Assembly: GCA_038851075.1 (NCBI GenBank)
Contig: JAWCLG010000002.1
Coordinates: forward strand, 1 to 64,000
Source: Candidatus Hadarchaeales archaeon
GTDB taxonomy: Archaea; Hadarchaeota; Hadarchaeia; Hadarchaeales; Hadarchaeaceae
Direction: 5' to 3'
Length of the DNA stretch: 64,000 bases
The notes under the pieces were generated by a model. The model ran no database searches. It was not told where the DNA came from and saw nothing but the letters and a program-made list of their open reading frames with translations. Shown here one piece after another: positions 1 to 64,000 of the stretch (position 1 is its first letter; each line of letters opens with the position of its first letter). A program made the translations under genes and the position numbers.

Positions 1-2
1 CG

Positions 3-1697
3 ATAGGTGAGGCCTCACGCCTGCTCGACGAGGGCCGGATACTCGCCGTGAAGGGAATAGGGGGGGTGCACATAGCATGCGGGACGACAGACGACGGGCC
101 CATAGCCAGGCTGAGGAGAACCTTCAACCGTCCACAGCAACCGTTCGCGGTGATGTCAAGGGACGTTGAGACCGTGAGGAGCTTTGCCGAGATCACCCCC
201 CAGGAGGAGAAACTTCTGACATCCTACAGAAGACCGATTGTTCTCCTGCGGAAGCGCGATGATTTCCCGCTCTCTGAGCTCGTCTCACCTGGTCTGGACA
301 CGGTCGGGGTGATGCTTCCATACTCCGGCATCCACCACCTCCTGCTGAGGCGGTGCGGGGGTCCGGCGTACGTGATGACGAGCGCAAACATCTCTGGGCT
401 TCCCATGATAATCGATAACGCTCAGGCGCTCTCCGAACTCCGGGGCAAGGTTGACTATCTTCTCCTCCATAACAGGAGGATAGCGAACAGGTGCGATGAC
501 TCCGTGGTGAAGGTGGTTGACGGGCGCACGGCATTCATACGCAGGTCAAGGGGGTACGTTCCCGAGCCGGTTTACCTGAAGTTCTCCTCTGACAAAAACA
601 TTCTCGCGCTGGGGGCTGAGTTCAACGTCACTTCCTCCCTCCTGACCGGAAACAGGTGCTTCGTCTCGCAGCACATAGGGGATGCGGAAAAGCTGGAGAC
701 TCTGGAATACCTGAGGAGCGCATCGAACCATCTAAGCTCGCTTCTGGGCATAGACAGGGTTGGCGTCATAGCCCACGATCTCCACCCCAACTACGCAACC
801 ACCCGCCTCGCGAGGAGGATGGGAACCGAGCTGGGAGTTCCCACGGTCCCGGTTCAGCACCACCACGCCCACCTCTGCGCCCTGATGGCCGAGCATGGTC
901 TGGAGGAGATCGTGGGAGTAGCTGCAGATGGAGTCGGATATGGAGAAGATGGAACTGCCTGGGGGGGAGAGGTGATGTTCGCTGACTTTACCTCCTACAG
1001 GAGGACCGGAGGCCTGAAAAAGCAGAGAATGCCGGGAGGGGATCTGGCCGCGATTTATCCTGCAAGGATGGTCGCCGGAATGCTCTGGGATGTGATGGAT
1101 GAAAATGAGATAAGGAGGGTACTGATCGAAAGGTGCGGCGGTTGGTTGAGAAGAGGAGAACTCGAGGCCAACGCCGTCCTGAGACAACTGGAGACCAACC
1201 TGAACGTTCACTGGACTACCGGATGCGGCAGGGTGCTCGATGCGATATCCTGCGCGCTGGGAATATGCGGTGAGAGGACATATGAGGGCGAGCCGGCAAT
1301 CAAGCTGGAGGCGGTTGCAGCATCGGGGGACCCAGAATTGGCGAGGATTGACCCGGAGCTTACGAAGGAGGATGGAAAAACGGTTCTTGACACATCGAAG
1401 CTGCTTTTGGACGTTATAGAGCACCTCGAGAAAAAAACTCCGGTGAAGCACATCGCGGCCGCCGCGCACATTGCGATAGCTGGGGGGCTGGCCGAGGTAG
1501 CGGTTGAGGCGGCCGAGCAGCGAGGAACGAAGGATGTGGGAGCCTCCGGCGGCGTCTTCTACAACAGGATAATAACGAGGGTGCTGCGGGAAGATGTGGA
1601 GAGGAACGGCCTCAGATTCCTCAGGCACGAACTTCTTCCGTGCGGCGACGGGTGCATCTCTGTAGGTCAGGCGATCTCTGCGGCGAAACGCGTTTGA
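3..1697 (+). CDS. hypF: Hydrogenase maturation carbamoyltransferase HypF (5'-truncated by window)
   Basis: Frame open from nt 3 (IGEASRLLDEGRILAVKGIGG); motifs VMTSAN, NRCDDSV, RRSRGYVP, SQHIGD, HDLHPNY, QHHHAH, GDGCISVGQ. Confidence 0.95.
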   Translation: MGEASRLLDEGRILAVKGIGGVHIACGTTDDGPIARLRRTFNRPQQPFAVMSRDVETVRSFAEITPQEEKLLTSYRRPIVLLRKRDDFPLSELVSPGLDTVGVMLPYSGIHHLLLRRCGGPAYVMTSANISGLPMIIDNAQALSELRGKVDYLLLHNRRIANRCDDSVVKVVDGRTAFIRRSRGYVPEPVYLKFSSDKNILALGAEFNVTSSLLTGNRCFVSQHIGDAEKLETLEYLRSASNHLSSLLGIDRVGVIAHDLHPNYATTRLARRMGTELGVPTVPVQHHHAHLCALMAEHGLEEIVGVAADGVGYGEDGTAWGGEVMFADFTSYRRTGGLKKQRMPGGDLAAIYPARMVAGMLWDVMDENEIRRVLIERCGGWLRRGELEANAVLRQLETNLNVHWTTGCGRVLDAISCALGICGERTYEGEPAIKLEAVAASGDPELARIDPELTKEDGKTVLDTSKLLLDVIEHLEKKTPVKHIAAAAHIAIAGGLAEVAVEAAEQRGTKDVGASGGVFYNRIITRVLREDVERNGLRFLRHELLPCGDGCISVGQAISAAKRV

Positions 1698-1704
1698 CCT
1701 GCGC

Positions 1705-2295
1705 TTAGAGCACCTGCAGGATAAAAAGAAAGGTATTGTAGGAGGAATGCGCCAGTATCGCCCCTCCCAGACCGACCCTCAGGTAGCACAGACCGAGAAG
1801 AACGCCGCACGGTATCATCGGAATCACGTAAGCAGCATACGTTCCCGGATTGGTCAGGTGAAAAGCCGCAAAAGATAGGGTGGAAACCGCAAGCGCAAGC
1901 GCTGTTGACCTGCTGAGGCGCTTCACCTCATCTATAACTATCCCCCTGAATATCCACTCCTCGAATATGGGGACGAGGTTCACCGTCAGCAGCATCAGCA
2001 CCGGATAATCCATCATCTTCACAAAGGGGAACTCCTCCGGAGAGTACATCTCGACTCCGGAGGAAAGAAGGAGATTGCCCAGCTGGATGGAGATGAAAAG
2101 TGAAAACAGAGCGACTGAAAGGGACAGCGCTATCAGCTCAATCCACTTCCTCCTCCCCATGGACTTTGCCTTCGGGATCCAGACTTTCGGCTTGATCCTC
2201 CTTATGTGCACCGGCCTCCTCGCAAGAACCCATCCCAGCAGCAGACCGAGCGCTACACCGGGCACTATGACTCTCAGCAGATCCGCCCAGAGCAA
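1705..2295 (-). CDS. CPBP (CAAX/Abi) family intramembrane metalloprotease
   Basis: PIFEEWIFRG, FAAFH and ILAHSSYN motifs; several TM segments. Confidence 0.9.
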   Translation of the reverse strand: MLWADLLRVIVPGVALGLLLGWVLARRPVHIRRIKPKVWIPKAKSMGRRKWIELIALSLSVALFSLFISIQLGNLLLSSGVEMYSPEEFPFVKMMDYPVLMLLTVNLVPIFEEWIFRGIVIDEVKRLSRSTALALAVSTLSFAAFHLTNPGTYAAYVIPMIPCGVLLGLCYLRVGLGGAILAHSSYNTFLFILQVL

Positions 2296-2308
2296 AAAAA
2301 CACCCGAT

Positions 2309-2512
2309 TCACCGCTTGGACCGAACGTTTATCGTCCATACGGTGGTGTTTCCTGACGTTCTCTTCTCGACTTTGCCCTCGGACATCAGCCGGAACAGAT
2401 CCACTCTGAGCCTGACAACGTCGGCTCCTATTCTGCTTGAGAGTTCCTCTATCGTCATCGGAGTTCCGGACTCCCTGAGGGCCTTGAGTATCGCTTCCCT
2501 CTGCACGTTCAT
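2309..2512 (-). CDS. Small winged-helix DNA-binding protein
   Basis: ILKALRESGTPMTIEELSSRIG...LFRLMSEGKVEK...VWTI pattern; ATGA overlap with upstream gene. Confidence 0.75.
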   Translation of the reverse strand: MNVQREAILKALRESGTPMTIEELSSRIGADVVRLRVDLFRLMSEGKVEKRTSGNTTVWTINVRSKR

Positions 2513-2829
2513 CCCTCCTTCAGTTTTTTCAGCAGATCTAGAGCTGAGTTTATCCTCTCCAGTATCTCCAGCGTTTTTTCGTGGTCGGTCTCATTTGCGA
2601 GCTGCTCCGCCAGTGACTCTATCTTTGAGCGCAGCACAGCCTCCAGCCTTTCGGTTGGCGGCGCCTCCCCTTTCCCTGGCTCAGGCCTAGTTTCACCGCC
2701 GCACACCGGGCACGTGATAATGCCCTTGTAATCAAATAGAGGGCTCATGCACTTTCCGCAGTGTATTCCCAGCATCTTACCACCGGCCATCAGCATGTCA
2801 ACAACCTTCGGCATGTCCTCTTCTTTCAT
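2509..2829 (-). CDS. UPF0148 / Sjogren autoantigen-1 family Zn-ribbon protein
   Basis: GGKMLGIHCGKCMSPLF...CPVC followed by a helical C-terminus. Confidence 0.85.
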   Translation of the reverse strand: MKEEDMPKVVDMLMAGGKMLGIHCGKCMSPLFDYKGIITCPVCGGETRPEPGKGEAPPTERLEAVLRSKIESLAEQLANETDHEKTLEILERINSALDLLKKLKEG

Positions 2830-2900
2830 ACCACCACAAAAACCTTATGAGCCTCCCATCTTAAGATTACCTGGATTGGAGATGCCAAGGAGGGTACCGC

Positions 2901-3152
2901 ATGACAGAGGCCCAGTTAAAACAGGTGGTGGGGATAATGACGAGAATATCGGAGGACACATCGGTACCGCGGAACATAAGGAGGGTTGCCAGTGATGCCA
3001 GAGAGATTCTGCTCAACGGGAAAGAAGATCTAGGGGTGAGAGCCGCTTCTGCAAGGATAGCGATAGAGGAGATAAGCAACGACCCGAACATGCCGGTACA
3101 GGCCAGGACTCTGATATGGAACGCACTCAGCATTCTTGAGACCATAAGGTAG
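2901..3152 (+). CDS. UPF0147 family protein
   Basis: DTSVPRNIRR and EEISNDPNMP..ARTLIWN motifs. Confidence 0.9.
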   Translation: MTEAQLKQVVGIMTRISEDTSVPRNIRRVASDAREILLNGKEDLGVRAASARIAIEEISNDPNMPVQARTLIWNALSILETIR

Positions 3153-3237
3153 ATTGATCATGTCCCCACCGATCAGGAGATAAATGTCAGGAGGGAAGGT
3201 GGTTTAGCTGGAACCAGATGTCGCCGAATTCTTCGAT

Positions 3238-3534
3238 ATGATCAGGAGGAGAGACCTAAAAAAGGCGAGGGAGTGGCTGGACGGCTTCAGGGCCTCGATA
3301 CAACAGTGGGATGATTTTAAGAAAGGCTATGCGCTCGCGCTGAACGGTTTGGTGGCCGCGCTCAACGGTGGGGGGGAGGACTCCCTAGTGAAAATGGTGC
3401 TGGAAGGCAAGAGCGACATAAACAAGATCGTGCGGGATATCAACGAGAGATTATCGCTCGGATTCAGGCCAAAAGACGAACAGGGATTTGACAGGGCCTG
3501 GCTCGATTTTCTCGAAAACCTGAGAAAAAAGTAA
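3238..3534 (+). CDS. Hypothetical protein (start may be CTG at 3208)
   Basis: Fills the intergenic gap; helical protein-like composition; SD-like GGTGG before CTG 3208. Confidence 0.65.
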   Translation: MIRRRDLKKAREWLDGFRASIQQWDDFKKGYALALNGLVAALNGGGEDSLVKMVLEGKSDINKIVRDINERLSLGFRPKDEQGFDRAWLDFLENLRKK

Positions 3535-4119
3535 CTATATCGTGGCGTGTCGGGCCCTGAGTTCGTCCTCCTTTCTGCCAAGCTTCACCATGAGGCTGGC
3601 GATCACGCTGTCCAGGAACACCAGAGACGATATCTCGAACAGCGTCCCGAGAGGTGTCAGAGATGCGTACTCCCCTGCGAGTTCTCTTCTCATGTACGTC
3701 GGGGTTCTCGCCACCTTCTTCCTCCCCGGGATTATCACCGTAAGGTCGGAAAGCCTGGAAAGGCTCGAGTTTGGATAGGATGTTATTCCGACTATCTTGG
3801 CCCCGACCTTCTTCGCAACCTTGGCTGCCTGTACGACGAGGTCGGTTTCGCCTGATCCAGAAACGGCGACGAGCACATCGCCAACTCTTATTGCTGGAGT
3901 AATGGTCTCGCCAACGACGTATACATCGAGATCGAGATGCATGAGGCGCATGGCAAACGCCTTGACCACAAGTCCGGAGCGTCCCGCCCCAACGGCAAAA
4001 ACGCGTCTGGCGCTCAGCAGCACCTTTATGAAACTCTCAACCTGACTCCTGCTCAGCTTCCTGGCTGTGGATGTGAGGTGCTGCGTTATCTCGTCCATGG
4101 CCCTGCGTGTTTCTCGCAT
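3535..4119 (-). CDS. hxlB: 6-phospho-3-hexuloisomerase (SIS domain)
   Basis: GAGRSGLVVKAFAMRLMHL, VVGETITP, SGSGET, PLGTLFE. Confidence 0.92.
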   Translation of the reverse strand: MRETRRAMDEITQHLTSTARKLSRSQVESFIKVLLSARRVFAVGAGRSGLVVKAFAMRLMHLDLDVYVVGETITPAIRVGDVLVAVSGSGETDLVVQAAKVAKKVGAKIVGITSYPNSSLSRLSDLTVIIPGRKKVARTPTYMRRELAGEYASLTPLGTLFEISSLVFLDSVIASLMVKLGRKEDELRARHATI

Positions 4120-4233
4120 GCCCTCACACTCAAGACTTCACACGGTAACTTTAAAGTTTACTGTTACTCCCGCCAGGGCTGGAACCTGGAAACATTTTAT
4201 ACTTTTCACCGTCAGTAGCACTGAGGAGGACAG

Positions 4234-6189
4234 ATGCTGCATTTCCTTGGATTTATAATTATCACCATCGGAGCTGCGATGATCGCTCCGGCCATCATTG
4301 CGCCTATCGTCGGAGAGACGCACCTGATCCCGGTTTTTTTGGGACCCGCGGCAGCCGCGATCTTGATAGGAGTTTATCTCAGAAAGAGATACGGGCCGTC
4401 CGAACTTTCCCTCGGAAACGCCATGGTCGCAGTAACCGCCGCATGGCTCATATGCTCCGCCTTCAGCTCCGTACCCTACATGCTCGGGGCTGGGATGCCG
4501 GTCGAGGACGCCTACTTCGAAAGCGTTTCCGGATTCACGGCAACGGGCCTTACAATGATCTCCTGCGATCCTGTTGCGAACCACATCGTTATAAGCGAGG
4601 TAGGGTTCCTCCCTGACCCCGAAAACGGATACATAGAGCTGTACAACCCGACCGGCTCCAAGGTAAACATATCGGGGCTCAAAGTTTGGACCGTTGACAG
4701 CTCCGGAGCTCTGACCGAACTAAACATGAGCTGGAACAGTGACTCAATTCAGCCCTATGGTTATTTTCTGATAAGCAGCGGGAGGGATAACGCTTCTGAC
4801 GCTGTGTTCAGCGGTGAACTCACATCCAAGATTGGGATTGTTATCGGATGGGGGTCTCCGGAGAACGCTGCCGACAGAATAATCTGGGGGGCTGAAACTG
4901 CGGGGGTCGGTGCAGGCGACGCCCTAAACGTGGTGCCATCTCCCGGTGACAGTTTCGAGAGAAAGGCGCTTGGAGCCTCAAACTCCAGCAGTATGAGGGA
5001 TAGGGACAATCTGAAGGGAAACGGATTCTGCACCGGAGCGAACTCCGACTTTGTATACCACTTTGGGTATCAAAATCCGCAGGGATCCAGAAGCGCGCCC
5101 GAAGCTCCGGTTATAAACATCGCGATGACCCCGAAATCCATACTTTTCTGGAGGAGCTTCACACAGTGGATCGGAGGTCTCGGCGTTGTGGTTCTGTTCC
5201 TTGCGGCGGTGATAGGTTTCGGTAAAGCTGCCAGAAAGTTCTACGTGGCTGAGGCAAGGGCGGAACTGCTGGAGCCGAGCATAAAGGACACCGTGAGATC
5301 TCTCTGGAAGATATATATCATACTCACGGTCATCGGGGCTGTGGGCCTTTACGTAACATCGCTTCCGAGAGCATCCATCTTCGAGGCTGTGAACCATGCC
5401 ATGACCGGGATCGCGACTGGCGGATTCTCTGTAAGAAATGATTCATTCGCATCATACGGTATCTCAGCTTGGGCGGTTATGATACTCGTGATGATGGCTG
5501 GTGCTATAAGCTTCGCTGTGCACAGGAAGTGGATGTCAAGGAGATTCGGGGAGGTTCTGAAAAACATTGAAGTAAGGCTTATGATATGCATAATAATCTT
5601 CGCAACCATAATGCTTTCAATAAGCGTCAGCGTCGGGGATGCAATCTTCCAGTCAACGTCAGCGCTGACCGGTACTGGTTTTTCCACAACGAACATAGCC
5701 GGATGGAACGACGCCTCAAAGTCACTGCTGACCCTCCTGATGATAGTAGGAGGTGGGTATGGATCCACATCCAGTGCTCTGAAGCTCATCAGGGTGATCA
5801 TAATTGGAAAGTCCGTGTACTGGCTGCTCAGGAGAAGTTTCCTGCCAGAAAGGGCGGTGTACCCTATGAAAATCTCTGGAAAGGAGTACAGCGAGAAGGA
5901 AATGATGGAAACGACTCTCTACGCCCTGGTATATATAATCGTGCTTATAGTCGGCGCGGTTGTCCTTATCTCCCTCGGGTACGGGCTCGTTGACTCGCTG
6001 TTCGAATCCGCCTCCGCCCAGGGCAACGTGGGGCTATCCACAGGAATAACCTCCCAGCTGATGCCGCTTGCCGGAAAGGTAACCCTGACTGTCCAGATGA
6101 TCATGGGAAGGCTTGAGATAATACCTGTGATAGCATTCATGGGATATCTGCTTTCTAAGGTACCTCGCCCTGGTCCGAAGCCCGTCTAG
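4234..6189 (+). CDS. trkH: TrkH-family K+ uptake membrane protein with inserted lamin-tail-like domain
   Basis: Four pore motifs (FTATGLT, ATGGFS, TGTGFS, GNVGLS), FWRSFTQWIGGLG, MGRLEIIP; soluble insert at aa ~111-296. Confidence 0.92.
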   Translation: MLHFLGFIIITIGAAMIAPAIIAPIVGETHLIPVFLGPAAAAILIGVYLRKRYGPSELSLGNAMVAVTAAWLICSAFSSVPYMLGAGMPVEDAYFESVSGFTATGLTMISCDPVANHIVISEVGFLPDPENGYIELYNPTGSKVNISGLKVWTVDSSGALTELNMSWNSDSIQPYGYFLISSGRDNASDAVFSGELTSKIGIVIGWGSPENAADRIIWGAETAGVGAGDALNVVPSPGDSFERKALGASNSSSMRDRDNLKGNGFCTGANSDFVYHFGYQNPQGSRSAPEAPVINIAMTPKSILFWRSFTQWIGGLGVVVLFLAAVIGFGKAARKFYVAEARAELLEPSIKDTVRSLWKIYIILTVIGAVGLYVTSLPRASIFEAVNHAMTGIATGGFSVRNDSFASYGISAWAVMILVMMAGAISFAVHRKWMSRRFGEVLKNIEVRLMICIIIFATIMLSISVSVGDAIFQSTSALTGTGFSTTNIAGWNDASKSLLTLLMIVGGGYGSTSSALKLIRVIIIGKSVYWLLRRSFLPERAVYPMKISGKEYSEKEMMETTLYALVYIIVLIVGAVVLISLGYGLVDSLFESASAQGNVGLSTGITSQLMPLAGKVTLTVQMIMGRLEIIPVIAFMGYLLSKVPRPGPKPV

Positions 6190-6769
6190 CCGGAGGCCTT
6201 ACGAATATCCTGTATTTATCGTCCCCGCGTATCTCGCTCTCTATTCTCCGGGCCACGAGCGACTTTGGATTTATCAGTCCCTTTATCCTGTTCTCCAGGT
6301 CATTAAAATCTGAGAATGGCTTCTTATTTCTCTCCTCGATTATCGCCCACATCAGTTTCTTTCCTATGCCCGGAATCAGCTCAAGCTGGTGAAATCTGGT
6401 AGTCAGTGGGGCGGCGCGGTTGAAGAACTCCACGAACCTCTCCGGGCGCTCGTTTATCAGCTCCTCTATCGCGGATGGAAGCTCAGCCTTTGCGGCGGCC
6501 GTGAGCTCATCGTATCCGATCCTGCGCTTTATCCTGTCGACCTTGTCCCTTTCTCCCTTTCCTATGAAGACCATCTCATGTGGGGAGAAGGTCACTCCCT
6601 CCCGAGGAACTACCTCCAGAAGCGTGAAGAACGCGTCACCTAGTATCTGCGCCACTGGCTCCCTGAGGTGAACAGGCCTGGGGTCTCCTGGGTTGCCCTG
6701 GGGGAGGAAATCTAGCACTATTCCCCTGTCCTCATATTTTTTATCCAGAAATATCGCCTCCGTGCTCAA
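6155..6769 (-). CDS. DUF655 family nucleic-acid-binding protein
   Basis: LDFLPQG, FTLLE, HQLELIPGIGKK (HhH); conserved position after rpoF. Confidence 0.92.
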   Translation of the reverse strand: MSTEAIFLDKKYEDRGIVLDFLPQGNPGDPRPVHLREPVAQILGDAFFTLLEVVPREGVTFSPHEMVFIGKGERDKVDRIKRRIGYDELTAAAKAELPSAIEELINERPERFVEFFNRAAPLTTRFHQLELIPGIGKKLMWAIIEERNKKPFSDFNDLENRIKGLINPKSLVARRIESEIRGDDKYRIFVRPPARRASDQGEVP

Positions 6770-6775
6770 CGGATT

Positions 6776-7111
6776 TTATTTCCTGTAACCGTCAAGAATT
6801 TCCAGCACCTTTTTCGCGTCCTCTTCACCGAGCTTTGCCCTCTCCTTTGAAAAGATGAGATCGATTTCCTCCTTACTCTCAGGCATGAAATCCATGAGCA
6901 TGACGGCCTGATGCTCCTTCAGCCCCATCTCCAGCAGCTTCGCCATGAGATCATCCGCCTTTTTCTGGTCAAGCTTCGCGAACTTTTGAGCGTAGTCATA
7001 CGTGAGTCTCTGAGAGTAATCCAAGTCCCCCTCCTTCTTTTTCTTTTCCAGGATTTCCTTAACCTTCGAAAGGGTAACGTGTCTCTCTCCAACAACCCTC
7101 TTTCCGATCAT
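6776..7111 (-). CDS. rpo4: RNA polymerase subunit Rpo4 (F)
   Basis: MIGKRVVGE..VTLSKVKEIL, YSQRLTYDYAQKF; synteny rpl21e-rpoF-DUF655. Confidence 0.93.
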   Translation of the reverse strand: MIGKRVVGERHVTLSKVKEILEKKKKEGDLDYSQRLTYDYAQKFAKLDQKKADDLMAKLLEMGLKEHQAVMLMDFMPESKEEIDLIFSKERAKLGEEDAKKVLEILDGYRK

Positions 7112-7404
7112 GCTGACACCATCCTCAAATGCTCAGGTCTGGATATAATTATTTTCTCCTTTTCCCCGTCCCTCAGACTTACCAGATACGCCCTCCCTCT
7201 CCTCCCGGTGACCACAGCGGTCCTTCCGTGATAACGGTGGTGGGGCTGCCCCTTTATAACTGCCGGGTTTATCATTATCGTCACCCTTGCGCCAACAGGG
7301 AACTCCCTTACCGACCTGCTCGGAGGATGGAGTCCCCTCTCGCGGGGGTACTTTGTTAGCTTCCTCCGGCTCTTGCTTCTGAGCCCCTTTGACCTCCTAG
7401 CCAT
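7108..7404 (-). CDS. rpl21e: 50S ribosomal protein L21e
   Basis: RSKGLRSKSRRKL, KGQPHHRYHGRT, RPEHL. Confidence 0.96.
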   Translation of the reverse strand: MARRSKGLRSKSRRKLTKYPRERGLHPPSRSVREFPVGARVTIMINPAVIKGQPHHRYHGRTAVVTGRRGRAYLVSLRDGEKEKIIISRPEHLRMVSA

Positions 7405-7441
7405 TCCACTCACCTACACAAAAGTTAAACCGGCTGTACAT

Positions 7442-8824
7442 TTAAGACGTTTTCCTGCCCCCGGAAACGCGGTGCCCTGCCCCGCCACCCTTCATGAGCT
7501 TTCCAAGCTGTCCGAGCTTCAATCCCCTCCCCCTGCCAAACGCCTTCACCATCCTCTTCACCAGCTCGTACTGCTTCAGCAGTTCCCTGACATCAGCCTC
7601 TGTCGATCCCGATCCTCTGGCTATTCTTCTTATCCTGGACGAATTTATTATCTTTGGATCGTCCAGCTCCTCTGGCGTCATTGACTGCATTATGACCTTG
7701 AAGCGCTTCAGCTTCTCCTCGCCAACCCTCATCTGCTCATCAGGGATGGAGGCGCCAACTCCAGGAAGCATCTGCACGACCTTTTTGAGAGGGCCCATCT
7801 TGCTCATCGCCTCGAGCTGATTGTATACGTCCCTGAGGGTGAGCCTGCCGCTCATTATAGCCCTGGCGTCCGCATCCTTCATCTCCGTTTCCTCCATGAC
7901 GTCCTTGATCTTCTTCAGCAGCGTCTCCAGGTCGCCCATTCCCAGCAGCCTGGCAACGAAGCGCTCCGGGACGAAGGGTTCTATGTCGTCCAGGTGCTCC
8001 CCGACCCCTATGAACTCTATTGGAGAACCGGTGGCAGCCACAGCGGACAGCGCACCTCCCCCCTTGGCGGTGCCGTCCAGCTTGGTGACCATTATGCCTC
8101 CGATCTCGGTGGCATTCTTGAAAGCGATCGCCTGCTCCTTCGCCTGCTGCCCTATGGTTCCATCCACCACCAGAATCACCTTGTCCGGACTGACGGCTTT
8201 CGCTATCTGCTCCATTTCAACCATTAGCTCCTCCTCCCTTCTGTGCCTCCCTGCTGTGTCAACTAGGATCAGCTCCATTTTTTCATCCCTCATGCGCCTG
8301 ACACCGTCCGAGGCGAGTTTCACCGGGTCCTTCGCCTCTGGATCGCCGAAAACCTCGACCCCGGTCTGACCGCAGAGCTGGATCATCTGTTCGTAAGCGC
8401 CAGGTCTGAACGTATCGGCGCATATCACCCCAACCCTGAATCCCTTCTTCCGGAAATATTTCGCCAGCTTTGCAACCGAGGTGGTCTTACCGGAGCCCTG
8501 CAGCCCAACCATGAGCACGACCTTCGTCCTGCCGGGTTCTGGCGAGAAGGAGGACGGCTGGCCCAGAAACCTGGACAGCTCCTCGTAGACTATCTTTATC
8601 ACGTGCTCCTTCCTGCTCATGCCCGGAAGCAGCTTTTCCTCAAGCGCCCTCTTCTCTATGTTTTTTCCGAGGGAGAAGACCAGCTCGACGTTGACGTCGG
8701 CCTGAAGGAGCGCCCTCTGAAGCTCCCTGACGAGCTCCTTTATCTCCTGCTCACCAACATGGGATGACCTGGCTATCCTGCCTATGGCCCCCTGCAGGGC
8801 CTTTCCAAGCCTCTCAAGCACCAT
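7442..8824 (-). CDS. srp54: Signal recognition particle protein SRP54
   Basis: GLQGSGKTT, DTFRPGA, DTAGRH, TKLDGTAKGGGALS, Met-rich M domain. Confidence 0.97.
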   Translation of the reverse strand: MVLERLGKALQGAIGRIARSSHVGEQEIKELVRELQRALLQADVNVELVFSLGKNIEKRALEEKLLPGMSRKEHVIKIVYEELSRFLGQPSSFSPEPGRTKVVLMVGLQGSGKTTSVAKLAKYFRKKGFRVGVICADTFRPGAYEQMIQLCGQTGVEVFGDPEAKDPVKLASDGVRRMRDEKMELILVDTAGRHRREEELMVEMEQIAKAVSPDKVILVVDGTIGQQAKEQAIAFKNATEIGGIMVTKLDGTAKGGGALSAVAATGSPIEFIGVGEHLDDIEPFVPERFVARLLGMGDLETLLKKIKDVMEETEMKDADARAIMSGRLTLRDVYNQLEAMSKMGPLKKVVQMLPGVGASIPDEQMRVGEEKLKRFKVIMQSMTPEELDDPKIINSSRIRRIARGSGSTEADVRELLKQYELVKRMVKAFGRGRGLKLGQLGKLMKGGGAGHRVSGGRKTS

Positions 8825-8891
8825 AAAACCAGATTCATACTAATTCGCCAGAGTTAAATAGGATGTTTCTATGAGTAATTGAGGTGCGCAA

Positions 8892-9911
8892 ATGAAGGCG
8901 CTGGTGCTTGCAGGGGGATTCGCGAGAAGACTGGGGCCGATAGGGGAGAACCTGCCGAAGGCCATGCTGGTGGAGGAAGACTCGTCAATTCTGGACCTGA
9001 TACTCAAAAAACTGCATGAAGCCGGCATAGAGGCGTACATAAGCACGAACCGGAAGTTCGCGGATTACTTCAACGGATACAAGAACCTGATAATAGAGGA
9101 AACCACGAAGGAGGAGGAGAAACTCGGGGCGGTATCTGCCATAAACCACGCCATAAAGACCGCCGGAATAAACGAGGACCTTCTGGTGATATGCGTTGAC
9201 AATTACTTCTCTGACGATCTGAAGGATCTGATAGCCGGGTATTCAGGGAACCCAGCGGTGGGAGTTTACTATATCGGTGGAAGATCAGACATGAAAGCCG
9301 AGGAGCTGGGCTCCGTGAAGTTCGATGGCAGCGACAGCTACCCCCCAGCCCGCCGTATTTTCGCGATAACTGACTTCAAGGAGAAGCAAAAGCCTCCTCT
9401 CAGCTCTTACGTGGCGGCCGGCGTGTACGTTTTTCCAAAAAGGCTGTTTCCGGTAATAGATGAGTTCTGCAGGGGACAGAAGCGCGATGCTCCCGGAACT
9501 CTTGTCCAGCACCTGATAGAGCGCGGCGAAAAAGTGATGGGGTACCTGCTCAGCGGAACATGGTACGATGTCTCGCACAAGAGCTACCTAACCGCATTTT
9601 CGGACGCAAGGCTGGTGAAGTGCGATGAGAGATACATAGTCTGCGATAAGGCGCTAAGCGAACATTTCGTCGCATCAATAACCATACTGAAGCCCGGAAA
9701 GCACACAACTGGACACTCACACCCGGTGGCCGAAGCCTACTTCTTCGTCGGTGGGGTCGGCGAAATAGAGACCGACGAAGGAAGGAGAAAAACTGTCGGA
9801 CCCAAGGATGTCGTGCTGATAAAACCAAACGAGTTCCACAGGGTCTACAACACCGGAAGATCCCTGCTCATATTCGTCTCTGCCTTCGAGAGATACGGTG
9901 AGAGGGGCTGA
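8892..9911 (+). CDS. Sugar-phosphate nucleotidyltransferase fused to a C-terminal cupin
   Basis: LAGGFARRL..PK and FKEK motifs; C-terminal GHSHPVAEAY...PNEFHRVYN cupin motifs. Confidence 0.85.
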   Translation: MKALVLAGGFARRLGPIGENLPKAMLVEEDSSILDLILKKLHEAGIEAYISTNRKFADYFNGYKNLIIEETTKEEEKLGAVSAINHAIKTAGINEDLLVICVDNYFSDDLKDLIAGYSGNPAVGVYYIGGRSDMKAEELGSVKFDGSDSYPPARRIFAITDFKEKQKPPLSSYVAAGVYVFPKRLFPVIDEFCRGQKRDAPGTLVQHLIERGEKVMGYLLSGTWYDVSHKSYLTAFSDARLVKCDERYIVCDKALSEHFVASITILKPGKHTTGHSHPVAEAYFFVGGVGEIETDEGRRKTVGPKDVVLIKPNEFHRVYNTGRSLLIFVSAFERYGERG

Positions 9912-9912
9912 A

Positions 9913-10713
9913 CTATCCATTCAGGTACTCGATCAGAGATTTGAATATTAGTCTTCCATCTCCGTATTCCGGGACCACGTCCTCTGAGGTCCAGTCCGGC
10001 AACTGAACCCCGTAAAAAGCCCTTTCCGGATGAGGCATGAGGCCAAAGACAAGCCCGCTCGGGTCACATATCCCGGCTATGTCATAGAGAGAACCATTGG
10101 GATTCAGAGGATACCTCCCCCTTGCGTATTTTCCGTTCTCGTCACAGTACCTGAACACTATCTGGTCGTTCTTTATCAGCCTCTTCAGATTCTCTTTCTC
10201 CCTGTCGAGCACGAATCTGCCCTCGGCATGCGCGACTGGGATGCGTATCACCTGTCCCCTTCCCACCTTTCTCGTGAAAATGCAACGCTTAATGTTATCG
10301 TGCCTGAGATAAACCCACCTGCACTCATACCTGCCGGAAACGTTCAAAGCGAGGGCGGCCTCCTGACGTCCCGAGCCATCAAATCCCGGCAGCAGCCCTG
10401 ATTCCACAAGCACCTGAAATCCGTTGCATATGCCAAGTATCGGCCTGCCCTCCTCAAGATAACTCCTCAGGTCGCCATACATCGCACTCAGCGTGACCCT
10501 CCCGAGTATGGCGCCAGCCCTTATGTGGTCACCGTATGAGAATCCTCCAGGTATGACGAGGGCATCAAATCTTTTGAGCAGTCTGTCCCGAACCAATCTC
10601 TTCGCGTGGATTATCTCTGATCTGGCTCCGAGCTCATCAAGCGCAACCTTGGTCTCGAAGTCACAGTTTGTCCCCCCCACCCTTATCACGCAAATTCTCG
10701 GAGCGTCTGCCAT
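9913..10713 (-). CDS. purQ: FGAM synthase glutaminase subunit PurQ
   Basis: GTNCD, PGGFSYGD, GICNGFQ, AHAEG, MPHPER. Confidence 0.96.
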   Translation of the reverse strand: MADAPRICVIRVGGTNCDFETKVALDELGARSEIIHAKRLVRDRLLKRFDALVIPGGFSYGDHIRAGAILGRVTLSAMYGDLRSYLEEGRPILGICNGFQVLVESGLLPGFDGSGRQEAALALNVSGRYECRWVYLRHDNIKRCIFTRKVGRGQVIRIPVAHAEGRFVLDREKENLKRLIKNDQIVFRYCDENGKYARGRYPLNPNGSLYDIAGICDPSGLVFGLMPHPERAFYGVQLPDWTSEDVVPEYGDGRLIFKSLIEYLNG

Positions 10714-10722
10714 AAACGCACC

Positions 10723-13083
10723 TCACAGCCTGAGCCCAGACTGCCACGCCTCCCGCATGGCACTTCCGGAAACTCTGATGATGTCTCTTCCGTCTGCCCT
10801 GAAGGTCAGCTCCCCGCTTTCATTGACCTCACCCACCCTCACAAACGGACACTTCATCGTCCTCTCAAACTTTCTCTCCTTCCCCTTTTTGACCTCGACA
10901 ATGAACCTTCCGTTCGACTCCGAGAAAAGCAGATGGTCCTCTCTGAGTTTCTCACCAGCCGGAATATTGTCTAGGTTTATTTCGGCTCCGAGATCGCTGC
11001 TCAGAACCATCTCCGCAACTGCAACTCCAAGTCCTCCATCGGAGATGTCGTGACAGGATCTAACGCAGCTCGAGTCTATGGCTTTCAGGACTGACGAGAT
11101 GGCTGCGCTGGACTCTCTTGCCCTCACGACCGGAACCTCTGATCCGAGCTCTCCAAAAAGGGCATAGTACTCCGATCCCCCGAGTTCCCTGTAGGTTCTG
11201 CCAACGACATAGATGGCATCTCCCTCCCTCTTCAAATCCACCGAAACTGCACTTCTAACATCCGGGATAACTCCAACTGCCGTTATCAGCAGGGTCGGGG
11301 TGATAGGCCCCAACGGTGATTCGTTGTACAGGCTGTCCTTACCTGAGATGAAAGGCGTGCGGAAGGAGAGTGAAAAATCCCTGCACGCCTCACAGGCCCG
11401 CACCAGCGATGCCAGCTGCTCCTCCTTTTCCGGATTACCCCATACGAAGTTATCCAGCAGAGCTATCCTCCTCCCGCCGGCCGCAACGTTGTTTCTTATC
11501 GCCTCCTCTATGCTCGAGGCGGCCATCCAGTACGCATCGATCCGTCCGTACCTTGGCCTCATGCCGCAGGAGATAACCACGCCACGCCTCGATTCCGGAA
11601 GCGGTTTTATCACCGCCGCATCGCTCGGTCCACCGTGTCTCCCGTGAAGCGGCTTTATCACAGTTGCTCCCTGAACCTCGTGATCGTATGTCCTCACCAC
11701 GCTCTCCCTGCTCGTGATGTTCGGCGAAGAAAGGAGCCTGAGAAGAATGCCTTCAAGGTCACCCGGCATTTTCAGTACCGGCTCAGATGTTCTCTTTCCT
11801 GCTGTTTTTATCGTCCTCTCAGGAAGCGGCGGCGAAAAAAGGAACTTTAGATCAAGACTCATTATCTCACGTCCCTGATAGCTGACCCTCGCCCTCCTGC
11901 CCCGCTCGAACCTTCCTATGACCGTGGCTTCGACCTCCTCCTCCGAAAACACGTCGAGAACTTTTTCCACGTTTTTCTCAGGGACCGATAAAAGCATCCT
12001 TTCCTGGGACTCTGAAATCCATATCTCCCACGGCCTCATCCCGCTGTACTTCAGAGGCACTTTATCAAGCTCCACGTATACCCCGCATCCGGACCTGTTC
12101 GCCATCTCGCAGGCTGCGCATGAGAGCCCGCCTCCTCCGAGATCCGTGATCCCGGACGCCAGGCCCATCTCCCCTATCCTGAGGATCGCCCTTCTCAGTT
12201 TTTCCTCCTGTATGGGATCTGGTATCTGGACGGCAGGTCTGTGGATCTCCTCAGACTCCGCAGTGAGTTCGACAGAAGCGAAAGTCACGCCATGAATGCC
12301 GTCCCTTCCGGTCCTTCCTCCAGCGAGCACAACCACGTCTCCGGGGCGCGTTTTTTTCACGTACTCCTTCAGCCTGAGGATCCCAACGCAGCCACAGTAA
12401 ACGACCGGATTTCCCACATAGCTCTCGTCGAAGAATATGCCTCCGGCCACGGTTGGTATCCCCATGTTATTGCCGTATGCGCCTATACCCGCAACCACGC
12501 CGCGAAAGATGTATCTTGGATGCTTAACCCCTGAAGGAAGTTTTCCCCGGTAGTCCAGAGGGCCGAAGCCAAGCACATCTATGTTGGCAACTGGCTTTGC
12601 CCACACACCCAGTATGTCCCTTATCACTCCGCCTACTCCGGTAGCCGCCCCTCCGAATGGCTCTATGGCCGATGGATGGTTGTGTGTCTCAACCTTTACC
12701 GCAATCGCCTGTCCCCTCTCAAAGGCCACTATTCCGGCGTTGTCCTCGAAAACCGATATGCACCACGGCGGAGACATTTTCCTGGTGGGCCTGAAGATAA
12801 AGTCCCTGAAAAGCCTCATCTCCTTTTTACCGGATTTTATACTGCCGCGAAATGTCTTGTGATAGCAGTGCTCCGACCATGTCTGCCCGATGGTCTGCAT
12901 CTCTATATCAGTGGGGTTCCTTCCATCCCTTCTGAAGTAATCCCTGCAGGAGCGCATCTCGTTCAGATTAAGCGCCAGCCCCATCTCCTCACTGATTCTG
13001 AGGAGCTCCCTGTCTTCCGCTTTTAGAAGATCAACCTCAAAAAGCTCGAACGGGTAACCCGCACTCCGGAAGATAAGGCTCAC
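10723..13083 (-). CDS. purL: FGAM synthase subunit PurL
   Basis: WSEHCYHK, ETHNHPSAIEPFGGAATG, SESQERM, SGKDSLYN. Confidence 0.97.
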   Translation of the reverse strand: MSLIFRSAGYPFELFEVDLLKAEDRELLRISEEMGLALNLNEMRSCRDYFRRDGRNPTDIEMQTIGQTWSEHCYHKTFRGSIKSGKKEMRLFRDFIFRPTRKMSPPWCISVFEDNAGIVAFERGQAIAVKVETHNHPSAIEPFGGAATGVGGVIRDILGVWAKPVANIDVLGFGPLDYRGKLPSGVKHPRYIFRGVVAGIGAYGNNMGIPTVAGGIFFDESYVGNPVVYCGCVGILRLKEYVKKTRPGDVVVLAGGRTGRDGIHGVTFASVELTAESEEIHRPAVQIPDPIQEEKLRRAILRIGEMGLASGITDLGGGGLSCAACEMANRSGCGVYVELDKVPLKYSGMRPWEIWISESQERMLLSVPEKNVEKVLDVFSEEEVEATVIGRFERGRRARVSYQGREIMSLDLKFLFSPPLPERTIKTAGKRTSEPVLKMPGDLEGILLRLLSSPNITSRESVVRTYDHEVQGATVIKPLHGRHGGPSDAAVIKPLPESRRGVVISCGMRPRYGRIDAYWMAASSIEEAIRNNVAAGGRRIALLDNFVWGNPEKEEQLASLVRACEACRDFSLSFRTPFISGKDSLYNESPLGPITPTLLITAVGVIPDVRSAVSVDLKREGDAIYVVGRTYRELGGSEYYALFGELGSEVPVVRARESSAAISSVLKAIDSSCVRSCHDISDGGLGVAVAEMVLSSDLGAEINLDNIPAGEKLREDHLLFSESNGRFIVEVKKGKERKFERTMKCPFVRVGEVNESGELTFRADGRDIIRVSGSAMREAWQSGLRL

Positions 13084-13334
13084 CTCTCCTCTCTGACCTC
13101 GAACGAGTAATCGTCCTTTACCGGATTAGAAAGAAGCTTTCTGCACATTTCCTCAGCAGTTCTCCTCGCGTCTTCAATCGAAGAGGCGGAAAAGGATACC
13201 TCGTAAGCCCTAGATGTGCTCACCCCTTCAACCCTGTAACCGAGGTCCTGAAGCGCCCTCTTCACCGTCTCACCCTCCGGATCCAGATATCCGCGCTTCA
13301 GCCTGACCTCGATTCTGGCAACATACCGACCCAA
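13080..13334 (-). CDS. purS: FGAM synthase subunit PurS
   Basis: LKRGYLDPEGETV, MCRKLLSNPV; TTG start after AGGTGA. Confidence 0.93.
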   Translation of the reverse strand: MGRYVARIEVRLKRGYLDPEGETVKRALQDLGYRVEGVSTSRAYEVSFSASSIEDARRTAEEMCRKLLSNPVKDDYSFEVREER

Positions 13335-13338
13335 CCGA

Positions 13339-14499
13339 TCACCTGTAAACAATCTTTCCACCTGGCCCCGCTATAACGAGGCTGTTTCCTCCTTTCTCCC
13401 TCTCGCATCTGCCTATAACTTTAGCCCCTATCCCGAACCTCTCAGCGACGTCCAGCACCCTGTCCGCACTTTTTTTCCTCACAATCACCTCAAAACCCGT
13501 CCCCATGTTAAAATCCTCATACATCTCGCGCCAGCTCAACTTTGCCTCATCACGTATCAGAATGAATATGGGATCCGGATCGATGGGTTCATCCTTGACA
13601 TATCTGATATTTCTCCCCAGCCTCAGGCATTTTGTCTGGCCTCCTCCGGTATTGTGGACCATGCCCGTTATGTCTCCTCCGGCGACCCTCAGCATCTCGA
13701 GAACCGCCGGAGCGAAAATCCTGGTAGGGGAGAGAATCGCATCGCCCACCGTCATGTAAAGCCGGTCGACCCTATCGTCATGCCTGAATCTCCCGTAGTA
13801 TGGCTTTGACCCGGGCTCGAGTATCTCCGGATATTTTCTCCCGTACTCAGCCAACATCAGACAGTGCCTGGCCAGTGTTATCCCGTTGCACATTATTCCG
13901 CTGTTTTCCTTTTTCTCGTACCTCGCCCTGCCCCCGCTTCTCAGTCCGACTATCAAATCGCCGGGTGCTATTCTCGTTCCTGTTACCGCCTCAGAAAGCC
14001 TGACTGTTCCGCTCACCGTCCCTGAAACGTCCAGAGTTCTGAGCTGGTCCGGGAGGTCCGCTGTTTCCCCTCCGGCAAATGAAACGCTCAGCCCGTATTT
14101 ACGCAGTAGAGCGAAGCACCTGCGGAAGCCATCACAGAGCTCTTTAAGCACAAGAGCCTTAGGAACCACTATCGGATTTACAGCGATATAATCGACAAAG
14201 CCAACTGGCACCGCTCCAACACATATGATATCGTCAACGTTCATCGCAACAACGTCCTGAGCAAGCCCCTCAAAACATCCTTTTTCACCGGTTTCTCTCC
14301 AACGAAGATAGCTCTGAACCGGTTTGCTTCCCGCGCCATCCGTGTGTAGAACCGTGCAGCGGCTCTTGGAGCTGGGATCCCTCACGACCGGACAAAAAGC
14401 ATCGCGGAAGATGTTATTCGTAATGCGCCTGAAGCCCTCAATCCCCCTTTTCCGCACATCCACCCCTACTCCAGCGTAACCGGAACCCATGCACACCAC
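13339..14499 (-). CDS. purM: AIR synthase PurM (divergent subtype)
   Basis: HTDGAGSK, AMNVDD, GGETADLPD, HNTGGG, FNMGTG; inside pur operon. Confidence 0.9.
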   Translation of the reverse strand: MVCMGSGYAGVGVDVRKRGIEGFRRITNNIFRDAFCPVVRDPSSKSRCTVLHTDGAGSKPVQSYLRWRETGEKGCFEGLAQDVVAMNVDDIICVGAVPVGFVDYIAVNPIVVPKALVLKELCDGFRRCFALLRKYGLSVSFAGGETADLPDQLRTLDVSGTVSGTVRLSEAVTGTRIAPGDLIVGLRSGGRARYEKKENSGIMCNGITLARHCLMLAEYGRKYPEILEPGSKPYYGRFRHDDRVDRLYMTVGDAILSPTRIFAPAVLEMLRVAGGDITGMVHNTGGGQTKCLRLGRNIRYVKDEPIDPDPIFILIRDEAKLSWREMYEDFNMGTGFEVIVRKKSADRVLDVAERFGIGAKVIGRCEREKGGNSLVIAGPGGKIVYR

Positions 14500-14541
14500 C
14501 CTGAAATCTCACACCATCTGGTTAAAAACTGTTGACTGGAC

Positions 14542-15138
14542 TCAAACCGCAGGCGCCCTGAATGTTCTGGTCTCGGTCACAACTATGTGAACCGGAACAT
14601 CGTGCGGGGTGCTTGGTATTTCATCCGCGATCTGAAAATCGTAAGCTATACCGATAAATTTTGCTTTCCTGTTTATGCTCAATATTTCCCTGAGAGCCCT
14701 GTCATAGTACCCCAGCCCATGGCCTATCCTCCTTCCATTCCTGTCAAACGCTATTCCTGGAACTATTACCAGATCCATTTCATTAAGCTGAACCGGGCGC
14801 CTGTACTGGTGGCGCGGCTCGGGAATACCGAAGGCTCCTGGAAAAAGCTGTGCGTCCGGATCTGTGATTTCGGAGAACCGGAGCCTCTTTGTGCTGAATT
14901 CCACGTATGGCACCAGGATGCGCTTCCCCATGCTCAGGCTCTCCCTGATCATATCGATCGTTTCAACCTCTCTGCTCTCCCTCTTCGCAACGTAAAAAGC
15001 GACTGTTCTGGCGCTTTTGAACTCGCCAAGTGAAAAAAGGTTGTTTTTCACCTTAAGGCTCCTGCTGCGGGCGTCATCATCAGACATTGCTGCCCTGAAC
15101 GCCTTCAGTCTTTCCCTGAGGGTCTCCTTTGAAGTCAC
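14542..15138 (-). CDS. 5-formyltetrahydrofolate cyclo-ligase
   Basis: FGIPEP, VPGIAFDRNGRRIGHGLGYYDR, HDVPV. Confidence 0.93.
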   Translation of the reverse strand: MTSKETLRERLKAFRAAMSDDDARSRSLKVKNNLFSLGEFKSARTVAFYVAKRESREVETIDMIRESLSMGKRILVPYVEFSTKRLRFSEITDPDAQLFPGAFGIPEPRHQYRRPVQLNEMDLVIVPGIAFDRNGRRIGHGLGYYDRALREILSINRKAKFIGIAYDFQIADEIPSTPHDVPVHIVVTETRTFRAPAV

Positions 15139-15140
15139 GC

Positions 15141-16004
15141 CTATCCTTCCAGAATCTCCGCGGCTATTACGAGGTTATGGAGGAGCATCGCTCTGGTCAT
15201 CGGCCCCACACCTCCGGGCACTGGGGTTATGTACGAGACCTTTTCGCTGACCGCCTCAAAATCCACATCCCCAAGCAGCTTTCCGTTCACCCTGTTCATC
15301 CCGGCGTCTATGACGACCGATCCATCCTTCACCATTTCTCTGCCGACCACGAAACCCGGGCGCCTTCCGACCGCAACCACAAGTATGTCTGCCTCTCTCG
15401 ATCTCGCTGCGAGGTCCGGGGTTTTTGAGTGGCACATAAGAACCGTGGCGTTCCTGTCGAGAAGCATCTTGGCCAGGGGCTTGCCAACGAGGTCGCTCCT
15501 GTTTATTATCACCGCCAGTTTTCTCTCGATCTCGATACCGTACTCATCCAGCAGCCTCACTATTCCCTTTGGAGTGCAGGGCAGGAGCGAGCCATCCATC
15601 ACATAATCGCCCAGCCACAGTTTTCCAATGTTTGCGGGAGTAAGGCCGTCAACATCCTTGTTGGGCTCTATCTCGGATATTATCCTCTTCCTGTCCATGT
15701 GTGAGGGCAGGGGGAGCTGCACTATTATTCCGTGAACTGACTTATCCTGGTTAAGTTCCCATATCTTCCTGACCACGTCCTCAGGCTTCGATGAGGACGG
15801 CATCTCATGAAGCCTGAAGTTTATGCCCACCTCACTGCAGTCCGCACGCTTGCCCGCAACGTATATCTTTGAGGAGGGGTCCTCGCCCACCAGCACCGTG
15901 GCAAGGGTCGGTTCTATTCCCTTCTCCCTTAGCTCCCCGACCTTTTCGGCAACCTCGTCCTTCACTTTTTTAGCGAGTGTTCTACCATCCATGAGCACTG
16001 CCAT
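15141..16004 (-). CDS. folD: Methylene-THF dehydrogenase/cyclohydrolase
   Basis: VQLPLP, KDVDG, PCTPKG, RSDLVGKP, TPVPGGVGPMT. Confidence 0.96.
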   Translation of the reverse strand: MAVLMDGRTLAKKVKDEVAEKVGELREKGIEPTLATVLVGEDPSSKIYVAGKRADCSEVGINFRLHEMPSSSKPEDVVRKIWELNQDKSVHGIIVQLPLPSHMDRKRIISEIEPNKDVDGLTPANIGKLWLGDYVMDGSLLPCTPKGIVRLLDEYGIEIERKLAVIINRSDLVGKPLAKMLLDRNATVLMCHSKTPDLAARSREADILVVAVGRRPGFVVGREMVKDGSVVIDAGMNRVNGKLLGDVDFEAVSEKVSYITPVPGGVGPMTRAMLLHNLVIAAEILEG

Positions 16005-16014
16005 AGAAATCGAC

Positions 16015-17487
16015 CTAGAACTCTACCCTCTTTCTCTTTCCCAGCCTGGCCCTGTACTTCCTGAGGACCGGACGAATTTGCCCATTTACCAGCTCACGGC
16101 ATTTCTCCGGTGCGTCACCGATGTGCTTCTCAGGTACCATCAGCCGGTCTATCTCTGCGGGAGAAATGTGGGATGTAATCTTCCTGTCTCCCTTTATCAT
16201 CTCAACAAGCGGGTTCTCCTCCCCTCTCATGACTCTGTCCCAAGCCTCAAATGATATCTTCCTTATCTTTTCATGCATCGTCTGCCTGTTCTCACCAAGC
16301 ATTACAAGTTTCATCAAAACCGCCTCAGTTGCTGCGAAAGGACCGTACTTTTTCAGGTTTCTTTTCACCATCTCATCGTATATCACGAGTCCGCCTGCTA
16401 TGAAGTCGTAGAGGATAAGACACTCGTCAACCGCAAGAAAGGCCTCCGGGATTATTATCCTGCGGTTGGCGGAATCGTCCAGAGTTCTCTCAAACACCAT
16501 CTGGGCCGCATTTTCCCATGCAACCTGCGGTAGGACAGACACGTACCTTGAGAGGGAGCACATGCGCTCTGATGTTATCGGGTTCCTTTTGAATGGCATT
16601 GCAGAGGAACCCACCTGAGATTTTTTTATCGGCTCGGAGACCTCTCCAATCGGCGGGGACTGGAGGTGTCTGATGTCCAAACCAAACTTGTAAACGCTCT
16701 GGGCTACCCCCGCCAGAACGGACAGAAGCAGGTAGTCAATCTTTCTGGGGTAAGTCTGTGATGATACGGTGAACGCCTTCAGACCGATGGATTTCATCAC
16801 GTGCTCCTCCATTGCCACGACCTTCTTGTGACTCCCGAGAAGTCTTAAGAATCCTGCAGAAGTCCCAACCGCTCCCTTGATTCCCTTTCCCCTCATGACA
16901 TTATCGAGCAGAAACTCAACGCCCGCGATGTCCAGAAGAAGATCCTGCGCATATCCCGCAAGCCTGTATCCAACGGTTGTGGGCTCGGCGGGCTGCATGT
17001 GGGTCCATCCGATGCACGGCATTTTGCCATATCTCTCAATCTGGCCTGAAATAGAATCAAGACAGTTGACCAGCCTTGTAAGTATGAGATCCAGTCCCTC
17101 CCTCATCCTCATCACGTCAGCGTTGTCCTCGATGTCCATGGATGTGGCACCCATGTGGAGCTTACCTCCGCCGACCGGACACTGCTCAGCGTATACCCTT
17201 ATCTCCGCCATGAGGTCGTGCCTTATCTCGCGCTCTATCTCCTCGGCCCTCTCAATATCAACGTGCTCCGGACCCATCTTCGACTTCAGGTCGTCGAGTT
17301 CCTTTTTTGTTATAAGCCCGTGCCTGAACTGCGCCTCGGCCAGCGCGACCCATATTTTTCTCCATGCTGCCCTCCTGTAAATATCCGAGAAAATCCTGCG
17401 CATCTCAGGGCTTCCATACCTCCACGTGAAAGGGGAAACAAAGGTGCTGTGGCCAAATTCAGCCGGCATTTTCTCACCCGGGACCAA
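16015..17487 (-). CDS. purB: Adenylosuccinate lyase
   Basis: RHDLMA, HMGATS, GSSAMPFKRNP, FERTLDDSANRR. Confidence 0.95.
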   Translation of the reverse strand: MVPGEKMPAEFGHSTFVSPFTWRYGSPEMRRIFSDIYRRAAWRKIWVALAEAQFRHGLITKKELDDLKSKMGPEHVDIERAEEIEREIRHDLMAEIRVYAEQCPVGGGKLHMGATSMDIEDNADVMRMREGLDLILTRLVNCLDSISGQIERYGKMPCIGWTHMQPAEPTTVGYRLAGYAQDLLLDIAGVEFLLDNVMRGKGIKGAVGTSAGFLRLLGSHKKVVAMEEHVMKSIGLKAFTVSSQTYPRKIDYLLLSVLAGVAQSVYKFGLDIRHLQSPPIGEVSEPIKKSQVGSSAMPFKRNPITSERMCSLSRYVSVLPQVAWENAAQMVFERTLDDSANRRIIIPEAFLAVDECLILYDFIAGGLVIYDEMVKRNLKKYGPFAATEAVLMKLVMLGENRQTMHEKIRKISFEAWDRVMRGEENPLVEMIKGDRKITSHISPAEIDRLMVPEKHIGDAPEKCRELVNGQIRPVLRKYRARLGKRKRVEF

Positions 17488-17599
17488 CTATTCTTATTTT
17501 CTGAACTCTTTAACCCTACCGCTTTTCCGGAACCGTGCCGGTGGCTGAAAGCCATTAAAGTCAGTAAAGCGTATATCCGGTTGAAGCGAGAGGTATCTG

Positions 17600-18082
17600 A
17601 TGTCCGGAAAGGTGGAAATTCTGCTGGGGTCCAAGGCTGACCTGGAGTGGATTGCCCCGATAGAAAAAACGCTGAAGGAGCTCGGGGTGAAATACGGAAT
17701 CAGGATCGCCTCGGCGCACAAAACCCCGAGAAAACTGCTTTCAATACTCGAGGAAAACGAGCGTTCAGGAGAAAAAATAGTGTACATAACGGTCGCCGGA
17801 AGGTCAAATGCCCTGTCCGGATTCGTTGACGCCAACACAAGATACCCGGTGATAGCCTGTCCGCCATACTCTGAAAAATTCGGAGGTGCAGATATTTTCT
17901 CCTCGCTCAGAATGCCGAGCGGGGTTGCTCCAACGGTGATACTTGATCCTGAGGGCGCAGCAATGGCGGCCGCTAAGGTGCTCGCCCTAGGAGACGACGT
18001 GCTCTCAAAAAAAATTTCGGAGTACCATGCAAAAATGGCTGAGAAAATTGAATCAGATGACAGATCTGTAAAACGCGGCTGA
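17600..18082 (+). CDS. purE: AIR carboxylase PurE (class II-like)
   Basis: LGSKAD, SAHKTP, VAGRSNALSG, PVIACPP, SSLRMPSG. Confidence 0.93.
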   Translation: MSGKVEILLGSKADLEWIAPIEKTLKELGVKYGIRIASAHKTPRKLLSILEENERSGEKIVYITVAGRSNALSGFVDANTRYPVIACPPYSEKFGGADIFSSLRMPSGVAPTVILDPEGAAMAAAKVLALGDDVLSKKISEYHAKMAEKIESDDRSVKRG

Positions 18083-18460
18083 CTATCTCGGATTCGATGG
18101 GCTCTCCCACAAAGACATGGTCTTTCTGGGCAGATCTATTGCCTTAACCACACCATCAAGCCCAGCACTTGCTCCCTGGCTATGTAACCAACCATCTTTA
18201 CTTGCTAGTCGGGACTGTGTACTCGCTGAAGTCGTCAATATCATACTCTTTCATCGCCCTGCCCGCAGCAAGATCCTCCATGGACTATCGAATTGTCGCA
18301 GGGCACAATTCTCTGCCAGTTGAGCGCGAATCTTCAGGATTATGGTGTCGCCCATGACCGCGAGATCGCCGTACTACGTGCCGAAATGGGGATGATATTC
18401 TGTGCCATGAAAGAGCTCCTCGACCAATCGTCTTAAAACGACACCAAAAATGCATGACAT
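18083..18460 (-). pseudogene. purF: Collapsed amidophosphoribosyltransferase (purF) remnant
   Basis: SD GGAGGG + ATG 18460 gives MSCIFGVVLRRLVEELFHGTEYHPHFGT*YGDLAVMG (PurF N-terminus like 'LFxGTDYHSHLGT'). Frame-broken C-terminal pieces follow: EDLAAGRAM..DDFSEYTVPTSK, MVGYIARE, LDGVVKAIDLP, PCLC. Lies directly downstream of purD. Confidence 0.72.
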
Positions 18461-18505
18461 TTTTTCCCTCCGCAGAACAGTTGAACTTCCCGGTTAAGAG
18501 ACTTT

Positions 18506-19894
18506 TTATGAACCGGGCCTCAACCTCCTCATTTTCTCCCTGCTCCTCTCCACATGCTCCCGCAGAGCTATGTCCTCCCTGTGCCTGAGAGGCCCATCGA
18601 TAGCCCTCACACCGCTCATCGCTATTTCTCTGGCTTCGTCAATCGTTTCCGATATTCCGAGCACACCAATTGCCCTTGACTTCATCGCCCTGAGCTCCCC
18701 TTCCACGAACTCAACTGCTCCTGGGTATACTCTCATTCTATCGCCATACTCCGCCTTTACAGACTCTAGCTGAGAAATGTCTATTCTTCTTGGTCCCGAA
18801 TACCTCGCATACCCTCCGTATTCTAGAGGTACTGCATAAACGAGGACCGACGCGAGTTCTTCAAAGTCCATCTTTCTGAGGCTGCCGTCAATAATATTGA
18901 AACACACCTCGACGAAGTCGTCCCTCAGGAGCGGCAGTACGTTCATGACCTCAGGATCGCCCCATCTGCTGTTTATCTCAAGTACCTTGACGCCGCTGTC
19001 AGTTATGATGTAGGCCATATACAGAACTCCTCTCACCTGCGGATTGCTCTCAGATCCCTTCATCTCTTGGTGCACCTTTTCGGCTATTGACACGGCCTCG
19101 TTCCAATCATTCTGAGTCATGAAGGGCAGGGTGTTGCCGGAGTCCTTGTAGGACCCCATTCCGCCGGTGTTCTGTCCGAGGTCCCAGTCAAAGGCCCTTT
19201 TATAGTCTCTGACTGCAGGTGTTGGAACCAGATGTTTTCCGTCCGAAACGCACTGAAGAGAGAACTCCTCACCCTCCACCTTCTCCTCCACTATCACCGG
19301 CCCGGCCTTGAAGTTCGGAAGGAAGTATTTCTCGAACATCTCTTCTCTGCTTGAGAAGTGATCTCCCCACACGCCCACTCCCTTTCCGGCAGCCGGAGCA
19401 TCAGGCTTGACCGCAACGGCATCACCGATCCTGTCCAGCCACCTCCAAAGCGCATCCTTGACTTCTCCCCCCTTGTACTCCTCCGGATAAAACACCTTGA
19501 ACTTCGGATTTGCACCGGGCGCTATTTTTTCAAGCAGCTCCCTCTGCTCCACCTTGCTCTTCTCTATAAAGAATCTCCTTGTGGGACATATCATCGGTAT
19601 CCCGGTCTCCCTCTCCACAGCATCCCTAACTCCATTTATGCCTGGGCCCTCTGGTCCGAGCAGACCAAAGTCTATCTCTTCCCTGTGCCTCTTCGCGAAA
19701 TCAACAATGCTCCTGACGCCGAGATCAGAGGCCACCACGTGTTCTCCACCGGTTTCCTCCGCCATTTTCAAATTGTATGGATTTTTCTGTTTGTCGACTA
19801 TGAAAAGCCTGACCTTCTGCGGGCTCCTGCACAGGGTCTCTGCCATGCAGACAAACCTGCTGCCGTAGCTTATGCCGAGCACACCGACCGTCAA
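18506..19894 (-). CDS. purD: Phosphoribosylamine-glycine ligase
   Basis: GPEGP, EKSK, AAGKGV, DYKRAFD.D.GQNTGGMGS, EINSRWGDPE; TTG start overlaps the purN stop. Confidence 0.93.
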   Translation of the reverse strand: MTVGVLGISYGSRFVCMAETLCRSPQKVRLFIVDKQKNPYNLKMAEETGGEHVVASDLGVRSIVDFAKRHREEIDFGLLGPEGPGINGVRDAVERETGIPMICPTRRFFIEKSKVEQRELLEKIAPGANPKFKVFYPEEYKGGEVKDALWRWLDRIGDAVAVKPDAPAAGKGVGVWGDHFSSREEMFEKYFLPNFKAGPVIVEEKVEGEEFSLQCVSDGKHLVPTPAVRDYKRAFDWDLGQNTGGMGSYKDSGNTLPFMTQNDWNEAVSIAEKVHQEMKGSESNPQVRGVLYMAYIITDSGVKVLEINSRWGDPEVMNVLPLLRDDFVEVCFNIIDGSLRKMDFEELASVLVYAVPLEYGGYARYSGPRRIDISQLESVKAEYGDRMRVYPGAVEFVEGELRAMKSRAIGVLGISETIDEAREIAMSGVRAIDGPLRHREDIALREHVERSREKMRRLRPGS

Positions 19895-20625
19895 CCAGCC
19901 CCCCTCCAGAATCCCATAACCCACCTGTCTCCACGCCTTATGTATACGTTGTTGTTATCATCAAAGCCAACCATGCCGGAGGAGATGAGTTCAAGTGCTT
20001 TTCTGTATGCTGGACCGTCACATTTTTCCTTCATCAGGGCCTGCTGCTCCTCAGGCCTTCTTCCCTCAACCGGAAGAGGATCCGAAACCACGATGATGGG
20101 TCCCTGATCCGGGCTTTCGTTCATTATATGAACGGTTGACCTTGTGAATCTCTCCCCGGCCTCAATCTGGTCCTTTACAACGTTCATCCCCGTGTAAACT
20201 CTCCTTCCATTCCTCGTTATCGATAGATCTGCGGGATGAACGTTCAAAACCCTGTTCGGAAATTCGCTGAGAAATCTTCTGGTGAGAACGTACATGTAAC
20301 CTGAACAGGCGATGATGTCCGGCTTCCATCCCATCTCCCTGATCATCGACACAAGTCTTCCATCATATTCCTCACGCACGAGCATGTCGCTAATCGGCCT
20401 GCTTCCGTAGAAATCTTTTATGTCCAGCACCTTCACGGGAATCCCCATCTCCTGAAGTTTCTTTATGCCGGAGGCGTTTTTGTTGCTGGATATCGCGCCG
20501 ACAACCTCATAGTTCTTTTCTCCAACCATGAACGGAACCGCGCTCGCACCTCCTGAGAACAGCACGACTATCCTCATTTTCTTTCCCTCGACCGGGATAT
20601 GTAGCGGAATAACCCTCTTAACCAT
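19891..20625 (-). CDS. purN: Phosphoribosylglycinamide formyltransferase (folate-dependent)
   Basis: VVLFSGGAS, SGYMYVL, LNVHPADL, TRSTVH..D.GPI; the track start at 20799 is over-extended. Confidence 0.88.
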   Translation of the reverse strand: MVKRVIPLHIPVEGKKMRIVVLFSGGASAVPFMVGEKNYEVVGAISSNKNASGIKKLQEMGIPVKVLDIKDFYGSRPISDMLVREEYDGRLVSMIREMGWKPDIIACSGYMYVLTRRFLSEFPNRVLNVHPADLSITRNGRRVYTGMNVVKDQIEAGERFTRSTVHIMNESPDQGPIIVVSDPLPVEGRRPEEQQALMKEKCDGPAYRKALELISSGMVGFDDNNNVYIRRGDRWVMGFWRGAG

Positions 20626-20682
20626 GGGCATCCCCTGAATACTTTTTGAGCACCGATAAATGTGTATTGATGGGGGTAAAGC

Positions 20683-21813
20683 ATGCCTGCAAACCTCCCG
20701 CCAGAGTACTTCAAGGCTGAAGAGAGGTATCAAAGAGCAAAAACTCTCGAGGAAAAAATAGCCGCAACTGAGGAGCTTATCAGGGTTGCCCCAAAGCACA
20801 AGGGAGCCGAAAAACTGCTGAAGACGCTCAAGAGAAGGCTTTCGAGGCTCAGGGCAGAACTGGAGGAGAAGAAAGCCAGGAAGTCCGCAGGGAGAGGTGG
20901 AAGGAGCTTCGCTGTAAAAAGGGAGGGCGCAGCCCAGGTCGCCCTAGTGGGATTCCCGAACTCTGGCAAATCCTGGGTCCTGAGAAAGCTGACCAACGCA
21001 CGTGTTGAGGTTGCGGACTATCCGTTCACAACAACCCGTCCTGTGCCCGGTATGATGGACTTTGAAGATATACAGGTACAGATAGTGGAGATCCCGGCAA
21101 TCGTGGAGGGCTCCAGCTTCGGGAGAGGTCTTGGCTCCGAACCGCTCAGCGCGGCCAGGAACTCGGACATTATAGCGATGGTTATCGACATGACGCATGA
21201 CCCGTTAAAACAGCTGAAAGTTCTCGTCGACGAGCTTGAAGGGTCCGGCATAAGGATAAACCGCAACCCACCCAAGATCACCATAAAAAAGACCTCAAGC
21301 GGCGGCATAGATATAAAAGGCGGGGAACTCGTGGAGGGCGGGGATGCTGAAGTAATAAGGATACTTCAAGAGCACCGGATACACAACATCTTCATCTCTA
21401 TAGAGGAGCCGGTCGGTTCTGAAGAAATTGAAGACGCCCTTGACACATCAACCGTGTACAGATCAGCTTTTGTCATCGCCACCAAGTCGAGGGATCCGGA
21501 TAGTCTCAGGGCCATTGAGGACAGCGGATTCAGCGTGATATCGGCCGATGAGGATGTGCATGTCCTGAAAAAATTCGTGTATGAAAAGCTGAATCTCATA
21601 AGGATCTATACAAAAAAACCTGATGAGGAGCCAGAAAAAATACCGATGGTTCTGCCGAATGGATCAACGGTCATTGAAGTTGCCAGAAAAATACACAGAG
21701 ACATTGAAAAGTCTTTTAATTTCGCTAGAGTATGGGGATCAACAAAGTTTCCCGGACAGAGGGTATCGCGCGATTATATCCTGCATGACAAAGACATCGT
21801 TGAACTTCACTGA
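20683..21813 (+). CDS. DRG/OBG-family GTPase with TGS domain
   Basis: MPANLPPEY N-terminus, GFPNSGKS, DYPFTT, ARVWGS..FPGQRV..D.DIVELH. Confidence 0.93.
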   Translation: MPANLPPEYFKAEERYQRAKTLEEKIAATEELIRVAPKHKGAEKLLKTLKRRLSRLRAELEEKKARKSAGRGGRSFAVKREGAAQVALVGFPNSGKSWVLRKLTNARVEVADYPFTTTRPVPGMMDFEDIQVQIVEIPAIVEGSSFGRGLGSEPLSAARNSDIIAMVIDMTHDPLKQLKVLVDELEGSGIRINRNPPKITIKKTSSGGIDIKGGELVEGGDAEVIRILQEHRIHNIFISIEEPVGSEEIEDALDTSTVYRSAFVIATKSRDPDSLRAIEDSGFSVISADEDVHVLKKFVYEKLNLIRIYTKKPDEEPEKIPMVLPNGSTVIEVARKIHRDIEKSFNFARVWGSTKFPGQRVSRDYILHDKDIVELH

Positions 21814-21824
21814 GGACAGATCAC

Positions 21825-22487
21825 TTATCCCCTCAGCAGCCTCGAAACTTTAAGGACATCCTTTGGTTTCCCGACGACCGTCACCAGGTCTCCAACCTGT
21901 ATCACAGTTTCTCCCTTGGGCGGGATCAGCTCGTCTCCCCTGGTTATCATGGCAAAAGTGCATCCCCTGACATTGATGTCCTTGAGCGCTTTGCCAACCG
22001 CCTTTGACTTCGGTCCGACTGTTACCTCAACGACCTCTCCCTTCCCACCGCCTATCCCCAGAAGACCGTAAACTCCGGTACCGGTGACCGCCTTTTCGAA
22101 AAGCATTACCGCGGAGGTAGCCAGATTTATTGCAATGTCGACACCCATCTCCTCAAACATCCGGACATGCTCCTCCTCATTGACCCTGGCGATCACCTTG
22201 TGAACTCCACGCTTCTTCGCAAGCTCGCATGCCATAAGATTCACCTCATCGGCGTCAGTGAGGGCAACAAGAATATCTGCCCTGTCGATACCCGCGTCCT
22301 TCAGCACATCCAGCTCCGCACCGCTGCCGTTTATTACGAGGATATCAAGATCAGCAGCCAGCTCGTGTGCCTTCTTCTCATCCTTCTCTATGAGAACCAC
22401 ATTGTGGCCTCTCTCGTTCAGGCGCTCCGCGAGCTTTGAGCCTATCCTGCCACCACCCACAATGACTATATACATCCTATAACCCAT
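21825..22487 (-). CDS. trkA: TrkA-family RCK (NAD-binding) K+ transport regulator
   Basis: IVGGGRIG, AGIDRADILVALT..DEVN, C-terminal RCK_C domain. Confidence 0.92.
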   Translation of the reverse strand: MGYRMYIVIVGGGRIGSKLAERLNERGHNVVLIEKDEKKAHELAADLDILVINGSGAELDVLKDAGIDRADILVALTDADEVNLMACELAKKRGVHKVIARVNEEEHVRMFEEMGVDIAINLATSAVMLFEKAVTGTGVYGLLGIGGGKGEVVEVTVGPKSKAVGKALKDINVRGCTFAMITRGDELIPPKGETVIQVGDLVTVVGKPKDVLKVSRLLRG

Positions 22488-22544
22488 CTTTTCTGACTAC
22501 AGCAATAATAAATAAGGTTGACGTGAGCTTATAAGGGGATAAAA

Positions 22545-23087
22545 ATGCCGTTGAGACCGGGAAAGACCTACAGGCACTTCAGCGGGCCCGCCTACACCAG
22601 AAGGGAGTTCGTGAAGGGAGTACCGGGTATACGGGTCACCTTCTTCGACATGGGCAACCCAAATGGAGATTTTCCCGTTGTGATGTCACTTGTCTCACTC
22701 GAGACTGGGCAGATAAGGCACAACGCCATAGAAGCGGCAAGGGTTGCGGCAAACAGGCTGTTAGAAGTAAGCGCGGGGAAGGATAACTACCATCTGAAGA
22801 TCAATGTATATCCGCACCATGTTCTGAGGGAAAATCCGATGGCCATGGGAGCCGGGGCTGACCGGATATCGGATGGTATGAGACTCTCGTTCGGGAGACC
22901 TATAGGAACCGCGGCAAGGGTCAGGACCGGGCAGATCATTATGACTGTAAGGACCAAGAAGGAATTTGAGCAGCTTGCGAAGGAGTCGCTCAGGAGGGCC
23001 AGCCTGAAGCTGCCTCTTACCTCAAGGATAAATTTCAAAACTCAGCCGGTCGAAAAACGGGAGGCGAGCGCGCCCAGCACCTCATAG
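22545..23087 (+). CDS. rpl10e: 50S ribosomal protein uL16 (L10e)
   Basis: [36 protein letters not shown]. Confidence 0.96.
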
Positions 23088-23917
23088 GCAGCCTTTGCCG
23101 CCGCAAAAGCCGTTATTCCGTTATCGTGAGGAGGTGTGAGTTCAACCACGTCGAAACCCTTCAGGTTCATTCTGCCGAACCTTCTGAGGAGCCTGAAGAG
23201 GTCTGTGGAGGAGATCCCGCCAGGTTCTGGCGTGGCCACTCCAGGAGCAAATGCGGGATCTAGCACGTCGATGTCTATGCTCAGATAGACCGGAGCTTTA
23301 CCCACCTTCTTCTCGACCAGTGCAGCCACACGGTCCGGATCTTCTGAAACTTCCTCTGACGAATAGACCTCCAGCTTTATCTCATCCTCCTCCTTTGAGC
23401 AAGACCTGATCCCGATCTGGATAAGCTTCCCGGGGCTCAGGGTGTCTAGGACCCTTCTCATTACCGTGGCGTGGCAGAGCCTGTCCCCCATGTACTCATC
23501 GCGGAGATCCCTGTGGGCGTCAAGGTGTATCAGAAATACATCCCCCACGGCCTTCATAGAGAAGTAAGTCAGAGTATGCTCTCCGCCAAGTATGGCCGGA
23601 ATCTTGCCTGAATACAGGATCTCCTTAAGAATCGCAACCATCCTCTCACCCGTGGCATTGAGGTCTGTCGGAGTCACCACAAGATCTCCGAGGTCGGATA
23701 TGTTGAGCTTTTCGAACACGTCCAGCTTTGCAGATGTCAGATATGTCTCAATATTGGCGGATGCGGCCCTTATGCTGGCCGGCGCAAACCTGTAACCTGA
23801 ACGATAGCTTGAGGTAACATCAAGCGGAACTCCCAGAAAAACAACATTCGCCCGGTCGTATGGCTCATCAAAACCTCCGAAGCCAGGACGTACCGGTATC
23901 AGATGGCTGCTGTCCAC
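23042..23917 (-). CDS. speB: Agmatinase
   Basis: [37 protein letters not shown]. Confidence 0.92.
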
Positions 23918-24026
23918 GCCACCACCTCAATGAAATATGCGGCGACGGGCTTAAGCGTATTTTCTCGCGCATAAAAACATTTAAAAAAGGATAATGAGAA
24001 AGTCCTAAAGTCATGCAGGTGGGATA

Positions 24027-26690
24027 ATGAGCAGAAGCCTTTATTTCTTCGATGAGGGAGACGGGAGCAACAAAAAGCTCCTTGGAGGGAAAGGGGCCGG
24101 TCTGTGCACGATGACCAAACTGGGACTTCCTGTCCCGCCCGGATTTGTGATCACAACAGAGGTTTGCAAAAAGTACTACGAGGGTGGGATGAAGCTCCCG
24201 GACGGCCTGTTAGATGAGGTCAGGGCCGCAATGAAAAAGCTGGAGGTGATTACTGGAAAGAAATTCGGAGACCCCAAAAACCCGCTTCTTGTTTCTATCC
24301 GCTCAGGCTCAATGCTTTCAATGCCCGGCATGATGGACACCATCCTGAACCTTGGGCTAAACGATGAAACAGTCAGGGGGCTGGCCGAACTCACCAAAAA
24401 CGAACGCTTCGCATATGACGCGTACAGAAGGTTCATCCAGATGTTCGGAAAGATAGTCCTCGGAGTTGACGGCAAAAAGTTCGATGATATATTTGAAAAA
24501 CACAAGGAAGAGGTCGGCGCAAAGGTTGATACTGACCTGACCGCCGAAGACCTGAAAAAGATAGTTGAAAAGTTCAAGGCGCTGGTTGAGAAGGAAACCG
24601 GCTCCGGCTTTCCATCAGATCCCCACAAACAGCTCGAGAATGCCATTCAGGCGGTTTTCAGGTCATGGAATAATAAGAGAGCGATAGAGTACAGAAACTA
24701 TTACAAGATACCGCACGACCTCGGAACGGCCGTGAATGTTGTGACAATGGTGTTTGGAAATATGGGGGAGGACTGCGGAACAGGTGTTGCTTTTACGAGG
24801 GACCCCGCGACCGGAGAAAAGCACCTTTATGGAGAGTTTCTCTTCAACGCTCAGGGGGAAGACGTTGTTGCAGGGATAAGAACTCCGCTCAAGATAGAAG
24901 AACTCAAGCAAAAGTTTCCGGCTCTGTATTCACAGCTGCTCGACATTGCGGATAAACTGGAAAAATACTACAAGGACATGCAGGACACTGAGTTTACAGT
25001 CGAGCATGGGAAACTCTACATGCTTCAAACAAGGGCCGGAAAGCGCACTGCTCCAGCGGCGGTCAAGATAGCGGTCGACATGGCTGAGGAAGGATTGATA
25101 TCAAGAGAGGAGGCGATCTTGAGGGTTGAGCCGGCTCAGGTGGAGCAGCTGCTTCACAAACAGGTCGATCCACGGGCAAAGGTTAGAGTGATCGCAAAAG
25201 GTCTGAACGCCAGCCCGGGCGCCGCCATAGGAAAGGCGATATTTGACGCTGAGAGGGCCAAGGAGATGAAAGAGAAGGGAGAGAGAGTGATACTGGTCCG
25301 TCCTGAAACGAATCCTGACGATGTGGGCGGGATAATAGCCTCACAGGGCGTGCTAACATCAAGGGGCGGCGCGACGTCTCACGCAAGCGTGGTGGCAAGA
25401 GGTCTGGGAAAACCTGCCGTGGTCGGCTGCGAGACCATCAAGATAGACCTAGATCAGAAGATGTTCAGGGTTGGAGACATTACGGTGAAAGAGGGAGATG
25501 TGATCACGATAAACGGCACTACAGGAGACGTGATACTCGGAGAAGCCCCTCTAATAGAGCCAAAAATGTCTGTGGAGCTTCGAAAGCTGCTTGACTGGGC
25601 GGATAGCATCAAAAAGCTTCAGAACTGGGCTAACGCTGATTATCCGCGCGACGCTGAAATAGCGAGGGAACTTGGAGCACAGGGGATCGGACTGTGCAGG
25701 ACTGAACACATGTTCTTTGAAAAGGAGAGGCTCCCGCTCGTCAGGGAGATGATCCTCGCGGAGACAAAGGAGGAGCGGGCCGGGCCGCTTGAAAAGCTGC
25801 AAAAAATACAGAAGGAAGACTTTAAGGGGATACTCAGGGTAATGGATGGTCTCCCGGTGGTAATACGCCTGCTCGATCCGCCTCTTCACGAATTCCTGCC
25901 GCGATATGAGGAACTTTTGCAGGAGACAATCATGCGCAGGATGAGCGGCGAAAAACCTGAGAAGCTGGCCGCCGCCGAAAAGCTTCTCAAACGCGTTGAG
26001 GAGATGAGGGAAGCGAATCCGATGCTCGGTCTGCGCGGCTGCAGGCTCGGCATAACCCACCCTGAGATAAATGAGATGCAGGTCAGGGCGATATTCGAGG
26101 CCGCCTGCGAGCTGAAAAAGGAGGGGATGAACCCACGTCCCGAGATAATGATCCCGCTGGTCGGACACGTAAATGAGTTAAAGATAGTCAGGTCACAGCT
26201 GGAAAAGGTCGCACGTGAAGTTATGGAAAGATACGAAACTGAAATCCCGTACAAGTTCGGAACGATGATAGAGGTCCCGAGGGCCGCGCTGACCGCTGAC
26301 GAGATCGCTGAATACGCGGAGTTCTTCTCGTTCGGCACAAACGACCTCACGCAGATGACCTTCGCCTATTCGAGGGACGACGCGGAGGGAAAATTCCTGT
26401 TCAAGTACATTGATGAAAAAATACTTGAAGCGGACCCCTTCCAGACACTCGACCAGAGAGGGGTTGGAAGGCTGATGAAGATAGCGGTGGATCTGGGGAG
26501 AGGAAAAAGGCACGACTTGAAGGTGGGCATATGCGGAGAACACGGCGGTGACCCCGCGTCAATAGAGTTCTGCCACCAAATAGGTCTAAACTACGTCTCG
26601 TGCTCGCCTTTCAGAATACCTGTGGCCAGAATTGCTGCTGCCAGAAGCGCACTGAAGACTCCTGAAACCGAAAAAATGAAATACCTGTAG
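24027..26690 (+). CDS. ppdK: Pyruvate, phosphate dikinase
   Basis: LGGKGAGL, SMPGMMDT, GEDVVAG, TSHA phospho-His, GLCRTEHMF, GTNDLTQ, CGEHGG. Confidence 0.97.
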   Translation: MSRSLYFFDEGDGSNKKLLGGKGAGLCTMTKLGLPVPPGFVITTEVCKKYYEGGMKLPDGLLDEVRAAMKKLEVITGKKFGDPKNPLLVSIRSGSMLSMPGMMDTILNLGLNDETVRGLAELTKNERFAYDAYRRFIQMFGKIVLGVDGKKFDDIFEKHKEEVGAKVDTDLTAEDLKKIVEKFKALVEKETGSGFPSDPHKQLENAIQAVFRSWNNKRAIEYRNYYKIPHDLGTAVNVVTMVFGNMGEDCGTGVAFTRDPATGEKHLYGEFLFNAQGEDVVAGIRTPLKIEELKQKFPALYSQLLDIADKLEKYYKDMQDTEFTVEHGKLYMLQTRAGKRTAPAAVKIAVDMAEEGLISREEAILRVEPAQVEQLLHKQVDPRAKVRVIAKGLNASPGAAIGKAIFDAERAKEMKEKGERVILVRPETNPDDVGGIIASQGVLTSRGGATSHASVVARGLGKPAVVGCETIKIDLDQKMFRVGDITVKEGDVITINGTTGDVILGEAPLIEPKMSVELRKLLDWADSIKKLQNWANADYPRDAEIARELGAQGIGLCRTEHMFFEKERLPLVREMILAETKEERAGPLEKLQKIQKEDFKGILRVMDGLPVVIRLLDPPLHEFLPRYEELLQETIMRRMSGEKPEKLAAAEKLLKRVEEMREANPMLGLRGCRLGITHPEINEMQVRAIFEAACELKKEGMNPRPEIMIPLVGHVNELKIVRSQLEKVAREVMERYETEIPYKFGTMIEVPRAALTADEIAEYAEFFSFGTNDLTQMTFAYSRDDAEGKFLFKYIDEKILEADPFQTLDQRGVGRLMKIAVDLGRGKRHDLKVGICGEHGGDPASIEFCHQIGLNYVSCSPFRIPVARIAAARSALKTPETEKMKYL

Positions 26691-26710
26691 GCTAAAGCCA
26701 ACTGGGTATA

Positions 26711-27835
26711 ATGGCCAGAAAAACCACGGTTTCTGTAATAAAGTGTGATGTCGGATCACTGGCCGGACACTCTACCGTACCGGAACCGCTCAAGGCTGTG
26801 GCTGAGAAAAAGATGCGGGAGGCTGAGGAATCCGGACTCATAAACAGCCACTACGTCTTCAACGCGGGGGATGACCTCGAGCTGCTCATGACGCACCACA
26901 GGGGGGAGAATGACAAGGAAATTCACTCTCTCGCCTGGGATACTTTCAGCGAGGCCGCGGAGAGGGCGAAAAAGCTGAAGCTGTATGGAGCCGGGCAGGA
27001 CCTTCTTAAGACTGCGTTCAGCGGGAACGTCAAGGGGCTCGGTCCAGGAGTTGCGGAGATGGAAATCGAGGAGAGAAAGTCGGAGCCGATTATGGTTCTC
27101 GCCGCTGACAAAACTGAACCCGGGGCATTCAACTTCCCGCTCTTCAAGACATTTGCAGATCCGTTCAACACCGCTGGTCTCGTTATAGATCCACAGATGT
27201 CCGGAGGATTCAAGTTCGAGGTCTTTGACGTCATTGAGAGCATGAAGGTCGTCCTGAAGGCCCCTGAAGAGATGTACGAACTCATCGCCCTGATCGGTAC
27301 CCCCGGAAGATACATAGCCTCACATGTATGGAGGGCTAAGGACGATCTCGTGTGCGCGGCAACCAGCACAACTAGGCTTTCGCTGATCGCGGGAAAATAT
27401 GTTGGAAAAGATGACCCAGTGTGCATATTGAGACTGCAGCACGGGTTACCGGCCCTCGGCGAGGCTCTGGCGCCTTTCATGCATTCGTACCTCGTGGAGG
27501 GCTGGATGCGGGGAAGCCACTGGGGGCCTCTAATGCCTGTTGGTCTTAAGGACTCCAAGTGCACGGCATTTGACGGTCCGCCGAGGATTGTCGCTCTAGG
27601 ATTTCAGCTGTGTGATGGAAAAATAGCCACAGATGATTACGGTAAACCCATGATCGCCGACCTTTTCGAGGATCCGGCATTTGATCTCGCCAGAAGGGAA
27701 GCCGCAGAGCATGCTGTAATGCTCAGGCGTATGGGAGAGTTTGAGCCGGCCCGCCTTGGCATGGAGGCAATGGAGTACACGACTCTGCCAGAGGTTCTCG
27801 AGAAGCTGAAAAACAGGATGAAGAAGTTCGAGTAA
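26711..27835 (+). CDS. fbp: Fructose-1,6-bisphosphate aldolase/phosphatase
   Basis: IKCDVGS..GH, YGAGQDLL, DKTEPGAFN, YVGKDDP, GWMRGSH, EYTTLP. Confidence 0.96.
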   Translation: MARKTTVSVIKCDVGSLAGHSTVPEPLKAVAEKKMREAEESGLINSHYVFNAGDDLELLMTHHRGENDKEIHSLAWDTFSEAAERAKKLKLYGAGQDLLKTAFSGNVKGLGPGVAEMEIEERKSEPIMVLAADKTEPGAFNFPLFKTFADPFNTAGLVIDPQMSGGFKFEVFDVIESMKVVLKAPEEMYELIALIGTPGRYIASHVWRAKDDLVCAATSTTRLSLIAGKYVGKDDPVCILRLQHGLPALGEALAPFMHSYLVEGWMRGSHWGPLMPVGLKDSKCTAFDGPPRIVALGFQLCDGKIATDDYGKPMIADLFEDPAFDLARREAAEHAVMLRRMGEFEPARLGMEAMEYTTLPEVLEKLKNRMKKFE

Positions 27836-27850
27836 ATCAAAGTATGCGGA

Positions 27851-28768
27851 TCAGCGATACTCCACCAGAAGCCTTTCTATTCCTTCTCTCAGACCAACCT
27901 GCGGAACGTAGCCAAGCAGCCTTTTTGCCTTAGTCAGGTCGGCTTTTGTGTGAAAAACGTAATTTTTTATTGGATTATCAAGGTATGTCGGTTTTATGGA
28001 TTTTCCGAGAAGCTCGTTTATAATATCGATAACCTGGTTGAAGCTCGTACTCTTCCCAGTTCCAACGTTTACTATCTCGCAGTCAACGTCAGCCTCTGAG
28101 GCCAGCATGCACGCTCTGACCACGTCAGAAACATGTACGAAGTCCCGCGTCTGATTTCCGTCTCCGTAGATCACAGGCGCCCTGTCCTCGACCATCGCCC
28201 ATATGAACTGGGACACTATGTTCGCATAGATTCCCTTTGCTCTCTCCCTGGGTCCGTAAACCGAGAAAAACCTCATGCCGACGGATCTCACCCCGTGTAG
28301 CTCATGATACATCGCGGCCAGACGCTCCATAGCTACACGGGCCTCTGTATAAAAATCAAAAGGCCTGGAGCACATATCCTCCCGGTGCGGCATCTTACAT
28401 CCAGAATAGAGGCTTGAGGTGGATGCATAGACCACGGGACATGACTCTCTTCTCGCAAGCTCCATCACATTTATGAAATCGTTTATCGCCTCACCTACAA
28501 GGTGGGGGTTCTCCCTGTACATCGGGGAACTCGACGGAATCCCAATGTGAAATATCCTCTTCAAACCCGATATCCTGATCTTTGGTATAGACGCACAGGG
28601 GGCTCTGATTACCTTAACCTTTTTTCTTACATCTTTCAGATTATCTGGAGAACCGGTGGAAAAATTGTCGATAACCGTTACTCCCTCCCCTCTCCTAACA
28701 AGCTCCTCAACTATATTCGAGCCTATGAACCCAGCTCCGCCTGTGACGAGAATCACTTTTTCCCCCAA
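27851..28768 (-). CDS. NAD-dependent nucleotide-sugar epimerase/dehydratase
   Basis: TGGAGFIGS, YASTSSLY, RFFSVYGP, GDGNQTRDF. Confidence 0.92.
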   Translation of the reverse strand: MGEKVILVTGGAGFIGSNIVEELVRRGEGVTVIDNFSTGSPDNLKDVRKKVKVIRAPCASIPKIRISGLKRIFHIGIPSSSPMYRENPHLVGEAINDFINVMELARRESCPVVYASTSSLYSGCKMPHREDMCSRPFDFYTEARVAMERLAAMYHELHGVRSVGMRFFSVYGPRERAKGIYANIVSQFIWAMVEDRAPVIYGDGNQTRDFVHVSDVVRACMLASEADVDCEIVNVGTGKSTSFNQVIDIINELLGKSIKPTYLDNPIKNYVFHTKADLTKAKRLLGYVPQVGLREGIERLLVEYR

Positions 28769-28813
28769 ATCCCTTTTATTGCGGGTATTTTACCTTATCT
28801 CTGGAGGATATAT

Positions 28814-30241
28814 CTGTCAAAGGTCGTTCTGATATGCCCAAACTCCGCAGGCCCTGAGAGAATAGAGAATGAGGGAGCCTGGCCTCCGCTCGGGCTTGTT
28901 TACATAGGCACGTTGCTCGAGAGGTCCGGGCATGAAGTAAGAATAATTGACAACGCTAGGAAACAGCTTCCTGACGGAGAACTGATAAACAGGGTAAAGT
29001 CGGAGGACCCTGACATAGTCGGCATCAGCGCTCTGAGCCCAACATTCAGAAGGGCGATAAAGCTCGCATCTGAGTTGAAAAAAGAATGCCCCAGCTCCAA
29101 GATAGTGCTGGGGAACTACCACGCCACATTCGAATATGAAAGAATTCTTAGAAAATGCGACTTTATCGACTTCGTTGTGATCGGTGAGGGAGAAATGACG
29201 ATGATCGATCTGACAGAAGCCCTGGACAAAGGCGGTGAAATAAAGGATGTGAAGGGAATAGCGTTCAGAAAGAACGGTGATGTTTTCAGGACAGAGCCCA
29301 GGCCACCCATAAAAGACCTCGACGGGCTGCCTTTTCCGAACAGAGAACTTCTTGAAGAGGGGTATTTCTCGGAGGTGATCGGCGTGAGGACCTCTTCTGG
29401 AAAGTTCACCACGATGGTAACATCGCGCGGCTGCCCGTTCGGGTGCAGGTACTGCGCGTGTTCCTCCTTCACATCGAGAACGGTAAGACTTCGCTCCCCA
29501 GAGAATGTCGTAGATGAGATGGAGATGCTGCAGAGCGATGGTTATGAGGAGATAGGAATCGTGGACGACAATTTCCTGATTGAACGGAAAAGGGTGGAGA
29601 GGATATGCGACCTCATCAGAGAAAGAAAGATAAAGATTGACATGTGGCTTGAGGGCAGGGGAGATCAGGCTTCTCTGAGCACGCTGAAAAAGCTGGCAAA
29701 GGCCGGGTGCAGGGCGATATACTTCGGGATAGAAAGCGGCAACGAACACGTGCTGAAGTATTACGGAAAGAATATCAAACCGGACATTTGCAGGAAGGCT
29801 GTTTCAAACGCTAAAAAAGCCGGAATAGACGCCGTGATCGGGTCGTTCATCGTTGGAGCCCCGATAGAAAAAAAGGTGGATGTGGAAAACACGTTCAGGT
29901 TCGCCATGAGCCTCAAGGACATGGACTTTCCGCAGATGAACATACTCTATCTTTCACCGGGCATGGAGCTGTGGAGGGATGCCGTATCAAGAGGATATCT
30001 GGATGAAGATGCTTTCTGGGACGCTCCGGTACCGGCCGTGAACGTATACCCATCTCACATCGAACTCGAGGACCTTGAAAAGATGGTCGGGGAATTCTAC
30101 GATGGATTCATCCGGAGGAGATCGTACATAGCACTTCAGGTCCTCAAAACCCTGAAGAGCAGGTGGAGGCTTAAAATCCTCATGAAAAATCTGGGGTTAG
30201 AGCGTCTCAGGGATGCCTTCAAACATCTGAAAGGTGACTGA
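28814..30241 (+). CDS. Cobalamin-binding (class B) radical SAM protein
   Basis: PPLGLVYI, GNYHAT, GEGE, TSRGCPFGCRYC, GIESG; probable CTG start after GGAGG. Confidence 0.9.
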   Translation: MSKVVLICPNSAGPERIENEGAWPPLGLVYIGTLLERSGHEVRIIDNARKQLPDGELINRVKSEDPDIVGISALSPTFRRAIKLASELKKECPSSKIVLGNYHATFEYERILRKCDFIDFVVIGEGEMTMIDLTEALDKGGEIKDVKGIAFRKNGDVFRTEPRPPIKDLDGLPFPNRELLEEGYFSEVIGVRTSSGKFTTMVTSRGCPFGCRYCACSSFTSRTVRLRSPENVVDEMEMLQSDGYEEIGIVDDNFLIERKRVERICDLIRERKIKIDMWLEGRGDQASLSTLKKLAKAGCRAIYFGIESGNEHVLKYYGKNIKPDICRKAVSNAKKAGIDAVIGSFIVGAPIEKKVDVENTFRFAMSLKDMDFPQMNILYLSPGMELWRDAVSRGYLDEDAFWDAPVPAVNVYPSHIELEDLEKMVGEFYDGFIRRRSYIALQVLKTLKSRWRLKILMKNLGLERLRDAFKHLKGD

Positions 30242-31337
30242 ATCGATGAGGATAGGGTTCTTCACCGACACTTTTCTGCCGCAGACTAACGGAGTGGTAA
30301 CCTCAATAGCGGGGCTAGGTCCGGAACTCGTGAGGAGGGGGCACGAAGTAACCGTGTTCTGCCCGAAAACGCGTATAAGAGAACTGAACGGAATGAGGGT
30401 GATATCCTACCCCGCTGTGAGGTTCAGACAGTACCCAGACTTCATGATAGCGGTGCCGCAGGGGAGGGACCTTGTTCCGGATCTCGACATAGTACACACC
30501 CATTCACCTTTCACAATGGGGTTCTTTGGATGGAGGGTCTCAAGATGGCAAAAAATACCGAGGGTCGCGACCTTCCACACACTTCTTTCAGAGTACGTCA
30601 GATACGTCAGCAGGATCGGGAGAATCGTCCTCAAGCCTATAAGCTGGGAGTACACGCGCGCGTATTACAACAGGCACAGGAGAGTCATAGCTCCGAGCAA
30701 AACTCTGAAGAAAGTGCTGAGGGAGCACGGAGTGAGGAAGCCGATATCAGTTGTTCCATCTGGCATAGACATCTCACTTTACAAACCAACTGCAAAAAGC
30801 CGCGCTAGGAAAAAACTCGGAATCGAAGACGGGGAAATGGTTTTTCTGAGCCTCGGAAGACTCGGATATGAAAAGAATATTGACATCATACTGAAAGCCT
30901 TCAAAAACGTGGATGCCAGGCTCATAATCGCTGGGAGCGGCCCGGCCGAAAAGAAACTGAAAAAGATGAGAGATGCTCTGAAGTTAAAAAAAGTTGTTTT
31001 CACGGGATATATCCGCGAGGAAATGAAGCCGCTGTACTTTTCTGCCTCTGACGCTTTCGTGATAGCATCAACCAGCGAAACCCAGGGACTGGCCGCGATA
31101 GAGGCGATGGCGTGCGGCTGTCCGGTGATAGGCGCTGATGCCATGGCGATATCTGAAATAGTGAAGAACGGAGTTAACGGATTTCTTTTCGAGCCAAACA
31201 GAGCGGAAAAGCTTTCGGAGATATTGAACCGTTTTAAGCCGTCGAGAGCAATGGCGAGGGAAGCTGTAAAAACGGCTAAGAATTTCTCGATAGAAAGATG
31301 CGCCCGGCTCGTCGAAGAAGTCTACTCAAACCTCTGA
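30234..31337 (+). CDS. Glycosyltransferase family 4 (MGS/DGS-like)
   Basis: FTDTFLPQTNGV, HTHSPF, GRLGYEKN, SETQGLAAIEAMACG. Confidence 0.92.
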   Translation: MTESMRIGFFTDTFLPQTNGVVTSIAGLGPELVRRGHEVTVFCPKTRIRELNGMRVISYPAVRFRQYPDFMIAVPQGRDLVPDLDIVHTHSPFTMGFFGWRVSRWQKIPRVATFHTLLSEYVRYVSRIGRIVLKPISWEYTRAYYNRHRRVIAPSKTLKKVLREHGVRKPISVVPSGIDISLYKPTAKSRARKKLGIEDGEMVFLSLGRLGYEKNIDIILKAFKNVDARLIIAGSGPAEKKLKKMRDALKLKKVVFTGYIREEMKPLYFSASDAFVIASTSETQGLAAIEAMACGCPVIGADAMAISEIVKNGVNGFLFEPNRAEKLSEILNRFKPSRAMAREAVKTAKNFSIERCARLVEEVYSNL

Positions 31338-31340
31338 GGC

Positions 31341-32045
31341 TTATCTGACCGCCGCGTACTGTTCGGTCCTTTTTCCGAAAAAGTAATTCAAAGTCACCCT
31401 GCCCCAGTCAACAATCAGACCGCCGAGACCCAGCTTTTTCAATCTCCTCCGCGATGTCTTCACAACAACTTTCCTCATAAAAACAACTCTGCCCTTCTTC
31501 GAAATCCTCTTACACAGATCAAAGTCCTCTGATGCGACCATATCCTCGTTGAAACCGCTGATCTCAAAGAAAGGTTTTCTCTTGTACGCCACGCAGGTTC
31601 CGGCAAGGTTTGGTTTACCGATCAGAAAAGATACCTGAATCAGAAGATTGAAAAAATAAAACATCATTTCGGTGAAAAGACCTACTCCCTCCGGCATTAT
31701 CAGCCCGCCGGCCCCAACTACTGATGGATCAGCCATTACCCTCAGCGCTTCCTCGACAAAAAAGCGGTTTATCTTCGTGTCCGCGTCCAGAAATATCAAT
31801 ATATCTCCCGAGGCCTCCCTCGCCCCCCTGTTCCTCGCGGCTCCTACCTTGCCTTTACCGACGCATACTTTTGCATATTTTTTTGCAATTTCCACAGTCC
31901 TATCTTTGGATTTCCCATCAGCCACTATCAACTCGCTTTCCGGAAGAACATTTTTAACGTTGCGAAGGGTTGACTCGATGATCTTCTCCTCATTCAGGGT
32001 TGGAATGATAACGCTTATTCTGGGATTTTTCGGGACCGGATACAC
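31341..32045 (-). CDS. Glycosyltransferase family 2
   Basis: SVIIPTLNEE, DGKSKD.T, ARNRGA, FLDADT, SEDFDL, TSRRR. Confidence 0.92.
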   Translation of the reverse strand: MYPVPKNPRISVIIPTLNEEKIIESTLRNVKNVLPESELIVADGKSKDRTVEIAKKYAKVCVGKGKVGAARNRGAREASGDILIFLDADTKINRFFVEEALRVMADPSVVGAGGLIMPEGVGLFTEMMFYFFNLLIQVSFLIGKPNLAGTCVAYKRKPFFEISGFNEDMVASEDFDLCKRISKKGRVVFMRKVVVKTSRRRLKKLGLGGLIVDWGRVTLNYFFGKRTEQYAAVR

Positions 32046-32049
32046 GGCA

Positions 32050-33210
32050 TCATCTCCTTCCCGACAGGAAGTTCTCATATGATTTTTCCACCTTTCGAGA
32101 TATAACATTGAAGTCAAAGTGTTTTTCCACTCTTCTCCTCGATCTTACGGACAGGGTTTTTCTTTTCCTGGGATCTGAGAGAATGAAGTTAACGGCCCTA
32201 GCAATCTCATCTGGATTCCCTGGCTTGACCAGTACGCCCGCGTCTCCGACTACCTCGGGTATTCCACCAACTTCAGTTGCAACAACAGGGGTTCCACATG
32301 ACATCGCCTCTATGAGCACTATGCCAAAAGGCTCCCATAGGGACGGCAGAACAAATAGGTCGCTGGCTGAGTAGTACTCGACAAGTTTCTTCTCGCTGAT
32401 AAACGTTGATATAAAAATTACTTTTCGCTCCACATTCTCCTTTTTTGCAAGTTCGGTGAGCCTACCAAGCTCAGGCCCTTTGCCGACCACTATCGCTCTG
32501 AGGTCCCCCTCCACATCCTTCAGAGCCCTCACAAGGTTCTCGACTCCTTTCTGCTTCACCAGACGACAAACGGTTGTGATAATGAACTCGCACCCAAAAC
32601 GGTCCTTTAGATCCGTCTTTATCCTCCTGAACTTTTCAGTGTCCACACCGTTGTAAATGACCTCAGTCCGGTCTCTTGGATAATCTTCTGGCACGGTCAC
32701 TTCTAGGGTCCACCTGCTGTTTGCGATTATCCTGTCGGAGGCCCTCATTATGCGAACGCCTATCGCATCATCGAAAAGCTGCCCGAATGCGTCCACCTCT
32801 GAAGATATTCCGGTCGGCCTGGCATTGTGCAGTGAAAGAAAAAGCGGTTTCCCAAGAGATTTCTTCCAGAAAGCAACCGATGAAAAATTAAGGAAAAATC
32901 TGTTGTGGAGGTGTATTATGTCCGGGTCCTCCTCATGACATATTCTCTCAAGCTCGCTCCTGAAGCCCAGCGGAATTGAAAACGGCGGCGGCAGGAACGC
33001 GGGGAGCTTTTTAAGAACTATGCTCTTGATCCTGTGAACCTTTATCCCCTCAATTACCTCATTTTTCTTCGTCCCGGCAAGTCTGGATGTCAGCACGCTT
33101 ACGGAATGTTTCCTGGAGAGACGCCTGCAGAGCTCATAGAGATAGTTTTCCGTGCCTCCGGGGTAGGGGTAAAAAAATGGGTTTATGTGAAGCAACCTCA
33201 TGTACACCAT
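32050..33210 (-). CDS. Glycosyltransferase family 4
   Basis: YPGGTE, NGVD, RLVKQKG, EPFGIVLIEAMSCG. Confidence 0.92.
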   Translation of the reverse strand: MVYMRLLHINPFFYPYPGGTENYLYELCRRLSRKHSVSVLTSRLAGTKKNEVIEGIKVHRIKSIVLKKLPAFLPPPFSIPLGFRSELERICHEEDPDIIHLHNRFFLNFSSVAFWKKSLGKPLFLSLHNARPTGISSEVDAFGQLFDDAIGVRIMRASDRIIANSRWTLEVTVPEDYPRDRTEVIYNGVDTEKFRRIKTDLKDRFGCEFIITTVCRLVKQKGVENLVRALKDVEGDLRAIVVGKGPELGRLTELAKKENVERKVIFISTFISEKKLVEYYSASDLFVLPSLWEPFGIVLIEAMSCGTPVVATEVGGIPEVVGDAGVLVKPGNPDEIARAVNFILSDPRKRKTLSVRSRRRVEKHFDFNVISRKVEKSYENFLSGRR

Positions 33211-33238
33211 ATGATTTTTACTTGGGGAATAATAAAAG

Positions 33239-34267
33239 TCAACTTAACCTGTCTCCCCTCCAAGCTTTGAACCCCATCCTCGATATTGCAAGCGCCCCGG
33301 CGCAGGTACCGAACAGTAGGGTAATCGACCTGTCTATCAGTAGCGCGCTGAGCGCCAGCCCCTCCGGAACCTTGAACATCAGAAATACCGAAAGTATGGT
33401 CAGATCGACCGTACCTATCCCGCCAGGTAGAAGGGGAATAAGCCCTGCTATTGCCGGAAGAGTGAGTGCGAGCATCAGCATGGGGAGCTGCGGTGAATAG
33501 CCCAGCGCGGAGAAAACTGTCCAGAGGCGAAAGATACTGACGGCCCAAAGGAAAGAAGAAATGAGAGTCACGGCCGCAACGACCCTCAACCTTCCGAAGA
33601 CCAGATTCGCACCGGAGTAGAAATTATTCACAGAAACCGATATTTTTCTCCTGTCGGCCTTTCTGTGAAAAATCCTGAGGATGCGAACGTAGATCCCGAC
33701 AAATCTTCGGGATCCGATCCTGCGCCTCAAAAAAGCGGATATGCCGAACACGAAAAGAAATATCACCAATACCCATGAAACGGCTAAAAGAAACAGGATT
33801 TCGGCGGAGGTCAGGATGAAAGATGTCAGTATGCCAAACAGCAATAGGAAGGAGAAAAGAGGAATGTCGAGAAGCAGCTCGCTAACTATCGTCGCGGATG
33901 CGTGGGATGCGGGGACCTTTGATGTCCTGCTGAGAAGTATTGTTCTGGCGATCGGGTCTCCGCCAGCGTATGTCATGGGTGTTATGTTGTTCACGAATAT
34001 TCCGCTCAGCACCACCTGAAAAACATGGGACAGGGGGAGCCTGTGTCCCAGAGAAGAGAGCGTGTACCTCCACCTCGCAGACCAGCAAAAAACACCGAAG
34101 AAGTACACGCAAAGCGCCAGAATCACAAGCCGGTAATCTGCCTTCGACAGTGCGTTTATCATCCCAGAGATGTTCTCCCCGCTGAAAATCATGTAGACGA
34201 GCACACCGAACACGAGGATAAGCAGTAAAGGAACAAGAATCCTGCGCACTCGACTCGATTTGCCCAT
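33239..34267 (-). CDS. Lysylphosphatidylglycerol-synthase TM / flippase-like (UPF0104) membrane protein
   Basis: ARWR, NNITP..AGGDPIAR, PLLPGGIG..D, LIDRSIT; polytopic. Confidence 0.88.
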   Translation of the reverse strand: MGKSSRVRRILVPLLLILVFGVLVYMIFSGENISGMINALSKADYRLVILALCVYFFGVFCWSARWRYTLSSLGHRLPLSHVFQVVLSGIFVNNITPMTYAGGDPIARTILLSRTSKVPASHASATIVSELLLDIPLFSFLLLFGILTSFILTSAEILFLLAVSWVLVIFLFVFGISAFLRRRIGSRRFVGIYVRILRIFHRKADRRKISVSVNNFYSGANLVFGRLRVVAAVTLISSFLWAVSIFRLWTVFSALGYSPQLPMLMLALTLPAIAGLIPLLPGGIGTVDLTILSVFLMFKVPEGLALSALLIDRSITLLFGTCAGALAISRMGFKAWRGDRLS

Positions 34268-34351
34268 GTAACTGCCAAATCATATTAAGTCACGGTAAAA
34301 AATAACTTCCATGAGGTATCTATTAATGAAAAACAGCCTAATCTTTTTCAT

Positions 34352-34543
34352 ATGCTCAGGGTGGACCTCAGAAAATGGGTAAGAAAAAACTGGAGCTACA
34401 TGGTGTCATGGATATCGATGGGGCTGGTTATGGTAATACTTCTGGCCAGAAAGATGGGATTTGAGCTGCTCGTTCTGATAGGTCCGTTTTTGCCCTATCT
34501 GGTCATCTGCCTGATCAGAATGAGAAGGGAGCTGAAAAAATGA
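34352..34543 (+). CDS. Small 2-TM membrane protein
   Basis: Two hydrophobic segments; ATGA overlap with the next gene. Confidence 0.6.
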   Translation: MLRVDLRKWVRKNWSYMVSWISMGLVMVILLARKMGFELLVLIGPFLPYLVICLIRMRRELKK

Positions 34544-34983
34544 TCCTCGCACACATCACGATCCCAGTGATACTCCATGGAGCCTTCCCATACCTGAACC
34601 TGCTCGCCCTTCTGGTAGGGGCAAACTTCTCGAGCCTAGATGCGCTTCCGACCCTCATCAGAAAAAAGGTCCCGAAAAAACCGGTTGATGAAGCACACGC
34701 GGCAACCGTACTGCACACGCTTTTCTTCTTCGTCATGGCGTTCTTTCCAATTTTACCGGTATTTGGGCTACAGATCGCAATTTCATTCACCGTTGGCGGG
34801 TTTACGCATATACTCATCGATGCCTTGGACGAAAAGGGGAGGATGCTTCTCTACCCGATAAGTAAAAAGTTCTACGGCCCCAGGCTGTTCACCTACGATT
34901 TCTGGACCTACGTCACTGATAGAAAGATATTCGCGCTCGAAGCCACGCTCTTTCTGATTTCCTGCGTGGTGTTGCTTATCTAG
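34540..34983 (+). CDS. Membrane-bound metal-dependent hydrolase (YdjM-like)
   Basis: N-terminal H, S.LD, HTLFF, THILIDALD..G..LLYP. Confidence 0.75.
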   Translation: MILAHITIPVILHGAFPYLNLLALLVGANFSSLDALPTLIRKKVPKKPVDEAHAATVLHTLFFFVMAFFPILPVFGLQIAISFTVGGFTHILIDALDEKGRMLLYPISKKFYGPRLFTYDFWTYVTDRKIFALEATLFLISCVVLLI

Positions 34984-35025
34984 GATAACTGATACCTTAA
35001 AAAAACCAATGCCACAGTATGAAAC

Positions 35026-35187
35026 GTGGGAGAGAGAATAAATCCAAAGCTTCTCAGGATCATAGCGTGTCCGGTATGCAGGGCAGGGCTGAAGATTAAG
35101 AATAAAGAACTACAATGCAAAAAGTGCGGGCGCAGGTATCCGATTAAGGACGGCATACCTCAACTGCTGCCGGATGAACTCAGATGA
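35026..35187 (+). CDS. Trm112-family protein (not in ORF track)
   Basis: Manual translation: VGERINPKLLRIIACPVCRAGLKIKNKELQCKKCGRRYPIKDGIPQLLPDELR. Confidence 0.88.
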   Translation: MGERINPKLLRIIACPVCRAGLKIKNKELQCKKCGRRYPIKDGIPQLLPDELR

Positions 35188-35596
35188 GCTCTACCACAAA
35201 ACTCAGCAAAGTATCCTTGCACCTTAATTTTTCAACAAATGGTCTCGAAAGGTTTCCAGATGACTTATCCGCTTTTATGGCGAGGGTTCTCCCGCAGATA
35301 TAGCTACTCTTTCTCACCACAATATCTGAAGGGTGAACCATTGTCAGGGAAGGATCACCATATGCGTGTACTGTCTCAGTCAAACCCCCAGCGGTCATTT
35401 TAATTCGAACCCCTTTTCCCCCAATTATCCCCCTCCTCAGCTCCTCTGGAAAATCATGAAATGATTTATCGGCACATACTCCAACGATACAATCTCCACG
35501 CGGGCCAACTTCTGGATCCTTGGTTATCATCAACGTTGTTCTGTGCCTCGCAGTTATGTTTGGATGCCCTCTTGCCCGAATAACTATCCTCTTCAT
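35180..35596 (-). CDS. DUF371 family protein
   Basis: ARGHPNITARHRTT, RGDCIVGV, VVRKSSY...RT. Confidence 0.9.
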   Translation of the reverse strand: MKRIVIRARGHPNITARHRTTLMITKDPEVGPRGDCIVGVCADKSFHDFPEELRRGIIGGKGVRIKMTAGGLTETVHAYGDPSLTMVHPSDIVVRKSSYICGRTLAIKADKSSGNLSRPFVEKLRCKDTLLSFVVELI

Positions 35597-35639
35597 CGGC
35601 TCAATTTTAAGTTTTGAAGTATAATTAAATACTGATGTA

Positions 35640-36293
35640 ATGTTTGATGAGGAAAAAGAAGAGCTGGTAAATAGACTGATAAACTGTGGATACCTGCGAA
35701 GCAAAAAAGTAATAGATGCATTCAGAAAGGTACCGAGGCATGAATTCGTGCATGAATCATTGAGAAACAGCGCCTACACCGACCAGCCCCTCCCGGTCGG
35801 CTACGGACAGACAATATCTGCACCGAGCATGATAGCAATAATGATGGAATCCCTAGATTTTAGAAAAAATCAAAGAGTTCTTGAGATAGGGACCGGATCG
35901 GGATACAATGCCGCCCTCATCGCCGAGGTGGTTGGAAAAAAAGGACTTGTTGTCACCATTGAAAGGATAAAGGAGCTTGCCAAACGCGCGGAACAAACAT
36001 TAGCCGATACCGGCTATGAGAATGTGAGAGTCTTGGTCGGTGACGGAACATGCGGATACGAGGACGGAGCTCCATGGGACAGGATAATCGTCACGGCGTG
36101 CGCTCCGAGAATCCCGCAACCGCTCGTAAAACAGCTGGCAGACCGCGGAAAGATAGGCGTGCCTGTCGGAGAACAATATGCGATGCAGACCTGGACTGTC
36201 GGCGAGAAAAAAAGCGGAGAACTAAAAATTTCGGAACACGGCGGCTGCTCTTTTGTGCCGCTTGTTGGAAAATATGGATGGCCTGAGGAGTGA
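35640..36293 (+). CDS. pcm: Protein-L-isoaspartate O-methyltransferase
   Basis: VPRHEF, GQTISAP, LEIGTGSGY, GDG..G...APWD, FVPL. Confidence 0.95.
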   Translation: MFDEEKEELVNRLINCGYLRSKKVIDAFRKVPRHEFVHESLRNSAYTDQPLPVGYGQTISAPSMIAIMMESLDFRKNQRVLEIGTGSGYNAALIAEVVGKKGLVVTIERIKELAKRAEQTLADTGYENVRVLVGDGTCGYEDGAPWDRIIVTACAPRIPQPLVKQLADRGKIGVPVGEQYAMQTWTVGEKKSGELKISEHGGCSFVPLVGKYGWPEE

Positions 36294-36295
36294 TA

Positions 36296-37303
36296 CTACC
36301 CGAACCATCTGTCAAGGGAAGCCTGAGAGACGTTTGCCCTGCCTTTTATCAGTTTTTCTATCCCGCCCTGAACTCTAGACTCCGAAAAATCGTACTCATC
36401 GCATAAAAACTTTTTAATTCCCTCAGGGTCCGGGTTCGTCCACCTGATTGCATAGTCCTGGGTCACTGCGGGTTTCAGAAATATGTTTCTGACTTCGGCT
36501 GGGTCCACTTCAAACTCCATTTCATCTGTGAACCCTCCTCCCTTGACCAGCTCAAGTGCCTTCTTAGGGCCTATTCCCTTTATCCCGGAATTATAATCCG
36601 TGCCGACAAGTATCCCTATATCGACCAGCTGATCTCGTGTGATACCAAGTCCCCTCAGCATTTCACTGAGATCCACTACCTCAGGCTGAACTTCAATGTA
36701 AACGTCCTTTCCAGGAAGTTTTCTGCGTCCTGTCATCGCGAGATTTCTAACGAGCACGGGTGAACCGAACAGCAACGCGTCAAAGTCCTGGCTTGCAACC
36801 GCCCATGCATCCCCCCTGATAACAAGATATGCTGCCTGTGCCTCGCCCTCCCCCGGGGCCTGCACCCAGGGAATCCCCATGTATTCCAGAAGCTCCTTTG
36901 TCTGCTCAACCATTACTCTGTCAACCCTAGCGGATCTCTGAGCGAATTTTCTCGCATCCTCTATTCTCCCCTCGACCACCGCCCTGGACCACTCCTCCGC
37001 GGCCTTCTCCCTGCCAGCCCTTCGTTCCTCTACTGTCTTCATCTTTAGCTTCGGAGGCTCACCATCGAAAACGTAAACCGGAAGTATTCCTGCCTCGACC
37101 AGATTGGAGGTCCTGTAAAAAACACCTGATAGATGGGAAGTTATCCTGCCCTTTGAATCCCTGAGAAGCTCGCCGTCTCTCTGTCTTATGATGGAAAGGA
37201 ACTGGTACAGGAAGTTCATGGCGTCCACAGCTATTTTCTTACCCCTCAGCTCATCTATGCTGACTCTCTTTTTAGGAACGATGTCTCCAATCTGTACGCC
37301 CAT
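36296..37303 (-). CDS. fen: Flap endonuclease 1
   Basis: MGV, YQFLSIIR, VFDG, EGEAQAA, SQDFD, GTDYN..GIGPK, C-terminal PIP box QASLDRWF. Confidence 0.97.
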   Translation of the reverse strand: MGVQIGDIVPKKRVSIDELRGKKIAVDAMNFLYQFLSIIRQRDGELLRDSKGRITSHLSGVFYRTSNLVEAGILPVYVFDGEPPKLKMKTVEERRAGREKAAEEWSRAVVEGRIEDARKFAQRSARVDRVMVEQTKELLEYMGIPWVQAPGEGEAQAAYLVIRGDAWAVASQDFDALLFGSPVLVRNLAMTGRRKLPGKDVYIEVQPEVVDLSEMLRGLGITRDQLVDIGILVGTDYNSGIKGIGPKKALELVKGGGFTDEMEFEVDPAEVRNIFLKPAVTQDYAIRWTNPDPEGIKKFLCDEYDFSESRVQGGIEKLIKGRANVSQASLDRWFG

Positions 37304-37352
37304 CCTTACCAGTAGAATAATCGTGCGGACTATTTTAAAAATCGGGGGCTGA

Positions 37353-37577
37353 TCAGCTCAAAGCCTGCCTCTTTTCCCCAGGTAGCCTTCTCACTACAGT
37401 TATTGGAATGGCATCTTTTTCGAACTCCATCAGCGCGATCTCTATGGGGTCCGTACAGCCTTCAGGGATGTCCACAAGCACCGGGGCCCCCATGGATATC
37501 TGAAGCGCTCTTGCTCCAACTATTCTCGCCTTTTCATAACGGGTGTACTTTTTAGCCGCAAGAGGATTTGGAAAAAT
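37353..37577 (-). CDS. rpo6: RNA polymerase subunit Rpo6 (K); start uncertain, not in ORF track
   Basis: Manual translation: [58 protein letters not shown]. Confidence 0.92.
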
Positions 37578-37592
37578 AAAAGGACCCCCGGA

Positions 37593-39230
37593 TCACATTC
37601 CAGAAGGCATGCCTCCCTCTGCAGGGGCCTTGCCTCCTTCCTTCTCAAGCTTACTCGCGGCGATTACGTCATCTATGCGAAGGATCATTTCAGATACCTC
37701 GCTTGCGGATTTTATCGCTTGAATCTTCACTCTCATGGGCTCCACGATGCCGCCTTCCAGCGTGTTCATGGTTTTTCCGCTCACCACGTCGAGCCCAATG
37801 TGCTTTCCGTCACGTTTTTCGTGAGCTGCCCTCAAATCCATAATAACATCTATTGGATCCAGCCCGGCATTCTCGGCGAGGGTTCTGGGTATCACCTCCA
37901 TGGCCTCCGCGAAAGCGTTGACAGCCAGCGCCTCCCTTCCCCCGACAGTTTCAGCGTACTCCCTCAGGCCCTTCGCCACCTCAACCTCAACTGCACCTCC
38001 GCCGGGGACTATCTTTCCGTCCTCTATGGCTGCGGACACGACGGAAAGTCCATCATGAACTGCCCTTTCCATCTCATCCACCACGTGCTCGGTGCCTCCT
38101 CTGACAAGGATACTCACGGACTTTGGATCCTTGCATCCCTCAACAAATATCATCTCCTCACCGGAGATCTTCCGCTCCTCCACCAGGTCTGCGGTGCCAA
38201 GATCGGATGACGAGAGGTCTCGGATGTTTGTCACTATTTTTCCACCTGTAGCCCGGGCAAGCTTCTCCATGTCACTGTCCTTCACCCTTCTGGCAGCCAT
38301 TATGCCTGCCTTTGCTAGAAAATGCTGCGCCACGTCATCAATTCCCTTCTGGCAGAACACGACATTTGCCCCAGTACCCTTTATCTTGTCAACCATCTCC
38401 CTCAGCATCTTGCGCTCCTCTTCGAGGAAATTGCGGAGCTGCTCTGGGTCCGTGATGTTTATCTTTGCATCCGTTTCTGTCTCCTTGACCTCTAGAGACA
38501 TGTTCAGCAGAGCTATCCTCGCGTTTTCTACCTTTCTGGGCATTCCAGGATGTACCACGTCTTTATCCAGTATGATCCCCTGTATGAGCTGAGAGTCCCC
38601 TGTGCTTCCTCCAGTTTTTTTCTCTATCTTTATGTTGTCGATGTCGGCCTCAACTTTACCGTCCACTTTCTCGACTATCTGCTTCACGGCCATGACGCAG
38701 AGTTCTGCCAGCTTTTCCCCTCTTATCTCCGATCCCTTGCTGCTGAGCGAAGTTACCGCGATCTGCTTCAGTATTTTATCATCACCGGGCGTTATCGTCT
38801 TTGCTATTCTCTCGACTATCTCGCGGGCTTTTTCCGCGGCAAGCTTGTATCCTGATGTTACCACGGTAGGATGAATGTCCTGATCCAGCAGCTCCTCTGA
38901 TTTTTTGAGCAGCTCTCCTGCCAGCACCACGGCCGTAGTTGTCCCGTCCCCGACCTCGTTCTCCTGTGACTTTGAAACCTCAACCATCATCTTGGCGGCT
39001 GGATGCTCAACATCCATTGATTTCAGTATGGTCACTCCGTCATTAGTAATCGTGACATCACCGAGATTGTCTACAAGCATCTTATCCATTCCACGCGGCC
39101 CCAGGGTCGTTCTGACTGCCTCCGCAATGACACGGGCGGCCATTATGTTCATGCGCTGGGCATCGCGCCCTAGGTACCTCTGCACCTTCTCAGGCAATAT
39201 CAACACTGGCTGTCCACCCAACTGAGTCAA
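37593..39230 (-). CDS. ths: Thermosome (group II chaperonin) subunit
   Basis: [34 protein letters not shown] tail. Confidence 0.97.
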
Positions 39231-39315
39231 GTTAATCCCCCACAGCTCTTACCAAGTATCACGGCTATCTCTTATATACGCATTTATTTATGAATTTTTT
39301 TGAGGTATAAAAATT

Positions 39316-40908
39316 TTACGCCTCTTTTTTAATTTCCCTTACCTGCTGGATGAACTTCCTGTACTCCTCCCCGTCCTTCAATCTCTCAATGTCCCTTCTA
39401 TAGAGATCTGACTTGAGGCTTTTGCCAGTCTTCTTTTCCCACTCATCAAACGATATCCCCTGGCTCTTCTGATCCCTGTCCCTGTACCAGTCGGGGATGA
39501 CGTTGAAGGCGCAGAAGGGCACCACCCTCTTATCAGTCATCACATAGTGTATACAGCAGCGCTTCACTCTCTCTATGTCATAGTTGTAAAGATCCATGAA
39601 GTGCATCATCCCTATGAAGAGCGTTTTCATGTGGAACTTTCCGAGGGCGTCATAGTTGTGCCTGATTATAACGTCCAGGATAAGTCTGCCAACGTCAAGA
39701 TCTTTTGGCTTGTTTTTCTTATCTATGAACTTCCCGATGCTGGAGAGTATCTTCATGCCAACCAGCGCCCTGCCCTTCCCCCTTCTCAATTCATCCGCTT
39801 TTTCATCAAGATACTCTAGGAAGCCCTCCACATCGATAAACCTGGTGATCGGAATCACCCTTTCACCGTCCTTGAAAAGATAAGTGGCGGCGCCGCAGGC
39901 GAAATGGCTGCTCATATCATACATGGTCTTTCCGGTGAAAGCCTCAAGGAAACCGCTTATCACCATTGCTGCAGGAACCGGGAAGAAGTCCTCAACCGAT
40001 ATCTCCCCACCTGTCTGTTCCTCAAGCTTACCAAGCACATCCGGAATCGTTATCCTGTACTTTTCTCTCTCCTCACGGGGCATCCTTCCGACGAGTGAGA
40101 CGGGCTGAAAGTTGACCCCTCTGACCACATCAATATTTTTCAGACCAAACCTGACTATGTCTCCGATCTCATCGTCGTTAACGGACCTTATCACGGTCGG
40201 AACTAACACCACTCCCATTCCAGCACTTTTGCAGTGCTCTAGAAGATACGGAACCTCCCAGTGGTTTTTTGGATTGCTCTTCTCCGTCAGCCCGTCAAAA
40301 CTCAGGTAAAGCGTGTTCACTCCTGCCTCCCTCACTCTCCTCAGGAGCTCTGGGTCATGCGAAAGCCTTATCCCGTTCGTGTTGAGCTGAATATGATCGA
40401 TTTTGTGCTTTTTTATTAATTTTATGATCTCAACTATATCCTCCCTCAAACACGGCTCACCGCCGGTTATCTGCACGGCGTTGCAAGGGATGGGCCTCTC
40501 ATCCCTGAGTGTCTCCACCATTTCCTCTATCTGGTCTATGGTGGGCTCGTAGATGTAACCAGCGCGACCTGAGTAGAAAAAACAGTACCAGCAGGCAAGG
40601 TCACAGCGGTTGGTCACCACTATATTTGCTAGGGCTGTGTGGCTTTTGTGCATCGTGCAAAGGCCGCAATCCTTTGGGCATACCGGGTCGCTCTTTGTAA
40701 CCTGCGGATTTTCCACCCCCTTTCCATCCCTGGCGTACCTCTTCGCCCTCTCGTACCATTTCATCGAGCCGAAGTACAGCTCCTCGAATTCACCGTGATC
40801 CGAACATGTCTTCTTTATCCAGACCCTGCCATCCCTCCCGAATACCGTTGCAGGGACTATCTTCAAGCACTCTGGGCATACAGACTCCGTTTTTGCGAGT
40901 TCTTCCAT
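39316..40908 (-). CDS. tes: Tetraether lipid synthase Tes (MJ0619/GDGT-MAS-like radical SAM)
   Basis: N-terminal CPEC..C..HG, CPKDCGLC..H, TNRCDLACWYC, VNFQPVS..GR, MHFMD.YNYD..RV.RCCIHY, PFC. Confidence 0.85.
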   Translation of the reverse strand: MEELAKTESVCPECLKIVPATVFGRDGRVWIKKTCSDHGEFEELYFGSMKWYERAKRYARDGKGVENPQVTKSDPVCPKDCGLCTMHKSHTALANIVVTNRCDLACWYCFFYSGRAGYIYEPTIDQIEEMVETLRDERPIPCNAVQITGGEPCLREDIVEIIKLIKKHKIDHIQLNTNGIRLSHDPELLRRVREAGVNTLYLSFDGLTEKSNPKNHWEVPYLLEHCKSAGMGVVLVPTVIRSVNDDEIGDIVRFGLKNIDVVRGVNFQPVSLVGRMPREEREKYRITIPDVLGKLEEQTGGEISVEDFFPVPAAMVISGFLEAFTGKTMYDMSSHFACGAATYLFKDGERVIPITRFIDVEGFLEYLDEKADELRRGKGRALVGMKILSSIGKFIDKKNKPKDLDVGRLILDVIIRHNYDALGKFHMKTLFIGMMHFMDLYNYDIERVKRCCIHYVMTDKRVVPFCAFNVIPDWYRDRDQKSQGISFDEWEKKTGKSLKSDLYRRDIERLKDGEEYRKFIQQVREIKKEA

Positions 40909-41016
40909 GCTTCCACTGATTTTATCACTGGGGCGCTGATTTTAATCCTATCGTAGGCCCGATAACCGGCTGGCGGGTATTTTTAGATGTATGCTCCATC
41001 ATTTTTGAGGTAGCGC

Positions 41017-41523
41017 ATGTGCGATGAGCTGGGAGGACTCATCTGCCGGGCAATATGGTTCATACTGCCTGCCTACGTCGCAAATGCTTCACCGGTCATT
41101 CTCGGAGGTGGGAGAGCAGTTGACGGCGGAAAAAAGATGAGGGACGGGCGTCCGATATTCGGCCCCGGCAAGACCATCAGAGGCATTGTCGGAGGCATGG
41201 CGGCCGGAACGGTAACTGGAATTATACAGGCGCTGCTCACGTCTTCTTCGCAATACATCCTGGTGGCGATTCTGCTCTCGGCGGGCGCGCTTATCGGTGA
41301 TCTTTTAGGAAGCTTCATAAAGAGGAGGCTGAACATACCTCGGGGAGGAGCCGCGCCGCTTCTTGATCAGCTTGGGTTCGTTATATTTGCCATTCTCATC
41401 GCAAGTCCATTTATGTTCCCTGGATGGGAAGCGGTGGTGATCATCATGCTCATCACTCCGCCGCTCCATCTCGCCACAAACTTCATCGGGTACAAAATGG
41501 GGGTAAAGAGCAGACCATACTAG
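41017..41523 (+). CDS. carS: CDP-archaeol synthase
   Basis: LPAYVAN, DGRPIFGPGKT.RG, GDLLGSFIKRRL, PLLDQL. Confidence 0.93.
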   Translation: MCDELGGLICRAIWFILPAYVANASPVILGGGRAVDGGKKMRDGRPIFGPGKTIRGIVGGMAAGTVTGIIQALLTSSSQYILVAILLSAGALIGDLLGSFIKRRLNIPRGGAAPLLDQLGFVIFAILIASPFMFPGWEAVVIIMLITPPLHLATNFIGYKMGVKSRPY

Positions 41524-41532
41524 GTGTGGTGT

Positions 41533-42498
41533 TTGAGGAGATATGATCTATTTGGCATCGGGACCGCGCTCGTGGACTCCGTTGCAAAGGTCGGGGATGA
41601 CTTCATAAAAAAACTGGGATTAAAAAAAGAGGCCACGAACTATGTGACCCGCGATAGGCTGAACGAAATTCTAGGGGATCTCGGCAGCTCACTATTTTCC
41701 TGGCCCGGCGACAACGCCAGAAATGTCTGCGAGGGAATCGCGTTTATGGGCGGGAAAGCTGCATATGCTGGACGCATTGGCGGGGATCAGGAGGGCGTGT
41801 TTTTTGAAAAGGTGCTCAAACGCCTGGGAATAGAGTCGTTTCTAGAAGTCGGTCCTGGAAAGACTGGAAGAATAATAACTCTCGTTACGCCGGATATGTG
41901 CAGGACTTTCGTGGCTGACCTCGGCAATGGAAACGGCTACTCCTCGGTTCCAGAATACGGGATAAAAAGCTCAAAATATCTGTTTCTCACATCAATAACA
42001 ATGCTGAACGGTAAGATCTCAGAAGTCGCGGAAAAAGCCTTGGATATTGCCAAAAAATCTGGAGTTTCCGTTTCGATCTCGCTGGAGAGCGCACCTATGA
42101 TACTGGAGAACAGAGAACGTCTTGTCTCTGAGGTCGCTAAGTCTGATGTTCTATTCGGGAACGAGATGGAGATATCGGCGCTAACCGGGATGGGCGCTGA
42201 GAATGGCGCAAAAAAACTTGCCAGAAGGATACCCATCATATGTCTGAAAATGGGTGAAAGAGGATCTAAAATATTCTCAGGAGGACGCATAATTTCCGTA
42301 CCACCGCACCCGGCATCTGTCAGAGACCCTACTGGTGCCGGAGATTATTACGCCGCGGGCTTCATATTCGGAATGATTAGGGGGAAAACAGTTGAGGAAT
42401 GCGGAGAGATGGGGGCAAAGCTGGCATCTATGGCTATAGAAAACCTGTGCGCCACTCTGACTGAAAGAGAGGACCACGATATTTATCCAATAAATTGA
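41533..42498 (+). CDS. PfkB-family (adenosine/nucleoside-like) kinase
   Basis: GIGTALVD, FGNEME, DPTGAGDYYAAG. Confidence 0.9.
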   Translation: MRRYDLFGIGTALVDSVAKVGDDFIKKLGLKKEATNYVTRDRLNEILGDLGSSLFSWPGDNARNVCEGIAFMGGKAAYAGRIGGDQEGVFFEKVLKRLGIESFLEVGPGKTGRIITLVTPDMCRTFVADLGNGNGYSSVPEYGIKSSKYLFLTSITMLNGKISEVAEKALDIAKKSGVSVSISLESAPMILENRERLVSEVAKSDVLFGNEMEISALTGMGAENGAKKLARRIPIICLKMGERGSKIFSGGRIISVPPHPASVRDPTGAGDYYAAGFIFGMIRGKTVEECGEMGAKLASMAIENLCATLTEREDHDIYPIN

Positions 42499-42517
42499 CA
42501 GTATTATATGGTGAAAC

Positions 42518-42688
42518 ATGGGGAGAGTGACCGGAGCCTGCAGCATATGCGGCAAGATAAGCACCGATGTGTACCGATGCAGCATCTGCGGGGGAGTGGT
42601 ATGCTCCGGCTGCTTCATGAAAGACGTGAACGTCTGCAAGAAATGCGTTAGAAAGGGTCTCTGGGTTGAAAGACAGGGCGCCGAGTGA
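42518..42688 (+). CDS. 56-aa Cys8 zinc-finger microprotein (not in ORF track)
   Basis: MGRVTGACSICGKISTDVYRCSICGGVVCSGCFMKDVNVCKKCVRKG...; four CxxC; stop overlaps the toprim start. Confidence 0.82.
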   Translation: MGRVTGACSICGKISTDVYRCSICGGVVCSGCFMKDVNVCKKCVRKGLWVERQGAE

Positions 42689-43092
42689 TGGATTTGCTTG
42701 AAGAGGGCGCGGCAGAAGAACTGGAAAAGGTAATCTCCGAACTTAAGGAAATGGCTTCCCGCGGAATATCGATAATAGTGGAGGGCGAGGAGGACGTGAA
42801 AGCCTTGGCAGAAATCAACATAACCGGTGATGTCAGGAAGATATCCGGGCATGGATCTCTGCTGAACTTCATTGAATGCTTTTCCGGGCATGAGGAGGTG
42901 ATTATCCTCGCCGACTTTGACCGCGCCGGAGAAGAACTCGCCCGTTTCTGCGAAAAACATCTCAAAAGCATTGGGGTCAGACCAAACACAGAAATAAGGA
43001 AAAAGCTGAAGGGGCTGCTTACCCGGGAAGCGAGAGACATACCCGGAGTCGTGAGGACTGTCAGGTCCTGCGGGATCTCCTGTATGAAATAA
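42685..43092 (+). CDS. Stand-alone TOPRIM-domain protein (UPF0292-like)
   Basis: IIVEGEEDVKAL, ILADFDRAGEEL. Confidence 0.88.
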   Translation: MMDLLEEGAAEELEKVISELKEMASRGISIIVEGEEDVKALAEINITGDVRKISGHGSLLNFIECFSGHEEVIILADFDRAGEELARFCEKHLKSIGVRPNTEIRKKLKGLLTREARDIPGVVRTVRSCGISCMK

Positions 43093-43669
43093 ACTTAGAA
43101 ACCAGGTCAGGTTTGAAACCTATTTTCTCCAGTTTCTTTTTTATTTCCGTCTCCTTCATGCCCTCTCCCATGAACCTGGCGTATAACTTCTCCATGGTCT
43201 CAAATCTCTCATGAGGGAAACAAACCCACGCATCGGTGTTTCGCACGTTGAAATCTGGCTTTATAATCGACCATGGCTTCTGATAAAGCGTGCAAACCCT
43301 GACCTCGGAAGCTCCCATTTTCACGAGATGCTCCTTCACCATCCTCAGGCTGTTTCCGGAGTCCGCTATGTCATCCACAAGAAGCACCCTTCTGCCTTTA
43401 ACATCAACAGAGAGCGGCTGTGTTATCTCGGGCTTATCTCTAGTACTGTATATGCCGTGATAGTACTCGACTCTTATAGTCGCGAGATTATGATTGCCGA
43501 GGATATCTGAAAGAACTCGGCCTGGTATCCATCCGCCTCTGGAAACCGCTATAATGATCTCGGGATTGTAACCGCTGCGGATCACTTGGTCGGCGACCTC
43601 AATGCAAAGATTGTATATCAGATCCCAGCTCGGAACTTCATACTTGTCAGGCTTTTTATCCTCGCTCAC
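43061..43669 (-). CDS. Type I phosphoribosyltransferase (purine-salvage-like)
   Basis: AVSRGGWIPG, VLLVDDIADSGNSL, WVCFP. Confidence 0.9.
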   Translation of the reverse strand: MSEDKKPDKYEVPSWDLIYNLCIEVADQVIRSGYNPEIIIAVSRGGWIPGRVLSDILGNHNLATIRVEYYHGIYSTRDKPEITQPLSVDVKGRRVLLVDDIADSGNSLRMVKEHLVKMGASEVRVCTLYQKPWSIIKPDFNVRNTDAWVCFPHERFETMEKLYARFMGEGMKETEIKKKLEKIGFKPDLVSKFISYRRSRRT

Positions 43670-43746
43670 GGTCCATACTCCTCAGGATTGACTAAAAAAC
43701 GTTCCTCCGAACATTTTATTTTAACCGCCGGTAGAGATGGAGCGGG

Positions 43747-44181
43747 ATGAAGTTGGAGTGGCTATCTTTCTTAGTCTCTCTAGTGCCATTCGTGGAACTC
43801 CGAGGCGCATTTTTCATGGCAGCGGTCTTCTATCCGCTGGAGGTGGCGCTCGTAGGATGCGTTGTGCTGAACATCTTAGTTGTACCGATTGCTTTCCTCA
43901 TCATCGACTTCATACTGCCGAGGCTCGCATCCAGATACAAGACCATCGACGGGTTTTTCAGATGGGCCAGGAGAAGAGCCGAAAATCACGGCAATCTCAC
44001 TTTTAGCATGCTGCTGCTTTTTGTCGCGGTTCCGATCCCCGGATCAGGGGCATACACAGGATCGCTGATAGCATGCGTCACCGGCATGAAAAGGTCCAGA
44101 GCATTTATTGCTATTTCGCTGGGAGTGTTATTTGCAGGCCTGATACTGTACTCGATCGTCAAAATGACCTATGCGTCGTGA
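43747..44181 (+). CDS. Small multidrug export family (COG2426) membrane protein
   Basis: PFVELRGA, FVAVPIPGSGAYTG. Confidence 0.88.
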   Translation: MKLEWLSFLVSLVPFVELRGAFFMAAVFYPLEVALVGCVVLNILVVPIAFLIIDFILPRLASRYKTIDGFFRWARRRAENHGNLTFSMLLLFVAVPIPGSGAYTGSLIACVTGMKRSRAFIAISLGVLFAGLILYSIVKMTYAS

Positions 44182-44194
44182 ACGATGGATAACA

Positions 44195-44218
44195 TATTTG
44201 TTTTTAATATAACAAATA
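44195..44218. promoter_or_regulatory. Inverted repeat TATTTGTT-N8-AACAAATA flanking a TATA-like spacer upstream of dnaG
   Basis: Perfect 8-bp arms around tttaatat. Confidence 0.4.
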
Positions 44219-44382
44219 AGGAGCACCTTTTTATCTTATGAATTTTCTATTACAGTAATGGTCATCAACTCAAGCCAGAATCACGATCAAACTTATTCTG
44301 GCTGGAAGGGCGTCAGCCCGTGGAAGAAAAAAATCTGAGAGAGCTGGTAGCCGAAAAAATTAACAAAAAGGAGGGTTCGGCT

Positions 44383-45540
44383 GTGCGAGATGATAGCGGT
44401 ACTGTAAAGTACGTGATACACGCGAAGATAGAGGCAAGCGGTGTTGTTGAGAGGCCTGATGTGGTCGGAGCCATATTTGGACAAACTGAGGGGTTGCTCG
44501 GGGAGGATCTGGACCTCAGAGAGCTGCTTAAAACCGGAAGGATAGGCAGGATAAACGTTAACATAAACTCCGTCCAAGGAAAGTCCACCGGAACGATAAG
44601 CATACCATCAAGTCTTGACAGGATAGAAACCGCGATAATAGGTGCGGCGCTGGAAACAATAGAAAGAGTCGGCCCGTGCGAGGCCAAAATAACCGTTGAA
44701 AAAATAGAGGACGTCAGGGGTGTCAAGCGAAAGTTCGTCATAGACCGTGCGAAGAAGCTGTTGGAACAGTTCGGAGAAACCGCAACCGAATCTCAGGAGC
44801 TGACTGAAAGAGTTAAGGACTCGATAAGGGTCGAAGAGATATCTGAATATAAAGGTTTGCCGGCTGGGCCTGGGGTTCAGGATTCCGATGCTATAGTGAT
44901 AGTTGAGGGCAGGGCAGATGTCCTCAACCTGCTCAGGGCAGGGATAAGAAACTCCATAGCGGTGGAGGGGACCAATATACCTGAAGCGGTGGTGGAACTC
45001 TGCAAGGGTAAGACCGTGACGGCATTCTTCGATCACGACAGAGGTGGAGAGCTTATAATGAAAGAGTTGCTTCAGAGGGCTGACATCGATTTCGTGGCAA
45101 AGCCTCCGCCCGGAAGAAGCGTTGAAGACCTCACGCGAAAGGAGATAATAAAGGCGCTGAGGGAAAAGGTACCAGTGGAGCAGGCAATTCTCGAGCAGAG
45201 GATAAAGTTCGAACCGGAATCGAGGAAAGAGCATGGAAACCACATCACCGATATTCTGGAGAGGATCTTAGAGTCCCTGAAAGGAACCCTCAAAGCGGTG
45301 CTGCTTAATGGCCGTCTTGAACCGGTATCCGAGGTTCCCGTGAGCGGGCTCAGGGATGCGATCACCAACGGCGAGGATATCATGGCGGTTGTCCTTGACG
45401 GAGTAATCACGCAGGAACTTTCAGAGCTAGCTGCATCAAAGAACGTGAAGTACATAGTCGGGGTACGGTCAAGAGTTACTGCACCCCCAAAGGACATCAA
45501 GGTTCTTACACTTGATGATATCAGGTTCAGAAGACCGTGA
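44383..45540 (+). CDS. dnaG: Archaeal DnaG (exosome-associated, TOPRIM)
   Basis: [39 protein letters not shown]; GTG 44383 follows SD GGAGGG (track start 44320). Confidence 0.95.
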
Positions 45541-45996
45541 TTATTTTCTAAACCTGATCTCCATGGCAATTGCCGTTTCACCGTCTTCGTAGTAGTACGG
45601 TAGCTCCTCCATTTTCCTGAATCCGAGTCCCTGGTAAAACCTCTGGGCCCGGATATTGCTTTTCCTGACCTCCAGTCTTATCACATTTGACCCCTTTAAC
45701 ACGAGCTTCTCCATGACCTTCTGCATCAGGGCGCTCCCGATACCGCGGCACCGATAATCTGGATCAACTCCTATCGCCAGTATGTGGCCGGTGGCCCCCC
45801 ATCTCAACGCTCCGATAACATAACCAACCACCTTTCCGCATACCTCCGCTACATAAAAGGTATCTGGATGCAGAAGCATGAGCCTGTGCAACAGCGAAAT
45901 GGGGTATGGATCCGGGAAGCATCTATACTCTATCTCCAGCACAACCGGCAGGTCCATCTCTGTTACTTCCCTCAGTGAGAACCTTCCGTCCTCCAT
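45541..45996 (-). CDS. rimI: RimI/Ard1-like GNAT N-acetyltransferase
   Basis: GHILAIGVDPDYRCRGIG, LEVRKSN..A..FY, YYEDGE.A. Confidence 0.9.
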   Translation of the reverse strand: MEDGRFSLREVTEMDLPVVLEIEYRCFPDPYPISLLHRLMLLHPDTFYVAEVCGKVVGYVIGALRWGATGHILAIGVDPDYRCRGIGSALMQKVMEKLVLKGSNVIRLEVRKSNIRAQRFYQGLGFRKMEELPYYYEDGETAIAMEIRFRK

Positions 45997-46048
45997 GGAA
46001 TTCCCCAAAATATATTTTACGGACATGATAAAATCAGTGAGTGATGAC

Positions 46049-46435
46049 ATGGTAACACCCAAAAAAAGGGGCACAAGATTCGAATACAGGGTCGCCTACC
46101 TATTTGAAAAATACGGTTATTCTTGGGACAGGTCAAGAAGCTCCATGGGAATAGATCTCAAGATCACAAGAAACGGCAAGCTCCGTTATCTAATCAGCTG
46201 CAAAAAGACTTCAAAAAACGGCCCGATATACATCCCGCTCGAAGAAGTTTCAAGACTTGAAAAATATTCCAGAGAAACACGGGCTGATGGGATGATATGC
46301 TTCGGCTTTAACAGAACAGCCATCTTTTTTCTGAAACTTAAAGACGTCGCGCTGCTCGAGAAAACGCGCCAGTACTACAAAATAAATCGCGGCGATGGAC
46401 ATATTCTCGAAAACATGCTAAAGAAGATCAGATAA
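46049..46435 (+). CDS. Hjc-like Holliday junction resolvase / PD-(D/E)xK nuclease (variant)
   Basis: GTRFE....F...GY...RS..S.GIDL...ISCKKT...IYI..EEV..L. Confidence 0.72.
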   Translation: MVTPKKRGTRFEYRVAYLFEKYGYSWDRSRSSMGIDLKITRNGKLRYLISCKKTSKNGPIYIPLEEVSRLEKYSRETRADGMICFGFNRTAIFFLKLKDVALLEKTRQYYKINRGDGHILENMLKKIR

Positions 46436-46467
46436 TTTGTATCGTTGTCTGATTATCCCGCTAACTT

Positions 46468-48108
46468 TCAGGTCGATTGTCTTTGGGGAATCCTATTTCT
46501 TGGCAGATTGAGGCCCAGAAAATTCATCACCGGTCTAACGCTTTTGGTTCCATACCTCCACCTCAGGTATGCCCAGTAGAAGAAGAATCCTGCGGCTTTT
46601 ATTATCCGTTCGTTTTCTCTCTTCCATATTTTTATATTCCTATCCCACGCGGTTGCTATGATCTCCCACTGAAGCTCAGTCGTGTTTTCAAACCCGACGC
46701 ATTTTTCCTTTTCCCAGTAAGTGCCCTTTATCGGGATGAAGATGACCGGAACGTAGAACAGCTTCTTGTCCTTTATCCTATCAAAAAGCTCGAGAGTTGC
46801 AATCGTATCCTCCTCCGTCTCATCCGGAGACCCAACCAAAAATGTGCAGAGCGGGTACCAGCAGTTATCGTTCAGTATCCCCAGCCCGGTGTCTACTATT
46901 TCATGCCATCTGTCAACCGTGAACGGAAGGGCTTTCCCACGCATACCTTTCTCCATGAGTCTGACGCTGCCGGTTTCTATTCCTATCTCCGCGGTGGTGT
47001 ATGTCTTTCCGTTAAGGCGGCGTTTTGATTTTTCCAGCAATATCGGGCTGAGCTCCTCGATCATCTTGGGGTCTGCTACTACCGGCGCGATTGCCGCATG
47101 CGACAGATGAATTTCCTCAACGCCTGGGTATCCGGCTATCCTCGAAAAAAGTTCAATGACCTTTTCCCTGTTAGGAACGAAATTTGGGCCGACCTCGTAG
47201 AGAAAGATATCGTCCGAAATAACGAATATTGATTTTGATCCTCCCTTTACGTTTACCTCAACCTCCTTCATTATGAAATCGATTGGGAAAGAGTAACGCT
47301 TCTTCGTTGTAGGGTAGCAGAACTGGCATCCTCTCCCGCACCCCCTCGTTATCTCAATACAGCCATAACTCGCAGGCCTGATTATCGGAGGAATGTTGTC
47401 ACGCTCTGGATCGACTTTTTCCATAGTTATGTCTCTCGGAACATCTTTACCTTCGAGTATGTCACGCACTAAGCTGCCCAAACCGCGTTCCACGTCCCCG
47501 TGGACAAGCACGTCTATGCCAAACGCATCCTGCATTTTGACCTCCTTTATCTGCCATGCGCCCGGGCCTCCCACGACAAGCTTTGTTTTTGTCCTGTCCC
47601 TTTCACGTATCACGGGGTGCTCCATCAGCTGTTTAAAGTAAAAATAGTTAACAGAATCACCGCCGAACCCAAGAAGCTCATTGTAGGTCCTGCTCACATA
47701 TGCGAACCCCATGGGGTCATGGCTCGAAACGCCTATCATTTTCGTATTCTTCCCAACAAATTTGCTTAGGGTATTCGGATGTGCGACAGCAACACTTTCC
47801 TCGCCAAATTCTCTCGCCAGAATCGCCTCAATCCTGCGCAAACCATAAGAAACGAATTTTGGTCTTCCCTGATCATCAAGCTTTGGTTCGAAGTATCTGA
47901 CAAGAAAACGGCGAACGAGCCTGTGCGGGAAAGTAGACATAAATGCCACGAACGGGTCTCCGCCAAAATCGCTCATTGTAGGCAGATCAGATGTTAAAAC
48001 TATCGGATAACCGTTGGTCCCCTCCTCGGATCCGGAACTGCCCTCCCCGGCTCGCGTTCCCCCAGAAAACACTCTCGAAAGCATTTTTACCTCCAGACCT
48101 TTATCCAT
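46468..48108 (-). CDS. B12-binding radical SAM protein, GDGT ring synthase (Grs)-like
   Basis: IVLTSD..MSDFGG, YGLRRIEA, IGVSSHDPMG, VVGGPGAWQ, EITRGCGRGCQFC, GIETGS. Confidence 0.7.
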   Translation of the reverse strand: MDKGLEVKMLSRVFSGGTRAGEGSSGSEEGTNGYPIVLTSDLPTMSDFGGDPFVAFMSTFPHRLVRRFLVRYFEPKLDDQGRPKFVSYGLRRIEAILAREFGEESVAVAHPNTLSKFVGKNTKMIGVSSHDPMGFAYVSRTYNELLGFGGDSVNYFYFKQLMEHPVIRERDRTKTKLVVGGPGAWQIKEVKMQDAFGIDVLVHGDVERGLGSLVRDILEGKDVPRDITMEKVDPERDNIPPIIRPASYGCIEITRGCGRGCQFCYPTTKKRYSFPIDFIMKEVEVNVKGGSKSIFVISDDIFLYEVGPNFVPNREKVIELFSRIAGYPGVEEIHLSHAAIAPVVADPKMIEELSPILLEKSKRRLNGKTYTTAEIGIETGSVRLMEKGMRGKALPFTVDRWHEIVDTGLGILNDNCWYPLCTFLVGSPDETEEDTIATLELFDRIKDKKLFYVPVIFIPIKGTYWEKEKCVGFENTTELQWEIIATAWDRNIKIWKRENERIIKAAGFFFYWAYLRWRYGTKSVRPVMNFLGLNLPRNRIPQRQST

Positions 48109-48304
48109 TTCATCTATCTGAAAAAATATATTCGCCCCTCATTTAATTTAAACTCGTGAGTTATTTGAACCAATCCCCCCCAGCAGATTTTTAATGGCGT
48201 CTCGCAAGAAATCTTACGCCTGATGTTTAAATCCAGGCGCTCCAGCGAACTCGAAAAGCTCAGATAAAGACTTAAATCGTCGGTTAAATTAGTTATTGGA
48301 TTAG

Positions 48305-48607
48305 ATGGCTAACATTCCACCCGAAGTCGCATGGTTGATCCCGATAGTCGTGCCGTTCATAATAGGGTTTCTCATCGGGGCGCTTGTAAAAAAAGCATTC
48401 AAAATGATACTCATCCTCGCGGCACTTGTGGTCGTGCTGGTTGTGACAGGTGCTATCGGACTGACGTTCTCAGACATTATTGAAAAGGCGACCCAAGTGC
48501 TGCCAAAAATAGCAGGAGAGGGTGCCGGACTTATCAACATTATCCCGTACACATCTATCACATTCATCGTTGGGCTCATACTGGCTCTCTGGAAGATAAA
48601 GTCGTGA
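48305..48607 (+). CDS. Small 3-TM membrane protein (FUN14-like)
   Basis: PFIIGFLIGALVKKAFK pattern; hydrophobic. Confidence 0.65.
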   Translation: MANIPPEVAWLIPIVVPFIIGFLIGALVKKAFKMILILAALVVVLVVTGAIGLTFSDIIEKATQVLPKIAGEGAGLINIIPYTSITFIVGLILALWKIKS

Positions 48608-48641
48608 CCAAGTTTAATTTTTATAAATCCCAGTATAGTCG

Positions 48642-49424
48642 ATGATAACTCCTGTAAAAGGCTCACCGGCCGCGATTCTGAGGGTCGGAAAAGAGAGAAT
48701 TCTCGCGGTTGCTGATTTGCACCTTGGCATTGAAAGCTGGCTCTCGAGAGATGGCATTTCGATTCCAAGCCAATCCCCAAAAATCAGGGCACGGCTTCTT
48801 GAACTCATAGATGAGCGTTCCCCTGATAGACTCATTATAATTGGGGACCTGAAACACGGTATTCCTGTATCGAGCTGGCAGGAATGGAGAGAGCTACCGG
48901 AGCTTTTGGAGGAACTGAAAAAACACGTTAAAGTTGAGGTCGTCAAGGGAAACCACGACGGGGGAATAGAGGAGATGCTTCCAAGCGGCGTGATAATCCA
49001 CGATGCCCATGGAACCATTGTGGGAAAAAGAGTAGGTCTGATGCATGGACACACTTGGCCTTCTCCATCCATGCTGAAAACCTCTGTTATTCTGCTCGGG
49101 CACATCCATCCATCGGTAGAATTCAGAGATAAAATGGGCGGGCGCGCAACCGCTCCAGTTTGGTTAAGATGCACAATGAACCCAGAGAAGATGCCTAAAA
49201 AAATTGAAAAACATGCCGGGAAAAAACTGCCCAAGTTGATAGTTCTCCCGGCTTTCAGCGATCTTGTGGGATATGCCCCGGTGAACAGGGAAATGCCGGG
49301 CGAGCTGATAGGTCCACTTTTCAGGTCGGGAGTGGTCAACCTATCCGATGCTGAGGTCTACATGCTAGACGGCACATTTGTCGGAAAGGTCAACGATATG
49401 AAAAAGCGGAATCAATTCCGCTAG
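48642..49424 (+). CDS. Calcineurin-like metallophosphoesterase (COG1407-type)
   Basis: DLHLG, GDLKH, GNHD, HGH, GHIHP, LPAF. Confidence 0.92.
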   Translation: MITPVKGSPAAILRVGKERILAVADLHLGIESWLSRDGISIPSQSPKIRARLLELIDERSPDRLIIIGDLKHGIPVSSWQEWRELPELLEELKKHVKVEVVKGNHDGGIEEMLPSGVIIHDAHGTIVGKRVGLMHGHTWPSPSMLKTSVILLGHIHPSVEFRDKMGGRATAPVWLRCTMNPEKMPKKIEKHAGKKLPKLIVLPAFSDLVGYAPVNREMPGELIGPLFRSGVVNLSDAEVYMLDGTFVGKVNDMKKRNQFR

Positions 49425-51517
49425 CACAGCACCTTTTCGATTGAAAATATTCTCGCGTGGATCTTTCCGTCCTGTCTTCGGAGCTCTGAAACACCTACGA
49501 ACTTTCTTCCCTTTCGAATAAGCATTCTCGGGCCATAGTAATCCTCGGCCGCGAGTTCGGCCCTGAGCCTGCTATCGACCACCAGAATCGCCCCTCCCGG
49601 GACAACCCTCTCCACCTCGAACTCGTGCACTTCGCCCACGTGAAGAGACCGGGCTGGAAAAATCATGTCTCCTCTTATATCAACCTGACACTCCTCCTTA
49701 AGTTTTGAAATAGCCGCTTCGAATGTGGATATATCATGTCCCTCTGAGGCCAGTTTCTCCCTGAGCGCTTCAGATGATATTCCTTCCCTTCCAGAGGCAA
49801 GAACCAAGTCAAGAACGCTCCTCGACATATTTCTCATTTCGACCTCATCCAAAGTTTCCGATTCTGAATCGAACTCAGAATCCTGGCCCAAATCCTGCAA
49901 ACATTTATCGGCATCCTCGAGAAGCTCTTTCGGCATTATTTTAGTCTCCAGAGCCGCTGTTCTAAGAATCGGTTTCAGGTCGGAGTTCAGGCTCTTTATC
50001 ACCCTCCGCATCTTTTCCGCCATCTTTCTGCTGGCATGAAGGTATGCAACGTCAACAGTGCCATCTGCGGCCAGAATGACGACCTTTCCAAATCTCCTCC
50101 TTCCGGTCCTGCCCTTTCTCTGTATGTACCTTATCTCGCTTGGAACGGGCTCGTAGAAAACCACAAGATCAACGCTCGGTATGTCAAGACCCTCCTCCCC
50201 TATGCTGGTCGCCACTAGGACGCTTATCTCTCCGCTCGAAAACCTCCTCAATATCTCTGCCTGCTCATCCTGAGAAAGCCCTATGTCGCCCTCTCTGGTT
50301 GCCTGACCGACGAATCTCTCTGCTCTTATCCCGGCCGCGGAGAGCCGTGAGACAAGATGGGCCGCTGTATCTCTATACTGAGTGAAAAGAATCACTCTGG
50401 ACATCGGACTTGATCTGAGCTGCTCCGAGATTATGCCACATGCCAGTTCAACCTTTGGATGCTCTCCCACCTCTCCTGACTCGAGAAACCCGTAAATTCC
50501 CTTCGATGCGAGCTCCGAAACGATACCGCTGTGCCCCCTCCTCCCGCTTTCCTTTATCCTTTTCAGGAAAGCGTACAGCGCATTCGCCCCTTGGCTTTCA
50601 AGGAGCTCCAGGGCGTGATATAACGACAGGGCGGACGAAAGAACCGAAATCGCGCCGAAGAGCGGGCCTCTTCTGTTTGGTGGAACCGTATGCAGCATTT
50701 TTCTAAGTTTATCAGACGTTTCTATCAGGTCAGTCCTGAATATGTACTTGGGCGGTTTTTTTATGACTCCCATGGCAGAAAGCTTTCCCAGCCTGGCATC
50801 GAGGCTTTCCCTTACTTTTCTGGAAATCTCCTGGTACTCAGGCGGCAGTGGGACTGTAATCCACTGAACAGAAACCCTGCTGATGTACGGTGCGACATCA
50901 GGATCCTCCTCAGTCCTTGCCTCTATGTGCTCGATGAAGAGGGCGTCGCATATCTCCTTTATTTTGTCCCTATCGGCGCCAGGGCTGGCCGTAAGCCCCA
51001 TTATGATCGGATGAGGAGACTCGTTTACGTACGCCTTAGCAACCTTCGTGTAAGAGTAATTTTTTCTCGCCCGGTGACACTCGTCGAATATCATGAGGCT
51101 GAATATGTCTAGCCTTAACCCTGAATCGTGGTCGTTCTCAATCACCTGCGGCGTCGCTATGAAAACTCTCGCATTTCCCTTCCACGCTTTAAAACGCGTC
51201 TGAGGTGACTGCTTTCCGGTCAACAGCTTTACGTCCTCGGGCCTGATCCTCAGAAGTCTGATGAACGTATTTCTGTGCTGGACTGCTAGAGGCCTAGTCG
51301 GTGCCATTATCAGCACCTTCATGTGGCTGTGGTTGTAGAGAAAGTGGGATGCCACCAAGGCTGCTATGACCGTCTTGCCGAGAGCGGTCGGCAGGACCAC
51401 CAGAGTGTTTTCCTTTACGGCCCTTTTCGCTATGTTTAACTGATACTCTCTCAGCTCGATCTCACTTGCCCTGACAAGTGGATTGATAAACTCAGTGGTT
51501 TTTGATTGATCCTCCAT
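49421..51517 (-). CDS. Hef/FANCM-like SF2 helicase without ERCC4 nuclease
   Basis: REYQ, LPTALGKT, DECHRA, LTASPG, FVGQA, EEGLDIP, QRKGRTGR; no ERKxxxD nuclease motif. Confidence 0.9.
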   Translation of the reverse strand: MEDQSKTTEFINPLVRASEIELREYQLNIAKRAVKENTLVVLPTALGKTVIAALVASHFLYNHSHMKVLIMAPTRPLAVQHRNTFIRLLRIRPEDVKLLTGKQSPQTRFKAWKGNARVFIATPQVIENDHDSGLRLDIFSLMIFDECHRARKNYSYTKVAKAYVNESPHPIIMGLTASPGADRDKIKEICDALFIEHIEARTEEDPDVAPYISRVSVQWITVPLPPEYQEISRKVRESLDARLGKLSAMGVIKKPPKYIFRTDLIETSDKLRKMLHTVPPNRRGPLFGAISVLSSALSLYHALELLESQGANALYAFLKRIKESGRRGHSGIVSELASKGIYGFLESGEVGEHPKVELACGIISEQLRSSPMSRVILFTQYRDTAAHLVSRLSAAGIRAERFVGQATREGDIGLSQDEQAEILRRFSSGEISVLVATSIGEEGLDIPSVDLVVFYEPVPSEIRYIQRKGRTGRRRFGKVVILAADGTVDVAYLHASRKMAEKMRRVIKSLNSDLKPILRTAALETKIMPKELLEDADKCLQDLGQDSEFDSESETLDEVEMRNMSRSVLDLVLASGREGISSEALREKLASEGHDISTFEAAISKLKEECQVDIRGDMIFPARSLHVGEVHEFEVERVVPGGAILVVDSRLRAELAAEDYYGPRMLIRKGRKFVGVSELRRQDGKIHARIFSIEKVLC

Positions 51518-51598
51518 ACGCTCACCTTTAAACTCAAATGACTTAGTTATAACCTCTGGGGCGCTTATATCCTACAGAAAAAATGTGTCTTTGATGCT

Positions 51599-52828
51599 AT
51601 GAAAGCTTTGGCGTTGCTGACTGCGGTGGTTATCATGTGCGGCTTATGCCAGGCGGAGGAGTGGCCGACTTTTAGAAGGGACTCACTGCAGACAGGATAT
51701 TCACAGGACGCTGGACCTGAGAGGCCAGATATCGCGTGGTCCGCTGAAATAGAGCATTGTACGGTACACCTGACCGTTTCTGAATACATCGCATACGTTG
51801 TAAGCGGAGAGTATGTTTATGCCATCAACGTGTTTAACGGCTCTAGGATATGGACAGTAAAGATGGACGGAAACGTGTCACCAGTTACGGTTTACGGCGG
51901 AGATATCTACTTCGGAACGGCTAAAGGTACAATCCACTGCCTCAAAGGAAAAACCGGATCGTTGAACTGGAGCAGCTCTGTTTCCGGAGGCGTCTATGAT
52001 GCCCCGTTGATTGCCAACGGCAGGATATACCTGATCGCGGGCACAAATGTTTACTCAATTTACCCATCAACGGGGCAAAAAATATGGGAAAGATCTCTCG
52101 AAGACACCGTCACTGGGCTCTCTGCAGATTCGAACTCTGCGGTGGTGGTCACGGAATCTGGATGCGTATGGAACTTTGACCCAAACGGGGGAATCTTGTG
52201 GAAAGTTGCGACAGGAGAGGAGATAATTCACGCTCCGTCCATATCAGATGGCCTGATATACGTCAGTGCTGGAAACAGGCTCATAGTCATAGATAACGGT
52301 GCCGTTGCCGAGAATTTGGAGTTTGGATCAAAAGTTGGACCCGTTTCCGTTGGGCCCGATACCGCATACTTCGGGTGCGAGAACGGATCTGTGGTCGCGA
52401 TTACTAAAAACACCTTTGAGGAAAGATGGAACTACGTAACTGGAGGAAAGATACTTTCTCCACCTGCAATAGGCAAAAATAGGATGTATGTTGTTTCTGG
52501 AGACGGTTGCCTTTACTGCATAAGCGCCGAAAACGGAGGGCTTATCTGGAAATCGAGGCTTGGGCTGAAGGAAAACTCCTATCCGGTCATCGCTTATCTC
52601 AAGATATTCGTCTTCTCAGGCAACAGTGTGTACTGCATCGGGAGCTGGGGGTCCGTGCCGAACGGTGCCCTGACCAACGGTCTTATCTACTTAATAATCT
52701 CAATGTGCTTTTTTGCCTCCATTTTTGCTCTGAGAAAATTATCGCCCGAGGAAAAACCGGACAAAAAGCGAAAAGCTGTGAGAAAGCACGTAAGGAAAAA
52801 GAGAAGCGGAAAAAAACACAGTAGATAA
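51599..52828 (+). CDS. Secreted, membrane-anchored PQQ-like beta-propeller protein
   Basis: Signal peptide, WPTFRRD..TG, repeated 'G...W' blades, C-terminal TM helix and basic tail. Confidence 0.87.
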   Translation: MKALALLTAVVIMCGLCQAEEWPTFRRDSLQTGYSQDAGPERPDIAWSAEIEHCTVHLTVSEYIAYVVSGEYVYAINVFNGSRIWTVKMDGNVSPVTVYGGDIYFGTAKGTIHCLKGKTGSLNWSSSVSGGVYDAPLIANGRIYLIAGTNVYSIYPSTGQKIWERSLEDTVTGLSADSNSAVVVTESGCVWNFDPNGGILWKVATGEEIIHAPSISDGLIYVSAGNRLIVIDNGAVAENLEFGSKVGPVSVGPDTAYFGCENGSVVAITKNTFEERWNYVTGGKILSPPAIGKNRMYVVSGDGCLYCISAENGGLIWKSRLGLKENSYPVIAYLKIFVFSGNSVYCIGSWGSVPNGALTNGLIYLIISMCFFASIFALRKLSPEEKPDKKRKAVRKHVRKKRSGKKHSR

Positions 52829-52833
52829 TGGAC

Positions 52834-54048
52834 CTAGCCCCGCTCCCTGAAAATTCTAAATGAGTACTTTATAAGCAATGGTGCTACCACCGTGGTCGCG
52901 AGGACTATCAGCACCGTCAATGAGAGAAGAGAATGAGAGACAACGCCCGATTTCACGCCTATGGCGGCTATGACCAACGCCACCTCCCCTCTGGGAACCA
53001 TCCCTACTCCAACTCTCAGAGAATCTCCGGCAGAAAAACCGCCAATCAGAGCACCAACCCCACATCCGAGTATTTTGCTGATGAAAGACATGACGATCAC
53101 AACCGATCCGACCAGAATGCCTATGCTTGCGAGCTCACCAAAATTCATCCTTACGCCCATTTCTGTGAAAAAAATTGGAATGAAAAGAGCGTAGCCAATT
53201 GTTGTGATCTTGGCTCTCAGCGATTTTGCCACGGGAAGTCTGCTCATGACCATGCCTGCCAAAAAAGCCCCAGTAATTGCCGCCAAGCTCACTAACTCCG
53301 AAAGCGCGCTAACGAGGAATATTATCACAATTGTCAGGGAGAGTATAACCTCCTCAATGTTAAATCTCCCGATAAAACGCATTATTCCGGGTAAAATCTT
53401 GAGGCCGAACAGAAGCACTAGCACTATGAAAATAACCATCAGCGCTACGACCCGCGAAACTCCAAAAAGCGAGAGCGATCCCAAGGCGGCGCCAGAAAGC
53501 ACGCTCAGAATCATTATCCCCAGAATATCATCGATCACGGCCGCCTCAAGAATCGCCACACCAACTGGGGTGTGGAGTTTTCCTATGTCGACAAGCGCTC
53601 TAACAGTTAGACCAACGCTTGTGGCGGTGAGGACGGCGCCAAGGAAAGCAGCCTCGATGGTCCCCCACCCCAAAAACCATGCCAACGCGAAGCCAAAAAT
53701 AAAAGAGACCACAACTCCGGAAGAAGCCACCGCAATCGCGACCTTTCCCGATTTTTTAAACTCATCAATATCTATGGACACCCCGGCGAGGAAGAGTAGT
53801 AAAATTATGCCTATATCGCTGAAAACGTTCACCACACTGCCTGAAGGTGAATCCAGATTTATGAATAGATGATGTCCGAGAATCAAGTTCGAAATCTGGC
53901 CAGCAACAAAAGGCCCTATCATAATCCCGGAGATTAGTTCACCAACTACGGGGGGCTGCTTCAATCTCGAAAACAGTTCCCCGCCTAACCGCGCTGAAAG
54001 CAGGATAACCGCCAAGTAGATGAGAACGGAGGATATCTCAACTTCCAT
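52834..54048 (-). CDS. CPA2 cation:proton antiporter (NapA/Kef-like)
   Basis: QPPVVGELISG, ATSVGLT, AAVIDD, GAFLAG, PRGEVAL. Confidence 0.92.
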   Translation of the reverse strand: MEVEISSVLIYLAVILLSARLGGELFSRLKQPPVVGELISGIMIGPFVAGQISNLILGHHLFINLDSPSGSVVNVFSDIGIILLLFLAGVSIDIDEFKKSGKVAIAVASSGVVVSFIFGFALAWFLGWGTIEAAFLGAVLTATSVGLTVRALVDIGKLHTPVGVAILEAAVIDDILGIMILSVLSGAALGSLSLFGVSRVVALMVIFIVLVLLFGLKILPGIMRFIGRFNIEEVILSLTIVIIFLVSALSELVSLAAITGAFLAGMVMSRLPVAKSLRAKITTIGYALFIPIFFTEMGVRMNFGELASIGILVGSVVIVMSFISKILGCGVGALIGGFSAGDSLRVGVGMVPRGEVALVIAAIGVKSGVVSHSLLSLTVLIVLATTVVAPLLIKYSFRIFRERG

Positions 54049-54127
54049 ATTTCTCCCCAGTTTTCCACATATGAAACCAACGGTGTACCTCAAAAAAAGA
54101 ATGCCCGGCAACCTCCAGATCTAAACT

Positions 54128-54547
54128 TCACCTTAGAAGCCTGTAGAACTCAATTATCTTCCTGAGATTGATGAGCCCCACAAGTTTTCCTCTCTCCGTG
54201 ACAGGAAGACTTCTCAACTTATGAATTGACATTATGTTAAGCACCTCCTCCATGTTCATATCTGGTGAAACCGTGACAGGATCTCTCGTCATTATATCTC
54301 CCACCTTAGTTGCCATCCTCTTCTTCAATTCCTGCACCATATCGGGGCCTACAACCGCCCTCTTTAAAGGTACCTGAAGAATCTGGAGCACATCGCTCTC
54401 GGTGACAATGCCTACGACTCTCTCCTTTTTGTCAACAACCGGAAAACTTCCCTCGATCTGGGAGAGAAGGCGTTCGATTAGCTCATCTATGGGGGTTTCT
54501 GGATTTACCTTTCTCGGCTTTGTGTTCATCACGTCCTTAACCTTTAT
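54128..54547 (-). CDS. Stand-alone CBS-pair protein
   Basis: (I)KVKDVMNT..FPVVD..VGIVTESD; KVGDIMTRD..LPV...LVGLI; possible ATA start at 54547. Confidence 0.9.
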   Translation of the reverse strand: MKVKDVMNTKPRKVNPETPIDELIERLLSQIEGSFPVVDKKERVVGIVTESDVLQILQVPLKRAVVGPDMVQELKKRMATKVGDIMTRDPVTVSPDMNMEEVLNIMSIHKLRSLPVTERGKLVGLINLRKIIEFYRLLR

Positions 54548-54650
54548 GAGCCTAAGTTGCTCCGGATTTATCGGTCCTCTTATCGCTGTGATTCGAATCC
54601 CAATTGCTACTCTTTTTCTGCCTTATTAGCATTGTACATCCGGATTGAAG

Positions 54651-54728
54651 TGGTGGGGTCGCCGAGATTTGAACTCGGGTCACCGGCTCCCGAAGCCGGC
54701 AGGATGGACCAGTCTACCCCACGACCCC
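54651..54728 (-). tRNA. tRNA-Pro (anticodon CGG), CCA encoded, no intron
   Basis: GGGGTCG/CGACCCC acceptor stem, CCGGC-TTCGGGA-GCCGG anticodon arm, GTTCAAATC T-loop, ACCA end. Confidence 0.95.
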
Positions 54729-54779
54729 CTGTAAAAAATATCGTCTGCAAGTAAAAGCTTACGAGTTCATTGTCCTGAT

Positions 54780-55961
54780 TCAGGTCTTTCTTCCCTCAAG
54801 CAGATTCTCAAGCTCTTTCTCCAGCCACGCCACTGGCGCTTCCTGTATACCGATCTTTTTCTTCCCTTTAGAGCGCGCCTCCTTCACCTCAACAAGTCCG
54901 AGTCCCTCCATTCTTTTTAAATACTCCCAGAACTGGCTCTTCTCTCGTGGCTGCTCTCCGTATTCTTCGCATGCCGCACGATATGTTTTGTCTAGGTCTT
55001 CCCTTAACGTGTACGCCTTACCGGAAGATCTGAGTCTCCTGCACAGAGAGAGCAGAAGTATCTTTTCGTGGGGTAACAGCTCGCGCAAAACCTCGCGCTT
55101 GATAACCGGATAAACCTCGGCCTTTGCCTCCCTGACGTGCTCCGGATTGACCGAACTCTCTAACTTTCCATCTGCGATGAGCCCTGCCCTCCACAACAGC
55201 TCGAGCGCAAATCTAGCATCTCCAGTTGAAGATGCGATGTCGGCTATAAGATCCACAGACTCCTCCTCTACGGCCCCGGGTTTGAATGCCTCGTGGATTC
55301 TCTGCTGAAGTATGTCTTTAAGCTGCTCGGCAGTGTACCTGTTAAGCTCAAGCACGTTATGCATAAACGTGCTCTGTGTCGGGAGGTCAAGCGATTTGAG
55401 AAACTCCCTGTCCTTAGCAACAGCTATGATACTTATTCTGTTAGGCTGGCCTTCATCCTCATACATCCTAGTCAGCGAGTACATCAGGTCGGGACCCTCC
55501 ATGCGGACGTAATAGTCTATTTCATCAAGGCAAAGGGTGAGGTATGCATCGTGCGTCCTCATGTAGGTTGAGATCAGATCTATCAGTTTTTCCGGTGACA
55601 GCCCATGATGAGGCCATTTTGGATTGTAATGATGATGTATTTTGGATATGATCGAAAAGTAGCTCTTGTCCTTTCTGCAGTTTATGTGGAGATAGCTCAG
55701 ATTCATTCCTCTCCCCTTCGCCGTAGCCTCCAGATCGGCGCCAAACCTTCCCGCTATGGCAGTCTTTCCTACCCCAACGCTTCCTGTGATTAAAACCCGC
55801 TGGCTCATCCTGTTCTCCAGGAGAGGTCTAAAAACTCTGATTAACCATCTAAACTCCTCATCTCTGTGCACCAAAACCTGAGGGACGTAGTCTGGAGAGA
55901 GTTTGCTCGCGTCCCTGAAAACTGACGGCCTTTCCAGTTCCTCCTCGAAGAGATTCCTCAT
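54780..55961 (-). CDS. cdc6: Orc1/Cdc6 replication initiation AAA+ protein
   Basis: LSPDYVP..LVHRDEE, GSVGVGKT, INC, LDEID, GDARFALELL, C-terminal winged helix. Confidence 0.93.
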   Translation of the reverse strand: MRNLFEEELERPSVFRDASKLSPDYVPQVLVHRDEEFRWLIRVFRPLLENRMSQRVLITGSVGVGKTAIAGRFGADLEATAKGRGMNLSYLHINCRKDKSYFSIISKIHHHYNPKWPHHGLSPEKLIDLISTYMRTHDAYLTLCLDEIDYYVRMEGPDLMYSLTRMYEDEGQPNRISIIAVAKDREFLKSLDLPTQSTFMHNVLELNRYTAEQLKDILQQRIHEAFKPGAVEEESVDLIADIASSTGDARFALELLWRAGLIADGKLESSVNPEHVREAKAEVYPVIKREVLRELLPHEKILLLSLCRRLRSSGKAYTLREDLDKTYRAACEEYGEQPREKSQFWEYLKRMEGLGLVEVKEARSKGKKKIGIQEAPVAWLEKELENLLEGRKT

Positions 55962-56008
55962 TTGCACCCCCAGTATGAGATTTGCTGAGGCTCATAAAAA
56001 CGGTGCAA

Positions 56009-57115
56009 TCATGCTATCCTTACCATGTGTGTCTGGAAATACCCACTAATCACAGGTATGTATCCCCTCAGCTCTGAATCTAGCCCCGGATCTCCCGTAT
56101 CCACCTTAAGTACTGGTGTGAGGCTCAGTTTTTGAGGAGTGGCCAGAACTATGATGTTCTTCTTTCCAACCTTTTTGATAACCCTAGGGCTGATCTGCTG
56201 GTTCCCTCTTCCGAAGATGAATCCCTGTCTGCCAAGAGGACTCACAACAATTGCGGCAGGATTCTTCTCAATCTTCTCCATTATCTGATTTTCATTAACA
56301 TCCTTTCCAACAAGTTTATAGTCAAGTATCAAATCCACACCAAGCAGGGTAGAGTCATATATCCCAAGCTCTTCGGCGACTGCCCTTGTGGTTGTTCCCG
56401 GGCCAAGTATGTAAACCCTCCCTTTTTCCATTAACTCGACCATCCATCTTGCTATGGCCTTCTGGTCAGCTGTTTCGAACCCGGAGCTACTCTCCTTTCC
56501 AGTCTGCATCATGACCGGCTCATAGGGCACAACGGCGTATCCCTTCAGACTAACCGCCAGCTCGTCCCTCCTGTATGTATCCTCGTCTATATCCATCACC
56601 TCGGCCTCTCTGACCGGTAACCCTCGTGAAAGAAAAAGCGAGGCCACATCTCCCGCGGCGCTCGGTGTGTTCGCAAAAACCGCTGAATATATCTTCACTC
56701 CTGATGGCACTCCTAAAATTGGGACCTTGCTTCCGGCGACCTCATAAACGTCTCTCGCTGTTCCATCCCCACCTACAAACATCACAAGATCCACTCCCAT
56801 CTCGATCATCTTTTTTACCGCAAGCTTTGTGTCCTCCGCTGTGGTCTGCCCCGGCTTTATGCTGCCTATGACTGTCGGCTCACACCCGCTCTCTCTCACC
56901 ACGGTCTCACCCATTTCTCCGGGATATGTTATTACCTGAACCTGATCTCGCATCCTCGTCAGCCTCTTCATGGCTTCTAGTCCTCTTTTGTGAGAAACCG
57001 GTTCCGCACCGAGCTCAACTGCCCGTCTCAGAGCCTCTGGTCCATCAGTTCCCTTCAATCCCACGCGTCCGCCCATTCCGGCGATCGGGTTCACGACAAA
57101 CCCTATTTTCCTCAT
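56009..57115 (-). CDS. ATP-NAD kinase family protein (AcoX-like)
   Basis: VNPIAGMGGRVGLKGTDG, GGDGTARD, PSGVKIYSAVF, GRGNQQ. Confidence 0.85.
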   Translation of the reverse strand: MRKIGFVVNPIAGMGGRVGLKGTDGPEALRRAVELGAEPVSHKRGLEAMKRLTRMRDQVQVITYPGEMGETVVRESGCEPTVIGSIKPGQTTAEDTKLAVKKMIEMGVDLVMFVGGDGTARDVYEVAGSKVPILGVPSGVKIYSAVFANTPSAAGDVASLFLSRGLPVREAEVMDIDEDTYRRDELAVSLKGYAVVPYEPVMMQTGKESSSGFETADQKAIARWMVELMEKGRVYILGPGTTTRAVAEELGIYDSTLLGVDLILDYKLVGKDVNENQIMEKIEKNPAAIVVSPLGRQGFIFGRGNQQISPRVIKKVGKKNIIVLATPQKLSLTPVLKVDTGDPGLDSELRGYIPVISGYFQTHMVRIA

Positions 57116-57122
57116 CTGTCTA

Positions 57123-58637
57123 TCAACTTCCGTTTTCATCTTGCTGATGCCCTGAGAGATACATTCTCCAGCTAAGTATTGGTTCCTTCGCTGCCTTCAC
57201 CTCATCCAGCCTGCCGATTGCCGTGCACAGAGGAGCTGAACGCAGAAGCTCAGGATTTTCTCTCGCATCTTTAGCGATCTCCCGCATCACGCCGATGAAC
57301 CTGTCAAGCTCCTCCTTTGTTTCCGTTTCAGTTGGCTCCACCATAAGAGCCTCGGAAACTATTGGTGGAAAGTAATAAGTCGGCGCGTGCATGCCATAGT
57401 CAAGAATTCTCTTTGCGACGTCTCTTGCTGTTACTCCAGTCTCCCTCTTGAGCGGCTCCGCTGTAAATACCACCTCATGCTTGCATACTCCATCAAACGC
57501 CGGCTTGAATCCGTCTATCTCTGATATTTTTTTTCTGATGTAGTTTGCATTCGCAACCGCTGTTTCAGTGACCTCCTGAAGTCCCTCTCCTCCCATCATC
57601 AGAAGGTAAGTATAAGCCCTGACAAGCACGCCGAAGTTTCCATAAAATGACCTGATCTTGCCTATCGAGTCCGGCCTGTCATAGTTCAAATAATATCTAT
57701 TTTTTTCTTGATCGTACTCTATGAGAGGGACCGGCAAGAACCTCTCCAGCTTTTCGTTCACGCCCACCGGACCGGAACCGGGCCCTCCTCCGCCGTGTGG
57801 TGTGGAGAACGTCTTGTGAAGATTTAGATGGACCACATCAAAACCCATATCTCCTGGTCTGGTCCTGCCGAGAATGCCGTTCATATTTGCTCCGTCGTAG
57901 TATAGAAGACCTCCAGCCTCATGCACTATTTTTGCTATCTCATGGATCCCGTCCTCAAAGAGACCCAGCGTGTTTGGGTTTGTGAGCATGATCGCCGCGG
58001 TCTGATCGGAAACTGCAGCTCTCAGAGCATCGATATTCACCCTTCCGCGTGAGTCAGACGGAATGACTCTCACCCTGAACCCAGCCATCGCGGCGCTGGC
58101 AAAGTTTGTGCCGTGGGCCGAGTCCGGGATTATAACCTCAGTTCTGTGATCCTCCCTGTAATTGTGATATGCTCTTATTAAAAGAAGACCAAGAAGCTCC
58201 CCATGGGCCCCTGCTGCCGGATGGAGACAGACCCTCTTTACTCCGGCAATCTCCGCAAGCATTCTCTCGAGTCTGTACATGAGCTCTAAGCATCCCTGAA
58301 CTGTGCTTTCATCCTGATACGGATGAACGTTTGTGCTATCCATCCATGCCATCTCATCGCATATTTTCGGATTGTACTTCATGGTGCAGGACCCTATCGG
58401 ATAAAAAACCAGATCTATGCAATAGTTCATCTGCGAAAGTCTTGTGTAGTGCCGCACAACTTCTGGCTCTGAAAGCTCTGGAAGATTGAGCGAGGTCCTC
58501 CTCAGTTTTTCCGGTATTTCAAAATCAGATGGCCTTTTCTGCGGCAGATGGACCCCTGTTTTTTCTGCCTTGCCAAGTTCAAAGATGATCGGCTCAAGTC
58601 CTGAACCGGTTGCCCACCTTGCCTGTCTGAAGTTCAT
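57123..58637 (-). CDS. gcvPB: Glycine dehydrogenase subunit 2
   Basis: GSCTMKYNP, AGAHGE, SAHGTN, NLHKTFSTPHGGGGPG. Confidence 0.96.
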   Translation of the reverse strand: MNFRQARWATGSGLEPIIFELGKAEKTGVHLPQKRPSDFEIPEKLRRTSLNLPELSEPEVVRHYTRLSQMNYCIDLVFYPIGSCTMKYNPKICDEMAWMDSTNVHPYQDESTVQGCLELMYRLERMLAEIAGVKRVCLHPAAGAHGELLGLLLIRAYHNYREDHRTEVIIPDSAHGTNFASAAMAGFRVRVIPSDSRGRVNIDALRAAVSDQTAAIMLTNPNTLGLFEDGIHEIAKIVHEAGGLLYYDGANMNGILGRTRPGDMGFDVVHLNLHKTFSTPHGGGGPGSGPVGVNEKLERFLPVPLIEYDQEKNRYYLNYDRPDSIGKIRSFYGNFGVLVRAYTYLLMMGGEGLQEVTETAVANANYIRKKISEIDGFKPAFDGVCKHEVVFTAEPLKRETGVTARDVAKRILDYGMHAPTYYFPPIVSEALMVEPTETETKEELDRFIGVMREIAKDARENPELLRSAPLCTAIGRLDEVKAAKEPILSWRMYLSGHQQDENGS

Positions 58638-60022
58638 AATCTCTCCTCCAGAATGGCCGAAACCGAATCGATAAACTTGTTCATATCATCCTCTGTATGA
58701 AGTTCTGTTGCGCAGACAAGTGATGTCTCTCCAAGCTCAGGGAACTCTCTCTTAAGCGGTTTACCTCCATGAACTCCCCTCATCAGAAGCTCCGAATTCA
58801 TCTTTTCAATGCCGATCTCCTTTGAAACAATTTTCATTGTGAACTCATTGAAGTGCGGCGATTCGAATACGGGAGCAACAACGCCGCTTATTCTTCCAAG
58901 TCTCTTCATCAAGAATTTTGCATTGGAGGCGCAGATTTCTGCCACATCCCTGAGACCTCTAGGACCCATTGATGCGAGGTATATCGCGGCGGCTATTGCA
59001 CAAAGCGTTTCATTCGAGCATATGTTGGATGTCGCTCTCTCTCGCCTTATGTGCTGTTCCCTTGTCTGAAGCGCCATTACAAATCCTCTGGTCTTTCCAT
59101 CAACCGTGGTCGTCATTCCAGAAATTCTTCCGGGCAATGACCTTATCATCTTCTCCTCTCCCCTGCACGCGAAAAGGCCAAGCGCGGGGCCTCCAAAGCT
59201 CACCGGATTGCCAAGCGGCTGTCCCTCTCCAACAACTATGTCCGCGCCGTACTCGCCCGGTGGTTTCAGGAGTCCAAGCGAGATTGGATTGACCCCAACC
59301 ACGAACATCGCCCCAGCCTCATGCGCCATTCGCTCTATTTCGTCCACCTGAACTTCAAGGAATCCGAGATAAGCGGGGTTCTCTATGTATACTCCCGCGG
59401 TGTTTTTGTCCAGTTTTCTCTTAAGGTCTTCCAAATCCACATTCCCGGTTTTTTTATTGTGACCAACTCTGACTATCTCAAGGCCTGCCCCTGAGGAGTA
59501 ATTTTTGAGCACAGAAAGACGATCACGTGACATTATATCGGGTACCAGGAATCTTTCCCTTTCGGTAACGCGGGCGCACATCAGGGCTGCTTCTCCAAGG
59601 GCCGTTGCCCAATCATACATAGACGCATTTGCCACATCCAATCCCACAAGCTCACATATCATGCTCTGGTACTCGAAGAGAGCCTGCAGGACACCTTGGC
59701 TGACCTCCGCCTGGTAAGGTGTGTAGGAAGTTAGGAACTCTGCCCTTGAAACAAGAGCTTTAACGTGCGCGGGAACGTAGTGGGGCCAGACACCGCCGCC
59801 GAGAAAAACTGGAAATTTGGTGAAGGGGACGTTTTTTGAGAGAATCTCCGTAACATGCCTCCTAACCTCCTGCTCCGACATTCTGGGCGGAAGACTGAGC
59901 GGACGCTTTAGTCTGACCTCTTCTGGGATATCTGAAAAAAGATCTTCTACGCTGTTCACTCCTATATCGACAAGCATCTCTTCTCTAATCCTCTTGAAGC
60001 TGGGGATATAGTGGTGGCTCAT
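58634..60022 (-). CDS. gcvPA: Glycine dehydrogenase subunit 1
   Basis: YTPYQAEVSQG, NASMYD, REQHIRRERATSNIC. Confidence 0.96.
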   Translation of the reverse strand: MSHHYIPSFKRIREEMLVDIGVNSVEDLFSDIPEEVRLKRPLSLPPRMSEQEVRRHVTEILSKNVPFTKFPVFLGGGVWPHYVPAHVKALVSRAEFLTSYTPYQAEVSQGVLQALFEYQSMICELVGLDVANASMYDWATALGEAALMCARVTERERFLVPDIMSRDRLSVLKNYSSGAGLEIVRVGHNKKTGNVDLEDLKRKLDKNTAGVYIENPAYLGFLEVQVDEIERMAHEAGAMFVVGVNPISLGLLKPPGEYGADIVVGEGQPLGNPVSFGGPALGLFACRGEEKMIRSLPGRISGMTTTVDGKTRGFVMALQTREQHIRRERATSNICSNETLCAIAAAIYLASMGPRGLRDVAEICASNAKFLMKRLGRISGVVAPVFESPHFNEFTMKIVSKEIGIEKMNSELLMRGVHGGKPLKREFPELGETSLVCATELHTEDDMNKFIDSVSAILEERL

Positions 60023-60031
60023 CTTCTGCAC

Positions 60032-60457
60032 TTAGCCAGATGTTTTCAAATACTCTTTGTATTGGCTGGCGTTCATCAGATTTTTAAGCTCAACGTCAAG
60101 ATTCTTTGCGCTTATCGCGCATATCCATCCTTCATTATAAGGATCTGTGTTTATCAATTCGGGGCGTTCTTTGAGAACTCTGTTAACTTCAAGTATCGTT
60201 CCACTTACCGGGGCATATACCGCCGAAACTGCTTTAATTGACTCTAGAACCGCAATCTCCATATCCCTCCCCTTTTTTTCCTCAAGCTGTCTGACTGCCT
60301 GGCCCTCTGCCGGAAGCTCAACGTAAACTATGTCCCCCAGCTTTGACTGTGCGTAATCTGTGACCCCCACTCTCACCATGGTGCCCTCTATCTTCGCCCA
60401 CTCATGATCTCTCGTGTAATAGAGACCCTCAGGAATTTTTGTTTCAACTCTGCTCAT
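60032..60457 (-). CDS. gcvH: Glycine cleavage H protein (lipoyl carrier)
   Basis: HEWA, VGVTDYAQ..LGDIVYVELP, ESIKAVS (lipoyl-Lys), N.DPY..GW. Confidence 0.95.
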   Translation of the reverse strand: MSRVETKIPEGLYYTRDHEWAKIEGTMVRVGVTDYAQSKLGDIVYVELPAEGQAVRQLEEKKGRDMEIAVLESIKAVSAVYAPVSGTILEVNRVLKERPELINTDPYNEGWICAISAKNLDVELKNLMNASQYKEYLKTSG

Positions 60458-60478
60458 ATCTTGCACCTTTTCCACTAT

Positions 60479-61450
60479 TCAACCTGCAGTAAAAACCCTA
60501 TCCCCCATCTCTTTCTTTATTCTTTCTATCTCAACCAAGGATGGTGGTCGGGGGTAGTTGTAAATCGGCCCTCGAGGAGATTCATTGAAAAACGGCCTGT
60601 TACAATGCGGACAACCGGATGTCATGAAAGGCTTCCCCGTGCTCACTATTCCGTCTAACCTTTTCTCCTTGATCCCAAAGCTAATTATCCTTCCGCCTCT
60701 GAATTCAAAGTCCTCCACCCTCGCAAGTTCACATGAAACAAGATACCGGATCACCTGAACCCTCCGATACGTTCTTATCTCCGGCTGGGGTCTGTTTTCC
60801 AATGGTGTTCCCCTCACCGGAAAAAACGCGAAGAGCCCCGTATCTACTCCAAGGTCATGCATCTGCTGAATTGTTCTCGCAATTTCCACCTCGCTCTCTC
60901 CTAATCCGACGATAAGGTGTGTGGTCGCCTTGCCGAAAACCCTTCGTGCTTCGACTAGGGCCTCAATATGCTTCGTCCAAGTATAGTACGGCCCCTTCAT
61001 CCTTGCGAAGATGGCAGGAGCTGAACAGTCAAGTGGGATACACATCCTCTCAGCTCCAGCCTCTCTGAGGGCTTCTATCCCTTCAAGGCTCAAAGGCGGA
61101 CAGCATACTGATATCGGGGCGCCGCAAACTTCGCTCAATTCCCTGACCGTCTGGAGGAGATCAGGGAAAGAATTTTTGTAGTTAACCTGCTGAACACATA
61201 TTCTCCCGAAGTCCGATCTCGCCAGCCTTTCCACCACTTCCTCGGCCCTCCACTCCGGCCAGATCACTCTCGAGACGGTAGAGGGGTCCCCCACTGCCTC
61301 CTTCGCCTTAGGACAGAACCTGCAGTTCGACAAACATTTTCCATTTCTATCGATCATGATATGGGCGGTGGAGGGAGCCACCTCCTGCTTTCCGCCCCAG
61401 AGACCTAGGACTATTCCCGTCCCGAATGCCACTCTCAACCTTTCAACCAT
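60479..61450 (-). CDS. lipS2: Archaeal lipoyl synthase subunit LipS2
   Basis: CLSNCRFC plus C-terminal TSGCPHCNRP matching the TxGCPxC(N/D)RP motif; context. Confidence 0.85.
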   Translation of the reverse strand: MVERLRVAFGTGIVLGLWGGKQEVAPSTAHIMIDRNGKCLSNCRFCPKAKEAVGDPSTVSRVIWPEWRAEEVVERLARSDFGRICVQQVNYKNSFPDLLQTVRELSEVCGAPISVCCPPLSLEGIEALREAGAERMCIPLDCSAPAIFARMKGPYYTWTKHIEALVEARRVFGKATTHLIVGLGESEVEIARTIQQMHDLGVDTGLFAFFPVRGTPLENRPQPEIRTYRRVQVIRYLVSCELARVEDFEFRGGRIISFGIKEKRLDGIVSTGKPFMTSGCPHCNRPFFNESPRGPIYNYPRPPSLVEIERIKKEMGDRVFTAG

Positions 61451-62331
61451 CTGACCCACTCTCTTGCCCCGAGAGGCACCGAACAGCACACGTTCATCAC
61501 GCCGATCCTTATCCCCATCCCAGATGCCTGCTCAACAGTCTGTCTGCTTGGAATCTCCATCCTGTCCACCCCTGCCATTAGGGCTTCCCGCTCGTATTCC
61601 TCTCTATAAATTCCTTTGGGCCTCATGCAACCTAGAGAGATCTCTCCAGATATTAGCCCCCTTGCCCTGGCAATCACCTCTCCGACTGATTTTGGATCTG
61701 GGGGACATACATCGTGCAGAGCTGTATCCTGAGCGGGCACGAAAATCAGAAAAACGATGACCTCAGGATCTGCCTCCGCTGCTATATCTACCGCTCTTTC
61801 CCCAAGCAGCTCCCCTCCATGCGCGCCTATACATACGTGGGGGACCACATGAGGGATGTGTCTGCGAAGATCGTTCATGACCCTCATGTAGTCTTTTGGA
61901 GTCCTGTCAAGCCCTGTCATGAGTTTTATTGTCCTGCAATCTCCAAAGAGTTCAAAGTCCACCAGATCTATACCCGCCCTGCCAAGCTCCCTCGCCAGCC
62001 AGCTTGGAACAAGTCCGGTGTGCGCCGCCAAGAAAAGGTTTGTTTCCTCCTTTATCCTCTGGATGATATCAAGGTATGAATTCAGCGGCACATATCCATC
62101 TTCATTGCACCCTCCGCTTAACAGAACTCCAAATGCCCCACTGGCCTCCAGATCCAAGCACCTGTCGTATAGATTCTCAGGGGTCAAGCACGGAATCATT
62201 CCCTTCAGGTACCTGCCCCTGCATCGCGCGCACATCAGCTCACAGCTCACGCCTGTTATGGATATCGCTGGAAACCTGTCTCCTGGAAAACTGGCAATGA
62301 AATGTCGCTGCGCAGCCTGCGTTGTTCTCAC
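61435..62331 (-). CDS. lipS1: Archaeal lipoyl synthase subunit LipS1
   Basis: SITG..CELMCARC, LGCMRP and terminal CC motifs; context. Confidence 0.85.
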   Translation of the reverse strand: MRTTQAAQRHFIASFPGDRFPAISITGVSCELMCARCRGRYLKGMIPCLTPENLYDRCLDLEASGAFGVLLSGGCNEDGYVPLNSYLDIIQRIKEETNLFLAAHTGLVPSWLARELGRAGIDLVDFELFGDCRTIKLMTGLDRTPKDYMRVMNDLRRHIPHVVPHVCIGAHGGELLGERAVDIAAEADPEVIVFLIFVPAQDTALHDVCPPDPKSVGEVIARARGLISGEISLGCMRPKGIYREEYEREALMAGVDRMEIPSRQTVEQASGMGIRIGVMNVCCSVPLGAREWVRWLKG

Positions 62332-63083
62332 CTCATCGCGTTCCACTCAACGGATGCGTATTTCCTCCTCAGCTCCAGCGCAAGCCTTAACTCATCCTCC
62401 ATAATATCCCCGCGGAAAATCTCTGCCTCCATGACCTCCATGAACCCCTGAATCATGTGCTCCCTCACCTCCTTAATGTCAGGCCTTCTTTTGATCTCCC
62501 TTTCCACAGTGGTTACTCTATCGTAAACGCTCTCTATCCCCTTATCCGATATTTTTGCTCCACCGACCCTTAGTACCTCAAACATCCTCCTCACATCTGG
62601 AGAAATGAGTATAGTTCCGTGCTGCAGGACGCTCCCCCACCTCCGCGTCTGCGCGCTCCCAGAGATCTTCCTTCCTTTCACCTGGATGTCGTTTACTGGT
62701 CTGAAATCCGCCTCTACTCCCATCCTCCTGAGGCCGGACACCAGCCCCCCGCAGATGATCTCATAGGACTCTATTATGTCCCTCGGCACGTTCTCCTCAC
62801 TGCACACAAAGCTGTACGTGAGTTCACCTTCGGAATCGTGAAAGACTGCTCCACCGCCTGTGATTCTCCTAACTACCTGCATGTGGTATCTGCCAGCTGC
62901 TTCAAGGTCGACCTCTCTGGCCAAACTCTGGAAAAAACCTATGGAAACAGCGGAGGGGGTCCATGTCCAGAATCTCAGGGTGCTCGGTGACCTTCCATTG
63001 GAGTTGAGCCTGAGCAGTGCTTCATCTATGGCCATGCTCGTGAAGGCATCGTCCCTGCGCATCGGCAAAACCCTAATCCTCAT
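62328..63083 (-). CDS. lplA: Lipoate/octanoate-protein ligase catalytic subunit
   Basis: MAIDEA, RRITGGGAVFHD, NDI...GRKISGSAQ, LQHGT. Confidence 0.93.
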   Translation of the reverse strand: MRIRVLPMRRDDAFTSMAIDEALLRLNSNGRSPSTLRFWTWTPSAVSIGFFQSLAREVDLEAAGRYHMQVVRRITGGGAVFHDSEGELTYSFVCSEENVPRDIIESYEIICGGLVSGLRRMGVEADFRPVNDIQVKGRKISGSAQTRRWGSVLQHGTILISPDVRRMFEVLRVGGAKISDKGIESVYDRVTTVEREIKRRPDIKEVREHMIQGFMEVMEAEIFRGDIMEDELRLALELRRKYASVEWNAMR

Positions 63084-63366
63084 GGCTCCCAGCCGCCCTC
63101 ATCACTGCCTCAACCCAGTGTTCAACGTCAACCATAGGCGTCTTGGCTCCGGTCCTCCCGTAAAATCTCCTCACGGCCTCCCTCACGGCCTCCCTCTCCA
63201 CGGCCACGCCGATAAGTTCTCTCTCCAGCTCGAAAAGCGCCTCCTCAGGGTACATGAAGAAATCCCCGGTGATGGATACACGTGATATTCTGTTTTCCTC
63301 GATGCCCACTTCCACCCTTATCAGTCCCTTCGGGGCCTTGAAATCCGCCCGTCCCACTACTTCCAC
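63073..63366 (-). CDS. lplB: Lipoate-protein ligase accessory (C-terminal domain) subunit
   Basis: KAPKGLIRV, ITGDFFMYPEEAL..LE..L.G; start GTG 63366. Confidence 0.88.
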   Translation of the reverse strand: MEVVGRADFKAPKGLIRVEVGIEENRISRVSITGDFFMYPEEALFELERELIGVAVEREAVREAVRRFYGRTGAKTPMVDVEHWVEAVMRAAGSHED

Positions 63367-64000
63367 CTCGTGAGTATTTCCTCCCTTCTGAAGGTCACCT
63401 TGCTCAGGAAAAAGAGCCCAGCATCCGCTAGCCCCAGCGCCGCCGCAAAGAGTCCGAGCGAGAGCGGGTTGAGGGAAATCGAACCAATCATGTACATCAT
63501 GTAGAATGCGATGAACGGCAAAATCGGGATGGAGCCGATCTGCATTGCCGCCCTGACATCGCTCACCTTGGACGAAACGAAAACGCAGAACGAAACTGAA
63601 AGGAGGGCCATCAGCGGGCAGTAGACGCAAAGCACAGCTATGGAGAGGAGATTGGGCAGAAGCAGGTGCCCCAACGCCTGAAACGTGAGCACATCCACCA
63701 CGACTGTGAGGCAGACGAAGGAGAAAACCGTGGCGAGCATTGCCGGAATGAAGGCACCCAGCATCTTCCCGGCGAGAATTTCCAAATCCGTGGCTGGGGT
63801 CGCCAGGAGCGGCTCCAGCTGCCTGTTGACCTTCTCCCCCACGAAGGTGTAGGATGCTATAACTGAAGGCACCATGACCGGGATGACCATGAAAAGCAGG
63901 AGAGTCATGTTGACCATTGCCATTACCATTGCCTCTCTGTACGGAACACCTGCTGGGGCAAACGGCGGGAGCTCTTCACTGAGTGGCAACTCCATGTTCA
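63357..64000 (-). CDS. ABC-2 type transporter permease (5'-truncated)
   Basis: SYTFVGEK..RQLEPLLATP...EILAGK, FRREEIL. Confidence 0.88.
   Translation of the reverse strand, partial: NMELPLSEELPPFAPAGVPYREAMVMAMVNMTLLLFMVIPVMVPSVIASYTFVGEKVNRQLEPLLATPATDLEILAGKMLGAFIPAMLATVFSFVCLTVVVDVLTFQALGHLLLPNLLSIAVLCVYCPLMALLSVSFCVFVSSKVSDVRAAMQIGSIPILPFIAFYMMYMIGSISLNPLSLGLFAAALGLADAGLFFLSKVTFRREEILTRWK

Follow-up and report, generated by a model that had tools for sequence, protein, structure and literature searches.

A TrkH-type potassium channel subunit with a lamin-tail-type domain nested in the external loop behind its first selectivity filter in a Hadarchaeota archaeon

The window analysed here is a stretch of 64,000 nucleotides from a Hadarchaeota archaeon with a small genome of ~1 Mb, the DNA of which is present in runs labelled as hot-springs metagenome, no RNA run being listed for it. 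Its forward strand carries an open reading frame at 4234..6189, comprising 651 codons plus a stop, with no frame break and a product of 651 amino acids. Pfam analysis assigns this protein to the TrkH family (PF02386; E 1.9e-59, 201.9 bits against a gathering cut-off of 27, in three stretches), and the NCBIfam TrkH subfamily model TIGR00933 scores 256.6 bits against a cut-off of 331.15, its match being split in two by the insert described below. The N-terminal membrane part (residues 1-110; 4234..4563, forward strand), as delineated by alignment to Vibrio parahaemolyticus TrkH (VpTrkH), the helices of an AF2 model and invariant columns, holds two leading helices, the D1 M1 helix, the D1 pore helix and the D1 filter T104-G105 (nt 4543-4548). 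The C-terminal membrane part (residues 297-651; 5122..6186, forward strand), delineated by the VpTrkH alignment, invariant columns and Foldseek, comprises D1 M2 and the domains D2-D4, with the filters T395-G396-G397 (nt 5416-5424), T481-G482 (nt 5674-5679) and N598-V599-G600 (nt 6025-6033), all on the same strand. All four filter motifs are invariant in an alignment of 24 sequences (A1), and in a wider alignment of 120 sequences (A2) G397 and G482 are invariant and G105, G396 and G600 are at least 90% conserved. The unbroken frame and four intact filters noted in a first, sequence-only reading of this DNA are thus borne out.

The predicted structure tells the same story. The full-length AF2 model (pLDDT 88.4, pTM 0.89) shows the succession of helices and pore helices expected of the family, and in Foldseek it matches TrkH chains with E values of 4e-17 to 1e-15 and TM scores by target of 0.81-0.84 against 3pjz, 4j9u, 6v4k and 6v4l (0.83 for 3pjz). 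Taken together, profile matches and the predicted model establish the product as a TrkH/KtrB-type K+ channel subunit whose core is otherwise intact.

The interruption of this core is encoded at 4564..5121 (forward strand), which accounts for 186 residues (111-296) and includes every motif that the sequence-only reading had quoted for a lamin-tail domain (LTD). A phmmer search against solved structures aligned query residues 3-109 with VpTrkH residues 8-117 and query residues 294-634 with residues 118-476; since the two aligned blocks abut in the reference, the extra residues separate two positions that correspond to VpTrkH residues 117 and 118. The insert begins six residues past the filter glycine G105 and stops 5-6 residues short of D1-M2, at a site where insert-free relatives have 2-15 residues. 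The outer placement of the TrkH filter-M2 loop is established topology, and the outward-facing position proposed for this loop holds by homology to solved TrkH.

The identity of the insert is indicated by several lines of evidence. With 34.3 bits, the gathering score, as the operational threshold for PF00932, the LTD model falls slightly short of it both for the insert alone (E 1.3e-7, 32.4 bits) and within the whole protein (29.3 bits); the sequence-only reading had named Pfam scans as a check, and these returned TrkH clearly and the LTD just under its cut-off. The relatives of the insert are more explicit. PF00932 appears in the precomputed Pfam column for seven of the 16 other full-length insert-bearing clusters and in all 38 relatives found by word search, and phmmer with the insert retrieved 880 proteins at E<=1e-3 from 1.84 billion representatives. 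All 11 of the phmmer representatives that were scanned match the LTD, 10 of them above the cut-off, and the insert matches protein P0122, which itself scores 159.5 bits on the LTD, with an E value of 8.4e-37. Furthermore, 17 columns are invariant between TrkH inserts and stand-alone LTDs (alignment A3).

Modelled alone, the insert is all-beta with a pLDDT of 91.4. Foldseek places it near lamin A/C and B1 with a probability of 0.99 and TM scores by target of 0.54-0.58 at an E value of about 1e-2, no match reaching E<=0.001, and VIA aligns 101 residues with lamin B1 (7dtg) at Z 6.9. The insert sequence profile gave no match in the PDB at E<=1. The closest match in VIA is 4q1z_A (Z 12.0, rmsd 3.0, 164 residues aligned, spanning model residues 1-178). 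Hence, the external loop that joins the D1 selectivity filter to the D1-M2 helix houses a complete LTD, a lamin-tail, Ig-like beta-sandwich of ~185 amino acids, and the central proposal of the sequence-only reading, an LTD-type Ig-like insert past the first filter of a TrkH, is well supported by the Pfam matches, the 38 PF00932-bearing relatives, the model and the lamin fold matches.

The composition of the insert is less distinctive. Its net charge is -10, within a range of -7 to -23 across all 17 inserts, and stand-alone LTD modules are likewise acidic (-10 to -32), so this acidity is no peculiarity of the channel. All four N-x-S sequons and both cysteines reported earlier are present. Shuffled sequences are expected to hold 2.2 sequons and hold at least four in a fraction of 0.156, which is to say that the sequons of this insert are enriched no more than by chance. 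A disulfide between the two cysteines finds no support, since cysteines are not conserved among the inserts, 13 of the 17 having none. The glycosylation proposed in the sequence-only reading is likewise not supported by the sequon count, although the genome does encode an STT3/AglB gene.

Sixteen further full-length protein clusters, drawn from NCBI, JGI, ENA and Logan assemblies, plus two fragments, carry this insert at an identical site; among the matches listed, 17 of 120 proteins have the full insert, the two fragments coming in addition. At the level of genomes, seven of 66 Hadarchaeota, this genome and six others, carry it inside TrkH; the seven span four genera of one family. Some relatives have this arrangement and others do not. 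The neighbourhood UPF0147-orf-SIS-TrkH-DUF655-Rpb4-L21e-SRP54 is common to all four insert-bearing genomes examined and to seven of the eight insert-free ones; in the eighth insert-free stretch (G045) the sole TrkH match was a distant one. Each insert-bearing genome has a single TrkH, which together with the identical synteny rules out paralogues as the source of the pattern. A search of related loci in species genomes did not turn up any insert-bearing TrkH of full length, every full-length match from Hadarchaeota having the insert-free length, and the ESM Atlas held no large cluster with this architecture, a blank that proves nothing. Searches of the literature on TrkH/KtrB, on Hadarchaeota TrkH and on the lamin tail domain with potassium found no description of a TrkH with an LTD among the papers listed, in line with the earlier statement that none was known.

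How the domain came to be distributed in this way can be read from the trees. Insert presence requires 10 state changes on the core tree, at least eight of them forced by well-supported branches, and a topology that unites the insert-bearing cores in one clade is rejected (lnL difference 614, p-AU 1.1e-7). Insert and core nevertheless diverge together: their distances correlate with a Mantel r of 0.93 (a value reached in 0 of 5000 permutations), the insert evolving 1.8 times faster, the groupings of the insert tree agree with those of the core tree, and the insert is kept across divergences at which the core is just 60-67% identical. Because of this co-divergence we infer loss rather than gain, and horizontal spread of the insert across lineages is not favoured. 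Loop length proved of no use as a guide to loss versus gain, as short loops also occur outside the clade, in 16 sequences that include proteins named at source as Thermococci and Methanomassiliicoccales.

A plausible origin of the domain lies within Hadarchaeota. By tblastn, a 180-aa LTD unit with 28-34% identity occurs in open frames of 1000-2146 amino acids in seven other Hadarchaeota genomes, and an eighth has it in a frame of 444 amino acids; one of these frames combines the LTD with Kelch and Glucodextran_B. Monophyly of the TrkH inserts relative to other LTDs is weakly supported (71/87). These data make a good case that the LTD was captured once, from the LTD modules heading large surface proteins of Hadarchaeota, and that it was thereafter inherited with the gene and repeatedly lost in close relatives, either through deletion or through exchange for an allele that lacks the insert. 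Where the LTD has been kept, sequence comparison shows it to be under purifying selection: between G017 and G026 (Nei-Gojobori), in what is essentially one unsaturated independent comparison, dN/dS is 0.11 for the insert (dS 0.96; 75 synonymous and 46 non-synonymous differences) and 0.09 for the core.

Residues 297-301 (5122..5136, forward strand) lie right behind the insert, and columns 298-301 are those that co-vary most with its presence or absence. In one clade, 4-5 post-junction residues track allele class and not the core tree; simple independent deletions do not explain the junction pattern. Of about 463 core positions, 17 distinguish proteins P0009 and P0036, and five of the 17 lie at the junction. 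When residues 297-302 are left out, two of the five columns that co-vary with the insert lie in outer loops (Fisher p 0.38), and there is thus no enrichment of outer-loop columns beyond the junction itself. Nucleotide identity over nine gene segments gave no sign of recombination near the junction, the nearest relative remaining unchanged. A shared heptamer follows the junction, read in different frames; it may be a deletion scar, on thin evidence.

As for potassium uptake, a single TrkH was found in the genome assembly (88% complete), and no KdpA, Kup or Ion_trans_2 was found in it at that completeness. A TrkA/KtrA-type RCK subunit of 220 amino acids is encoded on the reverse strand at 21825..22487 (TrkA_N 114 bits, TrkA_C 63.6 bits), 15.6 kb from trkH and not adjacent to it; it is likely to be the cytoplasmic partner of the fused channel. 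As the searches turned up just this one TrkH and neither Kdp, Kup nor any other K+ channel, the fused protein should still conduct, and K+ conduction together with TrkA may, on this tentative reasoning, continue.

The explanation that best accounts for these observations, to which we assign a probability of roughly 0.6, is that of a K+ channel in which the LTD was captured one time, was repeatedly lost, and serves as an accessory extracellular module. The short linkers and the known topology of TrkH would place the domain at the pore mouth. Near-identical orthologues work without it, so it would not be an obligatory gate, and its repeated loss in close syntenic orthologues argues that it is accessory and dispensable for conduction. 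Such a module could bind the envelope or an extracellular partner, or, as an acidic body, could shape cation access in the manner of an acidic vestibule. No other LTD protein was found in this genome, which argues against LTD-LTD networks. The accessory function itself is put forward tentatively, and gating by a ligand, tethering to the S-layer and shielding of the pore, as raised in the sequence-only reading, are conjectures.

Other readings of the same data have to be weighed. One, which we regard as doubtful, joins two proposals: that the LTD is a regulatory or receptor module tuning K+ entry, and that its presence and absence form an old, selected and recombining two-allele polymorphism of an essential gene. 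The LTD would then bind an envelope or environmental ligand at the pore mouth, and pressure from, for example, a virus or toxin on the outer face might preserve both alleles in many Hadarchaeota lineages. A related proposal, the main idea of the sequence-only reading, to which we give similarly low odds, is that the LTD lies as a cap or gate over the D1-D4 pore entrance and regulates how K+ enters according to an extracellular ligand or condition. The closeness of the insert to the filter (six residues) and to D1-M2 (5-6 residues), a whole-chain pTM of 0.89 that suggests a fixed orientation of the domain, the co-variation of the residues just past the junction and the purifying selection on the insert would all suit a gate. 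However, near-identical orthologues without the LTD show no other concentrated change (P0009/P0036), the co-varying outer-loop columns are not enriched once the junction residues are set aside, and the channel cannot be closed by default because it is the sole K+ uptake path found.

That the LTD is instead a variable surface feature, a shield or decoy against virus or toxin maintained as a long-lived presence/absence polymorphism and shuffled by recombination, appears improbable. Its scattered occurrence in close relatives that share the genomic context would fit, as would the junction residues of one clade, which track allele class as two old alleles would; but the dN/dS of the insert resembles that of the core and diversifying selection is not seen, the segment-wise nucleotide identities hold no recombination signal near the junction, no form skipping the insert occurs in four runs (low-depth contigs only), and a link to viruses was not found. 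Equally poor are the prospects of a tolerated passenger, functionless on its own in a permissive loop. The many losses without visible compensation and the variable length of the insert-free loop (2-15 residues) are what a passenger would predict, yet the excess of synonymous differences in the G026/G017 insert, the 17 columns invariant over TrkH inserts and stand-alone LTDs, and the retention of the insert where core identity falls to 60-67% speak against it.

Finally, an assembly chimera or frameshifted mis-join has a negligible chance of having made this fusion, even though under a 31-letter rule both junctions are bridged by one contig only (in X1, possibly the source of this DNA): the insert sits at the identical residue position in the 16 other full-length clusters and six other genomes, the frame is open, GC content is even across the junctions, and contigs of two further samples (X2 and X3) cross the junctions free of mismatches, reaching 19 nt into the insert from the left and 6 nt out of it on the right. 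The runs compared are Logan contigs of one study, the X2 and X3 overlaps of 19 and 6 letters lie below that rule, and no joints were seen in Logan contigs at this gene, which X1 alone spans. The doubt raised earlier over a chimera is thereby settled by the independent assemblies.

Work on TrkH/KtrB proteins has treated them as compact pores of the membrane under cytoplasmic control by RCK rings and nucleotides. A domain that folds outside the cell within a few residues of the selectivity filter, as in the accessory module favoured here, would be the first hint of a handle on this family from outside. Nature also supplies the controls, in the form of syntenic orthologues with and without the LTD, down to about 96% core identity, and these pairs make the effect of the LTD on K+ uptake directly testable. 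The prokaryotic LTD, a domain of obscure role, would thus be found in a setting where function is measurable. Furthermore, the locus offers a case in which an entire domain was repeatedly lost, or swapped by allelic exchange, in a housekeeping gene that is otherwise inherited vertically.

TrkH and KtrB belong to the SKT superfamily and are represented among solved structures by Vibrio parahaemolyticus TrkH (3pjz, 4j9u, 6v4j-l) and Bacillus KtrB (4j7c). The present protein resembles them in fold, in its four pore loops with conserved filter glycines, in the presence of an RCK partner gene in the genome and in its single-copy gene, which sits in a conserved neighbourhood of housekeeping genes. 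It differs in the 186-residue folded domain that parts the counterparts of residues 117 and 118; structure and literature searches found no solved or described TrkH/KtrB with a domain at the filter-M2 site. The prokaryotic LTD proteins closest to this case are nucleases that are secreted or associated with membranes (ExeM/NucH, Hvo_1477), together with giant surface proteins. The insert shares with them the domain family (PF00932), the full 180-aa unit, which aligns, and an extracytoplasmic location; but in those proteins, which are soluble or have a single anchor, the LTD is N-terminal or in tandem arrays, whereas here the domain is nested in a polytopic ion channel. PMC6085458 and PMC5118699 give the role of the prokaryotic LTD as unknown and suggest targeting to membranes or membrane-associated structures. 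Structurally, the whole insert is matched best by BT_1938 of Bacteroides thetaiotaomicron (DUF4876, PDB 4q1z; Z 12.0), a protein of the soluble lipoprotein type and not a channel, which has no detectable sequence similarity to the insert.

The K2P cap and the cysteine-rich outer loops of NaV/CaV/NALCN are folded structures that arise from a pore-flanking loop above a K+-channel-type filter, and the K2P cap is helical, is formed by the M1-P1 linker and is obligatory in its family. The LTD insert is homologous to neither the cap nor those loops; it is an all-beta Ig-like sandwich in the filter-M2 linker and is optional among orthologues. Any likeness would therefore be one of mode of action only, that of a folded extracellular structure on a pore-flanking loop above the filter. 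Structures in this position can bear regulatory sites, as indicated for K2P and NaV/CaV/NALCN channels (PMC5575254, PMC4436565).

The TrkH-LTD gene (window 4234-6189, + strand) is a single open frame of 651 codons, the product of which matches TrkH in Pfam (PF02386; E 1.9e-59, 201.9 bits, cut-off 27), with a lamin tail domain (LTD, PF00932) located within residues 115-191. Using phmmer against all solved chains, residues 3-109 were aligned to residues 8-117 of the TrkH of Vibrio parahaemolyticus (4j9u/3pjz), and residues 294-634 to its residues 118-476. Since the matched reference stretches end at 117 and start at 118, the insert (residues 111-296, window 4564-5121) represents a clean insertion between adjacent reference residues, directly past the D1 filter and ahead of D1-M2, the second helix of channel repeat 1. 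The channel core is intact, and an alignment of 24 relatives shows no variation at filter residues T104-G105, T395-G396-G397, T481-G482 and N598-V599-G600. GC content is uniform over both junctions (0.54). The sequence-only reading, which described a TrkH with an LTD-like domain inserted at the first pore loop, was right in all checkable details. The 3' end of trkH overlaps that of a convergent DUF655 gene (6155-6769, - strand) by 35 nt (6155-6189).

By sequence and predicted fold, the insert is a complete LTD. Pfam scans matched both of the families anticipated from the sequence; the LTD of the insert scanned alone (186 aa) was found at E 1.3e-7 and 32.4 bits, slightly below the gathering score of 34.3. 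A phmmer search of 1.84 billion representatives returned 880 proteins at E<=1e-3, mostly aligned over insert residues 4-182; an LTD was matched in all 11 of these relatives scanned, with 10 exceeding the cut-off, and PF00932 is carried by all 38 hits of a second, word-based search. Furthermore, the LTD motifs cited in the sequence-only reading (V-I-S-E, E-x-Y-N-P, E-R, G-N and N-x-D-F) are among the 17 columns invariant between the insert and 12 translated relatives from the phylum (five TrkH inserts and seven modules of other proteins). AlphaFold2 models the insert alone as a beta sandwich (pLDDT 91.4, pTM 0.90), while the model of the whole protein (pLDDT 88.4, pTM 0.89) matches TrkH structures in Foldseek (E 4e-17 to 1e-15, TM 0.81-0.84 by target). 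The insert model matches the Ig domains of lamins A/C and B1 with a Foldseek probability of 0.99 at an E of just ~1e-2, and a Foldseek-independent search returned 4q1z_A (DUF4876) at Z 12.0 over 164 aligned residues and lamin B1 at Z 6.9; the latter is supporting rather than decisive, as a Z below 8 may, according to the tool's note, mean merely a common arrangement. No solved relative of the insert was detectable in a sequence search of the PDB. The same LTD unit is joined to signal peptidase I (PF10502/PF00717) in proteins P0276, P0188 and P0242 of candidate-phyla-radiation bacteria, representing another LTD on an outward-facing membrane protein.

The insert evolves under constraint comparable to that of the core: dN/dS is 0.11 for the insert (dN 0.106, dS 0.96) and 0.09 for the core in the comparison of genome G017 with G026, the one pair well short of saturation. 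For G005 and G017 the values are 0.12 and 0.10 at high dS; G017 and G020 are almost identical, and the remaining pairs are saturated. The nested LTD is folded, conserved and selected.

TrkH with an LTD insert is a real, shared architecture. In a word-indexed search, 8000 candidates were scored, 1381 reached E<=0.001 and 120 were listed; among the matches listed, at least 17 proteins including the query possess the full insert (186-200 residues) at the identical position, and two (P0050, P0073) are fragments showing part of it. These relatives derive from NCBI, JGI, ENA and Logan assemblies, the closest named ones being Hadarchaeota (Hadesarchaea) MAGs. Across 66 Hadarchaeota genomes, TrkH is present in 61 and the insert was matched in 14; the search for the same fusion, suggested earlier, located it inside the TrkH frame in seven (the window's own G000, G005, G017, G020, G026, G043 and the fragmented G015), representing four genera of one family. 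Public runs containing the window's DNA are labelled hot-springs metagenome. One of their contigs, which may be the source of the window, spans the gene, and contigs from two more samples enter the insert from either side, with an overlap below the 31 letters required by the tool; no insert-less form was seen among the public-run contigs compared. At low depth, contigs of these runs differ from the window by G>A at two places within the insert, 4600 in X1 as well as X3 and 5067 in X3.

The gene order at trkH is UPF0147, a small ORF (3238-3534; 98 aa, 40-50% identity in relatives, sub-threshold Pfam match only), SIS, TrkH, DUF655, Rpb4, L21e and SRP54, a conserved block (2901-8824) common to at least four genera. 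It is identical in 4/4 insert-bearing and 7/8 insert-free genomes fetched, the eighth (G045) yielding a distant TrkH match only. Both forms are therefore positional orthologues, and this same neighbourhood rules out paralogy. The assembly (1.01 Mb, 88% complete) holds one TrkH and one LTD, both within this gene, and a protein with TrkA_N and TrkA_C (21825-22487). TrkA_N also occurs in two further frames (481 and 356 aa; G000:C15:12072-12422 and G000:C20:6839-7063). Searches of this assembly for KdpA, Kup and Ion_trans_2 channels found none, and TrkH-LTD would, as far as the assembly goes, be the cell's K+ uptake path. In locus L119 (C1:42000-56500) of G049, a genome from a different family in the order, an insert-free TrkH (ORF 11662-13065) is preceded, 1.3 kb upstream, by a diadenylate cyclase of the DacZ type (PK_C/DacZ_P + DAC; ORF 9457-10329), an arrangement that fits c-di-AMP control of K+ uptake.

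As to its history, single ancient capture of the insert followed by vertical descent and repeated loss is the best reading. Insert and core distances are correlated in the 16 full-length insert-bearing proteins (Mantel r 0.93, 0/5000 permutations as high), the insert changing 1.8x faster, and the insert tree recovers the groups of the core tree. TrkH inserts cluster apart from seven stand-alone LTD modules, with weak support (71/87). The core tree excluded insert columns and comprised 81 rows (120 minus 5 short left 115, of which the first 75 and last 6 were taken). On it, insert-free rows are mixed in among the 16 insert-bearing ones, a distribution that requires 10 state changes, at least 8 of them forced by well-supported branches. 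Constraining the 16 insert-bearing rows to one group costs 614 log-likelihood units (p-AU 1.1e-7); within one shallow clade, chosen after seeing the tree, a single insert-bearing group is also rejected (p-AU 0.018). The likely source is the LTD units heading large proteins of the same phylum: the same 180-aa unit stands at the head of open frames (1000-2146 aa) in seven other Hadarchaeota genomes, one of these frames combining LTD, Kelch and Glucodextran_B, a surface-protein composition. The nearest stand-alone relative of the insert, a 1542-aa LTD + Kelch + Glucodextran_B protein, lies in L119, 4 kb farther upstream of the cyclase, and adjoins a 969-aa Big_13/Glucodextran_B protein.

The junction presents a puzzle. 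P0009 (with insert) and P0036 (without) show just 17 core differences, five of them consecutive at residues 297-301, immediately past the insert. In their clade, the junction sequence is uniform among the insert-free proteins and likewise uniform, but different, among those with the insert; hence, the junction tracks allele class, not the core tree. In other clades the post-junction residues track the core tree, matching the prediction of separate deletions. Three explanations are possible for the P0009/P0036 clade: a single deletion allele spread through recombination or lineage sorting; recurring deletion at the same site; or local compensation following loss of the insert. A segment-wise identity scan gave no recombination signal. 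A heptamer past the junction, TGCCCCC (window 5122-5136 and the same place in loci L107, L108 and L115), is common to insert-bearing G026 and insert-free G018/G021, in different reading frames at an offset of 2, and may be a compensated-frameshift scar of a domain-removing deletion.

In solved TrkH structures, the loop holding the insert faces outside. Six residues separate filter glycine G105 from the insert and ~5 separate the insert from D1-M2; given these short linkers and the high whole-chain pTM, the LTD should lie next to the pore entrance or above it. Its net charge is -10 (-7 to -23 over all 17 inserts), and stand-alone LTD modules are as acidic. We tentatively propose an accessory extracellular module that might bind a partner in the envelope or outside the cell, could perhaps increase local cation concentration, and would be dispensable for conduction, since close orthologues lack it. 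A true ligand-controlled cap over the pore, as in K2P channels, is possible by analogy but less likely. The glycosylation proposed earlier is possible because an STT3/AglB gene is present; sequon counts (4 observed, 2.2 expected) give no indication of it, and the insert's two Cys are not conserved. In two published reports, the role of prokaryotic LTDs is described as unknown, and association with membrane or membrane-linked structures is suggested (PMC6085458, PMC5118699).

Full-text literature searches turned up no account of an LTD, or of any other extracellular domain, at the D1 filter-M2 loop of TrkH or KtrB, and the ESM Atlas showed no large cluster with this architecture, a weak blank. 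Both families appear in the precomputed Pfam labels of 7 of the 16 other full-length insert-bearing clusters, and databases may therefore list the architecture, which seems so far to have been discussed by nobody. Both the channel and the domain of TrkH-LTD are known; their nested arrangement is new, and its pattern of gain and loss is unusual.
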